Source of the DNA: a bacterium
Lineage (GTDB): Bacteria > Patescibacteriota > Minisyncoccia > Moranbacterales > UBA2206
Assembly: GCA_030654225.1 (NCBI GenBank)
Contig: JAURXY010000027.1
Location: 1 to 58,980, forward strand
Reading direction: 5' to 3'
Length of the DNA stretch: 58,980 nucleotides
Part shown: positions 1-58,980 of the stretch, in pieces
Layout: each line of letters begins with the position of its first letter
Position numbering within the stretch: the stretch's first letter is position 1
Program-made: the position numbers and the translations under genes
Notes under the pieces: generated by a model
What the model was told of the DNA's origin: nothing
Seen by the model: the letters and a program-made list of their open reading frames with translations, nothing else
Databases searched by the model: none

Positions 1-124
1 ACACTACAAATTCGCTGGATGGATTTTTTGGAAAAATAAAAACGCTCCTGCGTGTCCATAAAGGACTAACACAAGAGCGTAGGTACAAAATTATTCAAGA
101 AATTTTGGAAAAATAGCCTCCCAA

Positions 125-331
125 TTATTTAATTAAACCAATTTTTCCGACCAGTGCCTCTATGGCATCCCTAATGGCTTTGGTCAGTTGAGCTTTGTGG
201 CCGATGAGCCACTCAAGCTGGTTAAAGTTTAATTCCTGAATAATTGCCAGTAAAATTTGAGAAATTTTACCAAACAATTCTGCCACTTGCCCCTTTGTGC
301 CCTCGCGGACTGTTCCATTTTTTTTATCCAT
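125..331 (-). CDS. hypothetical small protein (68 aa)
   Basis: ORF track. It is divergent from rpsF and has its own -35/-10 pair. No motif recognised. Confidence 0.4.
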   Translation of the reverse strand: MDKKNGTVREGTKGQVAELFGKISQILLAIIQELNFNQLEWLIGHKAQLTKAIRDAIEALVGKIGLIK

Positions 332-403
332 GGACTGTTCCTTCTAAAAAAATTGTAAAATAACTTTTTTCTAATTATCAGACCTATTTCTGACAATCAA
401 AGT

Positions 404-463
404 ATTGTATCATAAATGATAAATTCTGTCAATATTGACGGTTTATCAAATAAAATCTATACT
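404..463. promoter_or_regulatory. compact divergent sigma70-like promoter pair sharing the palindrome GTCAATATTGAC
   Basis: Plus strand: TTGACG 435-440, N17, TATACT 458-463, towards rpsF. Minus strand: TTGACA 427-432, N17, TACAAT 404-409, towards ORF 125-331. The palindrome lies at 428-439. Confidence 0.5.
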
Positions 464-473
464 AAAGTTAATC

Positions 474-546
474 AAAAAAGTCCCATAGTTTTCTCGCCCC
501 GATTTATCGGGGATAAGAAAGCTGACATCCGTCAAGGACTTTCTTT
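474..546 (+). promoter_or_regulatory. candidate structured 5' leader RNA of the rpsF operon (three-way junction)
   Basis: P1 pairs AAAAAGTCC with GGACTTTCTTT. P2 pairs CGCCCCGAT with ATCGGGG. P3 pairs TGAC with GTCA. It lies between the predicted TSS (about 470) and the rpsF ATG at 643. Confidence 0.35.
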
Positions 547-642
547 GAGCGGATTTTATTATCACTAATTAACTCTAATCTAGCACTAATCTCACGAATA
601 ATATTCGAGTCATTCGTGCTAAATTTGTGAGTATTCGCGAAA

Positions 643-1152
643 ATGCAATATGAAATTTTCTATCTAGTCGGAGCTTCAAAAGAGTCCGAGCTGGATAACA
701 TCAAAAAGGAAGTCGAAAAAACAGTGATCGACTTAGGCGGAGTTTTCTTGGAAAAAGAGACTCTAGAAAAAAGACGTTTGTCTTATATGGTGAAGAAAGA
801 AAATCACGGAATTTATATCGCCCGCAGATTTGAGCTAGAAAGTTCTGAAAACCTAAATGAAATTATCGCTAAGCTAAATCTCAACGGAAATATTCTCCGA
901 TATATTATGAGTAAAGCTGACGAACTTCCAGCTCTACAATCAAAAGAAGAAAGAATGAATGAAACTGCCAAAAAAGAATCCAACCAAAAAATGAGAGAAG
1001 CAACCAAGCCTGCTACAAAAAAAGAGGAAGCACCAAAAACTAAAGTAATTGAAGAAAAAATCTCTGAAGAATCAGCAGGCGGAGAAGCTATTTCGGAAAA
1101 ACTTAGTAGCGACGACATCGACAAAAAATTAGAAGAAATATTAAATATTTAA
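643..1152 (+). CDS. rpsF: 30S ribosomal protein S6 with a Lys/Glu-rich C-terminal tail
   Basis: N-terminal YEIFYLV...RRLSY...GIY pattern typical of S6, and the rpsF-ssb-rpsR gene order. Confidence 0.9.
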   Translation: MQYEIFYLVGASKESELDNIKKEVEKTVIDLGGVFLEKETLEKRRLSYMVKKENHGIYIARRFELESSENLNEIIAKLNLNGNILRYIMSKADELPALQSKEERMNETAKKESNQKMREATKPATKKEEAPKTKVIEEKISEESAGGEAISEKLSSDDIDKKLEEILNI

Positions 1153-1252
1153 AACCGACACGAAACCACGAAACCAATACGAATCTACGAAATTAAATTT
1201 CTTCGTTCGTAGATTCGCATATAATTCGTAGTTTCGCATCGGAATAATTATT
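1153..1252 (+). repeat. intergenic cassette copy 1 (12-bp hairpin plus ATTCGTAG/ATTCGCAT words)
   Basis: Hairpin arms CGAATCTACGAA (1180-1191) and TTCGTAGATTCG (1206-1217), followed by ...ATTCGTAGTTTCGCATCGG before the ssb ATG. About 90% identical to 1730-1835. Confidence 0.8.
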
Positions 1253-1729
1253 ATGAATGTTAATAAAGTCATGTTAGTTGGACGACTCACTAAAGACGTT
1301 GAAGTAAGAAACACTGCCACAGGGCAAACAGTTGCTTCAATCAGTATGGCTACCAACCGCTTCTGGAAAGACAAAGGCGGTCAACGCCAAGATCAAACTG
1401 AATTTCACAATGTTGTGTTGTGGGGACGCCTCGCTGAAATAGCTGGACAATACCTTTCTAAAGGACAAGAAGCTTACATCGAAGGACGACTTCAGACTAG
1501 AAAATATACCGCCAAGGATGGCACTGAAAGACGCACCACTGAAATTGTAGCCGAAAATATGCAACTTGGTTCGCGTGCTCAAGGTTCCGCCGCTCCAGCC
1601 TCTAGTTATAACAATCCTGCGCCAGCAAAACCAACTGCTCCGATCCAAGAAACTCCTGCCGAAGAAATTCCTACCATCAATTTAGACGAAGAAGAAAATG
1701 AAGTGAGAATTGAAGATGTACCCTTTTAA
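1253..1729 (+). CDS. ssb: single-stranded DNA-binding protein
   Basis: OB-fold N-terminus (NKVMLVGRLTKD...FHNVVLWGRLAE), a Pro/Ala-rich linker and an acidic tail ending DVPF. Confidence 0.95.
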   Translation: MNVNKVMLVGRLTKDVEVRNTATGQTVASISMATNRFWKDKGGQRQDQTEFHNVVLWGRLAEIAGQYLSKGQEAYIEGRLQTRKYTAKDGTERRTTEIVAENMQLGSRAQGSAAPASSYNNPAPAKPTAPIQETPAEEIPTINLDEEENEVRIEDVPF

Positions 1730-1835
1730 TAACCCGACACGAAACCACGAAACAAGAACGAATCTACGAAATTAAATTTTTTGTTCGTAGATTCGCATTA
1801 AATTCGTAGATTCGCATCGGTATAACAATAATTTT
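1730..1835 (+). repeat. intergenic cassette copy 2
   Basis: Same arms at 1759-1770 and 1784-1795, then ATTCGCATTAAATTCGTAGATTCGCATCGG before the rpsR ATG. Confidence 0.8.
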
Positions 1836-2060
1836 ATGAACAACAACGAAGTAATTGAAAAAAAGATCTGCCATTTTTGTCAGAACAAAATGGATAAAAT
1901 TGACTTTAAGGATTCCTATCTTTTACGTCGTTTTATGAATTCTCAGGGAAAAATTTATCCACCAAAGAGACACGGGACTTGTGCTCGTCATCAAAGATCT
2001 CTCGCTAATGCCATAAAAAAAGCGCGAACTATGGCTCTTGTGCCATTTGTCGCTAGATAA
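1836..2060 (+). CDS. rpsR: 30S ribosomal protein S18
   Basis: CHFC...IDFKD..LLRRF....GKI.P.R.TG.CA.HQR.L..AIK.AR motif and operon position. Confidence 0.95.
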
Positions 2061-2064
2061 ATTC

Positions 2065-2622
2065 ATGTTAAATATAAACGAAATAAAAACCGGAACAAAT
2101 ATCATTCAGGGCGGTACTCCATATGTTGTGCTCTATCACGAGCATTCCAAGACTGGCCGAGCTGGTTCAGTTCTTCGCACTCGTCTCAAGAATTTAGCCA
2201 ATGGAACTGTTTTGGAAAAAACTTTTCAAGGTTCAGAAGCAGTCGAAGAAGCTGATGTTTCCAAAAGTAAGGCACAATATACCTACAAGGAAAGTGACAG
2301 CTATAATTTCATGGACAATGAGTCATATGAACAATTCACTCTTTCTAAGGAGGCGCTAGGAGACAATATCAACTATCTCAAAGAAGGCACAGAAGTTTCT
2401 ATTTTGAATTTCAACGGCAATCCAATCAATATCGAATTGCCCATCAAAATAACTTTGCGCGTGATTGAAGCGCCACCAGGAGTGAAAGGCAACACCGTTT
2501 CCACTGGCGGAAAAATGGTGACACTTGAAACCGGCATCAAAGTTTCTACTCCGCTTTTTGTGAAGGAAGGTGATGAAGTCATCATCAACACAGAAAAGGG
2601 TGAGTATGTTTCTAGAGCCTAA
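2065..2622 (+). CDS. efp: elongation factor P
   Basis: MLNINEIKTG...YVVLYHEHSKTGRAGSVLRTRLKNL is a full-length EF-P pattern. I start it at the ATG at 2065, just after the rpsR stop, rather than at the track start 2038. Confidence 0.93.
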   Translation: MLNINEIKTGTNIIQGGTPYVVLYHEHSKTGRAGSVLRTRLKNLANGTVLEKTFQGSEAVEEADVSKSKAQYTYKESDSYNFMDNESYEQFTLSKEALGDNINYLKEGTEVSILNFNGNPINIELPIKITLRVIEAPPGVKGNTVSTGGKMVTLETGIKVSTPLFVKEGDEVIINTEKGEYVSRA

Positions 2623-2648
2623 ATATAAAATTTATTTTCTTCAAAAAA

Positions 2649-2675
2649 ACCAGAATTAATTTCTGGTTTTTTTAT
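2649..2675. terminator. bidirectional rho-independent terminator
   Basis: Stem ACCAGAA/TTCTGGT flanked by an A-run and a T-run. Confidence 0.7.
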
Positions 2676-2712
2676 TTTTAAGTATGCTTTATTTATTTTC
2701 GTCAATCATTCT

Positions 2713-3258
2713 CTAGTCTTCATTTTTTTCATGCATCACTTTGCCTTTTTCAATCTCCTGAAAAAGCAAAGGCTTATTTTTATTAATTTTTATCATCTCG
2801 CTTGGACTTTTTACAATAATTTGCGCTCTTTCTGCAAATTCTGAATTGTTTATCATTTTTCTAACTCCATTGATATTATTAGTTAAAACAAATAAATCGA
2901 TATCGCTATCTTTTTTGTTCGTTCCATTGGCAAATGATCCAAATAAAATGATTTCTATACTATCATTTTTTAATTTGTTTATTAATGGTTCTAATTTTGA
3001 AACATTTAATAATACTTTTATCTCGCGAATTAGATTATTTTTACTATCAGCTTGATACAAAGAAGTTCGCCCGATTTTTTTGCACTTTATAATTTTATTT
3101 TCTGACAATTTTCGCAAAGCCAAATTAACTGCCGATTTCTTAACACCTGTTTTTTTCACTATTTCTTTTTCTTGAAATTCTTTTCCGGCATTTTCCACCA
3201 AAAAAACCAGCGCCTTTTGTTGAGAGGTTATAAAAATAATCTTTTCAATTATACTCAT
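2713..3258 (-). CDS. winged-HTH plus minimal nucleotidyltransferase domain protein
   Basis: N-terminal wHTH-like segment. The central GSFANG...SDIDLFV is the GS-X-DxD signature of polbeta-type NTases. Confidence 0.7.
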   Translation of the reverse strand: MSIIEKIIFITSQQKALVFLVENAGKEFQEKEIVKKTGVKKSAVNLALRKLSENKIIKCKKIGRTSLYQADSKNNLIREIKVLLNVSKLEPLINKLKNDSIEIILFGSFANGTNKKDSDIDLFVLTNNINGVRKMINNSEFAERAQIIVKSPSEMIKINKNKPLLFQEIEKGKVMHEKNED

Positions 3259-3323
3259 ATTTTTATTCCATTATTTTGGATATATTTCCATTATACTGGA
3301 ATATCACTTATTTGTCAACTACT

Positions 3324-3400
3324 CTACTCTGACCTTTCCGCTCCTCTCCACGCCAACTCAAAAATCGCCTTTTGGGAACGGGCGATTTTGAGGGCTTTAA
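3324..3400 (-). pseudogene. remnant of the 3' end of a fourth TrmB-family gene
   Basis: The minus frame reads ...KIARSQKAIFELAWRGAERSE*, against the C-terminus ITRSQKAIFELAWRGAGD of the 8186-8938 protein. 3338-3388 matches 8209-8259 at 48 of 51 nt. There is no upstream ORF or start codon. Confidence 0.65.
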
Positions 3401-3496
3401 TTTTCCTTTTTTTGGAGCAAGCTTTGATTTTTTTTGCTAGCCTTACAAAAGTTCATTGAAAAAAGAAAGAACTTGGATTAAATTTTTTGGGATTTT

Positions 3497-4291
3497 TTAA
3501 TCAGAAAATAATTGATCTATTGAAACGGGTTTTCCTTGAGTATAAAGCAAATGAAAAAAAGTGCTTAATGACTGATAGATATTTTTGTTTTTTATCATTA
3601 CGATAAAATTTTCTTGCGGAACTAAAATAAAAGAAAGGTCCGGATATAGCAAATAAAGATTGATAGAAAAAGGAAATTGCTGATTATCAATGACGCGAAC
3701 AGTGGCTGGTCTTTGCATGGCAATTTCTTTTGTTTTTTTGGGAATATTATTAAAAATTTCCAGCATTTTTTCAGTAATGATGCCTTGTGTTATAACACCT
3801 TTTTCCAAAAATTTTTTCTGCCAGCGATGATTGAAATCATTCCCAAGTTTTTCCAAGGAATCTGCCAAGGCCTCTTCGCTTTCGATTAAAAATGCCGGGG
3901 TTTTATATTTCATAACGAGCATTGTTTCATAAAGTTTGCGTAAACCTTCAGCCGTATCAAAATATTCAACAGAAGATCTCTTGTTTTTTATATCTAACAT
4001 TTTTTCTAAGCTTGGTACCATCGTTCCAAAACTATCTATTTTTCTTTGCCATTCTTCCTGAATGACTGAAGGATTGATGGCAGAAAAATATTCTACTGTA
4101 TCTTTTTTTGCTTTTTTCAAATAACCCTTATTTAGCAAATTTTTGACATAAATATAGATTGATGTTCGCGGGATATCCACCTCTTTCGCTAATTCGGAAA
4201 TTTTTGATTTTCCCAGTTTCAAGCAAGCTAGATATATTTCCGCTTCTTGATTTTTGAGTCCTAGTTTTCTTAGTGATTCTTGATATTTCAT
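3497..4291 (-). CDS. TrmB-family HTH transcriptional regulator (module 1)
   Basis: LGL...EAEIYLACLKLG...ISELAKEVDIPRTSIYIYVKNLLNKGYL is the TrmB-type wHTH. Paralogous to 5875-6603 and 8186-8938. Confidence 0.8.
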   Translation of the reverse strand: MKYQESLRKLGLKNQEAEIYLACLKLGKSKISELAKEVDIPRTSIYIYVKNLLNKGYLKKAKKDTVEYFSAINPSVIQEEWQRKIDSFGTMVPSLEKMLDIKNKRSSVEYFDTAEGLRKLYETMLVMKYKTPAFLIESEEALADSLEKLGNDFNHRWQKKFLEKGVITQGIITEKMLEIFNNIPKKTKEIAMQRPATVRVIDNQQFPFSINLYLLYPDLSFILVPQENFIVMIKNKNIYQSLSTFFHLLYTQGKPVSIDQLFSD

Positions 4292-4297
4292 AAAAGC

Positions 4298-4328
4298 ATT
4301 TTATACTTTGTTGACTTTTTTGTCAACA
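4298..4328 (-). promoter_or_regulatory. promoter with palindromic operator of the module-1 TrmB gene (probably leaderless)
   Basis: TTGACA 4321-4326, N17, TAAAAT 4298-4303, then only 6 nt to the ATG at 4291. The palindrome TGTTGAC-T6-GTCAACA (4309-4328) overlaps the -35. Confidence 0.5.
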
Positions 4329-4460
4329 TAACAGCACGGTTAATTGCTTTATAATAGGCATAATTAATAAAAATTATATTTCTCGTTTTATTTTAAAACA
4401 AAAAACTTTTAAAATGCAATAGTTGATGTAGTTGTTTAACAATCAAAGAGGAGGTGTGAT

Positions 4461-4616
4461 ATGGCATTGGGAATTGAGGGAAGCGCCGGAAAATTAAAAT
4501 TGGTAGCGGTGGAAGAAAAAAAAGACGGGAAAAACAAAAATGAAACACCGTCAAAGATTAACAATAATGATGACAAGCGCTCAAAAAATAAAGGCGCTCA
4601 AGAAAGGGAGGTGTGA
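4461..4616 (+). CDS. 51-aa Lys-rich small ORF sharing RBS and N-terminus with the downstream radical SAM gene (candidate precursor or leader peptide)
   Basis: AGAGGAGGTGTGAT precedes the ATG. Product: MALGIEGSAGKLKLVAVEEKKDGKNKNETPSKINNNDDKRSKNKGAQEREV. The TGA stop lies 1 nt before the next ATG. It is below the ORF-track size cutoff. Confidence 0.5.
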   Translation: MALGIEGSAGKLKLVAVEEKKDGKNKNETPSKINNNDDKRSKNKGAQEREV

Positions 4617-4617
4617 T

Positions 4618-5598
4618 ATGGCAGTAGGATTTGAAGGAAGTGCGGGATCACTGATTCCGCGAATTAAAAGCATTTCTCTGTTCATTAACAATATGTGCAA
4701 CTTGCGTTGCCCGTATTGTTATGTTTCGGCTTTAAACAAAGAAGTACCTGTCGAAATCAAAGTAGATGATATTATAAAATTCATTAATGTGGTTCACGAA
4801 AAATGTGAATTGGAGAGTGTTGTCATTGTCGGTCGAGAGCCTCTTTTATCTCCCAAAGTGATGCTCGAGGTTCTTCAGGAGATACAAAAAATGGGTATTC
4901 CCAAAGTTGGCATTATAACCAATGGGACACTCATTACGAAAAAAATTGCCAAAAAATTGGCAGGGCTGGTTTCTTTTGTGGATGTTTCGTTTGACGGGCT
5001 TAAAGAAGCCCACGAAAAAACAAGAGGAAGAGGTAGTTTTGCCAAAACAGTAGCTGGCACTAAGCGTCTTCTTGATGCAGGTATAGATGTTTTTGTCCTG
5101 CATAAAGTGGACAGTGCATCTGCACCGCAACTGAACGAGTTTGCGGAATTTATGTGGAATATGGGAGTTAAAAATATCCACATATTCACATTGTATCCAA
5201 GAGACATTAAAGCCGATGTCTTTATGGATGCAATCAAAGAACTTGTGGATAGTCCGCCATCGGAAATGCTTATTTCTATTAAGGGAGATTATTTCGACAA
5301 AGAGATCCTTTCAGCACTTTCTGATTACATTTGCAATGAAAAAATGGTAGAGAGTGTAGAAGGAATATCTTTTATTGAGAAAAGCATCAAACACAACAGC
5401 ATTCTACGAGTGATGCTGGAAAATGAACCGGCGGAATTTCGCAGAGGTCTGAGAATAGACTGCTTCGGCCGGCTTGTTTTCTGTGCTGATCAAGCGCGAA
5501 GCTTAAAGCGTCCGGTGGGAAATATCTCTGAAAGTTTGGAGGAGATATTTTCACGAACATCTCTGATTCATAAAATCATAGACGACTATGTAATATAA
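4618..5598 (+). CDS. radical SAM protein (about 326 aa, short C-terminal CX6C, no full SPASM signature seen)
   Basis: CNLRCPYC (CX3CX2C) at residue 27, plus VGREPLL and GIITNGTL motifs. Start chosen at 4618 (GGGAGGTGTGAT before the ATG) rather than the track start 4540. Confidence 0.85.
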   Translation: MAVGFEGSAGSLIPRIKSISLFINNMCNLRCPYCYVSALNKEVPVEIKVDDIIKFINVVHEKCELESVVIVGREPLLSPKVMLEVLQEIQKMGIPKVGIITNGTLITKKIAKKLAGLVSFVDVSFDGLKEAHEKTRGRGSFAKTVAGTKRLLDAGIDVFVLHKVDSASAPQLNEFAEFMWNMGVKNIHIFTLYPRDIKADVFMDAIKELVDSPPSEMLISIKGDYFDKEILSALSDYICNEKMVESVEGISFIEKSIKHNSILRVMLENEPAEFRRGLRIDCFGRLVFCADQARSLKRPVGNISESLEEIFSRTSLIHKIIDDYVI

Positions 5599-5669
5599 TC
5601 AAACGGTCCCAATTGTAAAGAGCAAAGTTAGATTTTTAAATGACTAAATGCGCGGTCACATGAGGAAAA

Positions 5670-5708
5670 AGGCAGGCGTCGAGAACTTCGACCCTGCCTA
5701 TTTTTTTT
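5670..5708 (+). terminator. rho-independent terminator
   Basis: Stem AGGCAGG...CCTGCCT followed by T8. Confidence 0.75.
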
Positions 5709-5874
5709 GATTCAAAAATTTTACCGCATTCAATATTTATTTTTTGTTAACCCTTTTCAAAATTTCATGCACTCATCAAAGCATCTTACTTTTTTGTATT
5801 TATCTTCAAAGAAACTCTGAATGAACAAAATATTTTTTCTAAATTTTTTCCAAAAGTTATGACTCGAGAATAAT

Positions 5875-6603
5875 CTATTTCGAAGTTTTCCACAAATATT
5901 CAAAAATATTTTTCATTGCTTCGGCGATTTTTTGGTTTTTAATAATAACGCCAGAGGGATTTTTTTTGTCGAAAGCGACAACTGCCAATTTGTCATCGTA
6001 AACATTAATTTCGATTTCAAGATCTTGAAAAAGTTTGATAAATTTCATCTCACGAAGCATTTCTTTGGCATTTTTCAAATGCTTTCTGCCTTCAATACTT
6101 TCCGGGATCAGATTTTTTACCCTCACTCCATGCGCCACTCTTTTAGGCAAATAATCATTCAAAAAGAAATCTTCCATATCATTTTGTGCGCTTTTGAAAT
6201 CCGTGATGGCATAAATCATTTTATTGGTATTTTCCCGCCAAGTATCAGCATAAAGATTTTTCACGCCTTCCATTCCTTCGAAATAGCTTACTTTTGATAG
6301 CAAGGATTTATTCTGATTTTGATTTTTTGCTGATCTAATAAGTTTTTGGTTTTCCAGTTTGAAATAATCATTTCTTTTTGCGATCCAAGTTTCCAAATCT
6401 TTCTCGCTTATCGCTTTGAAAACATCCTTATTGCCAACGCTAATTTTGGAAACCAAGCCTTTTTCCAAAAGTCTTTCCAAGACGGGATAAACAGTGGTCC
6501 TGTTTATCATATTTTCTTTCGCCAATTCACAAACCGAGACCTCTCCCAATTTATACAGACTAGCCAAAACATCCCTTTCTTTTTCGCTTAAAATATAATT
6601 CAT
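5875..6603 (-). CDS. TrmB-family HTH transcriptional regulator (module 2)
   Basis: LSEKERDVLASLYKLGEVSVCELAKENMINRTTVYPVLERLLEKGLV wHTH, with the same C-terminal architecture as its paralogs. Confidence 0.8.
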   Translation of the reverse strand: MNYILSEKERDVLASLYKLGEVSVCELAKENMINRTTVYPVLERLLEKGLVSKISVGNKDVFKAISEKDLETWIAKRNDYFKLENQKLIRSAKNQNQNKSLLSKVSYFEGMEGVKNLYADTWRENTNKMIYAITDFKSAQNDMEDFFLNDYLPKRVAHGVRVKNLIPESIEGRKHLKNAKEMLREMKFIKLFQDLEIEINVYDDKLAVVAFDKKNPSGVIIKNQKIAEAMKNIFEYLWKTSK

Positions 6604-6623
6604 AAAGTTTTCATTACGTCTTA

Positions 6624-6684
6624 ATAATACGCCTTGTTGTCAATCGTGTCAACACTTTGACAAATATTTTTATTATGATATTAT
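6624..6684. promoter_or_regulatory. back-to-back divergent promoters with three GTCAA/TTGAC half-sites
   Basis: Minus strand: TTGACA 6647-6652, N17, TATTAT 6624-6629. Plus strand: TTGACA 6657-6662, N16, TATTAT 6679-6684. An extra TGTCAA lies at 6638-6643. Confidence 0.5.
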
Positions 6685-6753
6685 TTTCTATCCTGCTATT
6701 AGAGCAGTGTGTTATTTAAAAACTTAATAAAACAACAATATAGGAGGTGTAAA

Positions 6754-6906
6754 ATGCTTACCCCAGAAGAATTAGCAATAATAATAAAATTTATTTCAGA
6801 AAAACTAAATAAGCCACTGAAAGAGGTGGCGGAGGAAGTCTTGGAAGCGCAACGGGAAATGACAGAAGAATCTCTTAAAGAGGAGTTAAAGAAGTTTAAA
6901 AATTAA
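6754..6906 (+). CDS. 50-aa acidic helical small protein
   Basis: TAGGAGGTGTAAA precedes the ATG at 6754. The track start 6709 lacks an RBS. Confidence 0.45.
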   Translation: MLTPEELAIIIKFISEKLNKPLKEVAEEVLEAQREMTEESLKEELKKFKN

Positions 6907-6937
6907 GGTTTAATTAAATAATTGGGAGGGGATAAAA

Positions 6938-7195
6938 ATGAAAAGAAGAAAGGTTCATAGCTACTTTATAGCAATCAAAGAAATCAAAGAACATCCGAAT
7001 TTTAAAAAAATATTAGAAAGTTTGGAAACTGAGGGATTTGAGTTGGAAGAAGTAGAGATTACGAAAGAAAAACTTGGTGATTTTAATTTTTTGAAAAAAT
7101 ACATGAGACAAATAAACTTTCTCGAAGCAGGAAGAAAATTTAAAGAAAGTGGTTTCGAAAATGGATATTCCTACTTCTTAATATTCGAAATCTAA
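6938..7195 (+). CDS. hypothetical protein (85 aa)
   Basis: GGGAGGGGATAAAA precedes the ATG. No motif recognised. Confidence 0.5.
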   Translation: MKRRKVHSYFIAIKEIKEHPNFKKILESLETEGFELEEVEITKEKLGDFNFLKKYMRQINFLEAGRKFKESGFENGYSYFLIFEI

Positions 7196-7230
7196 ACAGT
7201 TAAAATTTTTCAAAAAAAAGGAGAAAAGAC

Positions 7231-8109
7231 ATGTTAAAAGAAAAAATCACCAATCCGTGGTTAAGATTCCAGATTATGGATATTCTTAATATTTCCGAAG
7301 AAGAAAAAATGGAAATAACTAAGAAAGCATTTCTTTTTATTGTTAAATGCACAGGAGATTTGTATATTCCATATGATGAAATAAAAAAATATCTTGCAAG
7401 AATTACCAAGAAATATCCTGTCATTGAAAAAATAAAAGACGAGGAAATACTCGAGTCATTGAGATGTTTTATTACTAAAACACCTGGGACATATCATAAA
7501 ATTACTCATTTGGAAATGTTGACTACTATTAAGATTTTTTTCAAAAATCTTGAAACCATTAAAAAAATTGAAAGGATGATCTATCGTTCATATGTACTTG
7601 CTCCCCCTTATGAACCATCGCATGCTTTCCATATTCAATATAAATGGGCGCTATCAAAAAAAGAAAAAAATGCAATAGTTCGGGATGTTATTAAAGAAAG
7701 AACGGGCTATCAAAGTGCAATATTTCTTGCAAAACGTTTCAAGATGCCAACAAAAAAACTATATTGGGCGCTTAGTGAAGAAGAAAAAATGGAAATAACC
7801 GAAAAAATTATAAAGGGATATCCTGATAATTGGAAAAAGAAGCTTGAAAAAATATTCGGCAATAAGAGAGCAACTAGTGCCATCCGGAAATATTATGAAA
7901 GACTTCTAATTAAAAACAATTATGATGAAGCCGAGGTCGTGGGAAAATATCCTACTATAATTTTAAAAGTATTATTATCAAAAATAAATAAATGTTATCT
8001 ATGGGATGCTTCTGAATTCGCGCAAAGATTTATGCCTGAAAGGAAAGAAATCTTAAAGGAACTAAAGATCCTTGAGGATGCAGAGATGGCATTTTATGCC
8101 ACTTTATAA
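7231..8109 (+). CDS. hypothetical protein (292 aa) with an internal duplication
   Basis: AAGGAGAAAAGAC precedes the ATG. The 23-nt exact repeat GAAGAAGAAAAAATGGAAATAAC occurs at 7297-7319 and 7777-7799, encoding SEEEKMEIT twice, 160 aa apart. Confidence 0.6.
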   Translation: MLKEKITNPWLRFQIMDILNISEEEKMEITKKAFLFIVKCTGDLYIPYDEIKKYLARITKKYPVIEKIKDEEILESLRCFITKTPGTYHKITHLEMLTTIKIFFKNLETIKKIERMIYRSYVLAPPYEPSHAFHIQYKWALSKKEKNAIVRDVIKERTGYQSAIFLAKRFKMPTKKLYWALSEEEKMEITEKIIKGYPDNWKKKLEKIFGNKRATSAIRKYYERLLIKNNYDEAEVVGKYPTIILKVLLSKINKCYLWDASEFAQRFMPERKEILKELKILEDAEMAFYATL

Positions 8110-8133
8110 AAAAGAACAAGGAACAGAACAACA

Positions 8134-8165
8134 GCCAGGAAACCCATTGCGGTTCCTGGCTTTTT
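8134..8165. terminator. bidirectional terminator between module 2 and module 3
   Basis: Stem GCCAGGAA/TTCCTGGC followed by T5. Confidence 0.7.
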
Positions 8166-8185
8166 ATATTTTAGCTTTTTTAAAA

Positions 8186-8938
8186 TTATTTATTTTCCAG
8201 TAGATCTCCCGCTCCTCTCCACGCCAACTCAAAAATCGCTTTTTGGGAGCGGGTGATTTCTTCGGATTCGATAATCATCCCAAACATTTCTGTGCCATAG
8301 CTAGCAATGGCGATTTTGTTTTTGTAGATATTAGTTTCATTAGAAACAGGAAAATCTTTTTCGCTAAGAATTTTCACTTCGCGGAGTTGCTCTGCATTAT
8401 TTTCCATATACTTTTCAATTCCAGAAAAATGCTTATAGATCCCTCGAATTCGGATGTTTTTTTCAACTCTTCGCGCGATATAATCATTTGTGTAATCTGG
8501 CAGATTCTCCAAAACGCCTTCGCCGACATAGGCCAAAATTTCATCACCCTTCTTGAGACTGCGCAAACTGTCTTCATACATTTCCTTAATTCCTTCCGCC
8601 CCTTCGAAATAGCGAATGAAAGGTTTTGTTTTGGGCGAGTTATATAAATTTTGCAAACTTGGCATTATGGAATTTATCCTTTCCTCTTTTTCTTTGAGTT
8701 TCTTGATTAGTATTTCCGGATCAGCCGGAGAAAAATATTTCACATTACCTTTGATGGATTTATAAATCAAACCTTCTTTCATTAGTTGATTAACAATATC
8801 ATAGACAGTTGGACGCTTCAGTCCGACTTTTTTTGCCAGAAGATAGGCCGTCGCTCCGCCCATTTCCAAGCAAGCCAAATAAACTTCCGCTTTTTTGTCC
8901 TCCATTCCAAATTGTCTCAAAATTTCTTTTATTTCCAT
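8186..8938 (-). CDS. TrmB-family HTH transcriptional regulator (module 3)
   Basis: FGMEDKKAEVYLACLEMGGATAYLLAKKVGLKRPTVYDIVNQLMKEGLI wHTH. Confidence 0.8.
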   Translation of the reverse strand: MEIKEILRQFGMEDKKAEVYLACLEMGGATAYLLAKKVGLKRPTVYDIVNQLMKEGLIYKSIKGNVKYFSPADPEILIKKLKEKEERINSIMPSLQNLYNSPKTKPFIRYFEGAEGIKEMYEDSLRSLKKGDEILAYVGEGVLENLPDYTNDYIARRVEKNIRIRGIYKHFSGIEKYMENNAEQLREVKILSEKDFPVSNETNIYKNKIAIASYGTEMFGMIIESEEITRSQKAIFELAWRGAGDLLENK

Positions 8939-8949
8939 ACTTTTTTGCC

Positions 8950-8972
8950 CCCTCTCCTTTACAAGGAGAGGG
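8950..8972 (-). promoter_or_regulatory. 5'UTR hairpin pairing CCCTCTCC with GGAGAGGG (possible SD sequestration)
   Basis: Perfect 8-bp stem with a 7-nt loop. The 3' arm GGAGAGGGGG ends 9 nt before the ATG at 8938. Confidence 0.4.
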
Positions 8973-9013
8973 TTGGGGTGAGGTTTATTCGTAATTTTCC
9001 GACTACTGAATAT

Positions 9014-9129
9014 ATAATAGCATAACTAGCCTAAAAGTCAATATATAAAGGCTTTATTATATTATTTAACAACAGCCTTAAATATGTTATGACGGTAAAT
9101 ATTGAATATCTCTATTAGAAGTGTATAAT
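9014..9129. promoter_or_regulatory. divergent promoters of module 3
   Basis: Minus strand: TTGACT 9036-9041, N16, TATTAT 9014-9019. Plus strand: TTGAAT 9102-9107, N16, TATAAT 9124-9129. Confidence 0.5.
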
Positions 9130-9182
9130 GGACAGTTCCGGTTCATTGACAATTAAAAACAATTCAAATAGGAGGTCCTAAA

Positions 9183-9767
9183 ATGAGCATAAAAAAAGAG
9201 ATTGCTCGCGAAGTCTTAAAGGATATTGGGAGGATTATTAAATTAAAAATAGATAATCTTCTTAAATTACTTTGTAAGGCTTTATACCCCGTATGCGGTA
9301 ACTTATCCAATAACATTCAAAGTAAATTAGAGGGATTATTGGGGCACGAATATTATGATGCGAAGAAAGCGTTTAATGTAAGTTTGAAAATAAATAAGTT
9401 TATTTATTCTCTTTCGGCGGGAGCATTTATGGGATATGACATTAGTAAAATTCCCATAAAAGAATTTGTGAATAACGACCTATTAAAACCAGAGCCTGCT
9501 CGCGGGTTCGAAATAGTTATTTTTGCTATTTGCACAGCAACTGTATTTTTAGGTATCGGCTTGCTCGAAGATTGCATAAGGAAACAAATTAGCAAAGATA
9601 ATCGAGAAAATTGGAACGGAGTAGGAGTTTCTGCTTCCTTGGTGGGGAAAATTATTTCTCTTCCGTTCGACATCGCCACGCTTTGTTCAGATTATTACTA
9701 CCATAACATCTTAGATTATTTATGGATGGTTGAATACAGGATAAAAAACAAGGAGAAGAAAAAATGA
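9183..9767 (+). CDS. hypothetical membrane protein (194 aa)
   Basis: TAGGAGGTCCTAAA precedes the ATG. Two or three hydrophobic helices. Confidence 0.6.
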   Translation: MSIKKEIAREVLKDIGRIIKLKIDNLLKLLCKALYPVCGNLSNNIQSKLEGLLGHEYYDAKKAFNVSLKINKFIYSLSAGAFMGYDISKIPIKEFVNNDLLKPEPARGFEIVIFAICTATVFLGIGLLEDCIRKQISKDNRENWNGVGVSASLVGKIISLPFDIATLCSDYYYHNILDYLWMVEYRIKNKEKKK

Positions 9768-10114
9768 AATTTCCATGGTGGCATTATATGTTCTTAGTGA
9801 TTTTTTGGATTAATATCATGTTTCCAATAAACCACTATTTATTAAGCTACAAAGAGGGGACTTATATTGATATCATAAACAACACTTTTAAGAATGAGAT
9901 TCCTCTTGGATATTCAAAAGTATTCATAAAAAAAGTAATATTTACAGCTTCAAAAGTAGAATATGTTGTTGTTTTTACTGACAATAAAGTGGCTGTATTG
10001 TCATATCGAGATGCCAGGACTATGCACAAAGCCTGGAAAGAGGCACAAGATGATAAGGAGCGGAAAATCAAGGAGAAAATTAGAAGGAAATGCCTTATCG
10101 ATAGATACAAATGA
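9764..10114 (+). CDS. hypothetical membrane protein (116 aa)
   Basis: AAGGAGAAGAAAAA precedes the ATG, with a 4-nt overlap on the upstream gene. N-terminal TM helix. Confidence 0.55.
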   Translation: MKFPWWHYMFLVIFWINIMFPINHYLLSYKEGTYIDIINNTFKNEIPLGYSKVFIKKVIFTASKVEYVVVFTDNKVAVLSYRDARTMHKAWKEAQDDKERKIKEKIRRKCLIDRYK

Positions 10115-10140
10115 AATTTATACAAACAAGGAGGAGAAAA

Positions 10141-10464
10141 ATGACTGAAGCAACAAAATCAAACATCCTGAAAATTATGAATGCATTCATTTTGGATACA
10201 AATTTTGAAATAGATTGCAATGATACGGAATTTTCCATCAGCATCCATGATTATCATGATTATCAGAATAAATTAGTTATAAACATTCTGTATAATATAA
10301 ATAACGACTATATAGAATGTCAATTAAATACAGACAAAGATGTTTCTCCTGACACGCTATTACCAAGAGTTATAGATATCTTCAATATAGCGAGAGCACA
10401 AGGAATTAAAAAAATTAAATTGAGATCGCTCGATCAGAATATAGAGAATATTGAACTGATCTAA
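10141..10464 (+). CDS. hypothetical protein (107 aa)
   Basis: AAGGAGGAGAAAA precedes the ATG at 10141. The track start 10111 has no RBS. Confidence 0.5.
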   Translation: MTEATKSNILKIMNAFILDTNFEIDCNDTEFSISIHDYHDYQNKLVINILYNINNDYIECQLNTDKDVSPDTLLPRVIDIFNIARAQGIKKIKLRSLDQNIENIELI

Positions 10465-10479
10465 TAATTTTAAAACTCT

Positions 10480-10509
10480 CCCCCAAAGCCATCGCGCTTT
10501 GGGGGTTTT
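10480..10509 (+). terminator. rho-independent terminator closing module 3
   Basis: Stem CCCCCAAAGC/GCTTTGGGGG followed by T4. Confidence 0.75.
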
Positions 10510-10629
10510 ATTTATTCTAAAAAATGAATAATCAACTTTGTGCATATGGATAGAAAGTAATTATTTTAGAATTAAAAAAATCTGAATTTCTAATTCAGAT
10601 TTTTTTGAAGTTTTTTTCGGGGATTATTC

Positions 10630-10773
10630 TTACAATAATCCGACTGTATTAAAAAGTGTAATTGTGAGAACTGGCACTAGGGCCACGAGGATTGCGAAAT
10701 TCATTTCATTCGCTTCTAATTCCTCAGCTTCCCGCTTTTCACATGTTGGGCATTTGCATTTTGTTTCTCCCAT
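10630..10773 (-). CDS. 47-aa tail-anchored peptide with an N-terminal CxCxxC motif
   Basis: MGETKCKCPTCEKREAEELEANEMNFAILVALVPVLTITLFNTVGLL. It is bracketed by the hairpin/T-run at 10575-10607 and the upstream terminator at 10834-10856. Below the ORF-track cutoff. Confidence 0.35.
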   Translation of the reverse strand: MGETKCKCPTCEKREAEELEANEMNFAILVALVPVLTITLFNTVGLL

Positions 10774-10903
10774 ATTTTTGTTTTTCCCCTATTTAAAAGG
10801 GTTTATTAATAATTAACTTGTTTTTAATAAATAAAAAAAGCGGTGTTCACCCGCTTCCTTATTTAATATATCTATTATACATCATCCAAGAGCAAAAGTC
10901 AAG

Positions 10904-11593
10904 CTAAATCGCAATATTCAAGAAAGCGTTGATGGCTGTGCCGAGAAAAATGCGCAGAGGTGTAGAAAAAAAGAAAATGAAAAACAACAGTATGGCGAAA
11001 CCAAATTGCTCAAGCATGGCTTGCATTTCAATTCTAACAGGGAAAATAGTAAATAATATTTTGGAACCATCCAATGGAGGAATGGGAATTAAATTAAAAA
11101 AAGCCAAGAAGACATTGATGATCACAATGATAATTAGAATTTCATAAAATATGGTACTTACCGATCCAGAAATTAGCCCAGAAACTGTTGACCATTCATT
11201 GACATTTTCAATAATATCATTCTTGAGGTACATTGGTATAGCGATAAATCTGGCCAAAAGTGCAGCAAGAAGTGCCACTGTCAAATTTATCCCCGGACCA
11301 GCCAGCGCCACTATCATTGGCCCCCATTTTTGATTCTTTAGATTATATGGGTTATATGGCACTGGCTTGGCCCAGCCAAAAGCAAAACCGAAAGAAAGAT
11401 ACATGAAGAGTGGCGCAAAAAACGAGCCCACCATATCCAAATGCTTGAAAGGATTAGCAGTAAGTCTTCCGGCATATTTAGCCGTCGTGTCACCCAATTG
11501 TAGCGCCGCTAGCCCATGAGCCACTTCGTGGATAATCACGCTATAGAGAAGTATTGCGATATAAAAAACAATTAGGACTATTTCATTTAACAT
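10904..11593 (-). CDS. site-2 protease family (M50) zinc metalloprotease
   Basis: HEVAHGLAA (HExxH), NLIPIPPLDGSKIL, and a polytopic membrane profile. Confidence 0.85.
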   Translation of the reverse strand: MLNEIVLIVFYIAILLYSVIIHEVAHGLAALQLGDTTAKYAGRLTANPFKHLDMVGSFFAPLFMYLSFGFAFGWAKPVPYNPYNLKNQKWGPMIVALAGPGINLTVALLAALLARFIAIPMYLKNDIIENVNEWSTVSGLISGSVSTIFYEILIIIVIINVFLAFFNLIPIPPLDGSKILFTIFPVRIEMQAMLEQFGFAILLFFIFFFSTPLRIFLGTAINAFLNIAI

Positions 11594-11607
11594 ATTTAGT
11601 TTGTTTT

Positions 11608-11693
11608 ATTCGCAGTATTCGCATGCATTCGCCCGCCTCGCGTCGACGAGCAATCGTCTTGCGAGTCGAGGCGGGTTGATTCGCATCGCGATC
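11608..11693. repeat. 85-nt hairpin element, copy 1 (second copy at 55226-55310)
   Basis: ATTCGCCCGCCTCG-CGTCGACGAGCAATCGTCTTGCGAGT-CGAGGCGGG flanked by TTCGCA/ATTCGCA words. About 90% identical to copy 2. Confidence 0.8.
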
Positions 11694-11759
11694 ACTTGCT
11701 TTTATTACCCTTATATGCTACATTATATCTTGTAATAAATCAAATCAACCGATTCGGAT

Positions 11760-11800
11760 ATTCGTAGATTCGCATCTAATTCGCAGATTCGCATCGGTAC
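11760..11800 (+). repeat. ATTCGTAGATTCGCAT word motif upstream of rpmB
   Basis: ATTCGTAGATTCGCATCTAATTCGCAGATTCGCATCGGTAC, the same motif and spacing to the ATG as upstream of ssb and rpsR. Confidence 0.7.
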
Positions 11801-11806
11801 ATTTTT

Positions 11807-11974
11807 ATGTCTAGAGTATGTGATGTTTGCGGTCGAGGTTCTCAGGTTGGAAACAAGGTGAGCCATTCACAAGTGAAAACTTTGCGAAAATATATGATCA
11901 ACTTGCAAGCCAAAAAAATTGAAGGTAAGTCCCGAAAAGTCTGCACTAAATGCATAAAGACCATGGCTAAATAG
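11807..11974 (+). CDS. rpmB: 50S ribosomal protein L28
   Basis: MSRVCDVCGRGSQVGNKVSHSQVKTLRKYMINLQ is the L28 signature. Below the ORF-track cutoff, so I translated it by hand. Confidence 0.9.
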   Translation: MSRVCDVCGRGSQVGNKVSHSQVKTLRKYMINLQAKKIEGKSRKVCTKCIKTMAK

Positions 11975-12037
11975 AAAAAAGAGTTTTAAAAAAATCCCCG
12001 AGAATATCGGAGATTTTTTATTTATCGCAAAGTTTTT

Positions 12038-13117
12038 TTATAGACCTAGAGTTTTAACCAATTGTTTAACAAGAGTACAAACAACAGCTGGGGCCATTAA
12101 ACTATAAACTTCGATTCCCTCATCATCTTTCACTGTGAAAGGTCGTTCTAAGGTTTTAATTTCACCGGTCTTTTCATCGCGTTCATAATAAAATTCAGGA
12201 GTAATTTCATAATCATCAACTGTTTCTTTCGCCACATCGGCTGGCACAGCATTTCTAACCATTCCCTTTACAACGCCATGCAAAGAAAACACCTTGCTGA
12301 TTAATTTGTCATCCATCTCTAATCTTTCTCGAAGTGATTCAATTCCTAAATTATCACCTTCTTTTGCAACCATTCGCACATTATTACATTCTGGATTATC
12401 ACATTTTAAATAGAATTTTTTCTCTTCTTCATCATAACCAACTTCCTTAGTAGCTAATAATTTTAGATTTCTTGGAGTATGACAAATTGGACAAACCACT
12501 CGATATTTCATTCGTTCATCAATAACTGCTTCTGGGATATCAATTGCTAGGAAAATATCTGGGTCTTTTCTATAATCAATAAGTTCTTTAAAAAACATTG
12601 AGTAAGAAATTTGATCAAAGTTTCTTGGAAAACCATCAATAAAGAGTGACTTTTTATCCATTTTGTCAATTTCTCTTTTGACTAATGTCATAATAAATTC
12701 ATCAGGAAGAAGTGTTTTTGTGTCTCTACCAAGTAACGCTTCAATACCCTGTTCAGGAGAGATATATCCTCGATAATTTTCATGCAAATATGCTAATAAT
12801 TCTTTTCTTTCGTTTTCATCTTCCATAGCCGCATGCACATCTCTCACAACATCACCCACAGAAATATGCCCGATCTTATCTTTACCAAAAATTTCCATAA
12901 GTAATTTTGTATAAGTTCCTTTACCAGCATTTTTTTTGCCTAAAAAATAGGCTATAAATGTTTTTCCTTCAGAAAAATATTTTCTCAATTTTTCAATGTC
13001 TCCGCCTACTTTTGCTTCAAAATATTCTTTTCTTTCATCTAAATCAGAAAGATTGAATTTTCTGTCTATGCCTTCCACCTTCGTCTTCTGTAGTGGAAAT
13101 TCCTTTTCATACTTCAT
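12038..13117 (-). CDS. adk: adenylate kinase family protein with an N-terminal extension and a Cys4 LID
   Basis: P-loop GKKNAGKGT, VGDVVR, IDGFPRNFDQ, and a CPICH...CDNPEC zinc LID. Confidence 0.75.
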   Translation of the reverse strand: MKYEKEFPLQKTKVEGIDRKFNLSDLDERKEYFEAKVGGDIEKLRKYFSEGKTFIAYFLGKKNAGKGTYTKLLMEIFGKDKIGHISVGDVVRDVHAAMEDENERKELLAYLHENYRGYISPEQGIEALLGRDTKTLLPDEFIMTLVKREIDKMDKKSLFIDGFPRNFDQISYSMFFKELIDYRKDPDIFLAIDIPEAVIDERMKYRVVCPICHTPRNLKLLATKEVGYDEEEKKFYLKCDNPECNNVRMVAKEGDNLGIESLRERLEMDDKLISKVFSLHGVVKGMVRNAVPADVAKETVDDYEITPEFYYERDEKTGEIKTLERPFTVKDDEGIEVYSLMAPAVVCTLVKQLVKTLGL

Positions 13118-13216
13118 AATTTTTGACTTTTTAAAATTTAATTAAAAACCTCTCTCAAGGTTATGAGACTATCTTATCAGATATATTCTTTCCTTGCAAA
13201 TCCACTCACAAATAAA

Positions 13217-14230
13217 TTATTCCTCCGCTTTTTCTTGTTCTTTTAGCTTCTCATAAATCTTTTTGTTGATTTCTTTCATGATTTTTGGATCAGCTTTGAG
13301 CGTAGCCTTGGCTGTTTCTCGTCCCACGCCAAGCTTCATTTCACCAAAATTATATGAGTTGCCTTTCTTTTCAATCACTTCAAATTTGACTCCTGTGTCG
13401 AGCACATCTCCTGACGCACTCACGCCTTCGTTATACATGATATCAAACTCACAAGTCTTGAAAGGCGGAGCCACTTTATTTTTGACAATTTTTACTTTTG
13501 TACGGTTGCCCACAATATCTTCGCCTTTTTTGATTTGGGCTGATCTTCTCACTTCAATTCTCACTGACGCATAGAATTTCAGAGCATTGCCTCCCGTTGT
13601 TGTTTCTGGGTTGCCAAACACTACTCCAATTTTCATTCTAATTTGATTGATGAAAATCACAGTGCAATTTGATCTGGCAATAATCGCAGTGAGTTTTCGA
13701 AGAGCCTGCGACATGAGCCTAGCCTGACGCCCCATATGAGAGTCCCCCATATCCCCTTCAATCTCAGCTTTTGGCACCAAGGCTGCTACTGAGTCCACTA
13801 CGATAATACTAATCTCCCCAGAACTCACTAGTGTCTCCACAATGTCCAACGCTTGTTCACCATTATCCGGTTGAGAAATCAAAAGATCATTAATATTAAC
13901 TCCGATTCTTTTAGCATATTCTGGATCAAGGGCATGCTCAGCGTCAATAAACGCGGCCACGCCACCGGCTTTTTGCGCGTTAGCGATGATATGCAAAGTT
14001 AGAGTTGTTTTTCCGCTTGATTCTGGCCCATAAATTTCCACCACTCTTCCGCGTGGAATTCCACCAATGCCCAAAGCAATGTCTAGTGAAATTGCTCCAG
14101 TTGGGATGGAAGCCACATCCACTCTTTTCACGTCCCCCAATTTCATCAGCACTCCTTCGCCAAATTTTTCTCTAATCTCATCAACAACTGCCAGTAATTT
14201 TTTGCCATCCTTTTCGTTTGAATCTTTCAT
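13217..14230 (-). CDS. recA: recombinase RecA
   Basis: [17 protein letters not shown] Walker [11 protein letters not shown], and the L1/L2 regions. Confidence 0.97.
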
Positions 14231-14263
14231 AGACTTTTGTTTAATTATTAGTTTTTATTCCCC

Positions 14264-14369
14264 TACGAATTACGAATTTTTACGAATGTACTAATGTGAA
14301 ATGAATAATTTTTTACTGTCTTATCAAATTATTCGTATTTCGTACATTCGTACCGATTCGTAATTCGTA
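14264..14369. repeat. inverted TACGAAT/ATTCGTA word arrays
   Basis: TACGAATTACGAATTTTTACGAATGTAC ... GTACATTCGTACCGATTCGTAATTCGTA, lying between recA and the rodZ-like gene. Confidence 0.7.
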
Positions 14370-14414
14370 AAGACTACTGATATTGTATCACTCCGCCAAA
14401 ATCTTGGCAAGAGC

Positions 14415-15137
14415 CTAATTTTCAACTGTACTTTCTTGTGGCTCCTTATAATTAGATTGCACACTCAGGCTCTGTGTAGTCTCTTTTTTGAATTTATTGA
14501 TCGATTTAACATCAATCGTATTTAGTCCTGATTGCAAAGTTAGATTTTCCTTAAACCGACCGTCATCACCCACCAGAATTGGCTGATTGTTTATATATAA
14601 AAGCGCCTCCTTGTCTGTCACGCCCTCAATATAGACTGAATTTCCTTCCACCTGACTATTGTTTTCGGGACTCAAAATGATGAGGCTTGGCGCGTTGGCG
14701 AAAGAATTTATCTCCCCATACAACAAAACCAATCCGGCTAAAACTAAAACAATAATCGCTGAGATAAGAATTTTTCTCGGGGTAAAAATAAAAGGAGAGA
14801 TGTTAATTGGTTTTTCTTTTTTGTCATTTTCTTTTCCATTTTTTTTCAAATTAGCTCGGACTTCTTTTTCTCTTTCATAAATTCGAATAAGTATTTTTTC
14901 GTCCACTCCTAAAAAATCTGCGTAACTTCGCAGAAATCCCTTAACATAAACATCAGCTGGCAACTTATCCCAGACGCCTTCTTCTAGATATTCCAAATAG
15001 GCTGGCTGAATTTTGGTAAACCTCGAAGCTTCCGCAATCGAAGTTCGTTTGTCGCTTCGCAGTTTTTTTAGTTTTTCTCCCAGCGTCAATGTGCCAACGC
15101 TTTTTTTAGTAAAACCATTCATAGTTATATTTCCCAT
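14415..15137 (-). CDS. RodZ-like HTH membrane protein
   Basis: LGEKLKKLR....SIAEASRFTKIQPAYLEYLEEG.....PADVYVKGFLRSYADFLG followed by a TM helix. An alternative start at 15122 avoids the overlap with ftsK. Confidence 0.7.
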   Translation of the reverse strand: MGNITMNGFTKKSVGTLTLGEKLKKLRSDKRTSIAEASRFTKIQPAYLEYLEEGVWDKLPADVYVKGFLRSYADFLGVDEKILIRIYEREKEVRANLKKNGKENDKKEKPINISPFIFTPRKILISAIIVLVLAGLVLLYGEINSFANAPSLIILSPENNSQVEGNSVYIEGVTDKEALLYINNQPILVGDDGRFKENLTLQSGLNTIDVKSINKFKKETTQSLSVQSNYKEPQESTVEN

Positions 15138-17557
15138 TTATCCCGTTTATCCTGATCCGCAACGTTATTTTCATATTCAATACTACCCTCTTCGGCCACG
15201 CCATAAACTTCACGAGGCTTGGCGCCATCAGCTGGTCCAATCACTCCCTTTTCTTCCAATATATCCAGGATTCTCGCAGCGCGCGCATAACCAATTCTAA
15301 ATCTTCTTTGTAAAAATGAAGCACTGGCTTTTTTTGCGCGCTTTATCTCTTCTTCAATTTGTTTCAAAAGTTCATCATCTTCTCCACTGCCTTCCTCCAT
15401 TTTGAAATCGGTAATTTCCTTATTTAATTTTTCTGTGATATCTTGCTCGTCTTCTTTTTCCCCGCCTGCCTCGTTATGCGAAGCATTACGGGCAGGTTTT
15501 TTGTCCTCCTTCTTTTGTGAGATGATAAATTTCACCACTTTTTTCACTTCTGATTCGCTCACAAAAACTCCTTGGATTCTTTTTGGTTTTGGAGAGCTCG
15601 CACTCAGATAGAGCATGTCTCCATTGCCCAAAAGTTTTTCTGCCCCACCCATATCCAAGATAGTTCGTGAATCAATTTGAGTGGCCACCTGAAAGGCAAT
15701 TCTTGTTGTGATATTAGCTTTGATAAGCCCTGTGATAACTTCCACAGATGGACGCTGAGTTGAAACAATCAAATGAATGCCCACAGCGCGCGCCATCTGA
15801 GCAATGCGCACAATTGCCCCTTCCACTTCTTTGCCGTGACTACCCATAAGATCGGCTAGTTCATCAATCACAATGACAATATATGGCAAAGCTTTCAATT
15901 CTTCTTCGCTAGTTTCATTAGTTTCTGGATTAGTGTGTTTTATCTTATAGCCTGATTTGAGTTTTTCTCGATACGAACTGATGTCTCTAGAACCAGCATC
16001 TTGGAGCATTCGATATCTTCTTTCCATTTCTCCCACCGCCCATTTCAAAGCATTGACCACTTTGCTATTTTCCACCACCACCTCAGTTAGGAGATGCGGG
16101 ATACCATTATAAAGTGAAAGCTCTACTCGCTTTGGATCAACCATAATAAATTTCAAATCTTCCGGCGAATTTTGGTAGAGTAAAGTTGTGATCACGGAAT
16201 TTATCGAAACTGATTTTCCTGTGCCAGTGGCTCCCGCAATCATGAGATGGGGCATCTTGGCTAAATCGCCAAAAACACAATTTCCACTCACGTCCTCTCC
16301 CAGTGCCACCATCAAATTAGAAGTTCTCTTTTTGAATTGTGGTTCTTCGATCATATCACGAAGTCTCACGATCAGTGAAATTTTGTTAGGAATCTCAATG
16401 CCAATTAAGGATTGTCCAGGGATCGGCGCTTCAATTCGAATTGGATGAGCAGCCAGCGCCAGTGATAAATCGTTTTGCAAAGCCAAAATTTTGGCAATTT
16501 TCACTCCCACTGCCGGACGAAAACTATATTGCGTCACTGACGGACCAATTTTGACAGTGCCTCTCTCCACTTGAATGCCAAAATCATGCAGGGTTTTTTC
16601 AATAATGGCAAAATTAGCTTCCACATCTCCACCTTGCGCCTCGCCATAAGTTTTTTCCAACATCTCCGCTGGCGGAAAAACCCATTTGGAATTTTTTGAA
16701 ATTTTTGGAAAAGTAAATTCCTTGGTCGGCGCTTCCAAATCCAATGATCGTCTTTCCATTATTTTTTTGGAGTTTATTTGCCCCTCAATTTCATCTTCAA
16801 TTTTCGACGACACGAATTGATCGCGTCCTTCCACGAATTCAATTTTCCCGATATTTTTTTCGATTTCCGTTTCTTGTGAAATTTTTTCTGTGTCGTTCTG
16901 TTTTATCTCTGTGTTATTCTGTTTTTCTAACTCTGTGTCGTTCTGTATCATTTCTGCGTTATTCTGCGTTTTAATTTCTTCTGTGTCATTTTGTGTTTCT
17001 TCTTGTTTTTTAAATTTCAAAAAGAAATGCACAATGGAAAAATTGAAAGTCAAAATTATCCCTAACATAAAAATAGCCAACAGCACCACGAGACTTCCGG
17101 CTGAGCCTAAATATTTTGCCAAAAAATGACTCAAACCATAACCGATGTACCCTCCACCCTTGCCTTTGCCAGCCATTTTTAGCATTTCCTCGGCTAGATA
17201 AAACCAATGAAAGATTCCCGCAATACTAAGCAGAGAAACTAAAAGGCCGATAAACTTCGTCACATAAAAGGCCGTTTCTCGACGAAGTAACAAGACTATG
17301 CCTGCAAAAATCAAGGAGATTGGAAAAATAAATTTCACATAACCGATTGAATAGCCAATCATCTTATTGAGAAATTGCCCAAAAGATCCGGCCGCATTAA
17401 AAAAGCCCAAAATGGAAAGCACTGCCAACGCAAAAAGAACTACGGCCACCGCGCTTCTTTTGGCGTCCCCTTTGAGATTAATCCTCGGCTTTCTTTCCTG
17501 CTCTTTTTCCCCCGAATTATCCCCTTCCTTATTCTTATTTTTTTTATGTCTTCCCAT
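15125..17557 (-). CDS. ftsK: DNA translocase FtsK/SpoIIIE
   Basis: N-terminal TM helices, the motor domain with GATGTGKS Walker A, and a C-terminal gamma wHTH (ASFLQRRFRIGYARAARILD). Confidence 0.95.
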   Translation of the reverse strand: MGRHKKNKNKEGDNSGEKEQERKPRINLKGDAKRSAVAVVLFALAVLSILGFFNAAGSFGQFLNKMIGYSIGYVKFIFPISLIFAGIVLLLRRETAFYVTKFIGLLVSLLSIAGIFHWFYLAEEMLKMAGKGKGGGYIGYGLSHFLAKYLGSAGSLVVLLAIFMLGIILTFNFSIVHFFLKFKKQEETQNDTEEIKTQNNAEMIQNDTELEKQNNTEIKQNDTEKISQETEIEKNIGKIEFVEGRDQFVSSKIEDEIEGQINSKKIMERRSLDLEAPTKEFTFPKISKNSKWVFPPAEMLEKTYGEAQGGDVEANFAIIEKTLHDFGIQVERGTVKIGPSVTQYSFRPAVGVKIAKILALQNDLSLALAAHPIRIEAPIPGQSLIGIEIPNKISLIVRLRDMIEEPQFKKRTSNLMVALGEDVSGNCVFGDLAKMPHLMIAGATGTGKSVSINSVITTLLYQNSPEDLKFIMVDPKRVELSLYNGIPHLLTEVVVENSKVVNALKWAVGEMERRYRMLQDAGSRDISSYREKLKSGYKIKHTNPETNETSEEELKALPYIVIVIDELADLMGSHGKEVEGAIVRIAQMARAVGIHLIVSTQRPSVEVITGLIKANITTRIAFQVATQIDSRTILDMGGAEKLLGNGDMLYLSASSPKPKRIQGVFVSESEVKKVVKFIISQKKEDKKPARNASHNEAGGEKEDEQDITEKLNKEITDFKMEEGSGEDDELLKQIEEEIKRAKKASASFLQRRFRIGYARAARILDILEEKGVIGPADGAKPREVYGVAEEGSIEYENNVADQDKRDKWEI
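15462..15497. repeat. 36-nt GC-rich palindromic element inserted in frame in ftsK
   Basis: CCGCCTGCCTCGTTATGCGAAGCATTACGGGCAGGT encodes [13 protein letters not shown]. 32 of 36 nt are identical to 47612-47647. Confidence 0.8.
16886..17005. repeat. degenerate roughly 22-24-nt tandem array of the word TCTGTGTC(A/G)TTCTGT inside the ftsK linker
   Basis: Encodes TQNDTEEIKTQNNAEMIQNDTELEKQNNTEIKQNDTEKI. Confidence 0.75.
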
Positions 17558-17606
17558 ATAAATCTATTCTACCACAAAATTTGAAAATCAAAAAACGCTC
17601 CTAAAA

Positions 17607-18749
17607 TTAATCCTTGCGACCCACAAATTCAAAATAATTTTCTTTATTAATTATTTCAAAAGAAGAATTTTCATAATTTTTCGACCATTCCGCTGGAGCC
17701 TTAACTTGCTTTTTTTTCCATTTCATTTCATAGCCAAAAAGTTTTCCGTCCTGTTCTTCTATAAAATCTATTTCTTGTTGATCATAAGTTCGCCAAAAAT
17801 ATTTATTTGGACGCAATTTTCGATGAGAATTTCTTTTTATTCTTTCTATGATAAGAAAATTTTCCCAAAGTGCGCCCGTGTCATTTCGAAGCGACAATAA
17901 ATTAAAATTTTGAATCAAGCTATTTCTAATTCCCAAATCATAAAAATAAATTTTAACAGATTTTGAGATTTCTTTCCGCATATTCCGGCTAAAAGCTTTC
18001 AGCGTAAAAACTATAAAAGACTGTTCTAAAATATCAATATATTTTTGCACTGTGAGCCGGCTTATTCCTAGATTTTTCGCCAATTCAGTATAGGAGACTT
18101 CTTGTCCAAGTTGAAGCGCCAAAAGCTTCAAAAGATTTTCAATCACGCTGGATTTATTAATTCCTTCAAAGGCTAAAATATCTTTATATAAATAATTCGA
18201 AACAATTTCATCCGCTCTTTCTTTTATACTATCCTCATTTTCCGCTAAAAAAACTTCCGGATAAGTTCCAAAGCGCATAATATTTTCCAATTTGCCGTCT
18301 ATTTCAAATCGATTATATTCTTGTTCCAATTCAATAATTGAAAAAGGATACAGCGTAAATCTTTTGGCTCTTCCCGTCATTGGTTCGCTAGTTTTATTCG
18401 CCATTTCAAAACTTGACGAACCAGTAGCGATAATTTGAATTTCCAGGCAATGATCCACCAAAATTTTCAATATCGTTCCAGCATTGGACATTTTTTGCAT
18501 TTCATCCAGAACTACCAATTTATATCTTCCTAGATATGATTTTAGCCGGTTTACTTCGGGAATTTCAAGATTTTGCCTCACGCTGAGCAATTCACAATCA
18601 AAATAATTAGCTTCTTCACCGTATTTTTCGATTATTTGCTTAGCTAGGGTCGTTTTTCCCACCTGCCTAGCGCCGTAAATAATAATAGCTTTGCCCTTAA
18701 AAAGCTCCGCTTCTATTTGTTTTTGGGCTATTCTTGAGATTATTTGCAT
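17607..18749 (-). CDS. AAA-family ATPase with a DUF4143-type C-terminus (paralog 1)
   Basis: IIYGARQVGKTTL Walker A and VVLDEMQ Walker B. Collinear with 49960-51087 and 42993-44171. Confidence 0.8.
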   Translation of the reverse strand: MQIISRIAQKQIEAELFKGKAIIIYGARQVGKTTLAKQIIEKYGEEANYFDCELLSVRQNLEIPEVNRLKSYLGRYKLVVLDEMQKMSNAGTILKILVDHCLEIQIIATGSSSFEMANKTSEPMTGRAKRFTLYPFSIIELEQEYNRFEIDGKLENIMRFGTYPEVFLAENEDSIKERADEIVSNYLYKDILAFEGINKSSVIENLLKLLALQLGQEVSYTELAKNLGISRLTVQKYIDILEQSFIVFTLKAFSRNMRKEISKSVKIYFYDLGIRNSLIQNFNLLSLRNDTGALWENFLIIERIKRNSHRKLRPNKYFWRTYDQQEIDFIEEQDGKLFGYEMKWKKKQVKAPAEWSKNYENSSFEIINKENYFEFVGRKD

Positions 18750-18780
18750 AATTTTGCCTAAATTTGTTATTATACTTACA

Positions 18781-18809
18781 ATTTTAGGCTAAATTTTGAT
18801 ATTTGTCAA
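18781..18809 (-). promoter_or_regulatory. sigma70-like promoter of ATPase paralog 1
   Basis: TTGACA 18804-18809, N17, TAAAAT 18781-18786. A degenerate second copy of the 35-nt block lies at 18889-18921. Confidence 0.55.
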
Positions 18810-19021
18810 GCACCGTCCAAGTTTCCTAAAGTGAAGCTTTGGGATGAATAATTCATAAAATTAGTATAAATTATGTGATTACATTCTCAATTTTAAGCTG
18901 AATTTTGATATTTGTCGGTGCTATCTTTTAGCACAAAATCAAAAACACCTACCTCTTATGTATAAAAAGACACGCCATTTCCAATTGGACACGGCGTGTC
19001 TAGAAACCAACTTCTAATCTC

Positions 19022-19246
19022 TTAAAGCTTTTCTCTCACTTCCTTTAATTTCTCCTCTTCTTCTGTCATTTTCTTAAGATCAGCAAAATTCTGGTTAAAT
19101 GACTCTATCCAATTATTCAACTCTCTTAGAAATTCTAATTTTTCTTGAGGGCTCATTTTTGATTCAGCTTCTTCCAAAGCTTTGTCAATCTCTTTTTTTA
19201 TTTTTTCTTGATCTAAATTATTATCCATATTTTTTTTAATTTTCAA
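19022..19246 (-). CDS. hypothetical coiled-coil protein (74 aa)
   Basis: ORF track. Followed by a terminator at 18962-19001. Confidence 0.45.
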   Translation of the reverse strand: MKIKKNMDNNLDQEKIKKEIDKALEEAESKMSPQEKLEFLRELNNWIESFNQNFADLKKMTEEEEKLKEVREKL

Positions 19247-19281
19247 TTATTACTAAGCCAAAAATTTTCTAGTATCCAAAA

Positions 19282-19890
19282 TTATTTACCCGAAGACGCT
19301 CCTTCTATATCCTGAGATAAATTAAATTTCGCACCACCCACTGCTGCTCTCTTTCTAGAAATTTCTTCAAATTTACCAGTAATATAACCCATCGCACCAG
19401 CTACTGCGCTAAGACCACCAATCGAATATAAAATAGCTCCACCACCATCAGGACCAGCATCCATGCCCATATAAGTCATCAAAGCGCTCATAGAAATTCC
19501 CACCGCACCAATAACTTTCATTAGTTTGTCGCTATTGATATCTTTCATCTTAGCATTTAACTTTTCACTATTTAATAATTTTATTCTATCCAATAGTTGC
19601 GGGCTATCTTCAAAATTTTTCATCATTTGAGTTTTATTTTTGAAAAGCCTTTCAAATTCTTCCTTAATTTCCGGATTAAGTCTTTTTTCATTTTCCTCAT
19701 CCTCTGAAACTTGACTGAGTTCAGTAGCATCATAATTTCGCGGATCTTTCTCATATGATTCCGCTGATTTTTTATCCACACCAGCTCGATAATCCTTCAC
19801 TCCTTTTTGATGAGATAGATATGCCAAGTCCCCTTCTAACTTCGAGTCAGGCTCTTGACTTGTTGATGATTTTTTAAAACTTTCAAACAT
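19282..19890 (-). CDS. hypothetical protein with a Gly-rich C-terminal membrane segment
   Basis: ORF track. The hydrophobic stretch is VIGAVGISMSALMTYMGMDAGPDGGGAILYSIGGLSAVAGAMGYI. Confidence 0.55.
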   Translation of the reverse strand: MFESFKKSSTSQEPDSKLEGDLAYLSHQKGVKDYRAGVDKKSAESYEKDPRNYDATELSQVSEDEENEKRLNPEIKEEFERLFKNKTQMMKNFEDSPQLLDRIKLLNSEKLNAKMKDINSDKLMKVIGAVGISMSALMTYMGMDAGPDGGGAILYSIGGLSAVAGAMGYITGKFEEISRKRAAVGGAKFNLSQDIEGASSGK

Positions 19891-19921
19891 ATTTTTTATT
19901 TCCCTTAATAATTACATCCGT

Positions 19922-19953
19922 ATTATACCCCCCCCCCCAGCAACAATCGTCAA
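19922..19953 (-). promoter_or_regulatory. promoter with a G11 homopolymer in the spacer
   Basis: TTGACG 19948-19953, a 20-nt spacer (ATTGTTGCT plus G11 at 19928-19938), then TATAAT 19922-19927, 31 nt upstream of the ATG at 19890. Confidence 0.55.
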
Positions 19954-20037
19954 ATCAAAAAAACGCCTCATATTTCCCGAAGCGTTTTTTGTATTGTATT
20001 CAAGGTAGAGACGAGGCAGTGCCTCGTCTCTACAATT

Positions 20038-20319
20038 TTATATCTTCAAATCCGAATATTCCCGCAAAGTTTTAAGCGTTGCTTGGACAGTTTCATTTTC
20101 GGTATTGAGCAGTTTCACATTTTTGAATTTTTCAGCGATTTCAAAAAGAACTTCCTTTGCCCAAGAAGGAGCGAGTGCCTTTACTCCAGAAAAATCCAAC
20201 TCAATCAACTCATCTGATGGTATATTTTTCAGTAAATCTGATTGCATAGTTAAAAAAGCTCTTTGCCCATCCGAAGGAGATAATAATAATTCACCGAATT
20301 TTTTAATTTCAATTCTCAT
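20038..20319 (-). CDS. STAS-like (DUF4325-type) small protein
   Basis: The pattern ...IELDFSGVKALAPSWAKEVLFEI resembles STAS-like DUF4325 proteins. Recognised from memory only. Confidence 0.5.
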   Translation of the reverse strand: MRIEIKKFGELLLSPSDGQRAFLTMQSDLLKNIPSDELIELDFSGVKALAPSWAKEVLFEIAEKFKNVKLLNTENETVQATLKTLREYSDLKI

Positions 20320-20433
20320 ACGCTAATTTTTCTTGTGAATTTTCCGTAGTTTAATTGTAGCCTATTTTGACACTAAAAGTCAAAAATCAAAAAACGCCTC
20401 AGATTTTTTACAGCGTTTATATCAAATCAAATC

Positions 20434-20572
20434 GCGGACAGTCCGCAATTTAGCGGACTGTCCGCTGAGATATACTAAACCATAATGAGGGTGAGTATTC
20501 ACCTGTCAATACTCACCCCCTCTAAAGTCTCCTAACGCTTCACTTTAGGAGACACTAAACTTTATAAAGTTT
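20434..20572. repeat. string of four strong hairpins/palindromes downstream of rpoC
   Basis: GCGGACAGTCCGC-N6-GCGGACTGTCCGC; GAGGGTGAGTAT..ATACTCACCCCCTC; GTCTCCTAA..TTAGGAGAC; AAACTTTATAAAGTTT. Confidence 0.7.
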
Positions 20573-20601
20573 GTCAATATTTAAAGATTTTATAAAGTTT
20601 C

Positions 20602-20634
20602 AAAAAACGCCTCGGATTTCCCAAGGCGTTTTTT
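20602..20634 (-). terminator. rpoC terminator (member of the AAAAAACGCC...GGCGTTTTTT family)
   Basis: Hairpin AACGCCT(TGG)...(CCG)AGGCGTT with T6. Similar units lie at 19955-19990 and 42816-42849. Confidence 0.75.
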
Positions 20635-20651
20635 GTATTCTACAAAATAAT

Positions 20652-23600
20652 TTATTTCCTATACCCCGTCCCCGCTGGAATTAGTTTTCCGATGATCACG
20701 TTTTCTTTGAGACCTCGCAGTTTATCTTGCTTGCCTTGTGAGGCAGCGTTAATCAGAACTCGAGCGGTTTCTTGGAAAGAAGCTGCGGAGAGGAAACTAT
20801 CAGTTGAAAGAGCCACTTTAGTGATGCCCAAGAGCATTTTTTCACCTAGCGCTTTTTCTCCTCCTGCTTTTTTGATTTCGGCATTGGCTTCCAAAAATTC
20901 ATCTTGTTCCAAGATATCTCCCACAGAGAAATCTGCGTCTCCGGAAGAAGTCACGGTCACGCGACTAAACATCTGACGGATAATTGATTCAATGTGTTTG
21001 TCGTTGATGCCTTCACCTTGCGCTGCATACACTTCCTGAATTTCTCGAATGATATAGCGATAGACTTCTTCCCAGCCCATTGTTTTGTAAAGTTTTTTAA
21101 GATCAATGTGACCCTCGGAGAGTTGTGTTCCCATGCCGATTATTTCACCTTCAGTTACTTTCAAAGTACTGCCAGTTGGAATTTGATATTCTTTGATAGT
21201 TTTTTGTTTGTCCTCAGCTTCAATCTTGACCACAAAATTCTTATCTTGTTTTTCAATGGCCAAAACTTTTCCATTAACTTCTGAAATAATCGCTTCACCT
21301 TTTGGTGGACGAGCTTCAAAAATTTCTTCCACCCGAGGCAAACCTTGAGTAATGTCAGATCCTGCAATACCTCCAATATGGAAAGTACGCATAGTTAGCT
21401 GTGTTCCTGGCTCACCAATGGCTTGCGCGGCCACAATTCCCACAGCTTGACCAATTTCCACTACATTACCTCTACCAAGGTCAGTGCCATAACATTTTTG
21501 GCAGACTCCTCGCGGAGTTTTGCAAGTGACCACTGTTCTAATTTTGACTTTAGCAAGACCAGCTTTCTCAATTTTTTCTCCTTGCTCTTTGGTAACTAAA
21601 TTATCTTTTTCTACGATAACTTCACCAGTTTTTGGATCAATGGCATCTTCAGTGAGCACTCGGCCAGTGACACGACTTCCAAAGCTTTGTCCGATTCGAT
21701 CAGAATCTTCCTTGAAAATGAAAGCCCCACCTTTGTCTTTGCAATCAGCTTCACGAACAATGATATCTTGCGCCACATCCACCAGTCTTCGAGTCAAATA
21801 TCCAGCCGTGGCTGTTCGAAGAGCAGTGTCGGCCATACCTTTTCTCGCTCCATGAGTCGAAATGAAATATTCCAACACATTCAAGCCTTCTTTGAAACAA
21901 CTCTTAATTGGAAGTTCAATAGTTTCACCAGTTGGTCCCGCCATCAGTCCTTTCATTCCGCACATCTGCACAACCACTGATTCAGACCCTCGAGCCTTGG
22001 AATAAACCATTGAATAAACTGGTCCTTCTTTGTCCATCGAAGAACGCACCGCATCTGTGATTTTGTTTTTAGCATCATTCCAAATTTCAATAACTTTATT
22101 TTTTCTTTCTTCTTCAGTGAGAAGTCCCATATTAAATTGCTTCTTGACCACTTCCACTTTTTCCTCAGCATTGTCCATGATTTCTTTTTTGTTAGTTGGA
22201 ACGGACAAATCTTTCATACCCCAACTGATACCAGATTTAGTGACAGATCGGAAACCTAAATTTTTGATTTCATCCACGAAGATTGCGGCCGCTTCTCGCC
22301 CTGAAACTTCCAAAACTTTCGCCACTAAAAATTTCAATTCTTTCTTGGTCATTTCTTCGTTGAGGAAATCAATTTCTTTTGGGATAATCAAATTTAATTT
22401 TATCCTTCCCACGGAAGTCTCAAGTAATTTTCCTTCATGCGCTACTTTTATCTTCGCTCGCACATCAACGTGTCCAAGCTCAGTGGCTAAAATGGCTTCA
22501 TCGAAATTGGAAAATATTTTTCCTTCCCCCTTGGCACCGGCCAAAATATGGGTAATGTAATAGCAACCCAAAACCATATCCAAAGTTGGAGTAGTAATTG
22601 GCTCTCCACTGGCTGGTTTCAAAAGATTTCGAGATGACAACATTAAATGTTCTGATTCCCAACGAGCTTTGTCAGTCAAGGGAACATGCACTGCCATCTG
22701 GTCACCGTCGAAGTCAGCGTTGAAAGCTGAACAAACCATTGGATGAATTTGAATCGCCTTGCCTTCAATCAGCACCGGTTGGAAAGCTTGGATTGAAAGA
22801 CGATGCAAGGTTGGAGCACGGTTAAGAAGCACATAGTGATGGGAAATTATTTCGTCCAAAATGTCATACGCTTCTTCCGTTTCACCTTCCACCATTTTTC
22901 CTGCGCTTCGAACATTGTAGGCCAATTCTCTTTCGATTAATTTGTTGATAATAAAAGGTTTGAAAAGTTCCAGCGCCATTTTCTTTGGCAATCCGCATTG
23001 ATGCAATTTCAGATTTGGCCCAACCACAATTACGCTTCGTCCGGAATAGTCCACTCGTTTTCCAAGTAGATTTTGACGGAAACGTCCTTGCTTGCCTTTT
23101 AAAGTATCAGCCAAAGATCGTAGTGGTCGTCTTTGCCCAGTCGAAGCAGCCACACTCACCTGAGAGCGTCTAGCGCTATTGTCAAAAAGAGCATCCACCG
23201 CTTCCTGAAGCATTCTTTTTTCATTTCGGGTGATAACTTCCGGTGCACCAATCTCAATGAGTTTTTTCAAACGATTATTACGATTGATGATTCTTCGATA
23301 AAGATCATTGAGATCACTTGTGGCATAACGTCCACCGTCCAAGGCTACCATCGGTCGAAGGTCTGGCGGAATAACAGGAATGATTGTCGGAAGCATCCAT
23401 TCAAGTTTCATGTCGGCTTTCAAAAATCCTTGAAACAATTTTATCCTTTTGAGAATTTTTTTCTTATCTTGATTTTCATCATCAGTCAAAGTTTTTTTCA
23501 AAGTTTCAATTTCAGTTTTTGGATCCATGTTACACAAAATATTTCTCACTGCTTCTGCTCCAATGCCGGCAGAAAAAACCTGCGCATATTTGGTGGATAA

Positions 23601-24236
23601 ATTGAAATATTCTATTTCAGAAATTATTTGCAGTTTTTGCAAACTTTTCAATTCTTCTTTGGAAGAACGGTAGATATTTTTCAACTCTTCTTGTTTTTCC
23701 AAACCTTCTTTGGTGTCAGAGGAAAAATTCTTGGCAATTTCTTTTTGCTTATTTTTGAATTCTTGTTCCAATTGCACCAAAACTTTTTCTCTTTCTTGCT
23801 CGTCCACATTAAAAACTATATAGCTTGAGAAATAAACAATTTTTTCCAAATCCATTACTCCCATTCCAAGCGCCAAACCAATCTTGGAAGGTACACCTCG
23901 CAAAAACCAAATATGAGAAACTGGCACAGCAAGTTTGATGTGTCCCATTCGTTCGCGTCTCACAATTGAGCGTGTCACTTCCACACCACACTTGTCGCAA
24001 ACGATACCTTTGTAGCGAATTCTTTTATATTTTCCACAATAACATTCCCAGTCCTTAGAAGGTCCAAAAATCTTTTCATCAAAAAGACCTTCGCGCTCAT
24101 AGCGCTGAGTTCGATAGTTTATTGTCTCCGGCTTGGTGACTTCACCATGTGACCAATCCAAGAAATTTTCTGGACTAGCAATGGAGAGTCTCACGCTGTT
24201 AAAGTCACTTATTTTGGTTGTAGAGAATGAATCCAT
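20652..24236 (-). CDS. rpoC: DNA-directed RNA polymerase subunit beta'
   Basis: Zinc finger CYCGKYK...CDKCGVEV and the NADFDGDQMAVH catalytic motif. Confidence 0.98.
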   Translation of the reverse strand: MDSFSTTKISDFNSVRLSIASPENFLDWSHGEVTKPETINYRTQRYEREGLFDEKIFGPSKDWECYCGKYKRIRYKGIVCDKCGVEVTRSIVRRERMGHIKLAVPVSHIWFLRGVPSKIGLALGMGVMDLEKIVYFSSYIVFNVDEQEREKVLVQLEQEFKNKQKEIAKNFSSDTKEGLEKQEELKNIYRSSKEELKSLQKLQIISEIEYFNLSTKYAQVFSAGIGAEAVRNILCNMDPKTEIETLKKTLTDDENQDKKKILKRIKLFQGFLKADMKLEWMLPTIIPVIPPDLRPMVALDGGRYATSDLNDLYRRIINRNNRLKKLIEIGAPEVITRNEKRMLQEAVDALFDNSARRSQVSVAASTGQRRPLRSLADTLKGKQGRFRQNLLGKRVDYSGRSVIVVGPNLKLHQCGLPKKMALELFKPFIINKLIERELAYNVRSAGKMVEGETEEAYDILDEIISHHYVLLNRAPTLHRLSIQAFQPVLIEGKAIQIHPMVCSAFNADFDGDQMAVHVPLTDKARWESEHLMLSSRNLLKPASGEPITTPTLDMVLGCYYITHILAGAKGEGKIFSNFDEAILATELGHVDVRAKIKVAHEGKLLETSVGRIKLNLIIPKEIDFLNEEMTKKELKFLVAKVLEVSGREAAAIFVDEIKNLGFRSVTKSGISWGMKDLSVPTNKKEIMDNAEEKVEVVKKQFNMGLLTEEERKNKVIEIWNDAKNKITDAVRSSMDKEGPVYSMVYSKARGSESVVVQMCGMKGLMAGPTGETIELPIKSCFKEGLNVLEYFISTHGARKGMADTALRTATAGYLTRRLVDVAQDIIVREADCKDKGGAFIFKEDSDRIGQSFGSRVTGRVLTEDAIDPKTGEVIVEKDNLVTKEQGEKIEKAGLAKVKIRTVVTCKTPRGVCQKCYGTDLGRGNVVEIGQAVGIVAAQAIGEPGTQLTMRTFHIGGIAGSDITQGLPRVEEIFEARPPKGEAIISEVNGKVLAIEKQDKNFVVKIEAEDKQKTIKEYQIPTGSTLKVTEGEIIGMGTQLSEGHIDLKKLYKTMGWEEVYRYIIREIQEVYAAQGEGINDKHIESIIRQMFSRVTVTSSGDADFSVGDILEQDEFLEANAEIKKAGGEKALGEKMLLGITKVALSTDSFLSAASFQETARVLINAASQGKQDKLRGLKENVIIGKLIPAGTGYRK

Positions 24237-24314
24237 GTAAATTAAGTATCTCGTCTTGCGTCAATTATATATAATTAACGCTAGATTCGAATAAATTGAT
24301 AATTTATACTATTT

Positions 24315-27300
24315 TTAAACTTGCTCTAAATTCTGTTCTTCTTTTTCATCCTCATCAGCCTTTGCTCCCATAAGTTCTACATTCATTCCCAAACCTTTAA
24401 GTTCGCTCACAAGCACATGGAAAGAGGCTGGTATATTTGGACTCTTTATCATTTCACCTTTGATAATTGACTCATAAGCTTTGCTTCGTCCCATCACATC
24501 ATCAGATTTAATTGTGAGCATTTCTTGCAAAGTATAAGCGGCGCCATAACCTTCCAAAGCCCAAACTTCCATTTCTCCAAATCTCTGTCCACCAAACTGA
24601 GCTTTTCCACCCAATGGTTGTTGAGTGATCAAAGAGTACGGTCCGATTGAACGCATATGAATCTTGTCGTCCACTAAATGATGGAGCTTCATAACATACA
24701 TCACACCCACTGTTGATTCATTGTCAAATTTTTCACCTGTTCTTCCATTAATGAGTTGTGATTTTCCATGTTTTGGTAGTCCGGCCTTTTCCAGCTCCAT
24801 TTCAATTTGTTCTTCAGTTACGCCTTCAAGCGCTGGAGTAGCGGCCTTATAACCTAATTTCAAAGCTGCCCAACCAAGATGAGTTTCCAAAATTTGTCCA
24901 ATATTCATACGACTAGCCACACCAAGAGGATTAATAATCATATCCACTGGAGTTCCGTCTAATAGATAAGGCATATCTTCTACAGGAGCTACGCGAGAAA
25001 TCACGCCCTTGTTTCCGTGACGTCCAGCTAATTTGTCTCCCACTGAAATTTTCTTGAGTTGCGCAACAGACACTTGAATTTGCTCTATCACTCCAGTTGG
25101 AAGCTTATCGCCTTGTTCTCGCGAAAATATTTTTATATCCACTACTTTGCCGTATTCTCCATGTGGTAAGTAAAGTGAACTATCTTTGACATCTCGAGAT
25201 TTTTCTCCAAAAATTGCGCGAAGCAATCGTTCTTCTGATGTCAAATCACCTTCACCTTTTGGAGAAATTTTTCCGACTAAAATATCGCTAGAAGAAACTT
25301 CTGCGCCAATTCGAATTATTCCAGTTTCGTCCAAATTCTTAAGTCTTTCTTCTCCGATATTTGGAATGTCGCGAGTTATTATCTCGGGTCCGAGTTTTGT
25401 GTCGCGAACATCAATAGAAAAATCTTCAATATGAATTGAACTATAACGGTCATCTTCGACTAATTTTTGTGAAATAATAATTGCATCTTCGTAGTTGGAA
25501 CCTTCCCAAGGGATAAACGCCACTACTACATTTTGACCTAAGGATAATTCCCCTTGATCAGTAGAAGCACCGTCCGCTAAAAGTTGTCCCTTTTTCACCA
25601 GCTGACCTTTCTCCACGCGGGGAACCTGATTCATAGAAGTGAAGGCATTTGATTTTACAAAAGTTTGCAATCGATATTCTCTTTTCAAATATGGTTTTTT
25701 TGCTGCTGCCGGAGCTTCTTCTTTGACGATAATATGATCTCCATCAACTTCGATAATTTCTCCATCAGCCTTGGCGATTACCACTTGTCCGGAGTCTGCT
25801 GCCGCCTTGTCTTCAATTCCAGTGCCCACGAGAGGAGCTTGTGGCTTTACGCAAGAAACAGCTTGACGTTGCATATTAGAACCCATCAATGCTCGGTTGG
25901 CATCATCGTGTTCCAAGAAAGGAATAAGGGCAGTTGCCACTGAAATACATTGCTTGGCACTCACGTCAATATAATCTAGTTTTGTTGCTTCGATTTCTGT
26001 GGCTTGACCTTTCACTCTCGCTCCCACCACTTCGTCCAAAATATTTCCACTCTTAGAAATATTAATTCCGGCGTGAGCAATATTTTTTCGGTCTTCCACT
26101 GTTGCATTGACATATTCAATTTCTCGACTGATCCACGGTTTGATTTTGATCGTTTTCTTTTCTTTGCTTTTAGCAATTTTTTCTGCTGAATCAGATGAAA
26201 TTTCTGTCCCTATTTCAAATTCACCTACTTTTTCATTCAAAATTTTTCCAACAAGTTTTTCCGCTTGATTTTCTATTTCGTGATAAATTTTGAGGTACGG
26301 TGTTTCCAAAAAGCCATAAGAATTTATCTTAGTATAAGTAGCTAAATGACCAACAAGACCAATGTTTGGTCCTTCTGGAGTTTCTACTGGACAAATTCGG
26401 CCATAATGTGAAGGATGAACATCTCGCACTTCAAAACCAGCGCGTTCTCGAGTGAGCCCTCCTGGTCCCATCGCACTGATACGTCTTTTGTGTTCCAACT
26501 CAGCTAATGGATTAACTTGGTCCATAAATTGAGATAACTGTGAACTAGAAAAAAACTCTTTGATTGAGGCAGCCACTGGGCGAGAATTGACAAGTTGTCC
26601 TGGTACTACGGTCAAAATATCGCAAGTACTCATGCGATCCTTGATGTTTCGGGCAGTTCTCGTTAGTCCCACTCGTAATTTGTTTTGCACTAATTCACCC
26701 ACTGAGCGCACTCGTCTGTTTCCAAGATGGTCGATATCATCAGCAATCGCTCGCGGATCATTGTTTAGTCGAATAATTTCTTTGATTATCAAAATCAAAT
26801 CCTCCAGCATCAAAACTCGATTTTCTTCATTGTCAGGACGATTAACTTCCAATCTTTGATTCAAGCGATATCTTCCCACTCCACCAAAGTCATATTTGTC
26901 AAAACTGAAAAACATTGAATCCACCACTGATTTAGCATTTGATTCAGTGGCTAAATCACCCGGACGAATTCTTTTGTATACTTCCTTGTATCCTTCTCCT
27001 TGATTTTTCGCCACATCCTTGGCAATTGTTGCTTCGATGTGATTTATTTCTCCATTATCAGCACCTTTAAATATATTCAAAAGTTCCTTGTCAGTTGAAT
27101 AGCCAAAAGCTCGCAGGAGTGAAGTGATAGCCACTTTTCTTTTGCGATCGATTTTGACAAAAATCGCACCATCCAAATCAGTTTCGATTTCCAGCCAAGC
27201 TCCACGATTTGGGATAATTTTCGCGCCAAAAAGCTTCTTGCCTTTGGTATAAGCCATAGTGAAAAACACACCAGGGCTACGAATTATCTGGCTAACTACC

Positions 27301-27740
27301 ACTCTTTCTACTCCATTTATGATAAAAGTTCCTCGATCGGTCATGAGGGGAAAATCGCCGAGATAAATTTCTTGTTCCTTGATTTCTCCTGTACTTTTGA
27401 TGATAAGTTGGACTTTGCAACGCAATGGAGCCTCAAAAGAGATATTTTTATTCTTGGCCGTCACTTCGTCATATTTGGGCTCGTCTAAATAGTATTCTTT
27501 AAAAGAAAGCTCTAGATCTTTTTCGGTAAAGTCGCGAATTGGATTAACTTCATCTAAAATTTCTCGGAGGCCTTTTTCTATGAACCATTCGTATGAGTTA
27601 ACTTGAGATTCGATCAGGTTTGGGAGAGAAACCATAGAAATATCTCTAAAAAATTTCCTTTTCGAGAGTGAAGATCCCGACCCGAAAGATGTTTTAACTT
27701 CCAGTTTTTTGTCAACTTTAGCCATAGAAATAACGCTCAT
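24315..27740 (-). CDS. rpoB: DNA-directed RNA polymerase subunit beta
   Basis: GRHGNKGVISRV, GGQRFGEMEVWALEGYGAAYTLQE and related motifs. Confidence 0.98.
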   Translation of the reverse strand: MSVISMAKVDKKLEVKTSFGSGSSLSKRKFFRDISMVSLPNLIESQVNSYEWFIEKGLREILDEVNPIRDFTEKDLELSFKEYYLDEPKYDEVTAKNKNISFEAPLRCKVQLIIKSTGEIKEQEIYLGDFPLMTDRGTFIINGVERVVVSQIIRSPGVFFTMAYTKGKKLFGAKIIPNRGAWLEIETDLDGAIFVKIDRKRKVAITSLLRAFGYSTDKELLNIFKGADNGEINHIEATIAKDVAKNQGEGYKEVYKRIRPGDLATESNAKSVVDSMFFSFDKYDFGGVGRYRLNQRLEVNRPDNEENRVLMLEDLILIIKEIIRLNNDPRAIADDIDHLGNRRVRSVGELVQNKLRVGLTRTARNIKDRMSTCDILTVVPGQLVNSRPVAASIKEFFSSSQLSQFMDQVNPLAELEHKRRISAMGPGGLTRERAGFEVRDVHPSHYGRICPVETPEGPNIGLVGHLATYTKINSYGFLETPYLKIYHEIENQAEKLVGKILNEKVGEFEIGTEISSDSAEKIAKSKEKKTIKIKPWISREIEYVNATVEDRKNIAHAGINISKSGNILDEVVGARVKGQATEIEATKLDYIDVSAKQCISVATALIPFLEHDDANRALMGSNMQRQAVSCVKPQAPLVGTGIEDKAAADSGQVVIAKADGEIIEVDGDHIIVKEEAPAAAKKPYLKREYRLQTFVKSNAFTSMNQVPRVEKGQLVKKGQLLADGASTDQGELSLGQNVVVAFIPWEGSNYEDAIIISQKLVEDDRYSSIHIEDFSIDVRDTKLGPEIITRDIPNIGEERLKNLDETGIIRIGAEVSSSDILVGKISPKGEGDLTSEERLLRAIFGEKSRDVKDSSLYLPHGEYGKVVDIKIFSREQGDKLPTGVIEQIQVSVAQLKKISVGDKLAGRHGNKGVISRVAPVEDMPYLLDGTPVDMIINPLGVASRMNIGQILETHLGWAALKLGYKAATPALEGVTEEQIEMELEKAGLPKHGKSQLINGRTGEKFDNESTVGVMYVMKLHHLVDDKIHMRSIGPYSLITQQPLGGKAQFGGQRFGEMEVWALEGYGAAYTLQEMLTIKSDDVMGRSKAYESIIKGEMIKSPNIPASFHVLVSELKGLGMNVELMGAKADEDEKEEQNLEQV

Positions 27741-28087
27741 TTCCGGCTTTTTTTTCTGGGAACGTTCAGAAATAAAGCTTTTACATGAGTTATGTTAAAA
27801 GTATTAAGTTATTTATTTTTTTATCACCCTAAGTAAAATAAAACGAATTTTCTAAATAAAAATGTATCGTGAAAACATTATACATTGAAACAAAAACAAT
27901 TGCAAGTGCCTTGCAGTCCATTTCCACCCGATTTTAGTTTTTTTGTCTTTATTCCTGCCGTTTCTGCTATCTTTCTGATTTGTATTCTTATCTTATCAGA
28001 GGAATGAAAAGTTGTCAACTTGACAGATTATTTTTATAAAAAGAAGGGATGTTTTTTAAACATCCCTCTAGTGTTGTTTGCTTGTTT

Positions 28088-28405
28088 TCAAGCATTTTTG
28101 ACTAATTTCCCATGTTTTCGGATTGTCTCCTTCGCCAACTGTTGAATCATCTTCTGCTCGTTGTCCGAAGCTAAATGAAAAGGGTTTTGCCATTCAGCAT
28201 GCATAGCCACCAGCTTCAGTGGAACAATTTGATTTTCATTGAAGAAAAGAGAATCCAACACTTTTGCGAAACGAGTGTTTTTTATAGCACTCAAAGTAAG
28301 GGGATTCTTTTCTGTATAGCGAATTGATATGCCGATATATACGATACCAACAATCGAACAAACCAATCCTACCCAGGGAGAAAAACAGAAAAAATTGTCA
28401 ATCAT
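28088..28405 (-). CDS. hypothetical membrane protein (105 aa)
   Basis: AAGGAGGGTATT precedes the ATG at 28405. The track start 28429 lacks an RBS. One TM helix, followed by a terminator at 28031-28067. Confidence 0.5.
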   Translation of the reverse strand: MIDNFFCFSPWVGLVCSIVGIVYIGISIRYTEKNPLTLSAIKNTRFAKVLDSLFFNENQIVPLKLVAMHAEWQNPFHLASDNEQKMIQQLAKETIRKHGKLVKNA

Positions 28406-28431
28406 AATACCCTCCTTCATAATTACCATTT

Positions 28432-28749
28432 TTATTGAGCTGAGAAAGAACTAGCTGGAGGAACTCCAAGATATGCTAAAATATTTATAGTGCCTTTCAG
28501 TTGGGCTACTGTTTTAGCATAAGAGTCTATCAGCTCTTGGCTCGTCTTCCCTTGTGAGCTTTTAATGGCCGCCTGATAAAAAAGATTTGTTTCTATCTGA
28601 AAGATTTCCAGAAATCGTTCTGGTATTTTTTCTTCATATCGGAAAAGTTCCCAAAGCTTTTCCGGTAGCCCTCCCTCATCGCTACAAACGTAATTTATCA
28701 ACAATTTGTTTATCTCCTGTGGTTCAAAAACATTCGTCTGTTTTTTCAT
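28432..28749 (-). CDS. hypothetical protein (105 aa)
   Basis: GGAAGGAGGATGTA precedes the ATG. Confidence 0.5.
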   Translation of the reverse strand: MKKQTNVFEPQEINKLLINYVCSDEGGLPEKLWELFRYEEKIPERFLEIFQIETNLFYQAAIKSSQGKTSQELIDSYAKTVAQLKGTINILAYLGVPPASSFSAQ

Positions 28750-29023
28750 TACATCCTCCTTCCTTTATTGTTTTGAAACCTAAGTTAAATAAATCTCCAG
28801 GGGCATAATAATAAGTAATGTCATCCTCTTTTGTATACCAAATCACTTCTTGCCCAAAAAATTTACCGCATCTTGTCGCGGAAGCAACCCCAGCGATTCT
28901 TACTTTTTCTCCGAAACAAGAAATCAATGTATCCCCGACAAATACATGGGAAAGTCCCATTGTTTTATCGCTTGAAGCATCAATGCTTATCTTTCCGCTG
29001 TGTGCTCTAACTTCTATTTTCAT
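28724..29023 (-). CDS. hypothetical protein (99 aa)
   Basis: TGGGAGGTGTT precedes the ATG at 29023. The track start is 29086. Confidence 0.45.
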   Translation of the reverse strand: MKIEVRAHSGKISIDASSDKTMGLSHVFVGDTLISCFGEKVRIAGVASATRCGKFFGQEVIWYTKEDDITYYYAPGDLFNLGFKTIKEGGCNEKTDECF

Positions 29024-29179
29024 AACACCTCCCATTTTATTATTAATAGATTTATCTTTATCTATTGTTTGTATAAAGTACTTCAAATCAGTCTAATATA
29101 TAATAAATTATTAGTCAAACAAAACAGCCCTAAAGCGGTTTTGTGAATTTTTCAATTTTCAACACCAATTTTCCAAACA

Positions 29180-29262
29180 CCTTTTTCATATTTTTCACGG
29201 TTTTGTTAATATAACCGTGAAAATGCATGCCTTTTTGATGCTTTTTCACGGTTTTGAGTATA
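29180..29262. repeat. iteron/operator-like repeats TTTTTCACGGTTTTG
   Basis: Direct copies at 29191-29205 and 29243-29256, each preceded by CCTTTTT(C/G)AT. An inverted core AACCGTGAAAA lies at 29213-29223. Confidence 0.7.
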
Positions 29263-29374
29263 TTCCTCCAATCTAAAACATTTTTCAATAAATCAAAACC
29301 ACTATTGAAACATTTTTTGGTGTTTTTATTCTTTTAATTATTTCAATCTCTTTCTATCTTTCAACGACAAGAAA

Positions 29375-30262
29375 TTATTTCAAAAGTTTTTGAATATCTT
29401 CCTGACTAAACTCTTTTCTATAATCAATTAGCTTCGGATGTTTGATTCTTCGCAGTTCTTCGTCATAAGTTGCCATAATGTTTCTTGCTCTTCTTTGATA
29501 GACTAGCCAATTTTTCGTAGAAGAAAAGTTGTTAAATTTCCTAAGGAATTCTTCTTGCGTCAACATTCTGCCTAATTTTTTGAATTCTTCTTCAATTTCT
29601 CCTGCCAATCCAGTTTCAAAAGCACCAATGGTCAATAATATCTCTTCATACATATAATTTCGGGTGAAATCTTTTTTAGCTAAATCTAAAAGTTTTCTAT
29701 ATTCCTTAGCGTTTTCTAGGAACAAAAAATCATATAGCATGTCCGTATAAGTCCCATAGTTTTTCACCGCCACAAAATCCTTTATGCAATCAGTAAAATC
29801 TCTGCGATATTCTTTTGTTTCTTCTCGCGTTTCAAAAAACTGACTCGTCAATTGATTGATAAATTTCGGATCCATCGTCGCAATCCTCATTACTTTCTTG
29901 AAATCATTTTCCACTCGAATGAAGTACTTTCTAACCATTTTTCCTTTTTCGTTATTCTCCAGCATTGCCAGTTCTTTTGCCATATCAATTGAAATAATAT
30001 ACTCTCTGGCTAAAATTTTTCCACTTTTAGGGTCAATGGCTTTTACCTTATTTAAGCCACTAAATCCATCGCCAAATTTGGCGAAGGCTACAAAAAAATC
30101 CAAATCTTCCACAAAACCATACTTTCCAATCCTATCTTTTATCCAGTTAGAAAAATCCCTACCTACACCCAACCATTTATACAATTCCCTAGCATTCACA
30201 AATCTTTTCTTTTCACCATTGAAATCTTTTTGAATTACTTTTATGTTTATTAATTCATTCAT
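29375..30262 (-). CDS. AntA/AntB-type antirepressor-domain protein (phage-associated family)
   Basis: NARELYKWLGVGRDFSNWIKDRIGKYGFVEDLDF matches the AntA N-terminal domain pattern. Confidence 0.7.
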   Translation of the reverse strand: MNELINIKVIQKDFNGEKKRFVNARELYKWLGVGRDFSNWIKDRIGKYGFVEDLDFFVAFAKFGDGFSGLNKVKAIDPKSGKILAREYIISIDMAKELAMLENNEKGKMVRKYFIRVENDFKKVMRIATMDPKFINQLTSQFFETREETKEYRRDFTDCIKDFVAVKNYGTYTDMLYDFLFLENAKEYRKLLDLAKKDFTRNYMYEEILLTIGAFETGLAGEIEEEFKKLGRMLTQEEFLRKFNNFSSTKNWLVYQRRARNIMATYDEELRRIKHPKLIDYRKEFSQEDIQKLLK

Positions 30263-30560
30263 ATTTTTTTTGTTTTATTTTATTTAAATTTTTGGGCGTA
30301 ACATCAATAAATTCAAAACTATTCATAAAAAACCATTCCAACGGATTGAGGAGCTCTTTGCATAGAGGGCAAACATAATCAACATTGCCAATTTGAATTG
30401 CATTTTTATAATCATGTTCACACATAATTTCTCTTGGTTTTTTTTCTTTTATTAAGTTTTTTGTTTTGCTTTGACATAATGATATTATATCACCATATCC
30501 AATTTTGGCAAGTTTTGACCTGTGGATAACTATTCTTTGTTTTTTAGATTCCAATTCCAC
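30255..30560 (-). CDS. hypothetical protein with a C..H...CPLC zinc-ribbon-like motif
   Basis: ORF track. Overlaps both neighbours, and the true start may be the internal Met at 30425. Confidence 0.4.
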   Translation of the reverse strand: MELESKKQRIVIHRSKLAKIGYGDIISLCQSKTKNLIKEKKPREIMCEHDYKNAIQIGNVDYVCPLCKELLNPLEWFFMNSFEFIDVTPKNLNKIKQKKYE

Positions 30561-30808
30561 GCGTTGGCCACTGATTTGGCGATGCGGGTGGTGGTGAAAT
30601 TGTCTTCTTGATCGCTGTCCACGGTCACTTTTTCGATATCCTCAAGCTTTAGTTTATTTTTTCGAAGAAGTTGATCAATTTCCGGCAAAAGCTTTTCAGA
30701 AAGACTATGTTCTTCGACAATATCCAAAAAATCCACTTCTTTTTTGTTTTGAAGCAGTATTATGCTAATTTTTCGCTCCTGAATTTTAATTATAATTTCC
30801 ATATTCAA
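30530..30808 (-). CDS. short TsaB/YeaZ-N-terminal-like protein (degenerate)
   Basis: I.I....ISIILL......D......HSLSEKLLPEIDQLL....L...DIEKVTV......FTTTRIAKSVANA follows the TsaB N-domain pattern but is only 92 aa. Confidence 0.35.
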   Translation of the reverse strand: MNMEIIIKIQERKISIILLQNKKEVDFLDIVEEHSLSEKLLPEIDQLLRKNKLKLEDIEKVTVDSDQEDNFTTTRIAKSVANAWNWNLKNKE

Positions 30809-30890
30809 ATCATCTCACAAAAAAAACAAAAAAACAATCCCGAGCGCTCGGGATTGCTTTCCATGCAAAGTTTGCATATTTGACGAAAAA

Positions 30891-31286
30891 TTATCTATTG
30901 CAATTTGCTCCTCTACCCATTCCACGGCCTTGTCCATCTCCATTTCTGAGTCCCAATCCTAATTCAGCTCTGATTTTTTTCGCTTCCTCTGTCTTTCCTT
31001 CTAGCGCCAGCTTATGCGCCTCGGCAAAGCGAGAAAAATTTCCTTCATTTATAACTTGGGTCGCTCGTCCTCTGCCAGCCATTAGCTCCTTCCATGCGTT
31101 ATAGTCATTGTTTTCAAAGGCCTTAGTCATAGCATCATGACGCTCAGTTGTATAATTTGGACCTTTAACATTCGGATCGCCTTGATAGGCACTAGCATAA
31201 AGCGCTGAACCAACTAGACCGGCAGTAGCCACTAGCATACTTGTTCCTATTAGAAATTTTTTGCTTAGATATTTTTTAGCTTCCAT
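30891..31286 (-). CDS. secreted/anchored small protein with a Gly/Arg-rich C-terminus
   Basis: N-terminal signal/anchor. Third gene of the ECF sigma operon. Confidence 0.5.
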   Translation of the reverse strand: MEAKKYLSKKFLIGTSMLVATAGLVGSALYASAYQGDPNVKGPNYTTERHDAMTKAFENNDYNAWKELMAGRGRATQVINEGNFSRFAEAHKLALEGKTEEAKKIRAELGLGLRNGDGQGRGMGRGANCNR

Positions 31287-31386
31287 AATTTTTAAGTTTA
31301 ATTATTAACGATAGAAGTGATCAGCTTCTTGAGAAAATTTCTCTCGACTTATCTTACTACGCAACCTTCCTATTTTTTCTTTCAAC

Positions 31387-32103
31387 TTACTTCTCTCGAT
31401 GCATTTGTCTGCCATTCCAAGGCCTAATTTCTTGAGCTCTAAATTTGCGCCCCTCTTCCTTTTCACCAATTATCTTCACTTTCTCACCAATCTCTTTTTT
31501 CACCCTAGGACGAACAAGCGCCTGAGAATAATCTACTTCCCAAACTTCCCCATCCCAATCTCTAAGATATATTTTTTCTTTTTCATTTTTATTTTCAACT
31601 ATCTCTCCAGAAATAAGGCCTTCCTCAGGCTGAGACCAAACTTTTTCCGGAGTTCTCACAATCTGACTATACGCGGAAAAATTTTTGTTCATATAACCTT
31701 CCATATTATCAGAAAAATTAAGTTTATATAGAATAGCTCCAAAAATTATTATCGCTAAAATAAATATCCCGCCCACATATGTTGTTTTATATTTATATCC
31801 ACGGCGAGTTTTGGCAAATTCTACTATCGCTAAAATTGCAAAAAATATCAAAAGAATAATCCAAATGAAAGGTAAACTTAAAAACAAAATTCCCATTCCA
31901 TGCGGACGACCCACGATTTTTCCCACTTCAAATTGGGAAAAAATACTAAAAATTATCCCCAGAGAAAATGCTCCGGCGAACACAAAAAATATTAGTAGCG
32001 CTATCACAACAGCACGACAAAGCCAAAAATTCCATCTTGATTTGGGGGAAATTTTTTCCTGCTTTATTTTTTCCAATACTTTTTGACTTATTGACTTTTC
32101 CAT
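31387..32103 (-). CDS. membrane protein, candidate anti-sigma factor
   Basis: Four TM helices, starting 4 nt after the ECF sigma stop. Confidence 0.45.
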   Translation of the reverse strand: MEKSISQKVLEKIKQEKISPKSRWNFWLCRAVVIALLIFFVFAGAFSLGIIFSIFSQFEVGKIVGRPHGMGILFLSLPFIWIILLIFFAILAIVEFAKTRRGYKYKTTYVGGIFILAIIIFGAILYKLNFSDNMEGYMNKNFSAYSQIVRTPEKVWSQPEEGLISGEIVENKNEKEKIYLRDWDGEVWEVDYSQALVRPRVKKEIGEKVKIIGEKEEGRKFRAQEIRPWNGRQMHREK

Positions 32104-32106
32104 ATA

Positions 32107-32691
32107 CTAAAACTTAAAATTATTTTTCCCCAATTCATTTTTCAATTCTTTTTTTGCCCGATTGAGCAGCGTGCCAATTGTGCCAACCGGTTTTTTCAAA
32201 ATATCACTAATTTCATTATAATCCTTATCTTCCATAAACCGAAGCATCAAAACTTCTCGATAATCTATTCTTATTTGCGAGAGAATTTTTCCGATGATTT
32301 TCGCCATATCTTTCGCCTCTATTTTTTTTGCCAAATCACCTTCTGCCTCAAGCATATTTTTGAAATTTTCATCCGCATCAAAAGAAACTACTGTCTGCAT
32401 ATTTTTGTTTTTTCGCCAAAAACTTATCACATGATTTCTGGCAATCCGGTAGAGCCACGAAGAAAATTTCAAACTTTCATCAAAATCATTTATATTTTCA
32501 TACGCTTTCAAAAAAATTTCCTGTCCCAAATCCTCAATTGTTTCTTTGGGTAAATTACTGATGCGTCTGATATAACGCAAAATTTTGCTTTCATAACGCT
32601 CCATTAGGAGATAATAAAAATCAGGATTGTTGGCAACCAATCCTGCTAATTCTTCATCACTTTTATTTTTGAAATTTTCTTTTTCTTGCAT
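32107..32691 (-). CDS. ECF-type sigma-70 family RNA polymerase sigma factor
   Basis: Region 2 (LGQEIFLKAYENINDFD....FSSWLYRIARNHVISFWRK) and region 4 (YREVLMLRFMEDKDYNEISDILKKPVGTIGTLLNRAKKEL). Confidence 0.9.
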   Translation of the reverse strand: MQEKENFKNKSDEELAGLVANNPDFYYLLMERYESKILRYIRRISNLPKETIEDLGQEIFLKAYENINDFDESLKFSSWLYRIARNHVISFWRKNKNMQTVVSFDADENFKNMLEAEGDLAKKIEAKDMAKIIGKILSQIRIDYREVLMLRFMEDKDYNEISDILKKPVGTIGTLLNRAKKELKNELGKNNFKF

Positions 32692-32738
32692 TCCTTGCGC
32701 TTAGAAATTTAGACTAGTTCTTTCTCTCTCTCCTTTAC

Positions 32739-32765
32739 TACGCAAAAAAGCTCAAAAATATTTCA
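32739..32765 (-). promoter_or_regulatory. possible ECF-type autoregulated promoter
   Basis: TGAAAT 32760-32765, N17, CGTA 32739-32742 on the minus strand. Confidence 0.3.
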
Positions 32766-32985
32766 AACTTGCGAAATGTGTTTTTGTATTTTTCCCCACC
32801 CCATAAAATAAAGAATTATAAATTGAGATTTTTTGAGCGTTAAGAAATTCCTCATCTTCTCCCGATGTACTCATCGGGACTAGGAATTTTAGCGAAAAAA
32901 TCGAAAATTTATTTCTTTATTTTATTCGGGTGGCCTTTTTCTTTTTTGCCACTTTTCTTTTGGGAAAAGAAAAATGGCGAAGAGC

Positions 32986-33717
32986 CTATTTTATTTTTTC
33001 AAAATCAAAATTCCAAGGATCATCTTTTCTGCCGGGGGCAATGTCGTCATGCCCCAAAACATACTTAATTTTATATTCTTTCTTAAGATAAGCTAATAAA
33101 TTATTGAGTGCGCCGTATTGTGCATCATTAGGCTTTTCTGATTTAGTGTTTACTATTTCAATTCCAATTGAAAAATTATTCACCCCCGCTCTCCCATCTG
33201 GAACTTTCGACTCTCCCGCATGATAGGCAATGTTTTTGTCCTCGACTAAGCGATATATCTTCCCGTCACGAGAAATGATGTAGTGAGGCGAAACGCCATA
33301 TGGCTTATATTCTTTGTAAATTATATCATCTAAATCATGCACATCCTTACCAACAGCATTGTACGATGAATGAATGATGATTGTGTCAATTTTTCTAGTA
33401 CCTGAAACAGAAAATCCCCAATCCGCTAATTTATTGATTATTTTCGGCTCATCTATATTTTTCACAATTTCTTCTTTTGGCTTTTCGACAATTTCAGTGT
33501 TCGGAGCAACTGCCACATCCTCTTCTGTCTCACTTGATATTTCAACTTTTTTTTCGTCGTTTTGTATATTTTCTACATTATCTTGCGTTTCTTCCACGTT
33601 TTCTGTTTCATTTTTTTCCAGATTTATTTCGGTTTTTTTTGAATTTGTAAAATTGCAACCGCTCAAAAAAAGCATCGCCATAATTATCCCTACTGTTTTG
33701 CCAAAATTATTTATCAT
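32986..33717 (-). CDS. N-acetylmuramoyl-L-alanine amidase (amidase_2/PGRP type) lipoprotein
   Basis: LSGC lipobox, IIIHSS...SPHYIISRDG.IY.LV....AYHAG, GIEIVN, and HDDIAPGRKDDP. Confidence 0.85.
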   Translation of the reverse strand: MINNFGKTVGIIMAMLFLSGCNFTNSKKTEINLEKNETENVEETQDNVENIQNDEKKVEISSETEEDVAVAPNTEIVEKPKEEIVKNIDEPKIINKLADWGFSVSGTRKIDTIIIHSSYNAVGKDVHDLDDIIYKEYKPYGVSPHYIISRDGKIYRLVEDKNIAYHAGESKVPDGRAGVNNFSIGIEIVNTKSEKPNDAQYGALNNLLAYLKKEYKIKYVLGHDDIAPGRKDDPWNFDFEKIK

Positions 33718-33774
33718 ATTCCAATTCTATCATATAAAATAAAAACGCCCCAGCTTATCCTGAGGCAATTATTT

Positions 33775-33933
33775 TCATTTTTCTTCGACACTGATTATTT
33801 TTTTCTCCAGTTTCTTAATTTCATCTTCTGCTTTATCATAATCGTCCCAATCTTCACCATTGAGACAATCTTTCTGAAAAAGCACTAGTGCTTCCAGTTT
33901 TCTTAGCTGTGTTGTTTTTTCTTCTTGTGTCAT
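33775..33933 (-). CDS. 52-aa hypothetical helical protein
   Basis: Hand-translated as MTQEEKTTQLRKLEALVLFQKDCLNGEDWDDYDKAEDEIKKLEKKIISVEEK. Below the track cutoff. Confidence 0.3.
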   Translation of the reverse strand: MTQEEKTTQLRKLEALVLFQKDCLNGEDWDDYDKAEDEIKKLEKKIISVEEK

Positions 33934-34097
33934 AAAACGCAAAATTTAAAAATAAAAAAATACCTTATTATTAGCAGATAATAAAATATATTCGTGAATT
34001 TCCTCCTTAATAAATTAAAATGCAACCTAAATAGTATACTCCTAAAAAACGGTTTTGTCAATCTAAATTTTTTCAAATTACATGCTATAATAAATTT

Positions 34098-35267
34098 ATG
34101 AATACATTTAGGAAAATTTTGCGTCTTATCTTGCGGATTGTTTTTTTCTCCGCAGTTTTAATTTTGGCTTTTTGGTTGAGGACAAAATATATTTCCAATC
34201 ATACCGCCACACCTCCTTCGCAAAAAGTTCAGGAGCAAATAGTTGCCTTGGAAAATCCAAGAGCAACCGAATTTCAATGGAAATATAATGGCAAGGATTA
34301 TAAATTATCAAAAACTTTCTACGGCTCACTTTACAATTTTTATGCTAACAGCCCAAAAACATATAGCTACCAAGGAGAGCTTTCCCATGATTGGGAAAAA
34401 GATTATTATGCGATGTTTCTGCGTCATACTTCTAGCGATGATTCCATTTCTCTTTTAGCCACCGATCTCCAAAATTTAGGAGCACAAAGAAAACTCAACG
34501 CTGATCAAATCGTCGAACTCACCTTGGCTTTTGTACAATCCATTCCCTATGATCACTTGCGCGCCGAACAGATACTTTCTGGAAACGGCGTCACTAACTA
34601 TCCCTATGAAACACTTTTTGAAAACAAGGGAGTTTGTTCTGACAAAAGTTTTCTTCTTGCCAATCTCCTAACTCAAATGGGTTATGGCACCGCTCTTTTG
34701 GCCTATGACGACGAGCATCACATGGCAGTCGGAATTGGATGCCCCGCCGAATTTTCTAGCTATGATAGTGGTTATTGTTACGCCGAAACAACCTCCACTG
34801 GCTTTCGCATTGGCATGATTCCAGAAATTGATTCCAAAGAAGGCTCGGCCATTCCAATGGAAAAGAAAAATTATTCGCAAAGTAGTGAGCTGAGTCAATT
34901 TGACGCCAAGAAATTAGGCGAGCCCAAAATCATTTCAGTCTCTTCCGGCAAAACCTATGCCGGCATCGCTGATTCTTTAGCCTTAGCCAAAAAAATTGAC
35001 GCGCTCAGTCGCGAGATAAACACACTTGAAAAAAATCTCTCCGCGCAAAAAAATAATTTCTCTGCTGATGAAACAAAACTTTCCGAACTCGAAAAGAAAC
35101 TCAAAAAACTTGAGAAGAAAAAAGATTATGAAGAATATAATGATCTAGTCGAAGACTATAATGATCTACTGAAAAAATATAAAAAGAAAATCCAAACTTA
35201 CAACGAACAAATTGATGTTTATAATAAAAAAGTGGATTATTATAATTCTTTGGTGAAGGGGTTTTAG
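34098..35267 (+). CDS. membrane-anchored transglutaminase-like protein with a C-terminal coiled coil
   Basis: GVCSDKSFLLANLL...HHMAV resembles a Cys-His papain/transglutaminase core, with a long heptad-rich tail. Confidence 0.55.
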   Translation: MNTFRKILRLILRIVFFSAVLILAFWLRTKYISNHTATPPSQKVQEQIVALENPRATEFQWKYNGKDYKLSKTFYGSLYNFYANSPKTYSYQGELSHDWEKDYYAMFLRHTSSDDSISLLATDLQNLGAQRKLNADQIVELTLAFVQSIPYDHLRAEQILSGNGVTNYPYETLFENKGVCSDKSFLLANLLTQMGYGTALLAYDDEHHMAVGIGCPAEFSSYDSGYCYAETTSTGFRIGMIPEIDSKEGSAIPMEKKNYSQSSELSQFDAKKLGEPKIISVSSGKTYAGIADSLALAKKIDALSREINTLEKNLSAQKNNFSADETKLSELEKKLKKLEKKKDYEEYNDLVEDYNDLLKKYKKKIQTYNEQIDVYNKKVDYYNSLVKGF

Positions 35268-35626
35268 AAAATATCGCTGACTCGTCCGACCGCTAGTTGA
35301 TTCATCTGATTATCGCTATAATTATCAATATGAGTTGCTATACACAAAAAAGCTACATTTGAACCTTTCACTGCAAACCAAACTCTTGGGGATTGATTAG
35401 GCCTGATATTCGGAACAGAAAGTTCAATCTTCCAGATGCTCCACAAATCATTTTGTGTCACTCTATGCAATTTTGCTGGAGCAATTCTTTGTTGGGGATT
35501 AGTTGGATTAAACTGAAACTCGCACAACATCTTGAAGGCCTCAAGAGCTTTATCCAAAAAAGAAAACCGCCGCTTTAATTTGGCAGTTTCTTTTTCAAAT
35601 GAAGGATGATAAATAAATTCAAGCAT
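35264..35626 (-). CDS. putative toxin partner of the Panacea-domain antitoxin
   Basis: 8-nt overlap with the upstream DUF4065 gene. 120 aa, fold not recognisable by eye. Confidence 0.45.
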   Translation of the reverse strand: MLEFIYHPSFEKETAKLKRRFSFLDKALEAFKMLCEFQFNPTNPQQRIAPAKLHRVTQNDLWSIWKIELSVPNIRPNQSPRVWFAVKGSNVAFLCIATHIDNYSDNQMNQLAVGRVSDIF

Positions 35627-36113
35627 GATTGTTGAAATCAGTTCCTCGATAGAAAGCTAGTTCATAAAATATTTCTTCATTCAATTTTGTTCCTGAATAG
35701 GGGGCTTCGGCGTGTGTCAAATCTTCCAGTTGTTTTCCGTTCAAATTTCCATATTTTGCGATAACCCGATCAAGCATTTTCATTTCTTCCTCAGAAAAAA
35801 CAGAAATTTTAGGATCCTTTAGGCAAGTATAAACTTCAGTTGGATTATATCCATTATGTTCATTTACTGATTCAATTTTTAGTGTCTTTTCTTTTGCCAT
35901 TTCTCGAGTTATTTCATTTAGAGAAACCGGAACTGGTCCCATTGGCAATGCTTTATATTTATCACCTGTGAAATATTTTTGATTCTTTTCAAAAAAATCA
36001 AAATCAACGAAATAGAGCAATTTCGCCAGTTTTTTCTTTCCTCGCACTTCTTTGCCCAACTTAGAACAAAGATAAAGAATAGCTTGTTTATATTTTTCAG
36101 TATGTAGAGTCAT
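35619..36113 (-). CDS. Panacea (DUF4065, SocA-like) domain antitoxin candidate
   Basis: KKLAKLLYFVDFDFF......G..YKALPMGPVP is the DUF4065 signature. Confidence 0.7.
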   Translation of the reverse strand: MTLHTEKYKQAILYLCSKLGKEVRGKKKLAKLLYFVDFDFFEKNQKYFTGDKYKALPMGPVPVSLNEITREMAKEKTLKIESVNEHNGYNPTEVYTCLKDPKISVFSEEEMKMLDRVIAKYGNLNGKQLEDLTHAEAPYSGTKLNEEIFYELAFYRGTDFNNHA

Positions 36114-36284
36114 ATTTTTTATTATCTAAATAATGCCACATTATAATCATTTTCGCAACTTTTTTTCAAACCATCAGACCATATTATAATACCATTTTAA
36201 ATTATAAATAATTTCGCATTAACTTTATGGATGCGACTTTTAAGAAATATTTTTAATTCACTTATATTTTTAATTTTTGTTAAT

Positions 36285-36533
36285 TCATTTTTCTGACTCC
36301 ACTTTTTTTAAATTATAATCACATTGACATTTTTCACATGCAGAGTGATTCAATTTAATTCTAAAATAATCATTATGAAGTATTTCTCCAAACAAGAAAA
36401 ACAATGAGAATAAAATAAATTGACACCAATCTACGCATCCATCATTCTTATAAACTAATATAGCATAAACTAAATAAAATAATTTAAACGGAGAGAAAAG
36501 TTGCGCTGGTAAATCACCAAAAAAACTATTCAT
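36285..36533 (-). CDS. hypothetical membrane protein (82 aa)
   Basis: ORF track. Two TM helices and a C-terminal CEKCQC. Confidence 0.4.
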   Translation of the reverse strand: MNSFFGDLPAQLFSPFKLFYLVYAILVYKNDGCVDWCQFILFSLFFLFGEILHNDYFRIKLNHSACEKCQCDYNLKKVESEK

Positions 36534-36550
36534 TTTCTATAATTTAATAA

Positions 36551-37354
36551 TTAATTTTCTGGGATATAAAGATCGCCCTGTTCTTTCAAGAGTTGCACTA
36601 GTTTTTCATCGGAAAGAATATTGCCTCTCTCATTATTTACTTTTTTAGTTTCATCATTTCCTTCTTGCATTCCCTCAAAAAACATTTTATTTGCTTCAAT
36701 CAAGGAAACTTCGAATTCCTTAGCTACTATTCCCATAACTTCATCTTCCGTTTTTTGTCTTAAGTTGGCATCACTGCTTTCGAGAGATTTTTGATATTTG
36801 GCAGTTTCTCCCAATCCCATAAATCTTAAATAAATTTTTCTTGCTTTTGTAAAATTGGCCGTATCTAGTTTTGGATTTTGATAACCTAGCTCCGGAGTAT
36901 ATTTTATAGCAGTTCCATTTAATGCTTTCATGTCCTCGTTAATAACTGACCATTGAGGATTATTTAAGCTTTCACCCACATTGCTTCTATAAATAACAAC
37001 GAATCTTTCTCCATCTTTTACAACAACCCATCTGCCATCTGAATCTATATATCCGCTTTGTTTCTGAAGCTTAAACACATCATATAATTTTGTACCTAAC
37101 TTAATTTCAAATTTTGAATTTCCCTCATTGATAGTCTTTTGAATTTTATACGCTTGGACCAAAGACAAAGCGCCTAATCTTCCTTCTTTATATTTTATTT
37201 CCTCTGTTTTTTCGTCATTTTTAATAGTATTTATTTCTTTATCAGAACTGCTAAAAATTACTACAATCGTTATAATAAACAGCACGAGAATAGCAAATCC
37301 GTATCCTATATTTTTAATGTCATTTTTACTTTTTTGATTTGTTGCATTTTCCAT
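36551..37354 (-). CDS. hypothetical membrane-anchored protein (267 aa)
   Basis: ORF track. N-terminal TM anchor. Confidence 0.55.
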   Translation of the reverse strand: MENATNQKSKNDIKNIGYGFAILVLFIITIVVIFSSSDKEINTIKNDEKTEEIKYKEGRLGALSLVQAYKIQKTINEGNSKFEIKLGTKLYDVFKLQKQSGYIDSDGRWVVVKDGERFVVIYRSNVGESLNNPQWSVINEDMKALNGTAIKYTPELGYQNPKLDTANFTKARKIYLRFMGLGETAKYQKSLESSDANLRQKTEDEVMGIVAKEFEVSLIEANKMFFEGMQEGNDETKKVNNERGNILSDEKLVQLLKEQGDLYIPEN

Positions 37355-37555
37355 TTTTTTATTATTAAAAATTATTCAATTAACCAACTTTTCCCCAGAT
37401 CCCTTTTTATTACCTCCATGCTACACCAAAAAATAAAAATAACAAAATCCTATCCTGCCACAAAAAATACTACCTAATTTCCTAAAGCTTCGCTTTAGGA
37501 AGAAAAATAAATTATTATAATTCTCTAATAAAAAGTTTCTAAGATAAATAATTTA

Positions 37556-38122
37556 TTATTTCTTAGGCTTTTTCAAAATCGAAAGACCCTTGGCGCTATA
37601 CACACATCCAGGTTTGGGGTATTCATCTGGATCAGGACAACAATCTTCATCCATATGGGAATGTTTTTTAGTTTTACTTTTGCTTGGATTATCACTTGGA
37701 TGCTTGCAAGATATTTTTGCAACGACCGGACGAGGCAAAGGCGCTTTTGGCATCGGTGCTTTTGGTGTCGGCACTTTTACTTCCGGTGGAAGTTCTTCAA
37801 TTATAATTTCAGGGAATGGATCAGGGAGTTTTTTTTCTTCCATTTTTCCGAATATTTTTTCTGCTTCTCCTTTTGGACTATAACTCAATAATATTTTTTC
37901 TTTTGTTAGCGCTTTATTTTTATCTACTTTCTTATCGCTTCCGAAAGATGATTTAGTTATATCAAAATTCAAAATCCAATTCACTAGAAGCATTATCAAA
38001 AATAGTATCACAACACTTCTAGTTGTCGGATCGTACCATCTTTTTTTCCGTTGCTGTTTATATTTATGCATATACTCTATAAAAAAATATTTCAACTTAC
38101 AAAAAACAGCCCCCTCGCTCAT
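37556..38122 (-). CDS. hypothetical membrane-anchored Pro/Lys-rich protein
   Basis: ORF track. TM helix, a PKAPMPKAPLPRP repeat and a Cys-containing tail. Confidence 0.5.
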   Translation of the reverse strand: MSEGAVFCKLKYFFIEYMHKYKQQRKKRWYDPTTRSVVILFLIMLLVNWILNFDITKSSFGSDKKVDKNKALTKEKILLSYSPKGEAEKIFGKMEEKKLPDPFPEIIIEELPPEVKVPTPKAPMPKAPLPRPVVAKISCKHPSDNPSKSKTKKHSHMDEDCCPDPDEYPKPGCVYSAKGLSILKKPKK

Positions 38123-38142
38123 TTTGGACTGTTTTTTTTATT

Positions 38143-38217
38143 TTGGAGCGGGTAGGGGGAGTCGAACCCCCGTCCTCAGCTTGGAAGGCTGATATAATAG
38201 CCGTTATACGACACCCG
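38143..38217 (-). tRNA. tRNA-Gly (anticodon UCC), CCA encoded
   Basis: Hand fold: acceptor GCGGGTG/TACCCGC, anticodon stem TCAGC/GCTGA with loop CTTCCAA, T arm GGGGG-TTCGACT-CCCCC. Confidence 0.85.
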
Positions 38218-38320
38218 CCTGCCTGATTTGCCTACTTTATTATTTATCCTCAACTGATTGAGTTTGATAGATTTTATTCTTAGTTGGGGCTATTTAATAA
38301 AATAAGCAAATCTGGCAGGC
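38217..38320. repeat. long imperfect hairpin repeat A (abuts the tRNA-Gly 5' end)
   Basis: CCTGCCTGATTTGCC...TCAACTG / ...CTTAGTTGGGG...GCAAATCTGGCAGG, about 38 paired positions. Confidence 0.75.
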
Positions 38321-38340
38321 ACGCCCTGTTGTCTCATTGC

Positions 38341-38474
38341 AAGTTTGGCAGGCACGCCCATCATTTTCTACTATCTTACTATATATCCTCAACTGTTTGG
38401 GTTAGCTAATCCTAATTCTTAGTTGGGAAAAAATATAACAAAATAAGAAAGTTTGGCAGGCACGCCCATCATTT
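38341..38474. repeat. hairpin repeat B flanked by a 26-nt perfect direct repeat
   Basis: AGTTTGGCAGGCACGCCCATCATTTT at 38341-38366 and 38449-38474. The inner segment belongs to the same subfamily as copy D. Confidence 0.75.
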
Positions 38475-38729
38475 TTTATTTCTATGATAATTTTTCAAAA
38501 CTTTTTCTAAATATCCTCGACCCCAGCCACTTTTCAAATATCTTTCTCTTAAAATAGCATCCTCTTTATCTAAAAAAATTTCACAATATACCAATTTCCA
38601 CGGTCTGTGCTTTTTAGTCGATTCATTCATCCCCGCATTATGTTCTTTCAACCTATTGTTTATATTGGAAGTAAAACCCTTATATAAATCACTATTCTTT
38701 TGACTTTCTATCACATAGACATAAAACAT
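38469..38729 (-). CDS. GIY-YIG nuclease family protein (small, single-domain)
   Basis: FYVYVIES....LYKGFTSNI..RL.EHN motif. Confidence 0.8.
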   Translation of the reverse strand: MFYVYVIESQKNSDLYKGFTSNINNRLKEHNAGMNESTKKHRPWKLVYCEIFLDKEDAILRERYLKSGWGRGYLEKVLKNYHRNKK

Positions 38730-38749
38730 TTTTTTGTTTTTGTAATTCT

Positions 38750-38823
38750 TGGTCGGAGTGCTGGGAATCGAACCCAGTCAATATGGTCCCAAACCATACG
38801 TACTACCGGTATACGACACTCCG
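38750..38823 (-). tRNA. tRNA-Pro (anticodon UGG), CCA encoded
   Basis: Hand fold: acceptor CGGAGTG/CACTCCG, anticodon stem TATGG/CCATA with loop TTTGGGA, T arm CTGGG-TTCGATT-CCCAG. Confidence 0.85.
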
Positions 38824-38925
38824 CCTGCCTGATTTGCCCGCTTTATTATTTTTTCTCAACTATTTAGGTCAGATAAACTTATTTCTTAGTTGGGGCTATC
38901 TAACAAAATAAGCAAATCTGGCAGG
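38824..38925. repeat. hairpin repeat C (abuts the tRNA-Pro 5' end)
   Basis: Same arms as copy A (CCTGCCTGATTTGCC ... GCAAATCTGGCAGG). Confidence 0.75.
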
Positions 38926-38978
38926 TAAATCAATATTCCTATCTTACAGTCAAACAAAATCTTCGTCAACTCAAGGAT

Positions 38979-39116
38979 AGCAAAATCCCGTTTACCCGCC
39001 TGATTTTTCTATCTTATCATAACGCCCCAACTGTTTAAATTCGCTGATTTGAATTCTTAGTTGGGGAAAAATATAACAAAATAAGAAAATCTGGCGGGCA
39101 GGCACGGGATTTCGCT
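38979..39116. repeat. hairpin repeat D (just downstream of the HU gene)
   Basis: AGCAAAATCCCGTTTACCCGCCTGATTTTTC...CCCCAACTG / CTTAGTTGGGG...AAAATCTGGCGGGCAGGCACGGGATTTCGCT. Confidence 0.7.
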
Positions 39117-39133
39117 GCTATCTTCCGTAAAAT

Positions 39134-39418
39134 CTATTTTATCGCTTCTTTTAATGCTTTTCCAGCTGTAAACTTTGGAATAGACATTGCAGGAATTTGA
39201 ATCTTAGCTTTTGTTTGAGGATTGATGCCCGCTCTTTCGGCTCGCTTCGAAACTCGAAAAGTTCCAAAACCCGTAAGTGTCACTTTTTCATCATTGCGCA
39301 AAGCCTTAGTCACTACTTCTTCAAAAGTCTCTAGCACTGTTGCAATATCCTTCTTAGACAATTCAGTCTTTTCTGAAATTGCAGATATAAGTGCGTCTTT
39401 ATTCATATTATTTGCCAT
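39134..39418 (-). CDS. hup: DNA-binding protein HU
   Basis: GFGTF.V..R..R.G.NP.T...I.IPA...P.F..GK.LK motif, with AGGAGGTGGATT before the ATG. Confidence 0.95.
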   Translation of the reverse strand: MANNMNKDALISAISEKTELSKKDIATVLETFEEVVTKALRNDEKVTLTGFGTFRVSKRAERAGINPQTKAKIQIPAMSIPKFTAGKALKEAIK

Positions 39419-39465
39419 AATCCACCTCCTGTTCTAGTTTTAAATTTAAATTAATTCTGCTTTTT

Positions 39466-40998
39466 TTATCTAGCAAATTCCGTCACTCGCAATTCGCGAA
39501 TAACATTCACTTTTATTTCCCCTGGATATTTCAATTCTTTTTCAATTTTGTCTGCAATCGCTCGCGACAATTTGATTGAGCCAAGATCATCAATTTTGTC
39601 AGGTTTCACAAAAACTCGAATTTCCCGACCAGCTTGAATAGCATATGTTTTTTCCACTTCTGGAAAAGACATGGCCACCGCTTCCAATTCTTCTAATCGT
39701 TTCAAATAATTTTCCAAGGAATCTTTTCTGGCTCCAGGACGACTGGCGGAAATCGCATCAGCCGCTGCTATAATCATCGATTCTGGAGTTTCAAATGGAT
39801 AATCCTCATGATGAGATTTCATCGCATCGATAACATCTTTGCCCACATGAAATTTTTCCAAAATCTTTATTCCGATTTCAACGTGCGTGCCTTGAACTTC
39901 ATGATCCACTGCCTTGCCAATATCATGCAAAAGTCCCGCCTTCTTAGCTAGTGCCGCATCGGCTCCAAGCTCGTGAGCTAACGCACCAGAAAGATGCGCT
40001 ACTTCGATTGAATGAAGCATGGCATTTTGCCCAAAACTAGTTCGATAACGCAAGCGTCCGATAATATGAATCAGTTTTGGATCCAAGCCAACTACTCCTA
40101 CATCATAAACTGCTGCTTCACCGGCTTCTTTGATTTTGTTATTCACTTCATTTTTAGCAAACTCAACCGCATCTTCAATTTTGGTCGGATGAATTCGGCC
40201 GTCTCCAATTAGTTTGTCCAAAGCAATTTTGGCAATCTCTCTTCTGATTGGATCAAAACCAGAAATCACAATCGCTTCTGGTGTATCATCTACAATAATT
40301 TCAATGCCCGTTAATCGTTCCAGTGCTTTTATATTTCGTCCTTCTCTACCGATAATTCTACCCTTTACTTCATCAGATGGAATGCTCACAGTAGAAGTTG
40401 TGGCTTCTGCTGAATGTGAACCAGCATATCTTTGAATAGCTTGTGTCATAATGTCCTTGGCTTTTTTGTCCAATTCTTCTCGACCATTATTTTCCATGTC
40501 TTTGAGTTTTTTGCCAAAATATTCTCGGTTTTCTTCCTCGGTAAGTTGGAGTAATATTTTTTTGGCTTGTTCTTTTGGAAGTTCAGCTATTTTTTCCAAT
40601 CTTTTTAGTTCTTGCTTTTTCACTTCATCAACTTCTTTTCGAATTTGTCTGATTTCTTCAGCTTTTTTTTCTAAGCTTACTCGCCCACGCTCAATTTCCT
40701 CCATTTTTGTGTCGAGGATTCCTTCTCTTTTTTCCAGCCTTTCTTCAGAGCGAATTATTTGATTCTCTCTTTCTTGCTCCTTTTTCTTAGCTTCCTCAAG
40801 AATGTTAACCGCCTTGTTTTTTGCTTCAAGAACAATTTCTTGAGATTTTTTTTCTGCTTCTTCTAGAAGATTACTTGCCTTTCCCTCGGCTGTGTGAAGT
40901 TGCTTTTTTGCAATAGTTTGCCTAGCGTAGTAGCCCGCGATTGAACCAACTACCAAACTCAAAACACCAACAATGAGAACTGTTAGACCTAATTCCAT
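39466..40998 (-). CDS. rny: ribonuclease Y
   Basis: N-terminal TM, coiled coil, KH (GRIIGREGRNI) and HD (LLHDIGKA) domains. Confidence 0.95.
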   Translation of the reverse strand: MELGLTVLIVGVLSLVVGSIAGYYARQTIAKKQLHTAEGKASNLLEEAEKKSQEIVLEAKNKAVNILEEAKKKEQERENQIIRSEERLEKREGILDTKMEEIERGRVSLEKKAEEIRQIRKEVDEVKKQELKRLEKIAELPKEQAKKILLQLTEEENREYFGKKLKDMENNGREELDKKAKDIMTQAIQRYAGSHSAEATTSTVSIPSDEVKGRIIGREGRNIKALERLTGIEIIVDDTPEAIVISGFDPIRREIAKIALDKLIGDGRIHPTKIEDAVEFAKNEVNNKIKEAGEAAVYDVGVVGLDPKLIHIIGRLRYRTSFGQNAMLHSIEVAHLSGALAHELGADAALAKKAGLLHDIGKAVDHEVQGTHVEIGIKILEKFHVGKDVIDAMKSHHEDYPFETPESMIIAAADAISASRPGARKDSLENYLKRLEELEAVAMSFPEVEKTYAIQAGREIRVFVKPDKIDDLGSIKLSRAIADKIEKELKYPGEIKVNVIRELRVTEFAR

Positions 40999-41208
40999 AT
41001 TTTTTTTCTTTATTCAATTGATAAATCATACGGTTTTTTTCAAAATATTACCTAAAAATGCCATATTTATGCTTCTTTTATCAAGAGAAACGAGATAATT
41101 AAAACAAATTAAAAATGTATTGCTACAGATAAATCTTACTTGAAAGAAGCTTTTTTGTCAAAGACCTCGACAAGTGCTATTATTATTAAGTAAAAATAAA
41201 AATTATTT

Positions 41209-42795
41209 ATGCCAAACAAAAAAACTGATACTTCGAGACCAAAGCCTGTCATGCTTATTGTTCTTGATGGCTGGGGAATAGGCGAAGAGAATCGTGGCAA
41301 TGCCATTTCCAACGCTGACCTTCCCACTTTCAAAAAATTAGACGAGTATTATCCAAAAATTGCCCTTCAGGCGTCCGGAATTTCGGTTGGTTTGCCGTGG
41401 GGAGAACCAGGCAATTCCGAAGTTGGCCATATGACCCTTGGTGCAGGAAAAGTAATCTACCAGAATATGCCCCGCATTACTATGGCCATTAATGATGGCG
41501 AATTTTTCAAAAACCCTGCTCTTTTGGAAGCTATTGAAAAATCTAGGAAAAATAAATCAGCTATCCATCTTATGGGACTACTTGGACGTGGTTCGGTTCA
41601 TTCTACACTGGATCATATTTATGCCCTTCTTGAAATGATGCGTGATCAAAAAGTTGAAAAACTTTTTTTGCATGTTTTCACTGATGGACGAGACAGCGCG
41701 CCCAACTCCGGCATTGAAGCCATCAAGGAATTGGAACAAAGATTAGAAAAATATGGCGTGGGAAAAATTGCCACTGTCTCAGGACGATATTTCGCTATGG
41801 ACAGAAACAATAATTGGGATCGAGTGGAAAAAGCCTACAAAGCGATGGTGAGGAGTGAAGGGGAAAAAATTGAAAACATTGAAAAATATTTGACTGCTTC
41901 ATATAAAAAGGAAATTTATGATGAATATATTGAGCCCGCCGTTGTCACAAAAAATGGCGAGCCAGTGGGACCAATACAAGATGGCGACTCAATAATTTTT
42001 TTCAACTACCGCGAAGATCGCGCCCGACAAATCACCAAGGCTTTTACTCTTCCAGGTTTTTCCAAGTTTAAAGTAGAAAAATTCAAGAATCTTTTTTTCG
42101 CCACCATGACTCAATATGAAGAAAGTATTCCGGTTGCCGTAGCTTTTCCACCAATCAAAATTGACATGTGTCTAGGGAAAGTTCTGGGTGAAAAAAAACT
42201 TAGCCAACTGCGAATTGCAGAAACAGAAAAATTTGCTCATGTCACCTATTTTTTCAACGGTGGCAATGAAGAACCCTTTCTCAAGGAAGATCATATTATC
42301 GTTCCTTCCAAGGATGTTTCCAGCTTTGACAAAGCGCCTGAAATGAGTGCTTCGGAAATAACCGAAAAAGTTTTGCAGAATATTGAACGGGACAAATATG
42401 ATTTTATCCTTTTGAATTTTGCCAATGCTGATATCGTCGGCCACACCGGTAATGAAAAAGCTGCGGAAAAAGCAGTGGCGACAATTGATAAATGTTTGGA
42501 AAAAATAATTAAGGCGGTGATTTCCAAGGGAGGTCAAATTCTCATCACCGCTGATCATGGTAATGTGGAGGAAATGTTTGACATTCACACTGGAGAAAAA
42601 GATACCGAGCACAGCGCCAACCCAGTGCCACTTTGGTATATCACCCCTGACAATTTTCGCGATGCCCCGAAAGAAAAAGTCACCTCAGAAATCTCCGGCA
42701 TCCTGAGCGACGTCGCCCCAACAATCCTCGACATCATGAAAATCGAAAAACCCCCTGCTATGACAGGAGAAAGTTTGTTGGAATTTTTGAAATAA
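41209..42795 (+). CDS. gpmI: 2,3-bisphosphoglycerate-independent phosphoglycerate mutase
   Basis: VLDGWG, SEVGH..LGAG, FTDGRD, and NFANADIVGHTG...ADHGN. Confidence 0.95.
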   Translation: MPNKKTDTSRPKPVMLIVLDGWGIGEENRGNAISNADLPTFKKLDEYYPKIALQASGISVGLPWGEPGNSEVGHMTLGAGKVIYQNMPRITMAINDGEFFKNPALLEAIEKSRKNKSAIHLMGLLGRGSVHSTLDHIYALLEMMRDQKVEKLFLHVFTDGRDSAPNSGIEAIKELEQRLEKYGVGKIATVSGRYFAMDRNNNWDRVEKAYKAMVRSEGEKIENIEKYLTASYKKEIYDEYIEPAVVTKNGEPVGPIQDGDSIIFFNYREDRARQITKAFTLPGFSKFKVEKFKNLFFATMTQYEESIPVAVAFPPIKIDMCLGKVLGEKKLSQLRIAETEKFAHVTYFFNGGNEEPFLKEDHIIVPSKDVSSFDKAPEMSASEITEKVLQNIERDKYDFILLNFANADIVGHTGNEKAAEKAVATIDKCLEKIIKAVISKGGQILITADHGNVEEMFDIHTGEKDTEHSANPVPLWYITPDNFRDAPKEKVTSEISGILSDVAPTILDIMKIEKPPAMTGESLLEFLK

Positions 42796-42992
42796 AAAAA
42801 TAATCTATCTTAATCAAAAAAACGCTTCCGATTTTCGAAAGCGTTTTTTGTATTTTTATTGTCGCAATTCATAAATTTTTATGATTTATAACATTACGCA
42901 ATAACCACACGAATTTTCTACCCAACTACAAAATCCTTGCTCTTTTTTTATACTATGGTATAATAATCTTGTAATAATTAATCTTAAAATTT

Positions 42993-44171
42993 ATGTTAAA
43001 GAAACGCTATCTACAAGCTAAAATAGAGAAAGATCTTGAAAGTAAGATGGTTTTCATTGGAGGTCCCCGTCAAGTCGGGAAAACCACCCTCTCTAACCTA
43101 ATTGGCAAAGAAAAATATCCGGTTTTTTCCTATTTGAACTGGGATAATTCGCAAGATAAAAAAATAATTATGTCTTCAGAATTTGATCCGAAATCAAAAC
43201 TGCTCATTTTCGATGAAATTCATAAATATCCTCGCTGGAAAAACTATATCAAAGGACAATTTGATAAATATAAAGATCGTTTTTCTATCATTGTAACTGG
43301 AAGCGCTCGCTTGGATTTATACAAAAAAGGAGGAGACTCAATGATGGGGCGCTATCATTATTTTCGACTTCACCCTTTTTCATTGGCTGAATTACTTTCT
43401 GCTAAGCTTCCCAGCATTGAACCTTTTACCGAATTAAGCTTTCCTGAAAATCAACAATCTTTTCCAATCTTTCAAAAACTTTTAACCTTTGGCGGATTTC
43501 CAGAATCACTTTTTGCTGAAAATATGGAAACATCCCGTCGTTGGCATAATCAGAGAATTGAACGCATCGTCAAAGAAGATATTCGAGATATTGAAAATAT
43601 TAGAAATCTGTCACTATTGCAAATTTTAGTTGATAATTTGCCTGATCGCGTCGGATCTTTACTGTCTCTCAATTCTTTGCGCGAAGATTTGGAAGTAACC
43701 CACAAGACTATTTCTTTTTGGATGAACATTTTGGAAAATTTTTATTACCACTACAGAATTTATCCCTATATGTCCAAAACAATCCGCTCACTCAAAAAAG
43801 AACCGAAAATGTATCTTTGGGATTGGTCGCAAGTTCCTGATGACGGAGCAAGATTGGAAAATATAGTTGGTTCGCATCTTTTGAAACTTTGCCACTATCT
43901 TCATGATGCCAAAGGCTACAAGGCAGAGCTGTCTTTTTTGCGCGATATTGATCAACGCGAAGTTGATTTTCTCATCACTGTCGACAAAAAACCGTGGCTA
44001 GCAGTTGAAGTGAAAACAACTGAGCAGAAAATTTCCAAAGACTTGTATTATTTTGGAGAAAAATTGAAAATTCCTTTCCGCTATCAATTGACAACCACTG
44101 CGAATGTTGATTTTATCAAAGACAATATAAGGGTAATGAGTGTTGATAAATTTCTAAGCGGTTTAATATAA
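42993..44171 (+). CDS. AAA-family ATPase with a DUF4143-type C-terminus (paralog 2, divergent)
   Basis: GPRQVGKTTL Walker A, LIFDEIH Walker B, and an EVDFL C-terminal motif shared with the paralogs. Confidence 0.8.
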   Translation: MLKKRYLQAKIEKDLESKMVFIGGPRQVGKTTLSNLIGKEKYPVFSYLNWDNSQDKKIIMSSEFDPKSKLLIFDEIHKYPRWKNYIKGQFDKYKDRFSIIVTGSARLDLYKKGGDSMMGRYHYFRLHPFSLAELLSAKLPSIEPFTELSFPENQQSFPIFQKLLTFGGFPESLFAENMETSRRWHNQRIERIVKEDIRDIENIRNLSLLQILVDNLPDRVGSLLSLNSLREDLEVTHKTISFWMNILENFYYHYRIYPYMSKTIRSLKKEPKMYLWDWSQVPDDGARLENIVGSHLLKLCHYLHDAKGYKAELSFLRDIDQREVDFLITVDKKPWLAVEVKTTEQKISKDLYYFGEKLKIPFRYQLTTTANVDFIKDNIRVMSVDKFLSGLI

Positions 44172-44267
44172 TCCAACGAAAAAGATATTGGCAAGCCTAA
44201 AATTTTTCCTAACAAAAAACTCGAGGATCAACCTCGAGTTTTTTAATTTTGTTGTAATATGAATTTT

Positions 44268-44852
44268 CTATTTTATAATCTTATCCACTATCCCATATTT
44301 CTTAGCTTCTTCAGCACTCATAAAATAGTCGCGCTCGGCGTCACGTTCGACTTTTTCCAATTTTTGTCCGGTGTGACGCGCCATAATTTCATTGAGTCTT
44401 TTTTTGATACTCAGGATATGTTTGGCATGGATGTCGATGTCCGTAGCTTGTCCTTGCGCGCCACCCATCACTTGATGAATCATCACTTCGCCATTTGGCA
44501 AAATCATTCGCTTGCCTTTTTCTCCAGCCAAAAGAAGCAGAGCTGCCGCTGAAGCTGCCATTCCCACACAAATGGTGGAAATACTTGGTTTCACATGTTG
44601 CATGGTGTCATAAATTGCCAAAGCCGAAGTCACTTGCCCCCCGGGAGAATTGATGTAGAGCTTGATATCTTCCTTGGAATTTTGTGAAGTCAAAAACAAA
44701 AGCTGGGCAATGATTGAGTTAGCCGACACATCATCAATCGGCCCGCCAAGAAAAATAATTCGGTCTTTCAATAGTCTCGAGTAAATATCATAAGCTCGCT
44801 CGCCATAACTAGTTTTTTCGATGACAGTTGGAATTAGATACTGGTTATTCAT
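44268..44852 (-). CDS. clpP: ATP-dependent Clp protease proteolytic subunit
   Basis: [24 protein letters not shown] (catalytic Ser) and IHQ. Start moved to [12 protein letters not shown] at 44852; the track start is 44921. Confidence 0.93.
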
Positions 44853-44951
44853 AGATATCTGAACCACCTGATTTTCACTGATTATCCTGATTGCACTTGA
44901 ATTAAAATTCAGTGTAATCAAGTGATCTCATGTGCTAATCAGTGGTTCTGA

Positions 44952-46232
44952 TTAAAGTTTTTCCAAATAATCAAACACCTTCTCATTCTCCAAAACTCCC
45001 TTACTATAAGTATACAATCCTTCCATGTCAATATTCTTCTCCATATCTTTGACATTTTTATAGTATTGCAAAGTCTTATTCATTTCGGCTTCAACTTCTT
45101 CAGAAGTGGCTTCCAAACTTTCCATTTTAGCCAATTCTTTGAGCGCCATCGCGCTAATCACTCGTTTCTCAGCTTGCGGTTCCCAGTCATGAATCAATTC
45201 TTCCTTGTCTTTTTTGATTTGCGCCAAGTATTGATCAATGTCCATCCCCATCGGCGTAAGTTGGTATTCAAATTCTTGAAGCATTCGATGAGATTCTTGA
45301 TGAACCAAAATTTCAGGTAGTTCTACGGTGGAATTTTTTATTATCTCTTCAATATATTTCACTCTCTTTTCATCTTTCATTTTATGCAAAGCTTCGTGCT
45401 CCATTCCTTCTCGCATATTTTTCTTGAGTGCTTCCAAATTTTCAAATTTTCCCAGTGACACTGCAAATTCATCGTTGATTTCAGGAGTTTGCCGATCTTG
45501 AACTAGATTTACTTTCACTTTGAAGCTTGCTGGTTTTCCAGCTAAATCTTTTTTGTGATAGTCCGCTGGAAAATTCAATTCAAATTCTTTTTCTTCGCCC
45601 TCTTTCATGCCAATGACTTGTTCTTCAAAGCCAGGGATAAAAACTCCTCGGCCAATGATGAGTGGATGTTTTTTGCTAGTGCCGTTTTCAATTGGCACAC
45701 CACCTACTTTCACTTCGAAATCAATTTCTACATTGTCATTTTTTTGTGCTTCGCGGGTCACTGTCACCAACTTCACTCGGCTGTTGGCCAATTTTTCCAA
45801 TTCTAATTCCAAATCTTTTTCATCCACTTCTGGTTTTTTTTCTTTGTACTCTTTGTTAATTTCTTTTATCCCCTTCACATATTTTTCTTCCACCTTGATT
45901 TCCGGCATCACCGCTACCACAGCTTTATATTTCAAATCCTTTCCCTCTTCGATTTTTAAAACTTCCACTTTCGGACTACCAATGGCTTCGATTTTTTCTT
46001 TGACGATAAAATCCGCATAACTTTTTTGCACCGCTTTCTCAGCTGCGCCATTCAGGATCACTCCTTTGCCAACTTTTTCCTCAACCATTTTTCTTGGGGC
46101 TTTGCCAGGACGAAATCCGGCGATATTAAATTCTTCCGATGTCTCTTTGGCAACTGCATCCAAATATTTTTCCCATTCTGCCGAAGGAATAGAAACTTCA
46201 AATTCAATTTGCGATTTAGGTAAATGTTTCAT
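44952..46232 (-). CDS. tig: trigger factor
   Basis: GFRPGKAP ribosome-binding motif, a central FKBP-like domain, and the tig-clpP order. Confidence 0.93.
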   Translation of the reverse strand: MKHLPKSQIEFEVSIPSAEWEKYLDAVAKETSEEFNIAGFRPGKAPRKMVEEKVGKGVILNGAAEKAVQKSYADFIVKEKIEAIGSPKVEVLKIEEGKDLKYKAVVAVMPEIKVEEKYVKGIKEINKEYKEKKPEVDEKDLELELEKLANSRVKLVTVTREAQKNDNVEIDFEVKVGGVPIENGTSKKHPLIIGRGVFIPGFEEQVIGMKEGEEKEFELNFPADYHKKDLAGKPASFKVKVNLVQDRQTPEINDEFAVSLGKFENLEALKKNMREGMEHEALHKMKDEKRVKYIEEIIKNSTVELPEILVHQESHRMLQEFEYQLTPMGMDIDQYLAQIKKDKEELIHDWEPQAEKRVISAMALKELAKMESLEATSEEVEAEMNKTLQYYKNVKDMEKNIDMEGLYTYSKGVLENEKVFDYLEKL

Positions 46233-46345
46233 ATGCTTTTCTTTACTAATTACTAATCGAATACTAATATACGAATAATGAGATAGAATTAAATAAATAA
46301 TTTTTAATTTTCGCAGGAATTACTGTCTGAGAATTTTTATTTTTT

Positions 46346-46389
46346 CCAAAATTTTTCTGCGTCGCCGTCGGTTGTCAGAAAAATTTTGG
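46346..46389. repeat. perfect 14-bp inverted repeat (core of a roughly 80-nt hairpin)
   Basis: CCAAAATTTTTCTG-N16-CAGAAAAATTTTGG. The outer arms extend imperfectly to about 46335-46415. Confidence 0.7.
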
Positions 46390-46441
46390 TTAAAAAATAA
46401 GAATTCGAGTTAATTTCAAGAAAATTTAAAATTATTATATG

Positions 46442-48463
46442 TTAGATTAGCAATCCGACTATTAGCAGTGCTACGATATTAAGAATTTTAATCATAGGGT
46501 TAATCGCTGGTCCAGCTGTGTCTTTGTATGGGTCCCCAACAGTGTCACCTGTCACCGCAGCTTGATGAGCAAAACTGCCTTTGCCTCCAAAGTGTCCAGT
46601 TTCAATATATTTTTTCGCGTTATCCCAAGCTCCGCCTCCACTTGTCATAGAAATTGCCACAAAGATTCCTGTTATAATTGATCCAACCAAAAGTCCCCCG
46701 AGCGCTTCCACTCCCAAAACAAAACCAATTAGAATTGGAGTAACTACCGGGATAAGAGCTGGTACTATCATTTCTCGAATTGCAGCTTTAGTCACAATAT
46801 CCACCGTGCTACCATAATCAGGTTTTTCTGTTCCATCCATAATGCCTGGTTTTTCCTTGAATTGTTTTCGAACATCCTCTACCACTGCTCCAGCAGCTTT
46901 CCCAACCGCTTGCATACAAAGTGCTCCAAAATAATATGGCAAGAGTCCACCAATAAAAAGACCCGCCAAGACTTTTGGATCATTGATCATAAATTGAACA
47001 GTGTTTGGAATGCTATGAGTAAAGTCAGCAAATAAAACTAACGCAGCCAAAGCAGCTGATCCGATAGCATATCCTTTTGTCACTGCTTTTGTAGTGTTGC
47101 CAACGGCGTCCAAGGGATCGGTAATATTTCTAACATCCTCTCCCATTTCAGCCATTTCCGCAATACCTCCAGCGTTGTCGGTAATTGGACCATATGAATC
47201 AATCGCCACAATTATCCCTGCCATCGAAAGCATCGCCATTGCTGCAATCGAAACACCATAAATTTCAGCTAGTGAGTAGGCTGAGAGTATCGCAAGCACA
47301 ATCACAATCACTGGCAGTGCTGTTGATTTCATTGAAACAGCTAGTCCGGCAATCACATTTGTTCCATGTCCTGTTTTTGAAGCCTCAGCAATATCTTTTA
47401 CCGGTTTATATTTTGTTGAAGTATAATATTCAGTAATAACTACCATTAGAGCCGTCACAATAAGTCCAATAAGCGAAGATAGATAAAGACTAAGTGTGGA
47501 ATATTTTCCGTTGTCTGCCATGAAAAAATTTGTGGCAGGATAAAAAGCAATTGCAGCTAGAACTCCAGAAACAATCAATCCCTTATACAACGCTTCCATA
47601 ATATTTTGACTCCCGCCTGCATCGCTATGTGAAGCATTGCGGGCAGGTTTCCCAAGCTTCACAAAAAAAGTTCCAATGATTGAAGTGATAATAGAAATAG
47701 AACCTAATATCAAAGGAAAAATAATCGCGTTAGAAAAATTTGCGAAGAGAAGAGATCCTAATATCATAGTTGCAATGGAAGTCACGGCATAAGTTTCAAA
47801 AAGATCCGCCGCCATTCCAGCGCAGTCACCAACGTTGTCGCCAACATTGTCCGCAATCACCGCTGGATTTCTTGGGTCGTCCTCTGGAATTCCTGCTTCA
47901 ACTTTTCCCACAAGGTCAGCTCCCACATCTGCTGCCTTGGTGAAAATTCCGCCACCTAGTCGGGCAAAAATTGAAATTAATGATCCACCAAAACCAAAAC
48001 CGATGAGAGCATGGATGTCTCTAGTTATAAAATAAAATCCAGAAGTTCCGAGCAGTGCCAAACCAACCACTAGCATTCCCGTAATACTTCCCCCTTGGAA
48101 AGCCACCGTCAAAGCTTTTTGCATTCCACCTCGAGCTGCCTCGGCAGTTCTCACATTCGCTCGTACCGAAACATTCATTCCAATGTACCCTGTTAGCGCT
48201 GAAAGAATTGCACCAATAATAAAAGCAATAGCTGTTAACCAACCTAGACTTGGAATTAGCCCGATAACAACGAATAACACAACTGCCACCACTGCCACTG
48301 TTTTATATTGACGATTGAGATATGCTTTCGCTCCTTCTTGAATAGCTTTGGCAATTTCTTGCATTTTTTCATTGCCACTTGGCAAACGCAAAACCTTTTC
48401 AATTAATATCACTCCATAAATGATAGCGGCTACTGCTCCTCCCAAAATGAATAGTGTCGTCAT
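46442..48463 (-). CDS. hppA: membrane-bound H+/Na+-translocating pyrophosphatase
   Basis: [29 protein letters not shown] and [11 protein letters not shown] motifs, with about 16 TM helices. Confidence 0.95.
47612..47647. repeat. 36-nt GC-rich palindromic element inserted in frame in hppA
   Basis: CCCGCCTGCATCGCTATGTGAAGCATTGCGGGCAGG encodes [13 protein letters not shown] within a loop. Confidence 0.8.
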
Positions 48464-48493
48464 AGTTTTAAAATTAATAATTATTTTAAAATT

Positions 48494-49780
48494 TTATTCG
48501 CTTACTTCTTGTGTTTCTTCTTTTTCTTCTATCATTTCCTCTTTTATTTCCACTTTTTCAGTTTCATTTTTTTCATCTTCGATTTCCTCACCTTCTGGTT
48601 TCAACCCCTTAATATCAATTTTCCAACCGGTAAGTTTGGCAGCCAAGCGCACATTTTGCCCACGCTTACCAATAGCTAGTGACAATTGATCTTCTGCGAC
48701 AAAAACCACCGCTTCATTTTTTTCTTCATCAATGTCCACTTTCAAAACCTTAGCAGGAGAAAGAGAAGCTGAGATAAATTTTGCCACGTCTTCATTCCAA
48801 AGCACAATGTCAATTTTTTCTCCGCCCAACTCATCAATCACCGCTTGCACTCTTGTGCCTTTTTGTCCGACACAAGAACCAATTGGATCAATGCCGTCTT
48901 CTGAAGAAGTTACTGCAATTTTGGTTCGCTCTCCCGCTTCTCTAGCGATGGATTTTATCTCCACTGTACCGGCAAAAATTTCCGGCACTTCCAACTCAAA
49001 CATTTTTTTCACCATATCTGGATTGGTTCGACTCAAAGTTATCCCAGGACCTTTTGTTCCAACATCAACTTTTTGCAAATATACTTTCACTCTTTGCCCT
49101 AAACGATAATTTTCTCTTTCAATTTGTTCATTCGGAAAAAGCACTCCAATTGATTTTCCAAGATCAACAAATACATTTCTTCCTTCCACTCTTTGCACCA
49201 CACCACTAATAATTTCTCCTTCCTTGTTTTTATATTCTTCAAACATTGAATCTCTTTCCGCTTCACGAATTCTTTGAATGATCACTTGTTTGGCTGTTTG
49301 CGCCGCCACTCGTCCATAATCACTTTTTTGTTCTAATTCTGTTTCGATAATATCACCAATCACTGCATCCTTTTTTATCTTTTTTGCTTCTGCTAAAGTC
49401 AAATCTCTTTCCATATTATATCTTGGCAATCTTTCTTCCTCGCTTTCTGTGTCATTCTGTCTTTTTTCTGTGTTTTTCTGTATTTTTAATTCTGTGTCAT
49501 TCTGTTCTTCAATAAATTCGCGCGTTGTTTCGTCTACTACTTCTTTGACAAGAAAGAATTTTGCTCCACCTGTGAGCTCATCAAATTCAGAGCGAATATT
49601 TTGTCCCCGTTTGCCATAATCTTTTTTGTAAGCTGCCGCCAGTGCCGCTTCAATTGTTTCCACTACTTTTTCTTTGGAAATTCCTTTTTCCTCGCAAAGT
49701 GCTGAGATAGCACTGCTAAAATCACCAGTTCTTCCTGCTGATTCATTTTCCTCGTCTTTTTTCGCCTTTTTCTTTGCCAT
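48494..49780 (-). CDS. nusA: transcription termination/antitermination factor NusA
   Basis: N-terminal domain, S1 (GEIISGVVQRVEGRNVFVDLG) and two KH domains. Start set at MAKKKAKK (49780) instead of the track start 49906. Confidence 0.93.
   Translation of the reverse strand: MAKKKAKKDEENESAGRTGDFSSAISALCEEKGISKEKVVETIEAALAAAYKKDYGKRGQNIRSEFDELTGGAKFFLVKEVVDETTREFIEEQNDTELKIQKNTEKRQNDTESEEERLPRYNMERDLTLAEAKKIKKDAVIGDIIETELEQKSDYGRVAAQTAKQVIIQRIREAERDSMFEEYKNKEGEIISGVVQRVEGRNVFVDLGKSIGVLFPNEQIERENYRLGQRVKVYLQKVDVGTKGPGITLSRTNPDMVKKMFELEVPEIFAGTVEIKSIAREAGERTKIAVTSSEDGIDPIGSCVGQKGTRVQAVIDELGGEKIDIVLWNEDVAKFISASLSPAKVLKVDIDEEKNEAVVFVAEDQLSLAIGKRGQNVRLAAKLTGWKIDIKGLKPEGEEIEDEKNETEKVEIKEEMIEEKEETQEVSE
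49445..49506. repeat. TCTGTGTCATTCTGT word array inside nusA
   Basis: Encodes EEQNDTELKIQKNTEKRQNDTESEE in a loop of the NusA N-terminal domain. Confidence 0.75.
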
Positions 49781-49790
49781 AATATAATTT

Positions 49791-49870
49791 ACAGAAAGCA
49801 ACACAGAAATTTGCAGAATGACACAAAAAAATTCTGTGCCGTTCTGTATTTCTTCTGCGTTTTTCCGTGT
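49791..49870. repeat. the same word family in both orientations, upstream of nusA
   Basis: ACAGAAAGCAACACAGAA..GCAGAATGACACA / TTCTGTGCCGTTCTGTATTTCTTCTGCG. Confidence 0.7.
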
Positions 49871-49959
49871 TATTTTTAAAAAAAGTCCGCTTTCCGCGAA
49901 CTTCATCCAGACACTATCTTACTTTTAGATACTATCAAAATAACAGCAATAAGTCAATA

Positions 49960-51087
49960 CTAAAAAATAAACTCCGCATAATTATCCTTATTTATCAATG
50001 TTACATTACTTTGTGCATAAGTTTTCAAAAATATTTCCGGTATCTTAAATTTATCTTTTTTCCATTTAATTTCAAAACCATTGAGTTTTCCGCCAGCATC
50101 TTCAAGATAATCAATTTCTTTACCTTCTTTTGTACGCCAAAAATATGTGTTGCGATCCAACCCATTGTTGCTGTTGAATTTCAACCTTTCGCTAATCAGA
50201 AAATTTTCCCAAAGCGCTCCCACATCTTGACGCAAATTCAAAGGATTTAGATTATTGATAATAGCATTTCTAACCCCTGTATCAAAAAAATATATCTTGC
50301 GAAGTTCTTTCAATTCGCTCCGCAAATTTCGACTATATGGATTGAGTCGAAAAATTATAAAAGCTTTTTCCAAAATTTGAATATAGTTAGCTACTGTATT
50401 TTTGTCTATACCTACGGTTTGCGCTAATTCATTATATGAAACTTCATCGCCAATTTGCAATGCTAACGCTTGCAATAGCTTCTCAATCGCTTCGCTGTTT
50501 CTGATGCCTTGAAATTCCAAAATATCTTTATATAAATAACTTTTTGCCAAACTTTTCAAATTTTTTTGAGCTTCTTTTCCACCATCAATCACTTCCGGAT
50601 ACATTCCAAAAATAATTCGTTGCTCCAATAGTCGATTCAACTCTAGTTCAGAATAAATAGCCTTCAGTTCTGAATAAGAAAAAGGATAAAGGAAAAATTC
50701 ATTTTTTCTGCCTGTGAGTGGTTCTGCGATTTTGTTGGAAAGATCAAAGGAAGATGAGCCTGTAGCAATTATTTGATTCTCCGGAAAATTATCGGCAATT
50801 AACTTCAGAGTCAGTCCGATATTTTTGATTCTTTGGGCTTCATCGAGAATGACTATTTTTGCTTTTCCTAAATAAGCCTTTATTTCAGTAGAAGTTTTAT
50901 CCGAAAAAGCCTCTCTGATGTCTGGCTCATCGCAATTGAGATAAATTGATTCAACAAGATATTTTTTTTGAATTTCTTTGACCAAGGTAGTTTTGCCAAC
51001 TTGTCTGGCGCCATAGATAATCACAATTTTGCCTTTAAAAAGGGCTTTTTCCACAGAATCTTGAATTTTTCTCTTTATTATTTCCAT
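49960..51087 (-). CDS. AAA-family ATPase with a DUF4143-type C-terminus (paralog 3)
   Basis: IIYGARQVGKTTL. Close paralog of 17607-18749 along its whole length. Confidence 0.8.
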   Translation of the reverse strand: MEIIKRKIQDSVEKALFKGKIVIIYGARQVGKTTLVKEIQKKYLVESIYLNCDEPDIREAFSDKTSTEIKAYLGKAKIVILDEAQRIKNIGLTLKLIADNFPENQIIATGSSSFDLSNKIAEPLTGRKNEFFLYPFSYSELKAIYSELELNRLLEQRIIFGMYPEVIDGGKEAQKNLKSLAKSYLYKDILEFQGIRNSEAIEKLLQALALQIGDEVSYNELAQTVGIDKNTVANYIQILEKAFIIFRLNPYSRNLRSELKELRKIYFFDTGVRNAIINNLNPLNLRQDVGALWENFLISERLKFNSNNGLDRNTYFWRTKEGKEIDYLEDAGGKLNGFEIKWKKDKFKIPEIFLKTYAQSNVTLINKDNYAEFIF

Positions 51088-51120
51088 ATATTTTCTCTTT
51101 TTAGTGAATTAACTAACCTA

Positions 51121-51149
51121 ATTATATATCCTTTTGGTGAATTTGTCAA
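51121..51149 (-). promoter_or_regulatory. canonical sigma70-like promoter of ATPase paralog 3
   Basis: TTGACA 51144-51149, N17, TATAAT 51121-51126. Confidence 0.6.
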
Positions 51150-51446
51150 TCATTATCTCTTTTTTTATCGGTAAATACCTAATTTTTTAGTACTTACGCT
51201 AATTTTATGCAAAATTTTTACTCCTTTATTTGAAGCTTATTTGTCATATTGTATTTTATAAAATACATACTGCCAAACTAAATTTGACTTTTTTCCAATT
51301 TTGTGCTAGTATTTGGTGTTATCATAATAGTGTGATGACCGGCTAAAAACTTCATTTTTGGAGCCGTCAACATAAGGTTCCTTAACAATTTCATATCACA
51401 CATAAACTTAAACTTCTCGCATAAGCGAGAGAAAGAGAAGGACAAA

Positions 51447-52199
51447 ATGGTTGACACCGAAAAAAACAAGACAGAAAAAAAAGAAAAAAGAAGTACTGGG
51501 AGAATGATTTGGGAAGCACTCCAGACTATTGGGGCTGGTGCCGGGATCCTGGCATTACAGCACGCGTTGAATGAAACATTTACAAGCGCCGGCAAAAAAG
51601 CTGGCGAGGTGGTCAGTAAAAAAATCGGCGATGCTTTCGGATTAAGTTCCGAAGAAGCCGAAAAAACCGATGATGATGAAATATCTCTTGGGAAAGTATA
51701 TGTGCGAGGAATATTGACTCCGAATGAAGTAAGGGATATTAAAATCTGGATTGAAAGTCTGAGAAATTCTAGTGAGACTGAAAAACTTGCTGATGAATTT
51801 GTCAGGCGCATTCATAACGCTCTTGTAAAATCAATAAAATCGCACGAGATTGAGACAGGCACAAAAGATAAACCCAGAAAAAAAACCGTTGTGGATGATA
51901 CCGAGGGAATGAAAATCGCAGTAGGTTTGATCCGTGATATCCTCGCGGAATCAACAGAAGAAAGAAGATTTGCGATATTGAAAAGAGAAAAAATTAAAAT
52001 TCCAGTTAAAAAACCTACCCCCGCAGCCGATGCAGTTAAAAGATTCGGCACAAAGACAAAAGAAAAAATTAAAGAAACTGGCGAAAAAGTCGCACAAGAC
52101 CAAAAAGCCAATTTTACCGACCTCGGCTCATTCGCCGAAAATGCCCACGCAAATGCGAAACAGCGTCTCAAAGACGCATTCAATAACAGGAGAAAATAA
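51447..52199 (+). CDS. hypothetical charged protein (250 aa)
   Basis: AGAAGGACAAA precedes the ATG. The promoter is TTGACT 51284-51289, N17, TAGTAT 51307-51312, giving a leader of about 130 nt. Confidence 0.55.
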   Translation: MVDTEKNKTEKKEKRSTGRMIWEALQTIGAGAGILALQHALNETFTSAGKKAGEVVSKKIGDAFGLSSEEAEKTDDDEISLGKVYVRGILTPNEVRDIKIWIESLRNSSETEKLADEFVRRIHNALVKSIKSHEIETGTKDKPRKKTVVDDTEGMKIAVGLIRDILAESTEERRFAILKREKIKIPVKKPTPAADAVKRFGTKTKEKIKETGEKVAQDQKANFTDLGSFAENAHANAKQRLKDAFNNRRK

Positions 52200-52202
52200 A
52201 TC

Positions 52203-53168
52203 ATGCAGATCATCATCGTAGTAGTCATATTGGCAATTGTGCTGTGGGTATTTAATACCACAGTTAGAAATCTCGTCAACGCCGGCGTTATGAACACGCT
52301 GGCATGGATTGTTAGTCACACTCCAACGATTGGTGGAATATTGGTAGCGATTTTAGCTATTATCTCCATACCAATCCTATTGGGGGTTGGCTGGATTGGC
52401 ATGTGGACATCCATCGGCAATTGGGCACTTTCGCCCATGGCTGGATGGATAATTGCCATCGGGGGAATAGTGGGAATTTTTTTTCTTGGCTGGTTAACTC
52501 GTCCACTAATTGCCATAGCAGTTATGATAATCGCGTTCGGTTTGTGCTTTCCAACTATTAAAGGAGCAATGAATCGATACAGCGCAAGCACTGAAATACA
52601 AATAGCAAACGAACTTGATGGACAAGCCCTGCAAAAACCATTACAGGGAGTTATGCCAGCAACAGTAATCAAAGATGCCGTTTTATACAAAGACAACGGT
52701 GAAATAACAACAATAGCAGTATCAGCAGGAACAGAGGTTGTAACTGTCGATTTAGAAAGACGACAATTCGTCGGAAATCCAGAAGCTTTTGCTCATATTA
52801 TGATACCGAGCATTGTCGGAGATTTCAAAGATGGAAGTATTGGCTGGATCCCGGTACGAAAGTTGCGCCTTGGAACAACCCCACCCTCCACCACCGACAA
52901 CACACCGGCGGAAGAAAAAAAGGTAATTATGGAAGTTTCAATAAGCGGATCGGAGTTTTCGCAAAACATTAATACTCTCCCGCTAGGAGAATATGAAGTA
53001 AATTTCAGCCCAGTTGCAGCGGCGGCTGGAGCAACATATTCTGTCCTCCTTCCAAATGGCGGAATAGAGACAAAAGAAATTAAAAATAATTTCATATCCA
53101 TTAAAGGAGGCGAGAAGGGATGTGGGCTTTGGACGGCAATAAAGTCCAAAGTAAAAATTTCTCAATGA
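52203..53168 (+). CDS. polytopic membrane protein with an SH3b-like central segment
   Basis: ACAGGAGAAAATAAATC precedes the ATG. Four or five N-terminal TM helices. ...GTEVVTVD......GSIGWIPVRKL resembles bacterial SH3, but this is weak. Confidence 0.5.
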   Translation: MQIIIVVVILAIVLWVFNTTVRNLVNAGVMNTLAWIVSHTPTIGGILVAILAIISIPILLGVGWIGMWTSIGNWALSPMAGWIIAIGGIVGIFFLGWLTRPLIAIAVMIIAFGLCFPTIKGAMNRYSASTEIQIANELDGQALQKPLQGVMPATVIKDAVLYKDNGEITTIAVSAGTEVVTVDLERRQFVGNPEAFAHIMIPSIVGDFKDGSIGWIPVRKLRLGTTPPSTTDNTPAEEKKVIMEVSISGSEFSQNINTLPLGEYEVNFSPVAAAAGATYSVLLPNGGIETKEIKNNFISIKGGEKGCGLWTAIKSKVKISQ

Positions 53169-53173
53169 GAAAA

Positions 53174-53206
53174 AAGGGCAGGGGTCAATCATGACTCCCT
53201 GCCCTT
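53174..53206. terminator. bidirectional terminator between convergent genes
   Basis: Stem AAGGGCAGGG/CCCTGCCCTT (10 bp). Confidence 0.75.
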
Positions 53207-53228
53207 AAATTTTGCAAAAAAATGAAAA

Positions 53229-54401
53229 TTAGAACAATGTACTCGTCGCGCGAAGCGCCATGTCAACGGCGCGAATGATCACAAAACCGGAAAGCGCGAC
53301 AATTATCCCGATGACCGAATAGGTCATATTTTTTTTGGCCGTTTCAATCATTTTGTCGTTGCCTGAAGCCATCAAATATTGACCACCAGAAATAATAAAC
53401 GCGATGAAAGTAATGAGTCCCAAAATTTCGAGCATCCAACTCACAATATTCACCAAAACAACTTTCACATTTGGAGAATCCGGAATGCCCGTTTTGGCAA
53501 TCGAATCAAAATCCAATCCGCCTGCACTAGTATTAGTGTTATTGTTATTACCGGTGTTATTATTACCGCCTGAAGGAACTTTTGAAGCTAAATAGCTAGC
53601 GAACTTGCTTGCTTCTCGGCCATATACACCACCTTGAGAAATACCATTGCAATTAATTGCTGAGACTTCACCTGTCGCCATCGCTTCCATACAATCATTT
53701 TTCATTGTGTTGAGATAAGATTGCATCGTGTTACAAATAGGCGCGCCAGAATAAAAAACTTTACACTGAGCTAAAATCTTTGCATTGCTAGCTTCATCAG
53801 TATTGCATAGCCCTTGTGCTTCTCCATCACTTTGCCCTACCATACATTGCGAAGGAAGCGCAACTATCGGAGCAGTTCCACCTGAAGCAGAATTGTTATT
53901 ATTATTTACGCCTGAATTATTTACATTCGTACCTCCATCAGAAGAATTACCCACTGGATTAGAAGTCAAGCCCGATAAGGAAGTAGCTGAAGGAGTAGAG
54001 GAAACATAAACTTCACAACATTTTTGATAAAAACTGCAGGAATCTCCTGCATCAACAATTTCCGTAGCTCCTACTGGATCACAACTAAATCCCATAGCTT
54101 GGCATGTGCCAGTGCCATCCTCACCATCTCCACAAGTTGTTCTACCTTGTGCATTTTCACCGGCAGGAGGAAAATTCGGATCATAACAACAAGTTGTTTG
54201 AAATGTATTTTCATAACAATGAGATCCTACAATCATTTCTGATCCGTCTGAACAATCTCCCATTTCACATTCACCTTTTTTCCATTCTTCTTTATCATTC
54301 CAGCAAATATCCGCAGCCCAAACACTATCCACTGATAATAAAAAAACAATTGCAACTAAACTCAAGAAAAATAAATTTTTTATTTTTATATTATATTTCA
54401 T
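53229..54401 (-). CDS. secreted Cys-rich protein with a C-terminal TrbC/VirB2-like two-TM pilin domain
   Basis: Signal peptide, two Cys-rich modules separated by an Asn/Gly/Ser-rich linker, and the C-terminus EILGLITFIAFIISGGQYLMASGNDKMIETAKKNMTYSVIGIIVALSGFVII. Confidence 0.65.
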   Translation of the reverse strand: MKYNIKIKNLFFLSLVAIVFLLSVDSVWAADICWNDKEEWKKGECEMGDCSDGSEMIVGSHCYENTFQTTCCYDPNFPPAGENAQGRTTCGDGEDGTGTCQAMGFSCDPVGATEIVDAGDSCSFYQKCCEVYVSSTPSATSLSGLTSNPVGNSSDGGTNVNNSGVNNNNNSASGGTAPIVALPSQCMVGQSDGEAQGLCNTDEASNAKILAQCKVFYSGAPICNTMQSYLNTMKNDCMEAMATGEVSAINCNGISQGGVYGREASKFASYLASKVPSGGNNNTGNNNNTNTSAGGLDFDSIAKTGIPDSPNVKVVLVNIVSWMLEILGLITFIAFIISGGQYLMASGNDKMIETAKKNMTYSVIGIIVALSGFVIIRAVDMALRATSTLF

Positions 54402-54412
54402 AAAATACTTTT

Positions 54413-54826
54413 TTAGAATGATTCTCCGCTTAACATATATTGCGCCGCTTTGAAAACTACAAAACCAGAAAGACCAACAATCACACCAATAATAGAATAC
54501 AACATAGCTTTTTTAGCTTTCCCTGCCTGCGTTTCTTCTCCTGCAGCCGTGAGATACATTATCCCAGCGATGATAAAACCGATAACTGAAACTATACTCA
54601 AGATTCCAAGCATCCAATAGAGGATGCCTTCCACAATCCCATAAATTGATCCGCCAGGTAAGCCATAAGAATTGTTACTTAAACCTCCGCCACCCATACC
54701 GCCAGATCCACCAGAACCACCACTGATTACAACGCCCCAATCAATATCCAGTGCCAAAGCAATCTTTGGCAAAAGAATCATCGCGCCGACATATGCCAGC
54801 AGAAACATTTTTTTTGTCCTCTTCAT
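54413..54826 (-). CDS. TrbC/VirB2-like (T4SS-pilin-like) small membrane protein
   Basis: Signal peptide, a Gly-rich insert, and GILSIVSVIGFIIAGIMYLTAAGEETQAGKAKKAMLYSIIGVIVGLSGFVVF. Confidence 0.7.
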   Translation of the reverse strand: MKRTKKMFLLAYVGAMILLPKIALALDIDWGVVISGGSGGSGGMGGGGLSNNSYGLPGGSIYGIVEGILYWMLGILSIVSVIGFIIAGIMYLTAAGEETQAGKAKKAMLYSIIGVIVGLSGFVVFKAAQYMLSGESF

Positions 54827-54847
54827 TTTTTTTATTTTTAATTATTA

Positions 54848-55204
54848 TTAAAACATTTGCCCATTGAGCAAAAATACTGCCGCTTTGAAAATTACAAAAC
54901 CGCTGAGTCCAACAATCACTCCAAGAATTGAAAATGTCATCGCCTTTTTAGCTTTGCCAGCTTGAGTTTCATCGCCCGCCGCCGTGAGATAAAGAATTCC
55001 CGCAATTGCAAAGGCGCCAAAAGAAACCACTTCCAATATTCCCAAAGACCAAAAAACTATATTAGAAATAATTCCAAAAATCGGCGACTCGGGCATATTG
55101 AGACTCTTCACCGCCGGATCCTCCAAGTTCCATTGCGCCAAAATTTTTGTTGGCAAGAAAAAATAAGCTAAAAGAATTATAATTGATAATATTTTATTTT
55201 TCAT
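54848..55204 (-). CDS. TrbC/VirB2-like small membrane protein
   Basis: GILEVVSFGAFAIAGILYLTAAGDETQAGKAKKAMTFSILGVIVGLSGFVIF, nearly identical to the domain in 54413-54826. Confidence 0.7.
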   Translation of the reverse strand: MKNKILSIIILLAYFFLPTKILAQWNLEDPAVKSLNMPESPIFGIISNIVFWSLGILEVVSFGAFAIAGILYLTAAGDETQAGKAKKAMTFSILGVIVGLSGFVIFKAAVFLLNGQMF

Positions 55205-55225
55205 TTTATTTTTTTATTTGAAATT

Positions 55226-55310
55226 ATTCGTAGATTCGAATGTCATTCGCCCGCCTCGCGTCGACGAGCAATCGTCTTTGCGAGTCGAGGCGGGTAGATT
55301 CGCATCGCTA
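55226..55310. repeat. 85-nt hairpin element, copy 2
   Basis: ATTCGTAGATTCGAATGTCATTCGCCCGCCTCGCGTCGACGAGCAATCGTCTTTGCGAGTCGAGGCGGGTAGATTCGCATCGC. Confidence 0.8.
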
Positions 55311-55389
55311 CTAAAATTATACCACACTTTTCCAAAAAATAAAAACAACCCGTAATCCACAGGTTGTTTTCAAAAAAATATATTTTTCT

Positions 55390-55746
55390 TTAGAATCCTT
55401 TCTCTGCTCCCAGCATTCCTTTGGCAAAATTCAAAGCCACGAGACCTGCAAGGGCTACGATCACACCAAGAATAGAATACATCATAGCACTTTTAGCTTG
55501 ACCGATACGAGTTTCGTCTCCCGCGGAAGTCAAGTATAGTATTCCGGCAATCGCAAACCCTATTACTCCCACGATTCCTACAACCGCCAAAAGCCAATAC
55601 ATTATATTAGAAATAATATCCATTAGAGAACTAACTGGAAGTCCTGTTCCTGCTGGAGTAGCTAACTGAGCACTCGCCAAAGCAGGAGTCAAAATCAAAG
55701 ACATTGAAATCATTGAATACGCAGTTTTTTTAATTTTATTTTTCAT
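55390..55746 (-). CDS. TrbC/VirB2-like small membrane protein
   Basis: AVVGIVGVIGFAIAGILYLTSAGDETRIGQAKSAMMYSILGVIVALAGLV. Confidence 0.7.
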   Translation of the reverse strand: MKNKIKKTAYSMISMSLILTPALASAQLATPAGTGLPVSSLMDIISNIMYWLLAVVGIVGVIGFAIAGILYLTSAGDETRIGQAKSAMMYSILGVIVALAGLVALNFAKGMLGAEKGF

Positions 55747-55808
55747 ATTTCCACCTACCTTTCTATTTTTATTTCTCTTTTATTTTCTCTCTTTCCAATT
55801 TTCAAATT

Positions 55809-56609
55809 TTATTTCGCCATCACTCCAATCAGTCCGGCGATTTGTCTTGTCACAACCAGTGCGCTGAGGGCGACCACAATTCCGATTATCGCATAGGTGA
55901 TTATCTTTTTGCCAGAATCAATTTTCTTTTCATCACCATAAGCGGTGAGATACATTCCTCCACCAATGACTAGGGCAATTATAGCAAGAATTCCAAAAAT
56001 TGACAACAAGAAATTCAAAACATTGATGGCGATTTCTTTGATCGTGAGAGCTTTGTTCACCCAATTATCAGCCGTTCCTCCAGTGTTAGAATTAGAATTG
56101 AGAATCTCTTTGATTTGTTTCAAGAATGTCGGCGAAGCCAAAGCAATCGCGAGACCCACCGTTGCGCCCGTCCAAGTTTTTTTCGCCCGCGTCACCATCG
56201 CTTCATTGCCCGCCGAAGTCATATACATAATTCCCCCAATGATAATGAAAATCACCGCCACAATCACAATCAGTCCCATAAGATTATTCAGTAGTGAATC
56301 CAACACTTCCGAAACGCTAGTGGGCTTAATTGGATTTTTAAATTCTATTGGGGTATTAGCATCATGAATTATTTCAGCTTTACCAGCACAAACACCTAAG
56401 GCTTTCAATTCAGCACAAGTTTGACCATTTATTAGTTCTCCATTTTTACATGTTCCATCTTCCTGCGGTTCCATACAAGATACAAAATCACCCTCTGCCG
56501 TTTTACTCATACCACAGCATGCCTTTGCTGCTTGCGTTAAATTATAACTTCCCAAAAACCCCACCGCCAAAATCACACCCAGCAAAATAATTTTTATTTT
56601 TTTCATCAT
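55809..56609 (-). CDS. Cys-rich N-terminal module plus two tandem TrbC/VirB2-like domains
   Basis: AKACCGMSK...SCMEPQEDGTCKNG...TCAELKALGVCAG, then ...IIGGIMYMTSAGNEAMVTRAKK... and ...VIGGGMYLTAYGDEKKIDSGKK... Confidence 0.7.
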   Translation of the reverse strand: MMKKIKIILLGVILAVGFLGSYNLTQAAKACCGMSKTAEGDFVSCMEPQEDGTCKNGELINGQTCAELKALGVCAGKAEIIHDANTPIEFKNPIKPTSVSEVLDSLLNNLMGLIVIVAVIFIIIGGIMYMTSAGNEAMVTRAKKTWTGATVGLAIALASPTFLKQIKEILNSNSNTGGTADNWVNKALTIKEIAINVLNFLLSIFGILAIIALVIGGGMYLTAYGDEKKIDSGKKIITYAIIGIVVALSALVVTRQIAGLIGVMAK

Positions 56610-56618
56610 GTTTTTCTT

Positions 56619-56695
56619 GTCATCCTCGCGTATGCGGGGATCTAGTGTAAAAACCTAAATCTTTGCGACTGGATTCCTGCTTCCGCAGGAATGAC
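56619..56695. repeat. pair of short GC-rich hairpins (GTCATCCTCGCGTATGCGGGGATC and GGATTCCTGCTTCCGCAGGAATGAC)
   Basis: 8-bp stems ATCCTCGC/GCGGGGAT and ATTCCTGC/GCAGGAAT in an otherwise AT-rich spacer. Confidence 0.7.
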
Positions 56696-56769
56696 AAAGT
56701 TTTTTATTTTAAAATTTAAACAATTTTTATATTATTCGCACATTCGTATTAATTCGTAATTCGTAAGGA

Positions 56770-58176
56770 TTACAAATTACTCACCCTCTGCACCGCTGTC
56801 TTGATCGCATCGGAAACCGTCGCTTGACCTTTGTTGACACTGTCAATCATTTCGGCAAAAATCGATTCCACTGCTGTTGCATCTTTTTGTCGCCAACTTT
56901 TTGCCACCAAATTTCCCAGTGCGAAAACTCCAATCTTGGCATCAGTTTTTTGCAGTTCGATGAGATCGCGCCGTGCCGCCGGTTGACCGGTTTTCAGAAG
57001 AAAACTCACGGCTGGATCAAAGTTTGGATTGGTTGTTTTTCCGACTCCCGAAGTTGAAACACTGCTTCCAAAAGATCCATCTGGCTTAGCTCCAAAATAT
57101 GTCAAAAATTGCCAAGCTTCTTTTATCCTTGTGTCGTTGCTCACTGTCGGAGTATTCGGAGCAGTTTTAGAAATAGCATTTTTTCCAACCACAAACCCCC
57201 AATAATTTGCCACATTCATCGCCGGTTTATTTTCAAATTGTGGCACGCTCGCGATTCCAAAATTCAATTTTGGTGCCTTAGCTGAAACCGTGTCAATGTT
57301 CCACGAATAATTCAACATCATCGCCGTTGTGCCTTCAGAAAAAGCATCAATGGAATAATGCATATTTGTATTCCAAGTATAATTAAACGATCGCGAATCG
57401 GAAAATCTTGTATAAAAATTCAAAGCTTCTTCTCCAGGATAAACAGCGCCTCCACTCAAGCTAGCACCAGAGATAGAATCATCAAAAGAAGCCAATCCTC
57501 TTTCATCAGTCATTTTTGTTCCGTTTTGCATCATAATTAGACTCAAGATATCCGTCGCACGATTAATGTTATTTGCCGTTCCAAGAGCAGCTCCTGATTG
57601 AATTATGTTTCCCGAAGCATCCACTTGAGTAAGTTTCATCGCAGTATCGATAAATTCATTCCAAGTTTTTGGAGGAGTAGTGATGCCAGCCTGATTGAAA
57701 AGATCTTTGTTATAATAGAGTGCTAAACTATCCACCGACATTGGCACGCCATAAATTTTTCCTTCATTCACAAAATCACTCACAACCACATCCACAAAAT
57801 TATTCCTAAATTTTTGTTCTGTTATCATTTTCAAATCTGTTGGGGTGGGGGCTAGAGCAACTTTGTCAGAAAATGCCGGTACCCATGAATTATTGATCAT
57901 AAAAATATCCGGCCCTTGCCCTGTTGCCAATGCATCAAGCAATTCCTTGCGATATGAATCTACTGGAATTTTTTTATAGTTTATTTGAGCGATATTGATA
58001 TTCAACTTAGTATAATTGTCAAAAATTTCACGCATTGCCAAATCTTGGTCTAGTGGTCCCCAAACTTCTAGACTCAAATCATACAAATGAGAATTTTTCT
58101 CTTTGCAACCACAACCGGAAACAATCAAAATTGTTCCTAGGATAAAAGTTGCGATAAATATTTTTTTTATTTTCAT
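56770..58176 (-). CDS. ABC transporter extracellular solute-binding lipoprotein (family 1, sugar-type)
   Basis: LIVSGCGC lipobox. Length and pattern (GQGPDIFMINNSWVPAF, YYNKDLF) are typical of SBP_bac_1. Confidence 0.8.
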   Translation of the reverse strand: MKIKKIFIATFILGTILIVSGCGCKEKNSHLYDLSLEVWGPLDQDLAMREIFDNYTKLNINIAQINYKKIPVDSYRKELLDALATGQGPDIFMINNSWVPAFSDKVALAPTPTDLKMITEQKFRNNFVDVVVSDFVNEGKIYGVPMSVDSLALYYNKDLFNQAGITTPPKTWNEFIDTAMKLTQVDASGNIIQSGAALGTANNINRATDILSLIMMQNGTKMTDERGLASFDDSISGASLSGGAVYPGEEALNFYTRFSDSRSFNYTWNTNMHYSIDAFSEGTTAMMLNYSWNIDTVSAKAPKLNFGIASVPQFENKPAMNVANYWGFVVGKNAISKTAPNTPTVSNDTRIKEAWQFLTYFGAKPDGSFGSSVSTSGVGKTTNPNFDPAVSFLLKTGQPAARRDLIELQKTDAKIGVFALGNLVAKSWRQKDATAVESIFAEMIDSVNKGQATVSDAIKTAVQRVSNL

Positions 58177-58188
58177 AATTTTATATTC

Positions 58189-58746
58189 TTATTTTACCAA
58201 CACTAATCCGAAATGAAAATTACTCACGCTTATTTTTTTGAAAATCGATAAATCACTTTTTTCAATTATAACTGCCAGCTCATCCTGTGAAACTCGACTT
58301 TCCATCTCTGGTCCGAGCGATCGATCTCTGCTTTCCCAATCAATAAGCAAAATTTTTCCTCCAACCTTGAGCACTCTTTGTGCCTCCTCCAAAACTTCTT
58401 GCTTTTTCTTGTTTTGATAGAGCATATTGATAATAAGCACCCAATCCACATCTTCATTTTTGATCTTTGATCCTTTTTTTTCTTCTAAATTAGCCCGATA
58501 AGCATCAATATTATTCAGCCCCAGCATCTTAGCTTGGCTTTGCATTGTTTCAATTTTTGACGATTGAATATCAATTGCATACACCAGCCCATTTTCACCA
58601 ACTTTTTTTGCCACTGAAAAAGTAAAAAATCCCGTGCCACAACCAAAATGCGCCACTCGCATTCCGGGCAAAATTTCCAAACCTAAAATTATCTCCTCCG
58701 GATTTAGAAACTTAACTGCAAGATTTATTCTATTATCAAATTCCAT
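58189..58746 (-). CDS. class I SAM-dependent methyltransferase
   Basis: VAHFGCGTGFFT motif I, VYAIDIQ motif II, and LKVGGKILLIDW. Confidence 0.8.
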   Translation of the reverse strand: MEFDNRINLAVKFLNPEEIILGLEILPGMRVAHFGCGTGFFTFSVAKKVGENGLVYAIDIQSSKIETMQSQAKMLGLNNIDAYRANLEEKKGSKIKNEDVDWVLIINMLYQNKKKQEVLEEAQRVLKVGGKILLIDWESRDRSLGPEMESRVSQDELAVIIEKSDLSIFKKISVSNFHFGLVLVK

Positions 58747-58980
58747 ATTTTTATTTTTATTTTTATATTACTACTTATTATATTACAATAAATTTAGAAA
58801 TCTAACAACACCAGAATTATCCCCAAGTAAAAAATTTGATAATAAGTATATTCCAATCCTAAGATAAGCCTGAACGAGGGTCATTTTCAAAAATGGACTC
58901 ATTGAGTTAATTTGTTAATTTATGACTAATTTTTTTAAATAATTTATCCTTGGCATCCATCATCTTTTTACCAAAACTGT

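Follow-up and report, generated by a model that had tools for sequence, protein, structure and literature searches.

In bacteria, divergent pairs of regulator and target are the commonest layout for one-component regulators. BrxR/CapW-type regulators form one conserved DNA-binding sensor family, found before many unrelated accessory sets in variable islands. In hypervariable loci, such as those for capsule or bacteriocin, homologous recombination at conserved flanks swaps non-homologous alleles. Among the proteins closest to those described here, TrmB proteins are associated with palindromes, for example TACTN3AGTA and TATCAC-N5-GTGATA (PMC4158304), and archaeal TrmBL2 is described as a chromatin protein that represses globally (PMC3031468, PMC4877046).

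The window, meaning the whole stretch of 58,980 nt analysed here, possesses three TrmBL2-like regulators, R1, R2 and R3, on the minus strand, each head-to-head with a short operon that has its own terminator (Table 1). This is in agreement with the preliminary description, and is supported by both PF01978 (57.5, 39.3 and 52.7 bits for R1, R2 and R3, all exceeding the gathering score) and the folded hairpins. The segment from 2.7 to 10.6 kb is probably a variable island 3′ of efp in the genome of this uncultured member of the Moranbacteria (Candidate Phyla Radiation, CPR), composed of three self-contained regulatory units and a stray nucleotidyltransferase gene.

Table 1. Features of the island, with position in the window, strand and supporting data.
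Feature	Position	Strand	Support
Winged-HTH + nucleotidyltransferase protein gene (MntA / PDC-M05A-like)	2713-3258	-	Pfam Polbeta/NTP_transf_2
Copy of last ~17 R3 codons, IARSQKAIFELAWRGA	3335-3388	-	translation
R1, TrmBL2-like regulator, 264 aa	3497-4291	-	PF01978, 1.2e-15
GTTGAC-N6-GTCAAC inverted repeat, candidate R1 operator, overlaps R1 -35 box	4310-4327
Module 1 peptide, 51 aa: MALGIEGSAGKL, then non-conserved charged tail	4461-4616	+
Module 1 rSAM enzyme, 326 aa, N-terminus MAVGFEGSAG	4618-5598	+	PF04055, 1.5e-24
Module 1 intrinsic terminator	5670-5708	+	fold -23.8 kcal/mol, z = -5.4
R2, TrmBL2-like regulator, 242 aa	5875-6603	-	PF01978, 6e-10
TTGTC-N6-GTCAA inverted repeat in the control DNA of R2, next to GTCAAC and TTGACA sites	6637-6652
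Module 2 cargo, 50-aa protein	6754-6906	+
Module 2 cargo, 85-aa protein	6938-7195	+
Module 2 cargo, C2c, 292 aa	7231-8109	+
Module 2 intrinsic terminator	8133-8161	+	fold -17.1 kcal/mol, z = -3.1
R3, TrmBL2-like regulator, 250 aa	8186-8938	-	PF01978, 3.8e-14
48-nt hairpin insertion, R3 5′ UTR, window-specific; AAGGAG pairs with CTCCTT	8939-8986	-
Conserved R3/cargo control region	8987-9182		alignment of eight orthologous regions
Module 3 cargo, C3a, 194 aa	9183-9767	+
Module 3 cargo, C3b, 116 aa	9764-10114	+
Module 3 cargo, C3c, 107 aa	10141-10464	+
Module 3 terminator	10480-10505	+	fold -19.1 kcal/mol, z = -4.1
B palindrome, degenerate copy (relatives: AATAATCAAATTTGTGCATATGCACAAATTTGATTATT)	10527-10567
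Hairpin resembling efp terminator	10577-10607

Each regulator is built of the N-terminal TrmB winged helix followed by a C-terminal domain of ~170 aa; the Pfam search gave no match to the PF11495 effector domain in R1-R3. The family profile aligned with TrmBL2 (5BOX/5BPD) over its full length (E = 1.8e-6) and with TrmB (3QPH) over the N-terminal half (E = 9e-9). R1, R2 and R3 are alignable end to end, with a pairwise identity of only 24-28%. Their paralogy is therefore old, and the array, previously described as duplicating, did not arise by local duplication. R3 is the best conserved of the three, with orthologs of 63-96% identity in 13 GTDB genomes and in locus L091. R1 and R2 lack a Shine-Dalgarno sequence (SD); the R1 mRNA is probably leaderless, and the spacing of its promoter is kept (-35, 17 nt, -10, 6 nt, ATG).

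All three cargo genes of module 2 and all three of module 3 carry a strong SD. In the window, an SD ≥5 nt long precedes 8/8 cargo genes versus 8/52 remaining genes with a length of ≥80 aa (Fisher p = 5e-6), a conservative test since the start-codon picker prefers SD-bearing starts in all genes. The strong SD reported for cargo, and rarely for other genes, was thus found again, and the dichotomy extends to a wider survey of 82 CPR loci with 109 regulators of the TrmB-type family and 154 cargo genes. There, such an SD was found in 4/85 regulators, 97/154 cargo genes (63%) and 90/659 background genes (14%; p = 6e-34). Eighty-five of the 109 regulators (78%) have a divergent upstream gene, and arrays of TrmB modules with divergent operons recur in the Moranbacteria loci L005, L008, L009 and L061. 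Most cargo proteins (117/154) are singletons, the recurrent families being rSAM (10) and methyltransferase (7).

GTCAA/TTGAC half-sites are present in each intergenic region, as stated before; part of them are just -35 boxes, and single sites are expected anyway because the -35 consensus likewise reads TTGAC. The half-site count is 4.19 per TrmB divergent region versus 1.69 per other divergent region. The palindrome TTGWC-N6-GWCAA (W = A or T) occurs seven times in 78 TrmB intergenic regions, versus 0.055 expected, two of its positions in the window being 4311-4326 and 6637-6652. Across five R1-type intergenic regions TGTTG(T/A)C-N6-GTCAA does not vary. In the R2 region, the divergent promoters at 6652-6624 (minus strand) and 6657-6684 (plus strand) have an 11/12 match each.

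The N6 palindrome is absent from the R3 control region, which possesses an invariant block, TTCCGACTACT, at 8997-9007. The promoter scan placed the R3 -35 box at 9041-9036 and the module 3 cargo promoter at 9102-9129, and a conserved TTGACAATTAA lies at 9146-9156, within the predicted 5′ UTR. Up to position 9156 the region has ~85% nucleotide identity to that of the close relative L007. The 48-nt hairpin of the R3 5′ UTR is missing from L007, L010, L012, L013 and L018, and L008 and L009 have another hairpin at its position.

In module 1, the radical-SAM (rSAM) gene starts 1 nt after the peptide stop, its correct start being at 4618 rather than at 4540. The enzyme possesses the CNLRCPYC motif and belongs to the SPASM/twitch clade; it does not match PF13186 (SPASM), and the auxiliary-cluster cysteines are absent too. 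Its AF2 model (mean pLDDT 88.6, residues 1-11 disordered) gave SkfB, anSME, viperin and MoaA as best Foldseek matches, with CteB and SuiB also among the best structural neighbours. The search of 5.8 billion proteins revealed a tight family of 60-66% identity with six other members, one of them a frameshifted fragment. Peptide and enzyme have the N-terminal decapeptide MA[LVM]G[FI]EGSAG in common, and in five lineages the rSAM gene is preceded by a small ORF whose product has this N-terminus. The decapeptide is kept although its synonymous codons vary; therefore selection acts on the protein. Conservation of the peptide is confined to its first 12 residues, which contain no Cys, Trp or Lys, and peptides of R1-type units are 40-54 aa long.

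R1, peptide and rSAM genes are linked in the window, L001, L087, L089 and L090, while L005/L006 have lost the peptide and carry a frameshift in the rSAM gene. An rSAM ortholog adjoins every R1 ortholog (42-43% identity), and module 1 travels together in six lineages. Unit 1 would be a fixed R1/peptide/rSAM partnership, RiPP-like in look (RiPP, ribosomally synthesised and post-translationally modified peptide). The RiPP reading is weak, because the rSAM enzyme has no SPASM domain, RRE, protease or exporter partner, and the peptide might be only a coupling upstream ORF.

For the cargo proteins of modules 2 and 3, searches in Pfam, NCBIfam, PADLOC and PHROGs gave no family matches. C2c is an all-alpha repeat protein according to AF2 (pLDDT 86), and the model has no fold match in the PDB; the word index found no homologs and exhaustive HMMER found 31 remote ones. 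C3a and C3b have one crude hydrophobic segment each, and C3c is soluble. The single homolog found for C3a is 90% identical and again adjoins an R3 ortholog (L091). The GC content of these cargo genes is 0.28-0.34, versus 0.378 ± 0.041 in other window genes. All three terminators consist of a hairpin followed by a U-tract. That of module 3, CCCCAAAGCCAT[CT]GCGCTTTGGGG, is common to the window, L007 and L008 despite different cargo; L008 differs by a single substitution in the loop and L007 by one on each side at the stem end. Similarity starts just a few nucleotides 5′ of the stem.

Comparisons between genomes were drawn from metagenome-assembled contigs. In L007, R3 comes directly after efp, so 2646-8206 of the window is inserted DNA, which bears out the earlier suggestion of inserted modular accessory DNA. 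The relic taken for a fourth regulator is real, but it duplicates 51-54 nt from the 3′ end of R3 instead of being a decayed paralog in its own right: over 51 nt it shares 94% identity with 8209-8259, and the match to the R3 3′ ends of L007, L008, L009 and L091 is 91-94%. Judging from these alignments, it is a junction scar left by the insertion event through which modules 1 and 2 arrived. The nucleotidyltransferase gene, missing from L007, is a passenger of the island, with a perfect 12/12 promoter (3318-3290) and a GC content of 0.277; NCBIfam MntA scored below cut-off and PADLOC PDC-M05A gave 1e-20.

Between the conserved R3 control region and the conserved terminator, L007 has different cargo. 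The module 3 cargo of L008 is likewise unrelated, and L091 retains C3a. The limits of the swap are exactly the SD and the conserved terminator, and cargo is shared in just two pairs among 12 loci (the window and 11 orthologs). The divergent cargo of R2 orthologs (51-66% identity) also differs from genome to genome. Taken together, R2 and R3 orthologs (51-96% identical) retain the control region, and nearly all genomes differ in cargo, mostly orphans. On the sequence comparisons, R2 and R3 are partnered with locus and promoter rather than with cargo. One dedicated regulator per cargo, as had been proposed, is therefore true of R1 with peptide and rSAM only, R2 and R3 orthologs fronting unrelated cargo; similarly, synteny as a unit elsewhere was found for module 1 and not for modules 2 and 3.

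Each unit would comprise an SD-less TrmBL2-like one-component regulator, a divergent-promoter control region of 150-245 nt, an SD-consensus operon and an intrinsic terminator. A regulator dimer may bind the TTGWC-type repeats of the control region, and repeats overlapping the regulator's own -35 box would provide autoregulation. Unit 3 also has a conserved site just 3′ of the cargo promoter. The C-terminal domain is predicted to read a signal and so gate transcription of the cargo, which, once transcribed, would be translated efficiently. Both the operators and the sign of the regulation (repression or activation) are putative. Units 2 and 3 would act as platforms that keep regulator and control DNA, and in unit 3 the terminator too, while the cargo is replaced by unrelated, mostly orphan genes, often for small membrane proteins. 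The array may have arisen, without local duplication, when DNA inserted and recombined at a hot spot close to efp; no recombinase was found with the modules.

Alternatively, the regulators could be ordinary local transcription factors beside their targets that ended up together by chance where DNA is prone to recombine, with the cassette behaviour being normal gene turnover. The commonness of the divergent layout among one-component regulators, the age of the paralogs, the 24 of 109 regulators in the family whose upstream gene is not in divergent orientation, and one C2c homolog that has no TrmB neighbour fit this account. It is nevertheless unlikely, as the swap runs precisely from the SD-proximal leader to the terminator while R3 stays 94-96% identical, R2 shows cargo replacement too, arrays recur in other genomes, and the SD and half-site contrasts hold family-wide.

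It is also doubtful that the locus serves as an island for defence, toxins or competition, with TrmB-like proteins in a BrxR/CapW-like role before diverse anti-phage, toxin or bacteriocin/immunity cargo. BrxR/CapW is another protein family, the cargo of modules 2 and 3 has no PADLOC or PHROGs match, and an IMG/VR search gave no relatives. The rSAM core is similar to both viperin and peptide maturases, but the viperin match is limited to the generic rSAM core. In favour of such an island are the gene at 2713-3258, which is MntA-like and matches the PADLOC candidate PDC-M05A, the AbiEii pairs, restriction-modification system and nSTAND ATPase in the L001 neighbourhood, and the hypervariable cargo with many small membrane proteins. 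This reading fits alongside the best explanation, to which it would add a cargo function.

In related genomes, the 38-nt B palindrome is found at the boundaries of modules: it adjoins the 3′ end of R3 in L007 and L091, lies on both sides of the R1-type TrmB + rSAM unit in L005 and L006, and comes after the R3 cargo terminator in L018. The efp-terminator-like hairpin has a copy at the same place in L007, preceded by an efp 3′-end remnant. If a trans-acting enzyme recombined DNA at B or at the terminator hairpins, the modules would be integron-like cassettes, as suggested by the bracketed L005 unit, B at both ends of contig L006, B around another cassette in L018, B flanking the L007 R3 module and the sharp boundaries of cargo replacement. 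This is very improbable: integrase and transposase are absent in and near the modules, the window holds one degenerate B and none between modules, the R1 modules of L001, L087 and L090 lack it, every module is transcribed from a promoter of its own, and B could just be a REP-like repeat or bidirectional terminator. Xenogeneic silencing, with each acquired cassette carrying its own silencer for TrmBL2-like non-specific coating of AT-rich DNA, would suit the full-length alignment to that chromatin protein and global repressor and the AT-rich cargo of modules 2 and 3 and nucleotidyltransferase gene, but is highly unlikely given the position-specific repeats conserved in control regions, the single SD-less regulator gene per unit, which suggests low abundance unlike an abundant chromatin protein, and the retention of R3 while cargo changes.

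The self-contained regulatory units that we favour share features with several known systems. Similar to the TrmB family and TrmBL2 of Thermococcales (5BOX/5BPD), R1-R3 (~242-264 aa) possess the N-terminal PF01978 winged helix, and like other TrmB proteins they adjoin palindromic motifs. However, they are bacterial (CPR), have no PF11495 match, have TTGWC as candidate half-site, and occur as many paralogs per genome, each with a local variable operon, instead of as a single global sugar regulator or chromatin protein. In rSAM RiPP clusters (SkfB/sporulation killing factor, streptide StrB/SuiB), a small ORF likewise lies just 5′ of a SPASM/twitch-clade rSAM gene with a regulator next door, as in module 1, whereas module 1 lacks the SPASM or twitch cysteine set, RRE, protease and exporter, and its enzyme bears the peptide's decapeptide at its own N-terminus. 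BrxR/CapW-type regulators follow the same logic as the TrmB units, but belong to another family, and PADLOC recognised no defence genes among the window cargo. Integron cassettes are similar in having exchangeable coding units behind a fixed expression platform and, in some relatives of the window, boundary-marking hairpin repeats; the units here differ in lacking an integrase, in having their own promoter and regulator, in being multi-gene, and in the absence of the repeat between the window modules. As in hypervariable loci, conserved flanks surround unrelated alleles, here regulator and leader on the left and the terminator on the right. Unlike in those loci, the right flank extends for just ~45 nt, with a different neighbourhood beyond it (L008); therefore the whole unit also moves.

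The island in the window lies between efp on one side and, on the other, the genes for a small Cys-rich membrane protein and an M50 protease. It harbours a winged-HTH/nucleotidyltransferase gene and three modules, in each of which a minus-strand TrmB-type regulator (R1, R2 and R3) faces a plus-strand cargo operon (see table). The modules end in a strong hairpin followed by a U-tract, with fold z of -5.4, -3.1 and -4.1. The window as a whole is rich in AT, with a GC of 0.365, and the best matches of its proteins indicate Candidatus Moranbacteria, within CPR/Patescibacteria. GC content is 0.28-0.34 in the nucleotidyltransferase gene and in the AT-rich cargo of modules 2 and 3, versus 0.378 +/- 0.041 in the other window genes. 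No tRNA was found near the island junctions. The small Cys-rich protein (47 aa), with CxC...CxxC and one hydrophobic segment, adjoins the M50 gene; it is 81% conserved in L007, a Moranbacteria contig, and has no family match. In L065, which stems from a CPR genome at a greater distance, efp is the direct neighbour of recA and the two genes converge; the efp-recA gap of the window is 10.6 kb and contains the island and the M50, rpmB and adenylate-kinase-like genes.

Positions of the features described, in the window and in comparison contigs (L numbers) from related genomes
Feature	Contig	Position	Strand	Content
Tandem repeats	window	1155-1242, 1734-1820, 11761-11797		TTCGTAGATTCGCAT(N4), 19 nt
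efp	window	2065-2622		island flank
efp-type hairpin terminators	window	2643-2673, 10577-10607		after efp; island far end
efp-type hairpin counterparts	L007	~2175-2210, ~330-365
Winged-HTH/nucleotidyltransferase gene	window	2713-3258	-
Relic	window	3335-3388		copy of R3 end at 8209-8259
R1	window	3497-4291	-	faces 51-aa ORF and rSAM gene
IG1 palindrome	window	4310-4327		R1-cargo intergenic region
Peptide ORF	window	4461-4616	+	51 aa
R2	window	5875-6603	-	faces module 2 cargo
IG2 palindrome	window	6637-6652		R2-cargo intergenic region
Module 2 cargo	window	6754-8109	+	50, 85, 292 aa
R3	window	8186-8938	-	faces module 3 cargo
R3-start hairpin	window	8939-8986
R3-start hairpin	L008	~5935-6000
R3-start hairpin	L009	~5950-6000
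Control region block	window	8997-9007		TTCCGACTACT
Predicted cargo promoter	window	9102-9129
Control region block	window	9146-9156		TTGACAATTAA
Module 3 cargo, SD to terminator	window	9183-10464	+	194, 116, 107 aa
R3 cargo, SD to terminator	L007			109, about 122-149 aa
R3 cargo, SD to terminator	L008			59, 126, 369 aa
Element B	window	10527-10567		40 nt
Cys-rich protein and M50 protease	window	10630-11593		island flank
Cys-rich protein	window	10630-10773	-	47 aa
Second strong-SD cluster and antirepressor gene	window	28088-29023, 29375-30262	-	105, 105, 99 aa
B copies	L005	8277-8314, 8964-9001, 11009-11046		bracket R1-type TrmB/rSAM unit
B copies	L018	3169-3206, 4438-4475		bracket another cassette
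B copies	L006	both contig ends		2067-nt contig
Frameshifted rSAM gene	L005	10001-10925
Frameshifted rSAM gene	L006	1030-1954
HATPase_c_2-like/DUF4325 cassette	L009	6798-7650		~180, ~70 aa
HATPase_c_2-like/DUF4325 cassette	L018	3261-4366
Adjacent efp and recA	L065	7282-8758
AbiEii gene pair, three copies	L001	4995-6469, 11236-12623, 19722-20993

All three regulators possess the N-terminal TrmB winged helix PF01978 (57.5, 39.3 and 52.7 bits for R1, R2 and R3; cut-off 25.6). No Pfam match was found in them beyond the winged helix, the C-terminal sugar-binding effector domain of TrmB (PF11495) included, and the NCBIfam TrmB and TrmBL1 models cover only their N-terminal 85-155 residues, far under the cut-offs. 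Positions 11-248 of a seven-regulator profile align to residues 14-264 of TrmBL2 (5BOX/5BPD; E = 1.8e-6), and the same profile aligns to TrmB in the N-terminal half only. The regulators are similar over their full length to the TrmBL2 plan, which consists of a winged helix, a coiled coil and a truncated C-terminal domain in about 260 aa. R1, R2 and R3 share only 24-28% identity in end-to-end alignment and are therefore old paralogs rather than recent local duplicates, so that the array, contrary to the preliminary description, did not originate by duplication. No further TrmB paralog was found in the 59-kb window, and an exact-sequence look-up of R3 returned no record. Archaeal TrmB members recognise palindromic sites and show dual repressor/activator behaviour (family review, PMC4158304), and R1 to R3 might repress or activate their operons. 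A search of the accessible literature found no paper linking TrmB to Patescibacteria or CPR.

Insertion of the array as regulator/cargo units, also proposed earlier, is evident from L007. This contig, with an R3 96% identical to that of the window, is colinear with the window from rpsF over ssb and rpsR to efp, where R3 follows at once; it lacks window positions 2646-8206, in which modules 1 and 2 and the nucleotidyltransferase gene lie. The supposed relic of a fourth regulator (3324-3400) turned out to repeat the final 17 codons of R3 over 51-54 nt, with 94% identity to the R3 end of the window and 91-94% to those of L007, L008, L009 and L091. Compared with 24-28% among the paralogs, this identity marks the relic as a recent duplicate of R3's own end. 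With the R3 end, the relic forms a direct repeat on either side of modules 1 and 2, and it is a junction scar of their insertion.

Element B follows the module 3 terminator in the window and abuts the 3′ end of R3 in L007 and L091. At the other end of its R3 module, L007 possesses a second, degenerate B; after this copy, the stop region and terminator of efp occur once more. The B copies of relatives are perfect palindromes of 38 nt, AATAATCAAATTTGTGCATATGCACAAATTTGATTATT, located at cassette boundaries. One contig, L006, starts and ends in B, which suggests an assembly-breaking multi-copy repeat or a mobile unit. Around the R1 modules of L001, L087 and L090 B was absent, with ordinary terminators only, and the palindrome had no match in IMG/VR. 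B could be a recombination site, a REP-like repeat or a terminator. Similar A/T-flanked hairpin terminators are present after efp and at the far end of the island, with counterparts in L007. Before the distal L007 copy, a leftover of the efp stop region (gagagccTAA) is present, and this suggests that recombination took place at the 3′ end of efp.

R3 orthologs with 63-96% identity were found in 13 GTDB genomes, and the R3 control region is conserved to about 10 nt before the cargo Shine-Dalgarno sequence (SD). The module 3 terminator hairpin is near-identical in the window, L007 and L008, with few single-base differences, and similarity among the three starts only a few nt before its stem. Between SD and terminator, the three loci encode protein sets without any detectable similarity to each other; homology of the module 3 protein C3c with the 126-aa protein in the L008 set was not significant and was rejected. 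In L091, R3 is 95% identical and the module 3 protein C3a is retained at 90% identity, so that the cargo differences are due to replacement and not to divergence. Of 12 R3 loci, cargo is common only to L009 and L016 (rSAM enzyme and methyltransferase) and to L011 and L012 (217-aa protein). Similarly, R2 orthologs (51-66% identical) face differing strong-SD cargo, such as a 543-aa protein, a 191-aa membrane protein, or a pair of 184 and 300 aa. These comparisons indicate that in modules 2 and 3 the stable partner of the regulator is a promoter/terminator scaffold in which the cargo is swapped. A two-gene cassette encoding HATPase_c_2-like and STAS-like DUF4325 proteins lies beside R3 in L009, and in L018 this cassette is bracketed by B palindromes.

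A wider survey comprised 82 loci fetched with the R3 subgroup of regulators. Singletons made up 117 of its 154 cargo proteins, and most cargo had no Pfam domain; the recurrent families were ten rSAM enzymes (five with SPASM), seven methyltransferases, three periplasmic binding proteins and three receiver domains. The cargo of modules 2 and 3 had no matches in PADLOC, PHROGs, NCBIfam or Pfam. With PADLOC, the module 1 rSAM enzyme matched pVip in the generic core only, and the nucleotidyltransferase matched the candidate PDC-M05A. C2c, the third module 2 protein, had no word-index homolog; exhaustive HMMER search revealed 31 remote relatives, one of which sits without a TrmB neighbour. Its AF2 model is a confident all-alpha solenoid with no fold match in the PDB, and its profile matched nothing in PDB or Pfam. 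No R3-group relatives indicating phage carriage were found in IMG/VR.

As described earlier, strong SDs distinguish cargo genes from regulators and other genes. Counting SD cores of at least 5 nt located 3-12 nt from the start, we found them in 8/8 cargo genes of the window vs 8/52 other genes of at least 80 aa (Fisher p = 5e-6), a conservative comparison because the start picker prefers SD-bearing starts in all genes. The contrast is general over the 82 loci, where the gene upstream is divergent for 85 of 109 TrmB-like genes (median spacer 222 nt). There, such cores precede 4/85 regulators and 56/85 first cargo genes, and all cargo differs from background genes (97/154 vs 90/659, p = 6e-34). 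The window also harbours a second strong-SD cluster of three small orphan genes; a neighbouring gene encodes an AntA/AntB antirepressor of phage type (PF08346, 2.4e-22). Across this genome, a strong SD seems to be a mark of accessory or acquired genes.

Since TTGAC is the -35 consensus, lone half-sites are expected in any promoter region. Half-sites nevertheless number 4.19 per TrmB control region vs 1.69 in the remaining divergent intergenic regions of these loci (2.5-fold), and the arrangement TTGWC-N6-GWCAA was observed 7 times in 78 TrmB control regions vs 0.055 expected. IG1 contains GTTGAC-N6-GTCAAC and IG2 contains TTGTC-N6-GTCAA, and TGTTG(T/A)C-N6-GTCAA beside the R1 start is kept in all R1-type regions of other genomes. 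TTGWC-N6-GWCAA is a candidate operator of the TrmB-type regulators, whose family typically binds palindromic operators at target promoters and releases them in response to an effector. Apparent N9/N10 palindromes were direct TTGAC repeats and were rejected. The R1 promoter has a conserved geometry (-35, 17 nt, -10, 6 nt, ATG), from which we infer a leaderless R1 mRNA.

The N6 palindrome is absent from the R3 control region. In an alignment of eight such regions, the block TTCCGACTACT is invariant in 8/8, and TTGACAATTAA, downstream of the predicted cargo promoter, is shared without change by the four closest regions and retained in part by others. An Rfam search of the leaders for known RNA elements or riboswitches returned nothing above chance. 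One site, between the conserved 5′ UTR block and the R3 start codon, carries hairpin insertions that differ by lineage, and the window copy pairs AAGGAG with CTCCTT. Small palindromic elements may have a hot spot here, or the insertion may serve in translational control. Elsewhere in the window, ssb, rpsR and rpmB, none of which has an SD, are preceded by tandem TTCGTAGATTCGCAT repeats at a distance of 10-15 nt from the start codon, and farther upstream by inverted copies; the repeat pattern matches the window 14 times vs 1.6 expected. They might be a strong promoter, operator or translation element of housekeeping genes.

Module 1 differs from modules 2 and 3 in keeping its cargo. An R1 ortholog was present beside the rSAM ortholog in every recovered context (L001, L005/L006, L087/L088, L089 and L090), with 42-43% identity where compared and a 263-aa TrmB gene elsewhere. 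The earlier idea of one dedicated regulator per cargo therefore holds for module 1, but not for modules 2 and 3, whose cargo is exchanged between genomes. The rSAM gene in fact begins at 4618, where an SD is present and from which a 326-aa product is also on record in the database. The enzyme possesses a CNLRCPYC (CX3CX2C) motif and matches PF04055 at 1.5e-24. A search of 5.8 billion proteins revealed six close relatives at 60-66% identity, one of them a frameshifted fragment, and then only relatives at about 33%.

An ORF of 40-54 aa with a strong SD lies directly upstream of the rSAM gene in five lineages, and it ends at or inside the SD and start of the rSAM gene, which suggests translational coupling. 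The five peptides start with MA[LMV]G[FI]EGSAG[KQ]L, followed by an unconserved charged tail, and all rSAM orthologs start with MA[VLM]G[FI]EGSAG, one of them (P0002) with an extra N-terminal Cys. The decapeptide codons vary synonymously at Ala2, Glu6, Gly7, Ser8, Ala9 and Gly10, so that selection is on the protein in both ORFs. In two independent assemblies, L005 and L006, a frameshift splits the rSAM gene and no peptide ORF precedes it, with the R1-type regulator intact; the pair looks to have decayed together.

The AF2 model of the rSAM enzyme (mean pLDDT 88.6) is confident save residues 1-11, and its structural neighbours are SkfB, anSME, viperin, MoaA, CteB and SuiB. The enzyme has no PF13186 match for a SPASM/twitch auxiliary domain, and only one C-terminal Cys is conserved among orthologs. 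No PqqD-like RRE (PF05402), protease or exporter was found for the pair, and the module holds no further genes. With low confidence, module 1 may be a minimal RiPP-like pair, the decapeptide being the part recognised or modified. The copy of this presumed substrate's decapeptide in the enzyme suggests self-modification or substrate mimicry, and could also reflect a shared partner. RVxG[YF] is the glycyl-radical fingerprint; a glycyl-radical activase reading of G[FI]EG was set aside since this motif sits in the disordered N-terminus, the enzyme's neighbours in structure belong to the SPASM/twitch clade, and no activase model was among the best 25 NCBIfam matches. The common N-terminus was absent from other rSAM cargo types, a literature search for GFEGSAG found nothing, and IMG/VR contained no relatives of the enzyme. 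Scattered around the R1/rSAM module of L001, another Moranbacteria contig, are three copies of a pair encoding a 204-222-aa protein and an AbiEii nucleotidyltransferase, with a restriction-modification system and an nSTAND ATPase close by.

Taken together, a tentative reading, which we consider possible but rather doubtful as a whole, is that a lineage-specific TrmBL2-like expansion in CPR provides fixed expression platforms (regulator, bidirectional control region, terminator, and sometimes the 38-nt palindrome). Unrelated orphan gene sets would be exchanged in them by recombination at the SD/terminator boundaries, and one platform would carry a previously undescribed peptide/rSAM pair in which the enzyme's disordered N-terminus copies its presumed substrate's decapeptide. 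If true, this would be an integrase-less, regulated cassette system for accessory functions. Transcription factors and accessory genes are little known in the tiny genomes of CPR/Patescibacteria, and a regulator family coupled to hypervariable, SD-rich orphan operons would show where these episymbionts keep fast-changing genes and how they are controlled. Such cargo is a candidate for host interaction, competition or defence. An SD-less regulator facing a strong-SD operon with a terminator is a practical handle for accessory cassettes in metagenome-assembled genomes, and the compact peptide/rSAM pair may represent new rSAM chemistry.

Integron cassettes are promoterless and each ends in attC, whereas the window modules each possess their own promoter. 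Integrons also possess intI, attI and Pc, whereas no integrase ORF was found in the region and B does not occur between the modules of the window. The array follows the known arrangement in which a one-component regulator stands beside a divergent operon, here in the form of a CPR-specific TrmBL2-like expansion whose cargo turns over like cassettes.

Follow-up and report, generated by a model that had tools for sequence, protein, structure and literature searches.

The window analysed here is a stretch of 58,980 nt of DNA in which a gene for a 326-aa radical SAM (rSAM) enzyme (4618..5598, + strand) is immediately preceded by a small ORF for a 51-aa peptide (4461..4616, + strand; ORF call), the product of which is P0197 in the protein database. 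A gene for a TrmB-family winged-helix regulator of 264 aa (3497..4291, - strand; ORF; Pfam TrmB E = 1.2e-15) diverges from the peptide-rSAM pair. In the intergenic region, a perfect palindrome, GTTGAC-TTTTTT-GTCAAC (4310..4327, no strand assigned), overlaps the -35 of a TrmB promoter-like site (TTGACA-17-TAAAAT, 4326..4298, - strand; 11/12 matches) and abuts the -35 of a promoter-like site of the peptide-rSAM pair (ATAACA-16-TATAAT, 4328..4355, + strand; 10/12 in a consensus scan and a pattern match alone). The palindrome is a candidate operator that was read from the sequence and whose function is inferred. The same applies to an intrinsic-terminator-like hairpin behind the rSAM gene (5671..5708, + strand; GGCAGG-C-GTCGA / loop GAACT / TCGAC-CCTGCC, then T8, TATTTTTTTT), which was read directly. 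This hairpin is missing from the output of a simple scan. A divergent regulator, a palindrome and a terminator had been named in an earlier note on this DNA, and the corresponding sequences are present.

The note had also pointed to a 17-nt string that occurs twice, 157 nt apart, and GGAGGTGTGATATGGCA was indeed found in two exact copies in the 58,980 nt, at 4450-4466 and 4607-4623. No match to GGAGGTGTGATATGGCA was found in 100 dinucleotide-preserving shuffles, even with up to 2 mismatches allowed, and its repetition in the window is not a chance event. Extended, the repeat covers 41 nt at 85% identity with a spacing of 157 nt, and this shared head of the small ORF and the rSAM gene consists of a ribosome-binding site and 10 codons. 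Each copy comprises a ribosome-binding site, GGAGGTG, the ATG and codons 2-10: those of the small ORF in copy 1 (4450..4490, + strand; direct-repeat family D1) and those of the rSAM gene in copy 2 (4607..4647, + strand). In copy 2, the ribosome-binding site falls within the final codons of the small ORF, whose TGA (4614-4616) is followed 1 nt further by the rSAM ATG at 4618. The first twelve amino acids of the two products are the same motif, which reads MALGIEGSAGKL in small-ORF codons 1-12 (4461-4496) and MAVGFEGSAGSL at the N-terminus of the enzyme. In codons 3-10, the two copies differ at six nt, of which three are synonymous and the rest give L/V and I/F. Codons 13-51 of the small ORF form a hydrophilic, purine-rich and hypervariable tail (A+G = 73.6%, T-poor), and the 51-aa peptide contains no Cys and is rich in Lys and Arg (12/51 = 24%). 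The position of the TGA, the composition of the peptide, the shared start and the pattern of the six differences are thus just as they had been reported.

Seven sequenced Moranbacteria-like lineages of the candidate phylum keep the TrmB regulator, the small ORF and the rSAM gene as a trio, and in all seven both products begin MA[LVMI]G[FI]EGSAGxL, although identity between the orthologous rSAMs and the window enzyme is no more than 60-66%. The small ORF, which is 40-54 aa long in these lineages, is open and in the same place beside every intact orthologous rSAM gene for which there is DNA (7 lineages). An eighth peptide variant, P0201, is known as a protein alone; the small-ORF orthologues in the protein database are P0196 and P0198-P0203. 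The sole locus without the small ORF (L009/L010) falls within the ORF-bearing clade, and a 3n+1 deletion has disrupted its rSAM gene, so that the small ORF and the intact enzyme were lost together. The absence of the small ORF next to orthologous rSAM genes, which the earlier note had named as grounds for abandoning its reading, is therefore confined to a locus whose rSAM is broken. L001, L004, L007, L009 and L024 have a divergent TrmB gene of 263 aa at the equivalent site, and L026 and L027 have one of 255 and 264 aa there, respectively; in L006, the TrmB gene begins upstream. A related box, TTGTC-N6-GTCAA, is kept in the orthologous intergenic regions, and L024 has GTTGA-N7-GTCAAC; regulation by TrmB is inferred. 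In all seven lineages, the small-ORF stop ends -2, 0 or +16 nt from the rSAM ATG. Given that the peptide gene stops at the enzyme start, the translation of the two is inferred to be coupled in vivo, such that both would be made together. A programmed frameshift that fuses the small ORF to the rSAM gene was rejected, since the ATG-to-ATG offsets (122-160 nt) are six times +1 and once +2 modulo 3 and no conserved slippery site was seen at the junctions. A diversity-generating retroelement behind the variable patch of L004/L016 was likewise rejected, as the changes are mostly transitions and not adenine-specific.

Across these lineages, the variable sites of codons 2-10 are two first, no second and seven third codon positions (2/0/7). 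At a pS of ~0.53, the small-ORF copies have a pN/pS of 0.11 and the rSAM copies one of 0.12. Because the synonymous sites are near saturation and the amino acids are kept, selection acts on the peptide and not on the nucleotides. Purifying selection at the protein level acts on both copies of the motif, which bears out the suggestion that the peptide, and not just the DNA, is preserved and excludes the neutral pattern that would have spoken against it. Within-genome differences between the copies are as many as expected (30 observed vs. 31.7 expected; permutation fraction 0.34). This lack of excess within-genome similarity indicates that the peptide itself is selected and that gene conversion does not explain the conservation of the head; gene conversion was rejected as its main cause, while a recent local event may explain the 17-mer of the window. 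One qualification concerns the exact 17-nt identity including the spacer between ribosome-binding site and ATG, which is specific to the window lineage: at the orthologous loci, the spacers of the two copies differ, and the peptide is what is conserved.

That the small ORF is merely a neutral remnant, left behind when the 5' end was partially duplicated in tandem and kept similar by occasional gene conversion, is scarcely credible to us. Such a remnant would account for the exact 17-mer shared by the window copies, non-coding spacer included, and for the identical Ala codon in both copies in 5/7 genomes. It would not account for the retention of the pair of open frames in 7 lineages with such diverged rSAMs, for the absence of an overall excess of within-genome copy similarity, or for the same peptide and enzyme pattern in independent lineages. 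In addition, direct repeats 122-160 nt apart should be deleted if neutral, and the lineage that has no small ORF has lost its enzyme too.

We also considered that the small ORF could be only a cis-acting translational device for ribosome loading or mRNA opening, with a functionless peptide and a head that is a copied optimal initiation region. The conserved stop-start geometry, the strong GGAGGTG at both starts and the purine-rich tail, which is weakly constrained (dN/dS 0.34-0.64) and has in-frame indels, are what such a device would have. We nevertheless regard it as improbable, in that the pN/pS of the head is 0.11 at nearly saturated synonymous sites and that there is no significant RNA structure to open. 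The fold of the RNA from 4400 to 4680 is unremarkable (z = -1.28; 15/200 shuffles fold at least as well), and an attenuator-type alternative RNA structure coupled to leader translation was not supported by this fold. The near-saturated synonymous sites and the lack of significant structure also led us to reject an RNA-level function of the repeat. In known leader or coupled upstream ORFs, the short ORF likewise ends at the downstream start, and each ORF has its own ribosome-binding site. Here, however, there is no alternative RNA structure, and what is selected is the 12-residue start of the product, which the downstream protein shares.

The window enzyme, which was characterized with Pfam, NCBIfam, an orthologue alignment, AlphaFold2 and Foldseek, belongs to the Radical SAM superfamily (PF04055; E = 1.5e-24, 87 bits vs. 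a cut-off of 29.5). Its CX3CX2C cluster motif, C27-X3-C31-X2-C34, corresponds to the CNLRCPYC noted before at residue 27, and the three cysteines are invariant among the orthologues. The lack of a full SPASM signature was likewise correctly anticipated: there is no Pfam match to SPASM (PF13186), and the orthologues retain only the second Cys (C289) of the C-terminal CX6C. In SPASM/twitch maturases, a Cys-rich C-terminal motif (CX2CX5CX3C or the twitch subset) binds one or more auxiliary [4Fe-4S] clusters. The orthologue alignment contains no auxiliary-cluster cysteines, as C289 is the only conserved Cys outside the rSAM triad; a remnant of the GX4C hairpin, G284...C289, is retained. The canonical relatives described below also have one invariant C-terminal Cys, and some of them give a weak match to the SPASM model (E 7.5e-5 to 2.5e-3). 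An N-terminal RRE (PqqD-like) leader-binding domain, which many but not all SPASM/twitch maturases have, is absent, for the first core strand already lies at residues 18-21. The superfamily fold is a partial TIM barrel, and the AlphaFold2 model of the enzyme consists of alternating strands and helices (pLDDT 86.4).

In a sequence profile search of solved structures, the best relatives of the enzyme were CteB (E = 2.7e-20) and SkfB (4.3e-15), and the top matches of a fold search (Foldseek) were CteB, SuiB, SkfB and anSME (TM ~0.55-0.66). The family profile aligns with CteB solely from CteB residue 99 on. The first ~98 residues of CteB are where its RRE domain is located. No curated NCBIfam cut-off was reached by the window enzyme, the best score being that of StsB (112 bits vs. 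625). The housekeeping families scored against the NCBIfam equivalog cut-offs included MoaA (58-63 bits vs. 231-325), NirJ (69 vs. 515), AhbC, AhbD (65 vs. 500), viperin (71 vs. 180) and anaerobic sulfatase maturase. On the one hand, the core of the enzyme (residues ~14-200) matches the MoaA, NirJ, AhbD and viperin models with E of 1e-15 to 1e-22, and viperin, MoaA and BlsE are also among the fold matches, which leaves some room for an enzyme with a housekeeping role or a small-molecule substrate (MoaA, NirJ/AhbD, viperin-like or an activase) for which the upstream ORF is irrelevant. On the other hand, all NCBIfam scores are far below the family cut-offs, the C-terminal half is family-specific, and in an exhaustive profile search the entire Moranbacteria-like family was a single 50%-identity cluster, the next relatives of which (E ~1e-40) sit behind motif-bearing peptides. 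We find such a housekeeping role very improbable. The earlier note would have been refuted by a clean fit to a housekeeping family, and no such fit was obtained; the nearest solved relatives are peptide maturases.

The motif itself extends far beyond the Moranbacteria-like lineages. Its canonical form, MAxGΦSGSNGGI (as in MALGFSGSNGGI; Moranbacteria-like variant, MAxGΦEGSAGxL), stands at the start of related rSAMs in at least 222 clusters, which come from many phyla of bacteria and archaea, with enzymes of 326-370 aa that are currently annotated as "radical SAM protein" or mislabelled as "AslB" or "MoaA/NifB/PqqE". Among 100 aligned enzymes similar to the canonical P0096, 94 carry a strict form at the N-terminus. 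Positions M1, A2, G4, S6, G7, S8 and G11 each hold ~4.2-4.3 bits, equal to the Cys triad, and the ~23 residues that follow positions 1-12 hold ~1 bit. The aromatic or hydrophobic position varies (F/L/W/I), and the motif is made up of Met, Ala, Gly, Ser, one hydrophobic residue and Asn or Glu. A candidate substrate that mimics its own maturase, as had been proposed, is therefore the wrong way round: the motif is ancestral to the enzyme family, and the peptide copies the N-terminus of the enzyme. Nor is the pattern unique to this locus, since it recurs in L023, L024 and L025. The enzymes of L012-L015 and L026-L028 carry the motif in fused form, in L023 and L024 it is split off, and the window and L025 have it both ways. 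L023 has two stand-alone motif peptides upstream of an enzyme without the motif; L024 has TrmB and two peptides, one of which carries two tandem motifs with an internal Met-Ala; and in L025 the upstream peptide (85 aa) bears two motifs, the enzyme bears the motif as well, and the stop-start gap is 1 nt. Tandem copies are found on enzymes too (P0309, P0319), and further stand-alone motif peptides are P0205-P0211. The peptide tails are unrelated between lineages, and the motif is the sole part that is shared. The occurrence of the motif at internal positions far from start codons, and at the archaeal-type locus L025, where no Shine-Dalgarno-like sequence precedes either start, is further evidence against a mere translational device.

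No significant match of the motif peptides was found in Pfam or NCBIfam (best E = 0.054, far from its cut-off), and PADLOC gave only generic viperin-core matches for the rSAM; a known peptide or defence family was rejected on these grounds. A phage origin was also rejected, as a viral contig collection contained no relative. A literature search by motif strings found no paper with the motif, and a search on fused rSAM precursors found analogies alone. The motif of glycyl radical enzymes is RVxG[YF]. Mimicry of a glycyl radical site by A-V-G-F-S was rejected, since the register differs, the aromatic residue is unconserved and a radical would be unprotected in a disordered peptide.

Together with the conserved regulator, the peptide and the enzyme form a three-gene module, and on the sequence evidence the locus has one hallmark of a RiPP system, namely a co-located and co-conserved putative precursor peptide gene. 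The RiPP-like reading in the earlier note is thus supported, while the peptide as substrate remains an inference. The enzyme branches off divergently within a large unnamed clade that is related to the peptide-modifying rSAM maturases and has lost the RRE domain and auxiliary Fe-S clusters, with the invariant 12-residue N-terminal motif in their place. We propose that the enzyme acts on this motif as its peptide substrate, fused to it in most members and also present as a free peptide in the window, a proposal to which we give an even chance of being correct. In favour of it, the otherwise confident AlphaFold2 models of the window enzyme and of P0096 show the motif as a flexible end, with a pLDDT <50 at residues 1-12 and 1-7, respectively. 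In most members, the tethered motif would let the enzyme modify itself, as in the fused borosin methyltransferases, and several lineages would encode extra or replacement copies as stand-alone peptides immediately upstream. The small ORF of the window would be such a free copy, derived from a duplication of the 5' end of the gene. It may be co-transcribed with the enzyme from a TrmB-controlled promoter, and its tail may be a weakly constrained hydrophilic spacer.

Several observations count against the motif as a substrate. No modification has been observed, so that both modification and its chemistry are inferred. The motif contains none of the Cys, Trp, Lys or Tyr used in characterized rSAM cross-links, and the enzyme lacks both an auxiliary cluster and any domain recognizable as peptide-binding. 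In neither AlphaFold2 model is the motif docked anywhere (coordinates were not inspected). In the Moranbacteria-like branch, only ~5 residues lie between the motif and the first core strand, so that its own active site could be reached only by a fully extended chain or in a dimer. The candidate-phylum loci contain no protease or exporter gene, and the order of the peptide is a conserved N-terminal and a variable C-terminal part; the locus thus lacks the leader and core organization with processing that is expected of a RiPP system.

A conserved flexible N-terminal tag would equally be expected of a motif for partner binding or of an autoinhibitory plug. The motif could then be a docking or regulatory handle, and the free peptide would compete with it and tune activity or binding; candidate partners are a SIR2-like protein, an electron donor or the ligand domain of TrmB/AsnC. 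Its place at the very end of the chain, on a tether that varies, is one that short linear binding motifs typically take, and the lack of residues typical of known rSAM cross-links would be no difficulty for a handle. A SIR2_2 protein gene lies immediately upstream of the rSAM gene in L012, L014 and L028, and a regulator with a ligand-binding domain always adjoins in the candidate-phylum and archaeal-type loci. The candidate partners, however, vary by lineage (SIR2 and Opp transporter, TrmB, AsnC) and the motif does not, tandem motifs in one peptide or enzyme are a typical trait of multi-core substrates and not of a lone docking tag, and the closest relatives of the enzyme modify peptides. A docking handle therefore seems to us unlikely, though it is a real possibility.

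Under the substrate proposal, comparison with characterized systems gives likenesses and differences. CteB, SkfB, SuiB and anSME are the closest by profile and fold, and in both cases a small peptide gene lies immediately upstream. In contrast to CteB, SkfB and SuiB, the window enzyme has neither an RRE nor auxiliary-cluster cysteines, the conserved part of its peptide is the extreme N-terminus that is repeated on the enzyme, and peptides of this type have no conserved Cys, Trp or Lys. In the borosins, the substrate is either part of the methyltransferase polypeptide or a discrete peptide, with fused and split forms in one family (PMC8429565; bioRxiv 10.1101/2021.12.24.474128). The pattern here resembles that of the OphMA-type borosins, as the putative substrate is on the enzyme in most members and a discrete peptide in others. 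The enzyme is, however, a radical SAM enzyme and not an alpha-N-methyltransferase, the motif is N-terminal and not C-terminal, the window locus holds a fused and a split copy together, and no modification has been demonstrated. The borosin-type pattern of fused and split sequences fits by analogy only and does not imply membership. Finally, a rSAM system with His-Xaa-Ser repeat peptides was recently reported to be antiphage (PMC13128918). It shares with the present family a short, invariant and tandem-repeatable motif on a small protein beside an rSAM, a patchy distribution across phyla and, in places, a defence-like neighbourhood (the SIR2_2 genes of L012, L014 and L028; the AbiEii pairs around L001). 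The motif is different here, however, and is fused to the enzyme itself, the NCBIfam HxsB model scored far below its cut-off, and there is no evidence that bears on phage defence.

More broadly, and with rather less than even confidence, we suggest a widespread, unnamed family of self-modifying rSAM enzymes (bacteria and archaea, at least 222 clusters), each of which would turn its own N-terminal dodecapeptide substrate either into a group derived from the protein or into a small peptide that is released. Free copies would have been spun off repeatedly by duplication of the 5' end, and the window would be an intermediate with a fused and a free copy. We know of no other radical SAM family with a substrate peptide built into the N-terminus of the enzyme. 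Should the motif prove to be the substrate, the present family would, to our knowledge, be the first such rSAM family, one that involves neither an RRE nor an auxiliary cluster and has fused, split and mixed architectures all within one clade. It would define a family now annotated merely as "radical SAM protein" or mislabelled, and would show how short precursor genes arise by duplication of the 5' end of an enzyme gene. With a substrate of 12 residues, it would also be a compact, testable system that may uncover new types of rSAM reaction on a peptide rich in Gly and Ser, and the motif or its Moranbacteria-like variant is a simple handle for genome mining. An Opp-type importer is linked to the family enzyme in other phyla. 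The biological role can at this point only be inferred; if these enzymes do modify themselves, the linkage to SIR2-like proteins and the Opp-type importer would suggest a role as a peptide signal or conflict system.

The 17-nt string GGAGGTGTGATATGGCA occurs at exactly two places in the window (4450-4466 and 4607-4623), as the earlier note had reported, while 100 shuffles of the window gave no match to it, even with two mismatches permitted. The repeat around this string reaches 41 nt at 85% identity. Its first copy opens a 51-aa small ORF (4461-4616) whose TGA ends 1 nt ahead of the ATG of the radical SAM (rSAM) gene (4618-5598; 326 aa), which is opened by the second copy. The 326-aa product belongs to the radical SAM proteins (PF04055, E = 1.5e-24) and has the cysteines C27-X3-C31-X2-C34, and the domain search gave no SPASM match, which agrees with the earlier description of an enzyme lacking a full SPASM signature. 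A gene for a TrmB-family regulator (3497-4291) is divergent from this pair, a perfect palindrome, GTTGAC-N6-GTCAAC (4310-4327), lies between two promoter-like sites, and a hairpin followed by T8 is found at 5671-5708. All factual sequence statements of the earlier note hold, including those on the divergent regulator, the palindrome and the terminator-like hairpin.

A second TrmB/MarR-like winged-helix regulator of 242 aa follows the module closely and is encoded on the other strand (5875-6603, minus strand), and extra TrmB paralogues are also found near the module in the related loci L006 and L009. The module neighborhood in the window and in the related locus L001 resembles a toxin-antitoxin or defence island. 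In L001, AbiEii genes and unannotated 204-aa ORFs flank the module on either side (639-1469, 3280-3894 and 6236-7623); an ORF of the same size at the equivalent position of L009 matches PaaX_M. In the window, a 181-aa ORF (2713-3258, minus strand) has the look of an HTH plus nucleotidyltransferase protein by eye only, without a domain search, and an elongation factor P-like ORF, also recognized by eye (2038-2622, plus strand), is an ordinary landmark.

The close family of the enzyme is tiny. A search of 5.8 billion clusters found 6 other sequences (60-66% identical), whose sole organism-named member is from a Candidatus Moranbacteria MAG, and a profile search run exhaustively over 1.84 billion representatives assigned the family to a single 50%-identity cluster. 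The DNA around each close family member was fetched and compared. An ORF of 40-54 aa lies directly upstream of the rSAM gene in 7 lineages (the window, L001, L004, L016, L006, L008 and L007), in all of which both products open with MA[LVMI]G[FI]EGSAGxL; an eighth peptide variant, P0201, came from the protein database. The divergent TrmB gene is also present wherever the flank is long enough. The trio of peptide, rSAM enzyme and TrmB regulator therefore co-occurs with the shared start beyond the window. The small-ORF stop ends -2, 0 or +16 nt from the rSAM ATG in 7/7 lineages. Thus, the spacing of stop and start that translational coupling would call for is conserved, while the spacers themselves differ; coupling in vivo is inferred. 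It should be noted that all the related sequences are metagenomic, that several loci are short contigs and that the window's family comprises about five to seven independent lineages.

The only locus without the small ORF, L009/L010, does not show an intact enzyme that dispenses with the peptide. Its rSAM gene begins where the small ORF begins elsewhere and is short of 21 codons plus 1 base, which shifts the frame and splits it into ORFs of 185 and 141 aa (L009 5001-5925; also in L010); the deletion is joined at a short TCCGC repeat. Given that L009/L010 is nested inside the ORF-bearing clade in a neighbor-joining tree and that its rSAM gene is frame-shifted, the small ORF was lost secondarily, with concomitant decay of the enzyme. 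This joint loss and the retention of the pair across deep divergence both contradict the view that the small ORF is a neutral duplication, which we find barely credible.

Codons 2-10 were compared in 15 copies of the head, i.e., the motif-encoding first codons of the small ORFs and rSAM genes. The variable sites were distributed 2/0/7 on codon positions 1/2/3, with the same split for the small-ORF copies alone, and pN/pS was 0.11 in the small-ORF heads and 0.12 in the rSAM heads, at pS of about 0.53 in each. The sole amino-acid changes were L/V/M/I at position 3 and F/I at position 5. Copies within a genome showed 30 differences in total versus a mean of 31.7 in a permutation test (fraction 0.34), revealing no extra within-genome likeness. 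This substitution pattern and the permutation result indicate that the conservation of the small-ORF head reflects selection on the peptide, which bears out the earlier suggestion that the peptide, not just the DNA, is preserved; the duplicated segment is not neutral. Selection at the DNA or RNA level was ruled out as the cause by the substitution pattern, and gene conversion from the enzyme copy by the within-genome comparison.

The small-ORF tails are hydrophilic, with net charges of +3 to -11, and have in-frame indels and dN/dS of 0.34-0.64. The window tail (4497-4606) is 73.6% A+G and 12.7% T, in the top 1.3% of 110-nt windows, and the purine bias is common to all orthologous tails despite their differing amino-acid sequences and net charges. 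The leader RNA showed no significant structure (z = -1.28). In the near-identical strains L004 and L016, the TrmB and rSAM bodies show 2 differences between the strains over about 1,700 aligned nt, while 38 substitutions, mostly transitions, and an in-frame indel of 6 nt crowd one stretch (L004 1100-1550), which runs from the TrmB start through the intergenic region and the small ORF to the end of the first 45 nt of the rSAM gene. This stretch is a recombination patch or, alternatively, a local hot spot.

Neither the window enzyme nor its relatives reached the cut-off of any NCBIfam model, and the motif peptides had no significant Pfam or NCBIfam match. As every family score contradicts it, the placement of the enzyme among the housekeeping rSAM proteins is very improbable. 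The AlphaFold2 models of the window enzyme (pLDDT 86.4, pTM 0.86) and of P0096, a relative from Candidatus Pacebacteria (pLDDT 91.6, pTM 0.91), are confident save for the N-terminal tip (pLDDT < 50 for residues 1-12 and 1-7, respectively). By Foldseek and PDB profile search, the closest solved relatives are peptide-modifying maturases (CteB, E = 2.7e-20; SkfB, 4.3e-15; also SuiB and anSME); other fold matches were viperin, MoaA and BlsE. The alignment of the family profile to CteB begins only at CteB residue 99, and the first ~100 residues of CteB form its leader-binding RRE domain. Thus, in contrast to CteB, the window enzyme family is presumed to be without an RRE. Just one conserved Cys lies outside CX3CX2C, which indicates the absence of an auxiliary cluster.

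The next enzyme relatives, P0050 and P0051 (E about 1e-40), align only from residue 13 onward; the motif is therefore missing from both. Upstream of the rSAM gene in the P0050 locus, L023, are two small ORFs, MALGLSGSNGGIKK...KWTIDLYKKVKK and MATPGLSGSGGGVF...KWVINLYKK..., the latter overlapping the rSAM start. More distant rSAM proteins of Candidatus Brocadia (L012), a Nanoarchaeota MAG (L013), a Pseudomonadota MAG (L014) and Candidatus Scalindua (L015) carry the motif themselves, as MA[VLI](P)G[FL]SGS[NT]GG[IV]. With P0096, itself a motif-bearing enzyme, as the seed, 222 clusters were found at E <= 1e-20, all with only generic annotation; not every cluster carries a source label, and the labels included Firestonebacteria, Dehalococcoidia, Deltaproteobacteria, Ignavibacteriales, Bacteroidales, Rhodothermaceae, Methyloglobulus, Pacearchaeota and others. 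Among 100 aligned enzymes from these clusters, 94 start with the strict motif form. M1, A2, G4, S6, G7, S8 and G11 reach 4.2-4.3 bits each, equal to the three cluster cysteines, and the next roughly 23 residues only about 1 bit. Two tandem motif copies are found in each of the enzymes P0309 and P0319. A peptide-profile search, whose word-indexed form covered 40 candidates only so that free peptides are not fully counted, revealed more stand-alone motif peptides, several with two tandem motifs (P0205, MAVGFSGSNGGIKGMAMGFSGSNGGIT...; P0206, P0207, P0208 and P0210). In the tandem enzymes and peptides alike, Met-Ala is retained by the internal copies (in one case as Phe-Ala); position 1 thus belongs to the motif and is not merely a start codon.

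The order in L024 is a divergent TrmB gene (263 aa), a 39-aa motif peptide, the 49-aa P0205 and an rSAM gene without the motif. In L025, an AsnC-type regulator is followed by the 85-aa two-motif peptide P0207, a 1-nt gap and an rSAM protein starting MALGLSGSNGGV; its three motif copies differ mainly at synonymous sites, and no Shine-Dalgarno-like sequence was seen upstream of its starts. That the small ORF is a purely cis-acting leader ORF is improbable in light of these unmarked starts, of the internal motif copies and of synonymous sites that are saturated while the amino acids are kept. The motif is thus found on the enzyme only (L012-L015 and L026-L028), on peptides only (L023 and L024) or on both (the window's family, L025 and probably the P0090 locus). 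The free-peptide tails are unrelated between lineages, the motif being their only common part, and in the Moranbacteria-like branch peptide and enzyme have a derived motif (S6E, N9A) in common.

At the split loci L023 (1232-1589 and 1577-2623) and L024 (4875-6235), the C-terminal part of the peptides is a K-W-x-I-x-L-Y-K-K segment that resembles the N-termini of their own enzymes (MQFVKWFNEIKK and MKFDKWFKKLQ). Judged by this resemblance, the peptides appear to have been copied from an ancestral N-terminal region of greater length, i.e., motif, linker and first helix. In three loci of non-candidate phyla (L028 1-6056, L012 1099-4110 and L014 975-4134), the motif-bearing rSAM gene is the last gene, preceded by genes for a SIR2_2-domain protein (ThsA/LmuA-like in PADLOC) and ABC-transporter permease(s) (BPD_transp_1), with stops and starts that overlap or abut; L028 has a full Opp/Dpp-type importer (ATPase, SBP_bac_5 and two permeases).

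The architecture, conservation, selection and distribution of the motif are shown by the data. We give an even chance to the reading that the motif serves as the peptide substrate of the rSAM enzyme, the modification and its chemistry being inferred, because this reading accounts for all seven properties of the motif: its conservation at the level of the active site, its position at the extreme N-terminus on a flexible or variable tether, its occupation of the place of the substrate-recognition domain of related enzymes, its capacity for tandem duplication, its recurrence on free peptides directly upstream, protein-level selection in both places and the co-divergence of peptide and enzyme in the window's branch. 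Alternatively, the motif may be a docking or autoinhibitory handle with which the free peptide competes. A terminal tag and the absence of cross-link-type residues in the motif would suit such a handle, but tandem repeats fit it less well and the change of neighbors from lineage to lineage fits it poorly, and we regard it as rather unlikely. Under the substrate reading, most family members would carry the motif in cis, as a tethered part of the enzyme, and some would receive it in trans, by analogy with borosins, whose architectures are likewise fused or split (PMC8429565; bioRxiv 10.1101/2021.12.24.474128). The window small ORF would then be the free motif copy, born by duplication of the 5' end of the rSAM gene, expressed together with the enzyme from the TrmB-flanked promoter and positioned for termination-reinitiation coupling with it; the role of TrmB is likewise inferred.

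The motif strings were absent from all of about 8.3 million searchable papers. A peptide plus an rSAM enzyme is an already known kind of system. The lead of the earlier note was good, and the finding grew larger on inspection: an rSAM clade with a putative substrate at its own N-terminus is undescribed in the family libraries queried, as are its lack of RRE and auxiliary cluster and its fused, split and mixed loci.

Follow-up and report, generated by a model that had tools for sequence, protein, structure and literature searches.

Two GC-rich palindromes in the ftsK and hppA genes of a Moranbacteria-like patescibacterium arose by the recent, clean insertion of a mobile DNA hairpin 36 bases long. 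Both lie in the 58,980-nt stretch of DNA analysed here (hereafter the window). We explain them best as copies of a non-autonomous mobile hairpin resembling REPs and Rickettsia palindromic elements (RPEs), which is probably filtered by selection on the peptide it encodes.

Two copies of one element in the window

A GC-rich palindromic element had been reported from the sequence by a first-pass annotation, in frame in both genes, and this observation is confirmed. The copies and their host genes are as follows.

15461..15496, minus strand: element copy 1, in the FtsK linker, with 3 mismatches to the 36-nt family consensus
15125..17557, minus strand: host gene ftsK, 810 aa; the insert forms residues 688-699, in the linker between the motor and gamma domains
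47612..47647, minus strand: element copy 2, in hppA, differing from the consensus at 1 of 36 positions
46442..48463, minus strand: host gene hppA (membrane-bound pyrophosphatase), 673 aa; the insert forms residues 273-284

Each copy is 12 codons long. The sense strand of copy 1 is CCTGCCCGTAATGCTTCGCATAACGAGGCAGGCGGG, which encodes PARNASHNEAGG, and that of copy 2 is CCTGCCCGCAATGCTTCACATAGCGATGCAGGCGGG. These limits (15461-15496 and 47612-47647) were set by the family consensus and correct those first proposed, 15462-15497 and 47612-47647, which were out of step by one base: compared literally, that pair is identical at 9/36 positions, whereas in register the copies agree at 32/36, the identity originally claimed. 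With this correction the observation holds. The 36-mer first quoted (plus strand, 15462-15497) occurs once in the window (0 expected, 100 shuffles), and a degenerate pattern finds exactly two copies there (0 expected). The GC content of the element is 61%, against 36.5% for the window. Among sequencing runs, the best candidates shared at most 17% of the words sampled from the window, and these words probably stem from relatives or belong to the element.

Most of the remaining description also stands. Both copies have the same orientation and reading frame relative to their host gene, the 13-residue peptides given for them are as stated, the ftsK copy sits in the motor-gamma linker, and the flanks of the two copies are unrelated (26/80 bases identical, the chance level). 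Five of the six reading frames had been described as open; this holds for the ftsK copy and for the consensus but not for the hppA copy, in which only four are open because a TGA arises in one antisense frame.

Filled and empty sites in orthologues

The nearest HppA orthologues (95% identical) have 661 aa instead of 673 and lack the insert, as do 119 of the 120 best HppA homologues, so that among these 120 only the window's protein has it. The protein context reads FFVKLGK/insert/SQNIM in the window and FFVKLDK/SQNIM in the closest homologues, and when the DNA is aligned with three contigs from the closest relative, a clean gap of exactly 36 bp is left. The insert lies in an interhelical loop of the membrane pyrophosphatase. 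AlphaFold2 gives pLDDT <50 to a single segment, residues 273-285 (the insert), within a coil spanning residues 266-287. Two HppA homologues (P0022 and P0028) carry different insertions in the same loop.

In ftsK, an orthologue at 93% identity (P0122, locus L008) has the same insert. At this site it is missing from homologues of ≤90% identity, including an orthologue at 90%, as well as from P0123 (L278) and the more distant FtsK orthologues examined. An exact look-up of the window's FtsK found it in no other contig. The filled junction reads AAAAAA/element/GAAAA, without duplication, and the empty site AAAAAA/GAAAAG. Other FtsK orthologues have independent, more decayed copies elsewhere in the protein. 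Both insertions comprise exactly 12 codons with no target-site duplication. Distant orthologues carrying the same peptide at the same position, which had been suggested as a check, were not seen for HppA (119/120 without) or for FtsK (without at ≤90% identity).

The closest relative (L121) has no hppA copy, yet it carries a copy of the TAC subfamily in the tail of nusA. Closely related genomes differ in the sites at which the element is present, which indicates that it is active now.

A family with sharply defined ends

The family consensus is CCTGCCCGCAATGCTTCGCATAGCGATGCAGGCGGG. Its ends are sharply defined, its termini are fixed (CCTGCCCGC...GCAGGCGGG) and its length is fixed at 12 codons. 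Among the matches listed, 121 of 124 unique sites have C at position 1 and 120 have G at position 36; of about 140 loosely matched copies, 121 measure exactly 36 nt; and 54 of 128 copies are identical to the consensus; the search patterns fixed 20 of the 36 positions, and part of this apparent conservation stems from them. The flanks are unconserved. It is the nucleotides that are conserved, at synonymous positions as well. Across 38 aligned host proteins the peptide never varies at P, A, R, N, A, S, H or the closing GG. Sister subfamilies (for example PARNATHSVAGG, PARIATQSVAGG and PARNASQREAGG) keep the hairpin and differ in peptide, and GTAG is found only as a minor internal variant, ATGTAGGCGGG.

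Two hairpin registers of copy 1 were predicted.

15465..15496, minus strand: register A; sense positions 1-5/28-32 and 7-14/18-25 paired, loop 15-17
15461..15492, minus strand: register C; sense positions 5-9/32-36, 12-14/28-30 and 16-19/23-26 paired

Register A leaves a 3' tail, CGGG (15461-15464), unpaired and folds as DNA at -11.1 kcal/mol (z -3.6) in copy 1. Register C leaves a 5' tail, CCTG (15493-15496), unpaired; the consensus, folded as DNA, has its energy minimum in this register (-12.5 kcal/mol, z -3.65). DNA folds overall range from -11 to -12.6 kcal/mol, with z from -2.3 to -4.0. The registers overlap and therefore cannot form together. Covariation in the family affects pairs 11-21 (AU 30, GC 9, UA 6) and 9-23 in register A, and pair 16-26 (AU 27, UA 26, GU 3, GC 2) in register C, with a score matched by 0/500 shuffles in either register, which supports two overlapping registers as the predicted structure. 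The hairpin drawn at first pass is real, but it is only one of the two registers that covariation backs.

The element recurs in two very distant groups

We found the element in at least 96 assemblies and at least 119 stretches of representative genomes, and a metagenome sample yielded at least 120 stretches with it. A lack of further copies had been named at first pass as grounds for doubt; many further copies exist elsewhere. The hosts comprise many classes of Patescibacteria together with high-GC Verrucomicrobia, Kiritimatiellae and Lentisphaerae, with a locus GC of 0.52-0.62 in the Verrucomicrobia group and about 0.3-0.5 in Patescibacteria. As judged from these loci, the element is not specific to the window's lineage and appears nearly unchanged in Patescibacteria and the Verrucomicrobia group. 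It is present in the assemblies of many independent projects and in one single-cell genome. The 59-kb contig has 2 copies, and as many as 6 were counted in the blocks sampled from one MAG.

Some apparent additions to the host range were rejected. Loci labeled 'Gammaproteobacteria', 'Vicingus' and 'Bdellovibrionales' are not accepted as extra phyla; their GC is low, like that of Patescibacteria, and the insertion in the 'Vicingus' locus (L073) is orthologous to that of a Gottesmanbacteria locus (L083). A Leifsonia locus (L063) proved to be a chance match to the core pattern, with the element's ends missing.

Cultured phages and plasmids gave no match to the element. Viral metagenome contigs gave one strict copy and 33 stretches with the same termini, the latter mostly belonging to a sister variant that sits in the intergenic palindromes of related phage contigs, with no transposase between the copies. 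That two very distant groups share a nearly identical 36-mer is unlike ordinary REPs and counts against our reading; it would call for horizontal spread or very strong constraint.

Genic copies are probably filtered by reading frame and site

About half of the copies lie inside genes (75 in ORFs and 52 intergenic of 128, among the matches listed). The sense frame 0 accounts for 60 of the 75 in-ORF copies among the matches listed, against an expected 1 in 6; the other two sense frames together hold 2, and the frame with a stop codon is avoided. An independent metagenome sample gave 37 of 51 in-ORF copies in sense frame 0 among its matches listed. Host proteins include S1, PheT, TGT, RpoA, RpoB, GyrA, SecA (twice), AlaRS, MetRS, RF, RecR, RuvB, GAPDH and others. 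The copies occupy unrelated positions in unrelated, often essential proteins, where the surroundings are exposed and charged and the flanks of the insert are rich in Lys, Glu and Asp.

Copies of the element itself, other hairpins and a tRNA D-loop have also served as its insertion sites. In L102, copies are nested at the exact centre of others; a further one is nested in L080; and one copy lies within the D-loop fragment of a tRNA-Arg, the fragments with the element being truncated copies beside an intact tRNA. Separately, many intergenic copies were seen to cap longer inverted repeats or to lie between the ends of genes.

The reading that competes best with a mobile hairpin, and one that we consider unlikely, is that the hairpin is kept mainly for a use in DNA or RNA (a terminator, an mRNA-stabilising 3' hairpin, or a protein-binding or recombination site) and that mobility is secondary. 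Such a use would account for the extreme conservation (54/128 identical copies among the matches listed), for pairing maintained by covariation, for the intergenic copies at inverted-repeat apices or between gene ends, for their orientation (both are found, 17 co-directional versus 7 antisense among the matches listed) and for the retention of insertions in orthologous genes of several species (L031/L035/L112 and L050/L107). It would not account for the roughly half of the copies that lie in ORFs at unrelated positions of unrelated proteins, and copies nested in copies are senseless for a functional site. The closest relatives manage without the hppA copy, neither a T-run nor any other conserved flank follows the element, and no Rfam family matches it: with Rfam 15, the window gave only two tRNAs at the gathering threshold, and the surroundings of the element only chance-level matches (E-values >=2.7).

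We consider it very improbable that selection acts on the encoded peptide itself, whose usefulness (as a linker or tag, say, or a site of cleavage or modification) would drive its spread from protein to protein. The strong one-frame bias, the residues invariant in 38 host proteins and the invariably exposed, charged surroundings are what such a peptide would produce. Conservation that extends to synonymous positions is not, and neither are the 52/128 intergenic copies in both orientations (among the matches listed) or the sister subfamilies that change the peptide and keep the hairpin. The closest orthologues do without the insert, for which the AlphaFold2 model shows no structure.

Still less probable is an intron-like unit that is removed from RNA and whose genic position is harmless. 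It would predict an orientation bias and no frame bias, against 60 copies in frame 0 versus 2 in the other sense frames (among the matches listed) and avoidance of the stop-containing frame. The compact, stable hairpin with precise ends and the copy in the tRNA-Arg D-loop would suit it, but the tRNA fragments concerned are truncated and stand beside an intact tRNA. Finally, an ancestral protein motif or a sequencing or assembly artefact, for which nothing speaks beyond the first impression of a shared peptide, has a negligible probability and counts as already refuted by the ortholog comparisons, given orthologues without the insert, unrelated flanks, recurrence in independent projects and a single-cell genome, orthologous copies with substitutions and compensatory changes, and clean filled and empty sites that fit only real DNA.

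Insertion target and search for a mobilising enzyme

No fixed 4-5-nt target was found upstream of the insertion point, where the only feature is a weak preference for A (or G) at position -1 (A in 56/124 sites among the matches listed). No target-site duplication was found at two filled-versus-empty sites or in nested copies. A general preference for hairpin-loop targets was rejected as not significant over all sites: reconstructed empty sites fell in hairpin loops in 40% of cases versus 43% of controls. In single intergenic cases, a hairpin-loop target is nonetheless clear (L010, L017, L071, L103, the tRNA D-loop and the centre of other copies).

No Y1 or RAYT gene adjoins the element in about 2 Mb of sequence surrounding some 250 sampled copies. 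Y1/RAYT-type systems with their own flanking hairpins do occur in these lineages, and the three Y1-like genes in the loci examined (L090, L110 and L114) are flanked by other hairpins. No transposase family is enriched among 78 ORFs beside intergenic copies, and none is among the window's 25 most frequent Pfam families. We also considered the element as the two ends of a larger insertion sequence and rejected this; unpaired half-elements and inverted pairs around a gene were sought, and only nested and decayed copies were found.

Relation to known systems

The element had first been likened to RPEs, and its behaviour fits the comparison: like them, it is a palindromic repeat found between genes and in frame in housekeeping genes, with one preferred frame and in surface loops of the proteins. 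RPEs, too, are not known to have a transposase. Compared by description, RPEs are about 100-150 bp long and restricted to Rickettsia, whereas the element is 36 bp long and found in Patescibacteria and the Verrucomicrobia group. RPEs have been called 'selfish DNA in protein-coding genes' (summarised in PMC3733652).

In size and shape, the element is closer to REPs than to the 100-150 bp RPEs. It shares with REPs an imperfect palindrome of 20-40 bp, a 4-nt unpaired tag at one end, use as an insertion target and absence of target duplication. It is also dispersed in many copies over the assemblies sampled, REPs being dispersed in many copies per genome. REPs are known inside ORFs, and the verrucomicrobium Opitutus terrae has the most (PMC3733652). 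The tail of the element, however, is CCTG (5') or, in the other register, CGGG (3'), not GTAG or CGTC; about half of its copies are in genes, whereas REPs lie mostly between genes; and it is common to distant groups, whereas REPs are species- or genus-specific. Unlike REP-RAYT systems, it flanks no RAYT gene in the ~2 Mb around ~250 copies. Its termini are absent from the supplementary lists of the REP catalogue (PMC3733652).

IS200/IS605 elements resemble it in their hairpin ends and in precise excision and insertion without target duplication, and a single-stranded circle is physically plausible as an intermediate of a 36-nt unit. Their two subterminal hairpins are separate and their insertion point lies 3' of a fixed 4-5-nt target, whereas the two hairpins of the element overlap within 36 nt and there is no fixed target. 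MITEs are longer (70-300 bp), with terminal inverted repeats and a target-site duplication; the element is 36 bp long and showed no such duplication. Two further kinds of translated repeat DNA are comparable: PARCELs (PMC2996958), which are palindromic and horizontally distributed among distant microbes but form tandem intragenic repeats that build surface proteins, unlike a solitary 12-codon unit; and the Coxiella MITEs that affect proteins (PMC5896051), which are longer and have terminal inverted repeats.

TIGR arrays specify 36-nt tigRNAs with conserved edges and occur in phages and Candidate Phyla Radiation bacteria (PMC12045711). They are tandem arrays beside a Tas gene, with variable 9-nt spacers and UG/CCA boxes (PMC12045711), whereas the element is solitary, conserved in its interior and without UG/CCA boxes. 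A TIGR or CRISPR unit was rejected on this anatomy; copies are solitary or nested, and no arrays were seen. In the full texts searched, neither the DNA nor the peptide strings of the element occur and no published description was found; keyword searching of the literature returned only general work on REPs, RPEs, MITEs and PARCELs.

A proposed cycle and its implications

We propose that the non-autonomous hairpin is mobilised in single-stranded, folded form by an enzyme whose gene lies elsewhere and which most plausibly belongs to the HUH/Y1 (IS200/RAYT-like) class. This enzyme would cut precisely at both hairpin feet and paste the element in, and the overlapping registers, each with its 4-nt tail, may act as left and right ends. 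Insertion would be roughly random in place and orientation, and since these genomes are about 90% coding, most insertions are expected to land in genes. There, copies would survive only in the sense frame that gives a small, hydrophilic, disordered peptide, and only where a loop or linker can accommodate 12 additional residues. Given selection for frame and for a tolerant site, we therefore infer that the ftsK and hppA insert is a tolerated passenger and not a functional motif.

Palindromic selfish DNA tolerated in genes is already known; what is unusual here is its small size, precision and reach, with one 36-mer, often base-identical, in frame in RpoB, GyrA, SecA, tRNA synthetases, FtsK and numerous further proteins from two very distant groups. 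A further-reaching idea, which we offer tentatively and think doubtful as it stands, is that it represents an undescribed kind of micro-transposon adapted to life within the genes of very gene-dense genomes. It would be held at 12 codons, with a harmless disordered peptide encoded in its preferred sense frame and overlapping hairpins as its ends, and would depend on an enzyme not yet recognised as a transposase; this system would have passed between Patescibacteria and the Verrucomicrobia group. If so, nature would in effect have run a linker-insertion scan on essential proteins over much of the bacterial tree.

The element offers a sharply defined substrate for finding the enzyme that moves REP-like hairpins, and its copies flag loops of essential proteins that tolerate 12 extra residues. 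It also gives rise to false "lineage-specific motifs" and to alignment artefacts in proteins of the Candidate Phyla Radiation, and the presence or absence of its copies is usable as a fine-scale strain marker in metagenomes.

In-frame insertions in ftsK and hppA

We conclude with high confidence that the 36-base GC-rich hairpin found in ftsK and hppA is mobile DNA whose copies are filtered through selection on the encoded peptide. The first-pass annotation had likened it to the Rickettsia palindromic elements; its behaviour matches theirs, and we regard the finding as real and that interpretation as supported. The 36-mer quoted for ftsK (15462-15497) has a single site in the window at up to 3 mismatches, and a degenerate 36-mer pattern has exactly two, in ftsK and hppA, with none expected by chance in either search. 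Both copies, initially placed at 15462-15497 and 47612-47647, exist, but relative to each other these coordinates are shifted by one base.

Element copies in the window, placed by the family consensus
15461-15496, minus strand, copy in ftsK
47612-47647, minus strand, copy in hppA

Once put in register, the copies are identical at 32 of 36 positions, as first reported. They share orientation and frame (both sense, starting on a codon boundary of minus-strand genes, with a Lys codon before each), the ftsK copy encoding PARNASHNEAGG and the hppA copy its own 12-residue peptide. Comparison bore out that their flanks are unrelated, and the GC content of the element is 61% vs 36.5% for the window. 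Five of six frames, the number originally given, are open in the ftsK copy and the consensus; in the hppA copy it is four.

The peptide was expected to be missing from orthologs. The window HppA has 673 aa, against 661 in its top-ranked homologs (identities of 95, 90 and 88%) and in lower-ranked ones; these read FFVKLDK-SQNIM where the window protein carries the peptide, which is present in 1 of the 120 best homologs. In alignment with the window, three contigs coding for the 95%-identical HppA show one clean gap of 36 bp. They read CTTGATAAG/AGTCAAAAT at the unoccupied site, with neither duplication nor loss, and the junction is ambiguous by one base because the element ends in G. In an AlphaFold2 model (mean pLDDT 80.6), the insert (residues 273-285) is the sole segment below pLDDT 50 and lies in a coil (266-287) between helices 245-265 and 288-315. 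In the published membrane pyrophosphatase topology, the probable counterpart is the loop that joins helices 7 and 8 on the cytoplasmic side. Homologs P0022 and P0028 carry unrelated insertions of 11-17 residues in the same loop.

The ftsK insert is common to the window and a 93%-identical ortholog (P0122, locus L008), and the peptide is absent at this site from the orthologs examined at 90% identity or less. The junction reads AAAAAA/element/GAAAA in the window vs AAAAAA/GAAAAG in locus L278. Alignment to 2IUT and 2VE8 confirmed a site between the motor and gamma domains. Two more distant FtsK proteins have independent, more decayed copies elsewhere, at residues 193 (RADNASRSDAGG) and 673 (PARNATHSVAGG).

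Coding sequence is also invaded by a second repeat family, made up of TCTGTGTCGTTCTGT-type units; translated in the sense direction, these give (E/K)xQNDTE repeats. The number of units varies among FtsK orthologs 86-93% identical, and in viral contigs CTCTGTG units like these border the 36-nt element.

TCTGTGTCGTTCTGT-type repeats in the window
16860-17011, in ftsK
49440-49485, in nusA
49832-49872, immediately before the probable true start of nusA

The nusA ORF (48494-49906, 470 aa) probably starts at an internal MAKKK; NusA of the closest relative has 434 aa, and the 42 codons upstream of that start overlap a repeat copy.

A slipped palindrome with sharp ends

A core scan with 20 fixed bases and one genome per species returned at least 119 stretches; a Leifsonia stretch was rejected as a chance match, and at least 118 loci, from at least 96 assemblies, are real. 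The consensus of the 128 copies listed is CCTGCCCGCAATGCTTCGCATAGCGATGCAGGCGGG, to which 54 of these 128 are identical. Both ends are sharp: of the 124 unique sites listed, 121 have C at position 1 and 120 have G at position 36, and the flanks (-12 to -1 and +1 to +12) barely depart from background except for a weak A at -1. Length is exactly 36 nt in 121 of about 140 loosely matched copies.

The palindrome is slipped. Folded as DNA, the consensus has a 32-nt hairpin preceded by the 4-nt tail CCTG (-12.5 kcal/mol, z -3.65), and the ftsK copy has one followed by the 4-nt tail CGGG (-11.1 kcal/mol, z -3.6); RNA folds go down to -18 to -19 kcal/mol. Covariation was assessed for two overlapping, mutually exclusive registers in 64 distinct metagenome sequences, in which the search had left the interior free. 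Register A pairs 1-5 with 28-32 and 7-14 with 18-25, pair 11-21 being AU in 30, GC in 9 and UA in 6 sequences. Register C pairs 5-9 with 32-36, 12-14 with 28-30 and 16-19 with 23-26; its pair 16-26 is AU in 27, UA in 26, GU in 3 and GC in 2 and unpaired in only 6, a signal that is partly subfamily linkage, yet four pair types are present. For each register, 0 of 500 shuffles reached the observed score, and slid controls were all far lower. Register C on one strand mirrors register A on the other, and therefore each end presents a hairpin plus 4-nt tail. These two structures may represent left-end and right-end recognition compressed into one 36-mer.

Distribution and sister variants

Most of the listed loci belong to Patescibacteria of many classes (Microgenomates, Parcubacteria, Saccharibacteria and Peribacteria lineages), and at least 24 come from Verrucomicrobia, Kiritimatiellae and Lentisphaerae, including contigs of 0.5, 1.9 and 4.2 Mb. 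GC content separates the groups (0.52-0.62 in Verrucomicrobia-group loci vs about 0.3-0.5 in Patescibacteria loci). The labels Gammaproteobacteria, Vicingus and Bdellovibrionales are distrusted: these loci are low in GC, and the insertion in locus L073 (labelled Vicingus) is orthologous to that in L083. The element has spread, little changed, through both Patescibacteria and the Verrucomicrobia group. No match came from collections of cultured phages and plasmids.

A metagenome scan fixing only the ends and TGC at 12-14 returned at least 120 stretches and revealed a superfamily of sister variants.

Subfamilies in the metagenome sample (copies, peptide)
TAC, 22 copies, PARNATHSVAGG
TTC, the window's own, 14 copies, the 12-residue peptide
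ATT/AAA, 11 copies, PARIATQSVAGG
AGT/CAC, 4 copies, PARSATHSVAGG
AAC GCG AG, 5 copies, PARNASQREAGG

The AAC GCG AG variant also dominates a set of related viral contigs, and loci L090 and L109 bear elements sharing the 9-nt ends but with an unrelated hairpin interior.

Probable selection on the encoded peptide

Placement was scored against stop-to-stop ORFs of at least 450 nt, with shadow ORFs removed; frame 0 is the sense frame used by both window copies.

Placement of the copies listed (high-GC genomes, prone to spurious ORFs, supply several of the antisense cases; intergenic metagenome copies include some near contig edges)
128 genome copies: frame 0, 60; other sense frames, 2; antisense in ORF, 13; intergenic, 52
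123 metagenome copies: frame 0, 37; other sense frames, 5; antisense in ORF, 9; intergenic, 72

The frame bias is best explained by selection on the product rather than by the insertion mechanism, because intergenic copies occur in both orientations and genic ones almost all in one frame. A rough check, with random insertion and about 90% coding, supports this reading: the expected ratio of frame-0 genic to intergenic copies is about 1.5 to 1, and 60 to 52 was observed. Among the listed intergenic genome copies, 17 lie between two genes running in the direction of the element, 7 between two antisense to it, 6 between convergent and 3 between divergent genes. In consensus translation, products of the other open frames (e.g. 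RLHRYAKHCGQ) are hydrophobic or contain Cys; residues flanking the peptide are mainly Lys, Glu, Asp, Pro and Gly.

Hosts were identified for 30 frame-0 copies. They include translation proteins (ribosomal protein S1, PheT, AlaRS, MetRS, a release factor, class I Ile/Val/Leu-type and Trp/Tyr-type synthetases), RNA polymerase subunits RpoA (between its N- and C-terminal domains) and RpoB, SecA (two genomes, different sites), TGT, GyrA, RecR, RuvB, NusB, YchF, GAPDH, a cysteine desulfurase-like enzyme, aminopeptidase N and others.

Insertion sites and turnover

No target duplication was found at the two filled-vs-empty pairs (hppA, ftsK) or around nested copies, where taking out the inner element leaves an outer one of exactly 36 nt. 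Locus L102 has three nested insertions, in either orientation, exactly between outer positions 18 and 19, and L080 has one between positions 15 and 16. Several intergenic copies cap strong host hairpins, for example in loci L010 (-24 kcal/mol, flanks rejoined), L017, L071 and L103. In L091 (3130-3389), two tandem 89-nt units directly upstream of an intact tRNA-Arg(CCG) each comprise a promoter-like stretch and the first 16 nt of tRNA-Arg, with the element in the D-loop. Since hairpin loops are not enriched over all insertion sites, these cases suggest, rather than establish, a loop preference.

Intergenic regions of the window contain composite palindromes, inverted arrays of 8-mers such as TTCGTAGA and TTCGCAT around a short spacer (1154-1242, 1734-1821, 11746-11809, 14261-14377 and 56707-56773). 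In other genomes, similar arrays built of genome-specific 7-9-mers have the element at their apex (L026, L078, L044, L110, L126).

Both window copies are recent insertions. The ftsK copy (3 differences from consensus, occupied in two species-level lineages) is older than the hppA copy (1 difference, private to the window's genome). L121, a contig of the closest relative (about 90% nucleotide identity) syntenic with the window, lacks the hppA copy and carries a TAC-subfamily copy, CCTGCCCGCGATGCTACGCATAGCGTTGCAGGCGGG (PARDATHSVAGG), in the NusA C-terminal tail (6267-6302; also L122, 401-436) that is absent from the window. Occupancy is therefore turning over between near relatives. The same site is filled in orthologs from different species-level MAGs in three genes, coding for an amidase-domain protein (L031/L035/L112), a Trp/Tyr-type tRNA synthetase (L050/L107) and AlaRS (L073/L083); here the element appears less diverged than its flanks, a comparison biased by the search pattern. 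It is a very small, precisely bounded hairpin, compatible with coding and currently active.

Known systems and candidates for a mobilising enzyme

REPs resemble the element in size and in their "tag plus hairpin" shape, and are also known from within ORFs, most often in the verrucomicrobium Opitutus terrae (PMC3733652). However, they carry a GTAG/CGTC tag, are mostly extragenic and species-specific, and have a flanking RAYT gene; the element lacks the tag, follows neither pattern, and had no such gene in the loci searched. MITEs differ in terminal repeats, target duplication and size, and a TIGR or CRISPR unit was rejected. Rfam gave no match, and neither the DNA string nor the peptide was found in searchable literature. 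The kind of element is already known; this very small, precisely bounded variant is new.

All ORFs of the window and about 155 loci were searched with E. coli RayT (K-12 record; phmmer) and for an HUH...Y motif.

Y1-like genes
L090, 1341-1877, RayT match, E = 1.3e-7
L110, 694-1218, Pfam Y1_Tnp, 25 bits (cut-off 23)
L114, 5746-6525, Pfam Y1_Tnp, 37 bits (cut-off 23)

Each is bordered by its own hairpins, different from the element: the L090 gene lies between 115-nt direct repeats bearing classical CTAC-tagged REPs, and the L114 gene is interrupted in frame by its own hairpin, TATCAAACACCCGGTGTTTGATA. REP/RAYT-type systems therefore live in these lineages. Within these locus stretches no Y1-like gene was tied to the element, and 752 kb of metagenome loci held no Y1 match; a single gene per genome may lie farther away. 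No family was enriched among the 78 ORFs adjoining intergenic copies, where housekeeping genes alone were seen; no transposase was among the 25 most frequent families of the window's 51 other ORFs; and the phage contigs that carry three copies have structural genes in the intervals. That the mover is a Y1/HUH enzyme is held with low confidence.

The window holds further repeats: a terminator-like hairpin, AAAAAACGCCTC...GAAGCGTTTTTT, in four copies (19953-19995, 20384-20426, 20597-20639, 42812-42854); two tRNA genes (38147-38218, 38753-38823) in a tandem duplication of about 606 nt (38147-38925; flanks 77-85% identical); a 51-nt direct repeat of 94% identity (3338-3388, 8209-8259); and a perfect 23-nt inverted repeat, CCTCCCAATTATTTAATTAAACC (117-139, 6907-6929).
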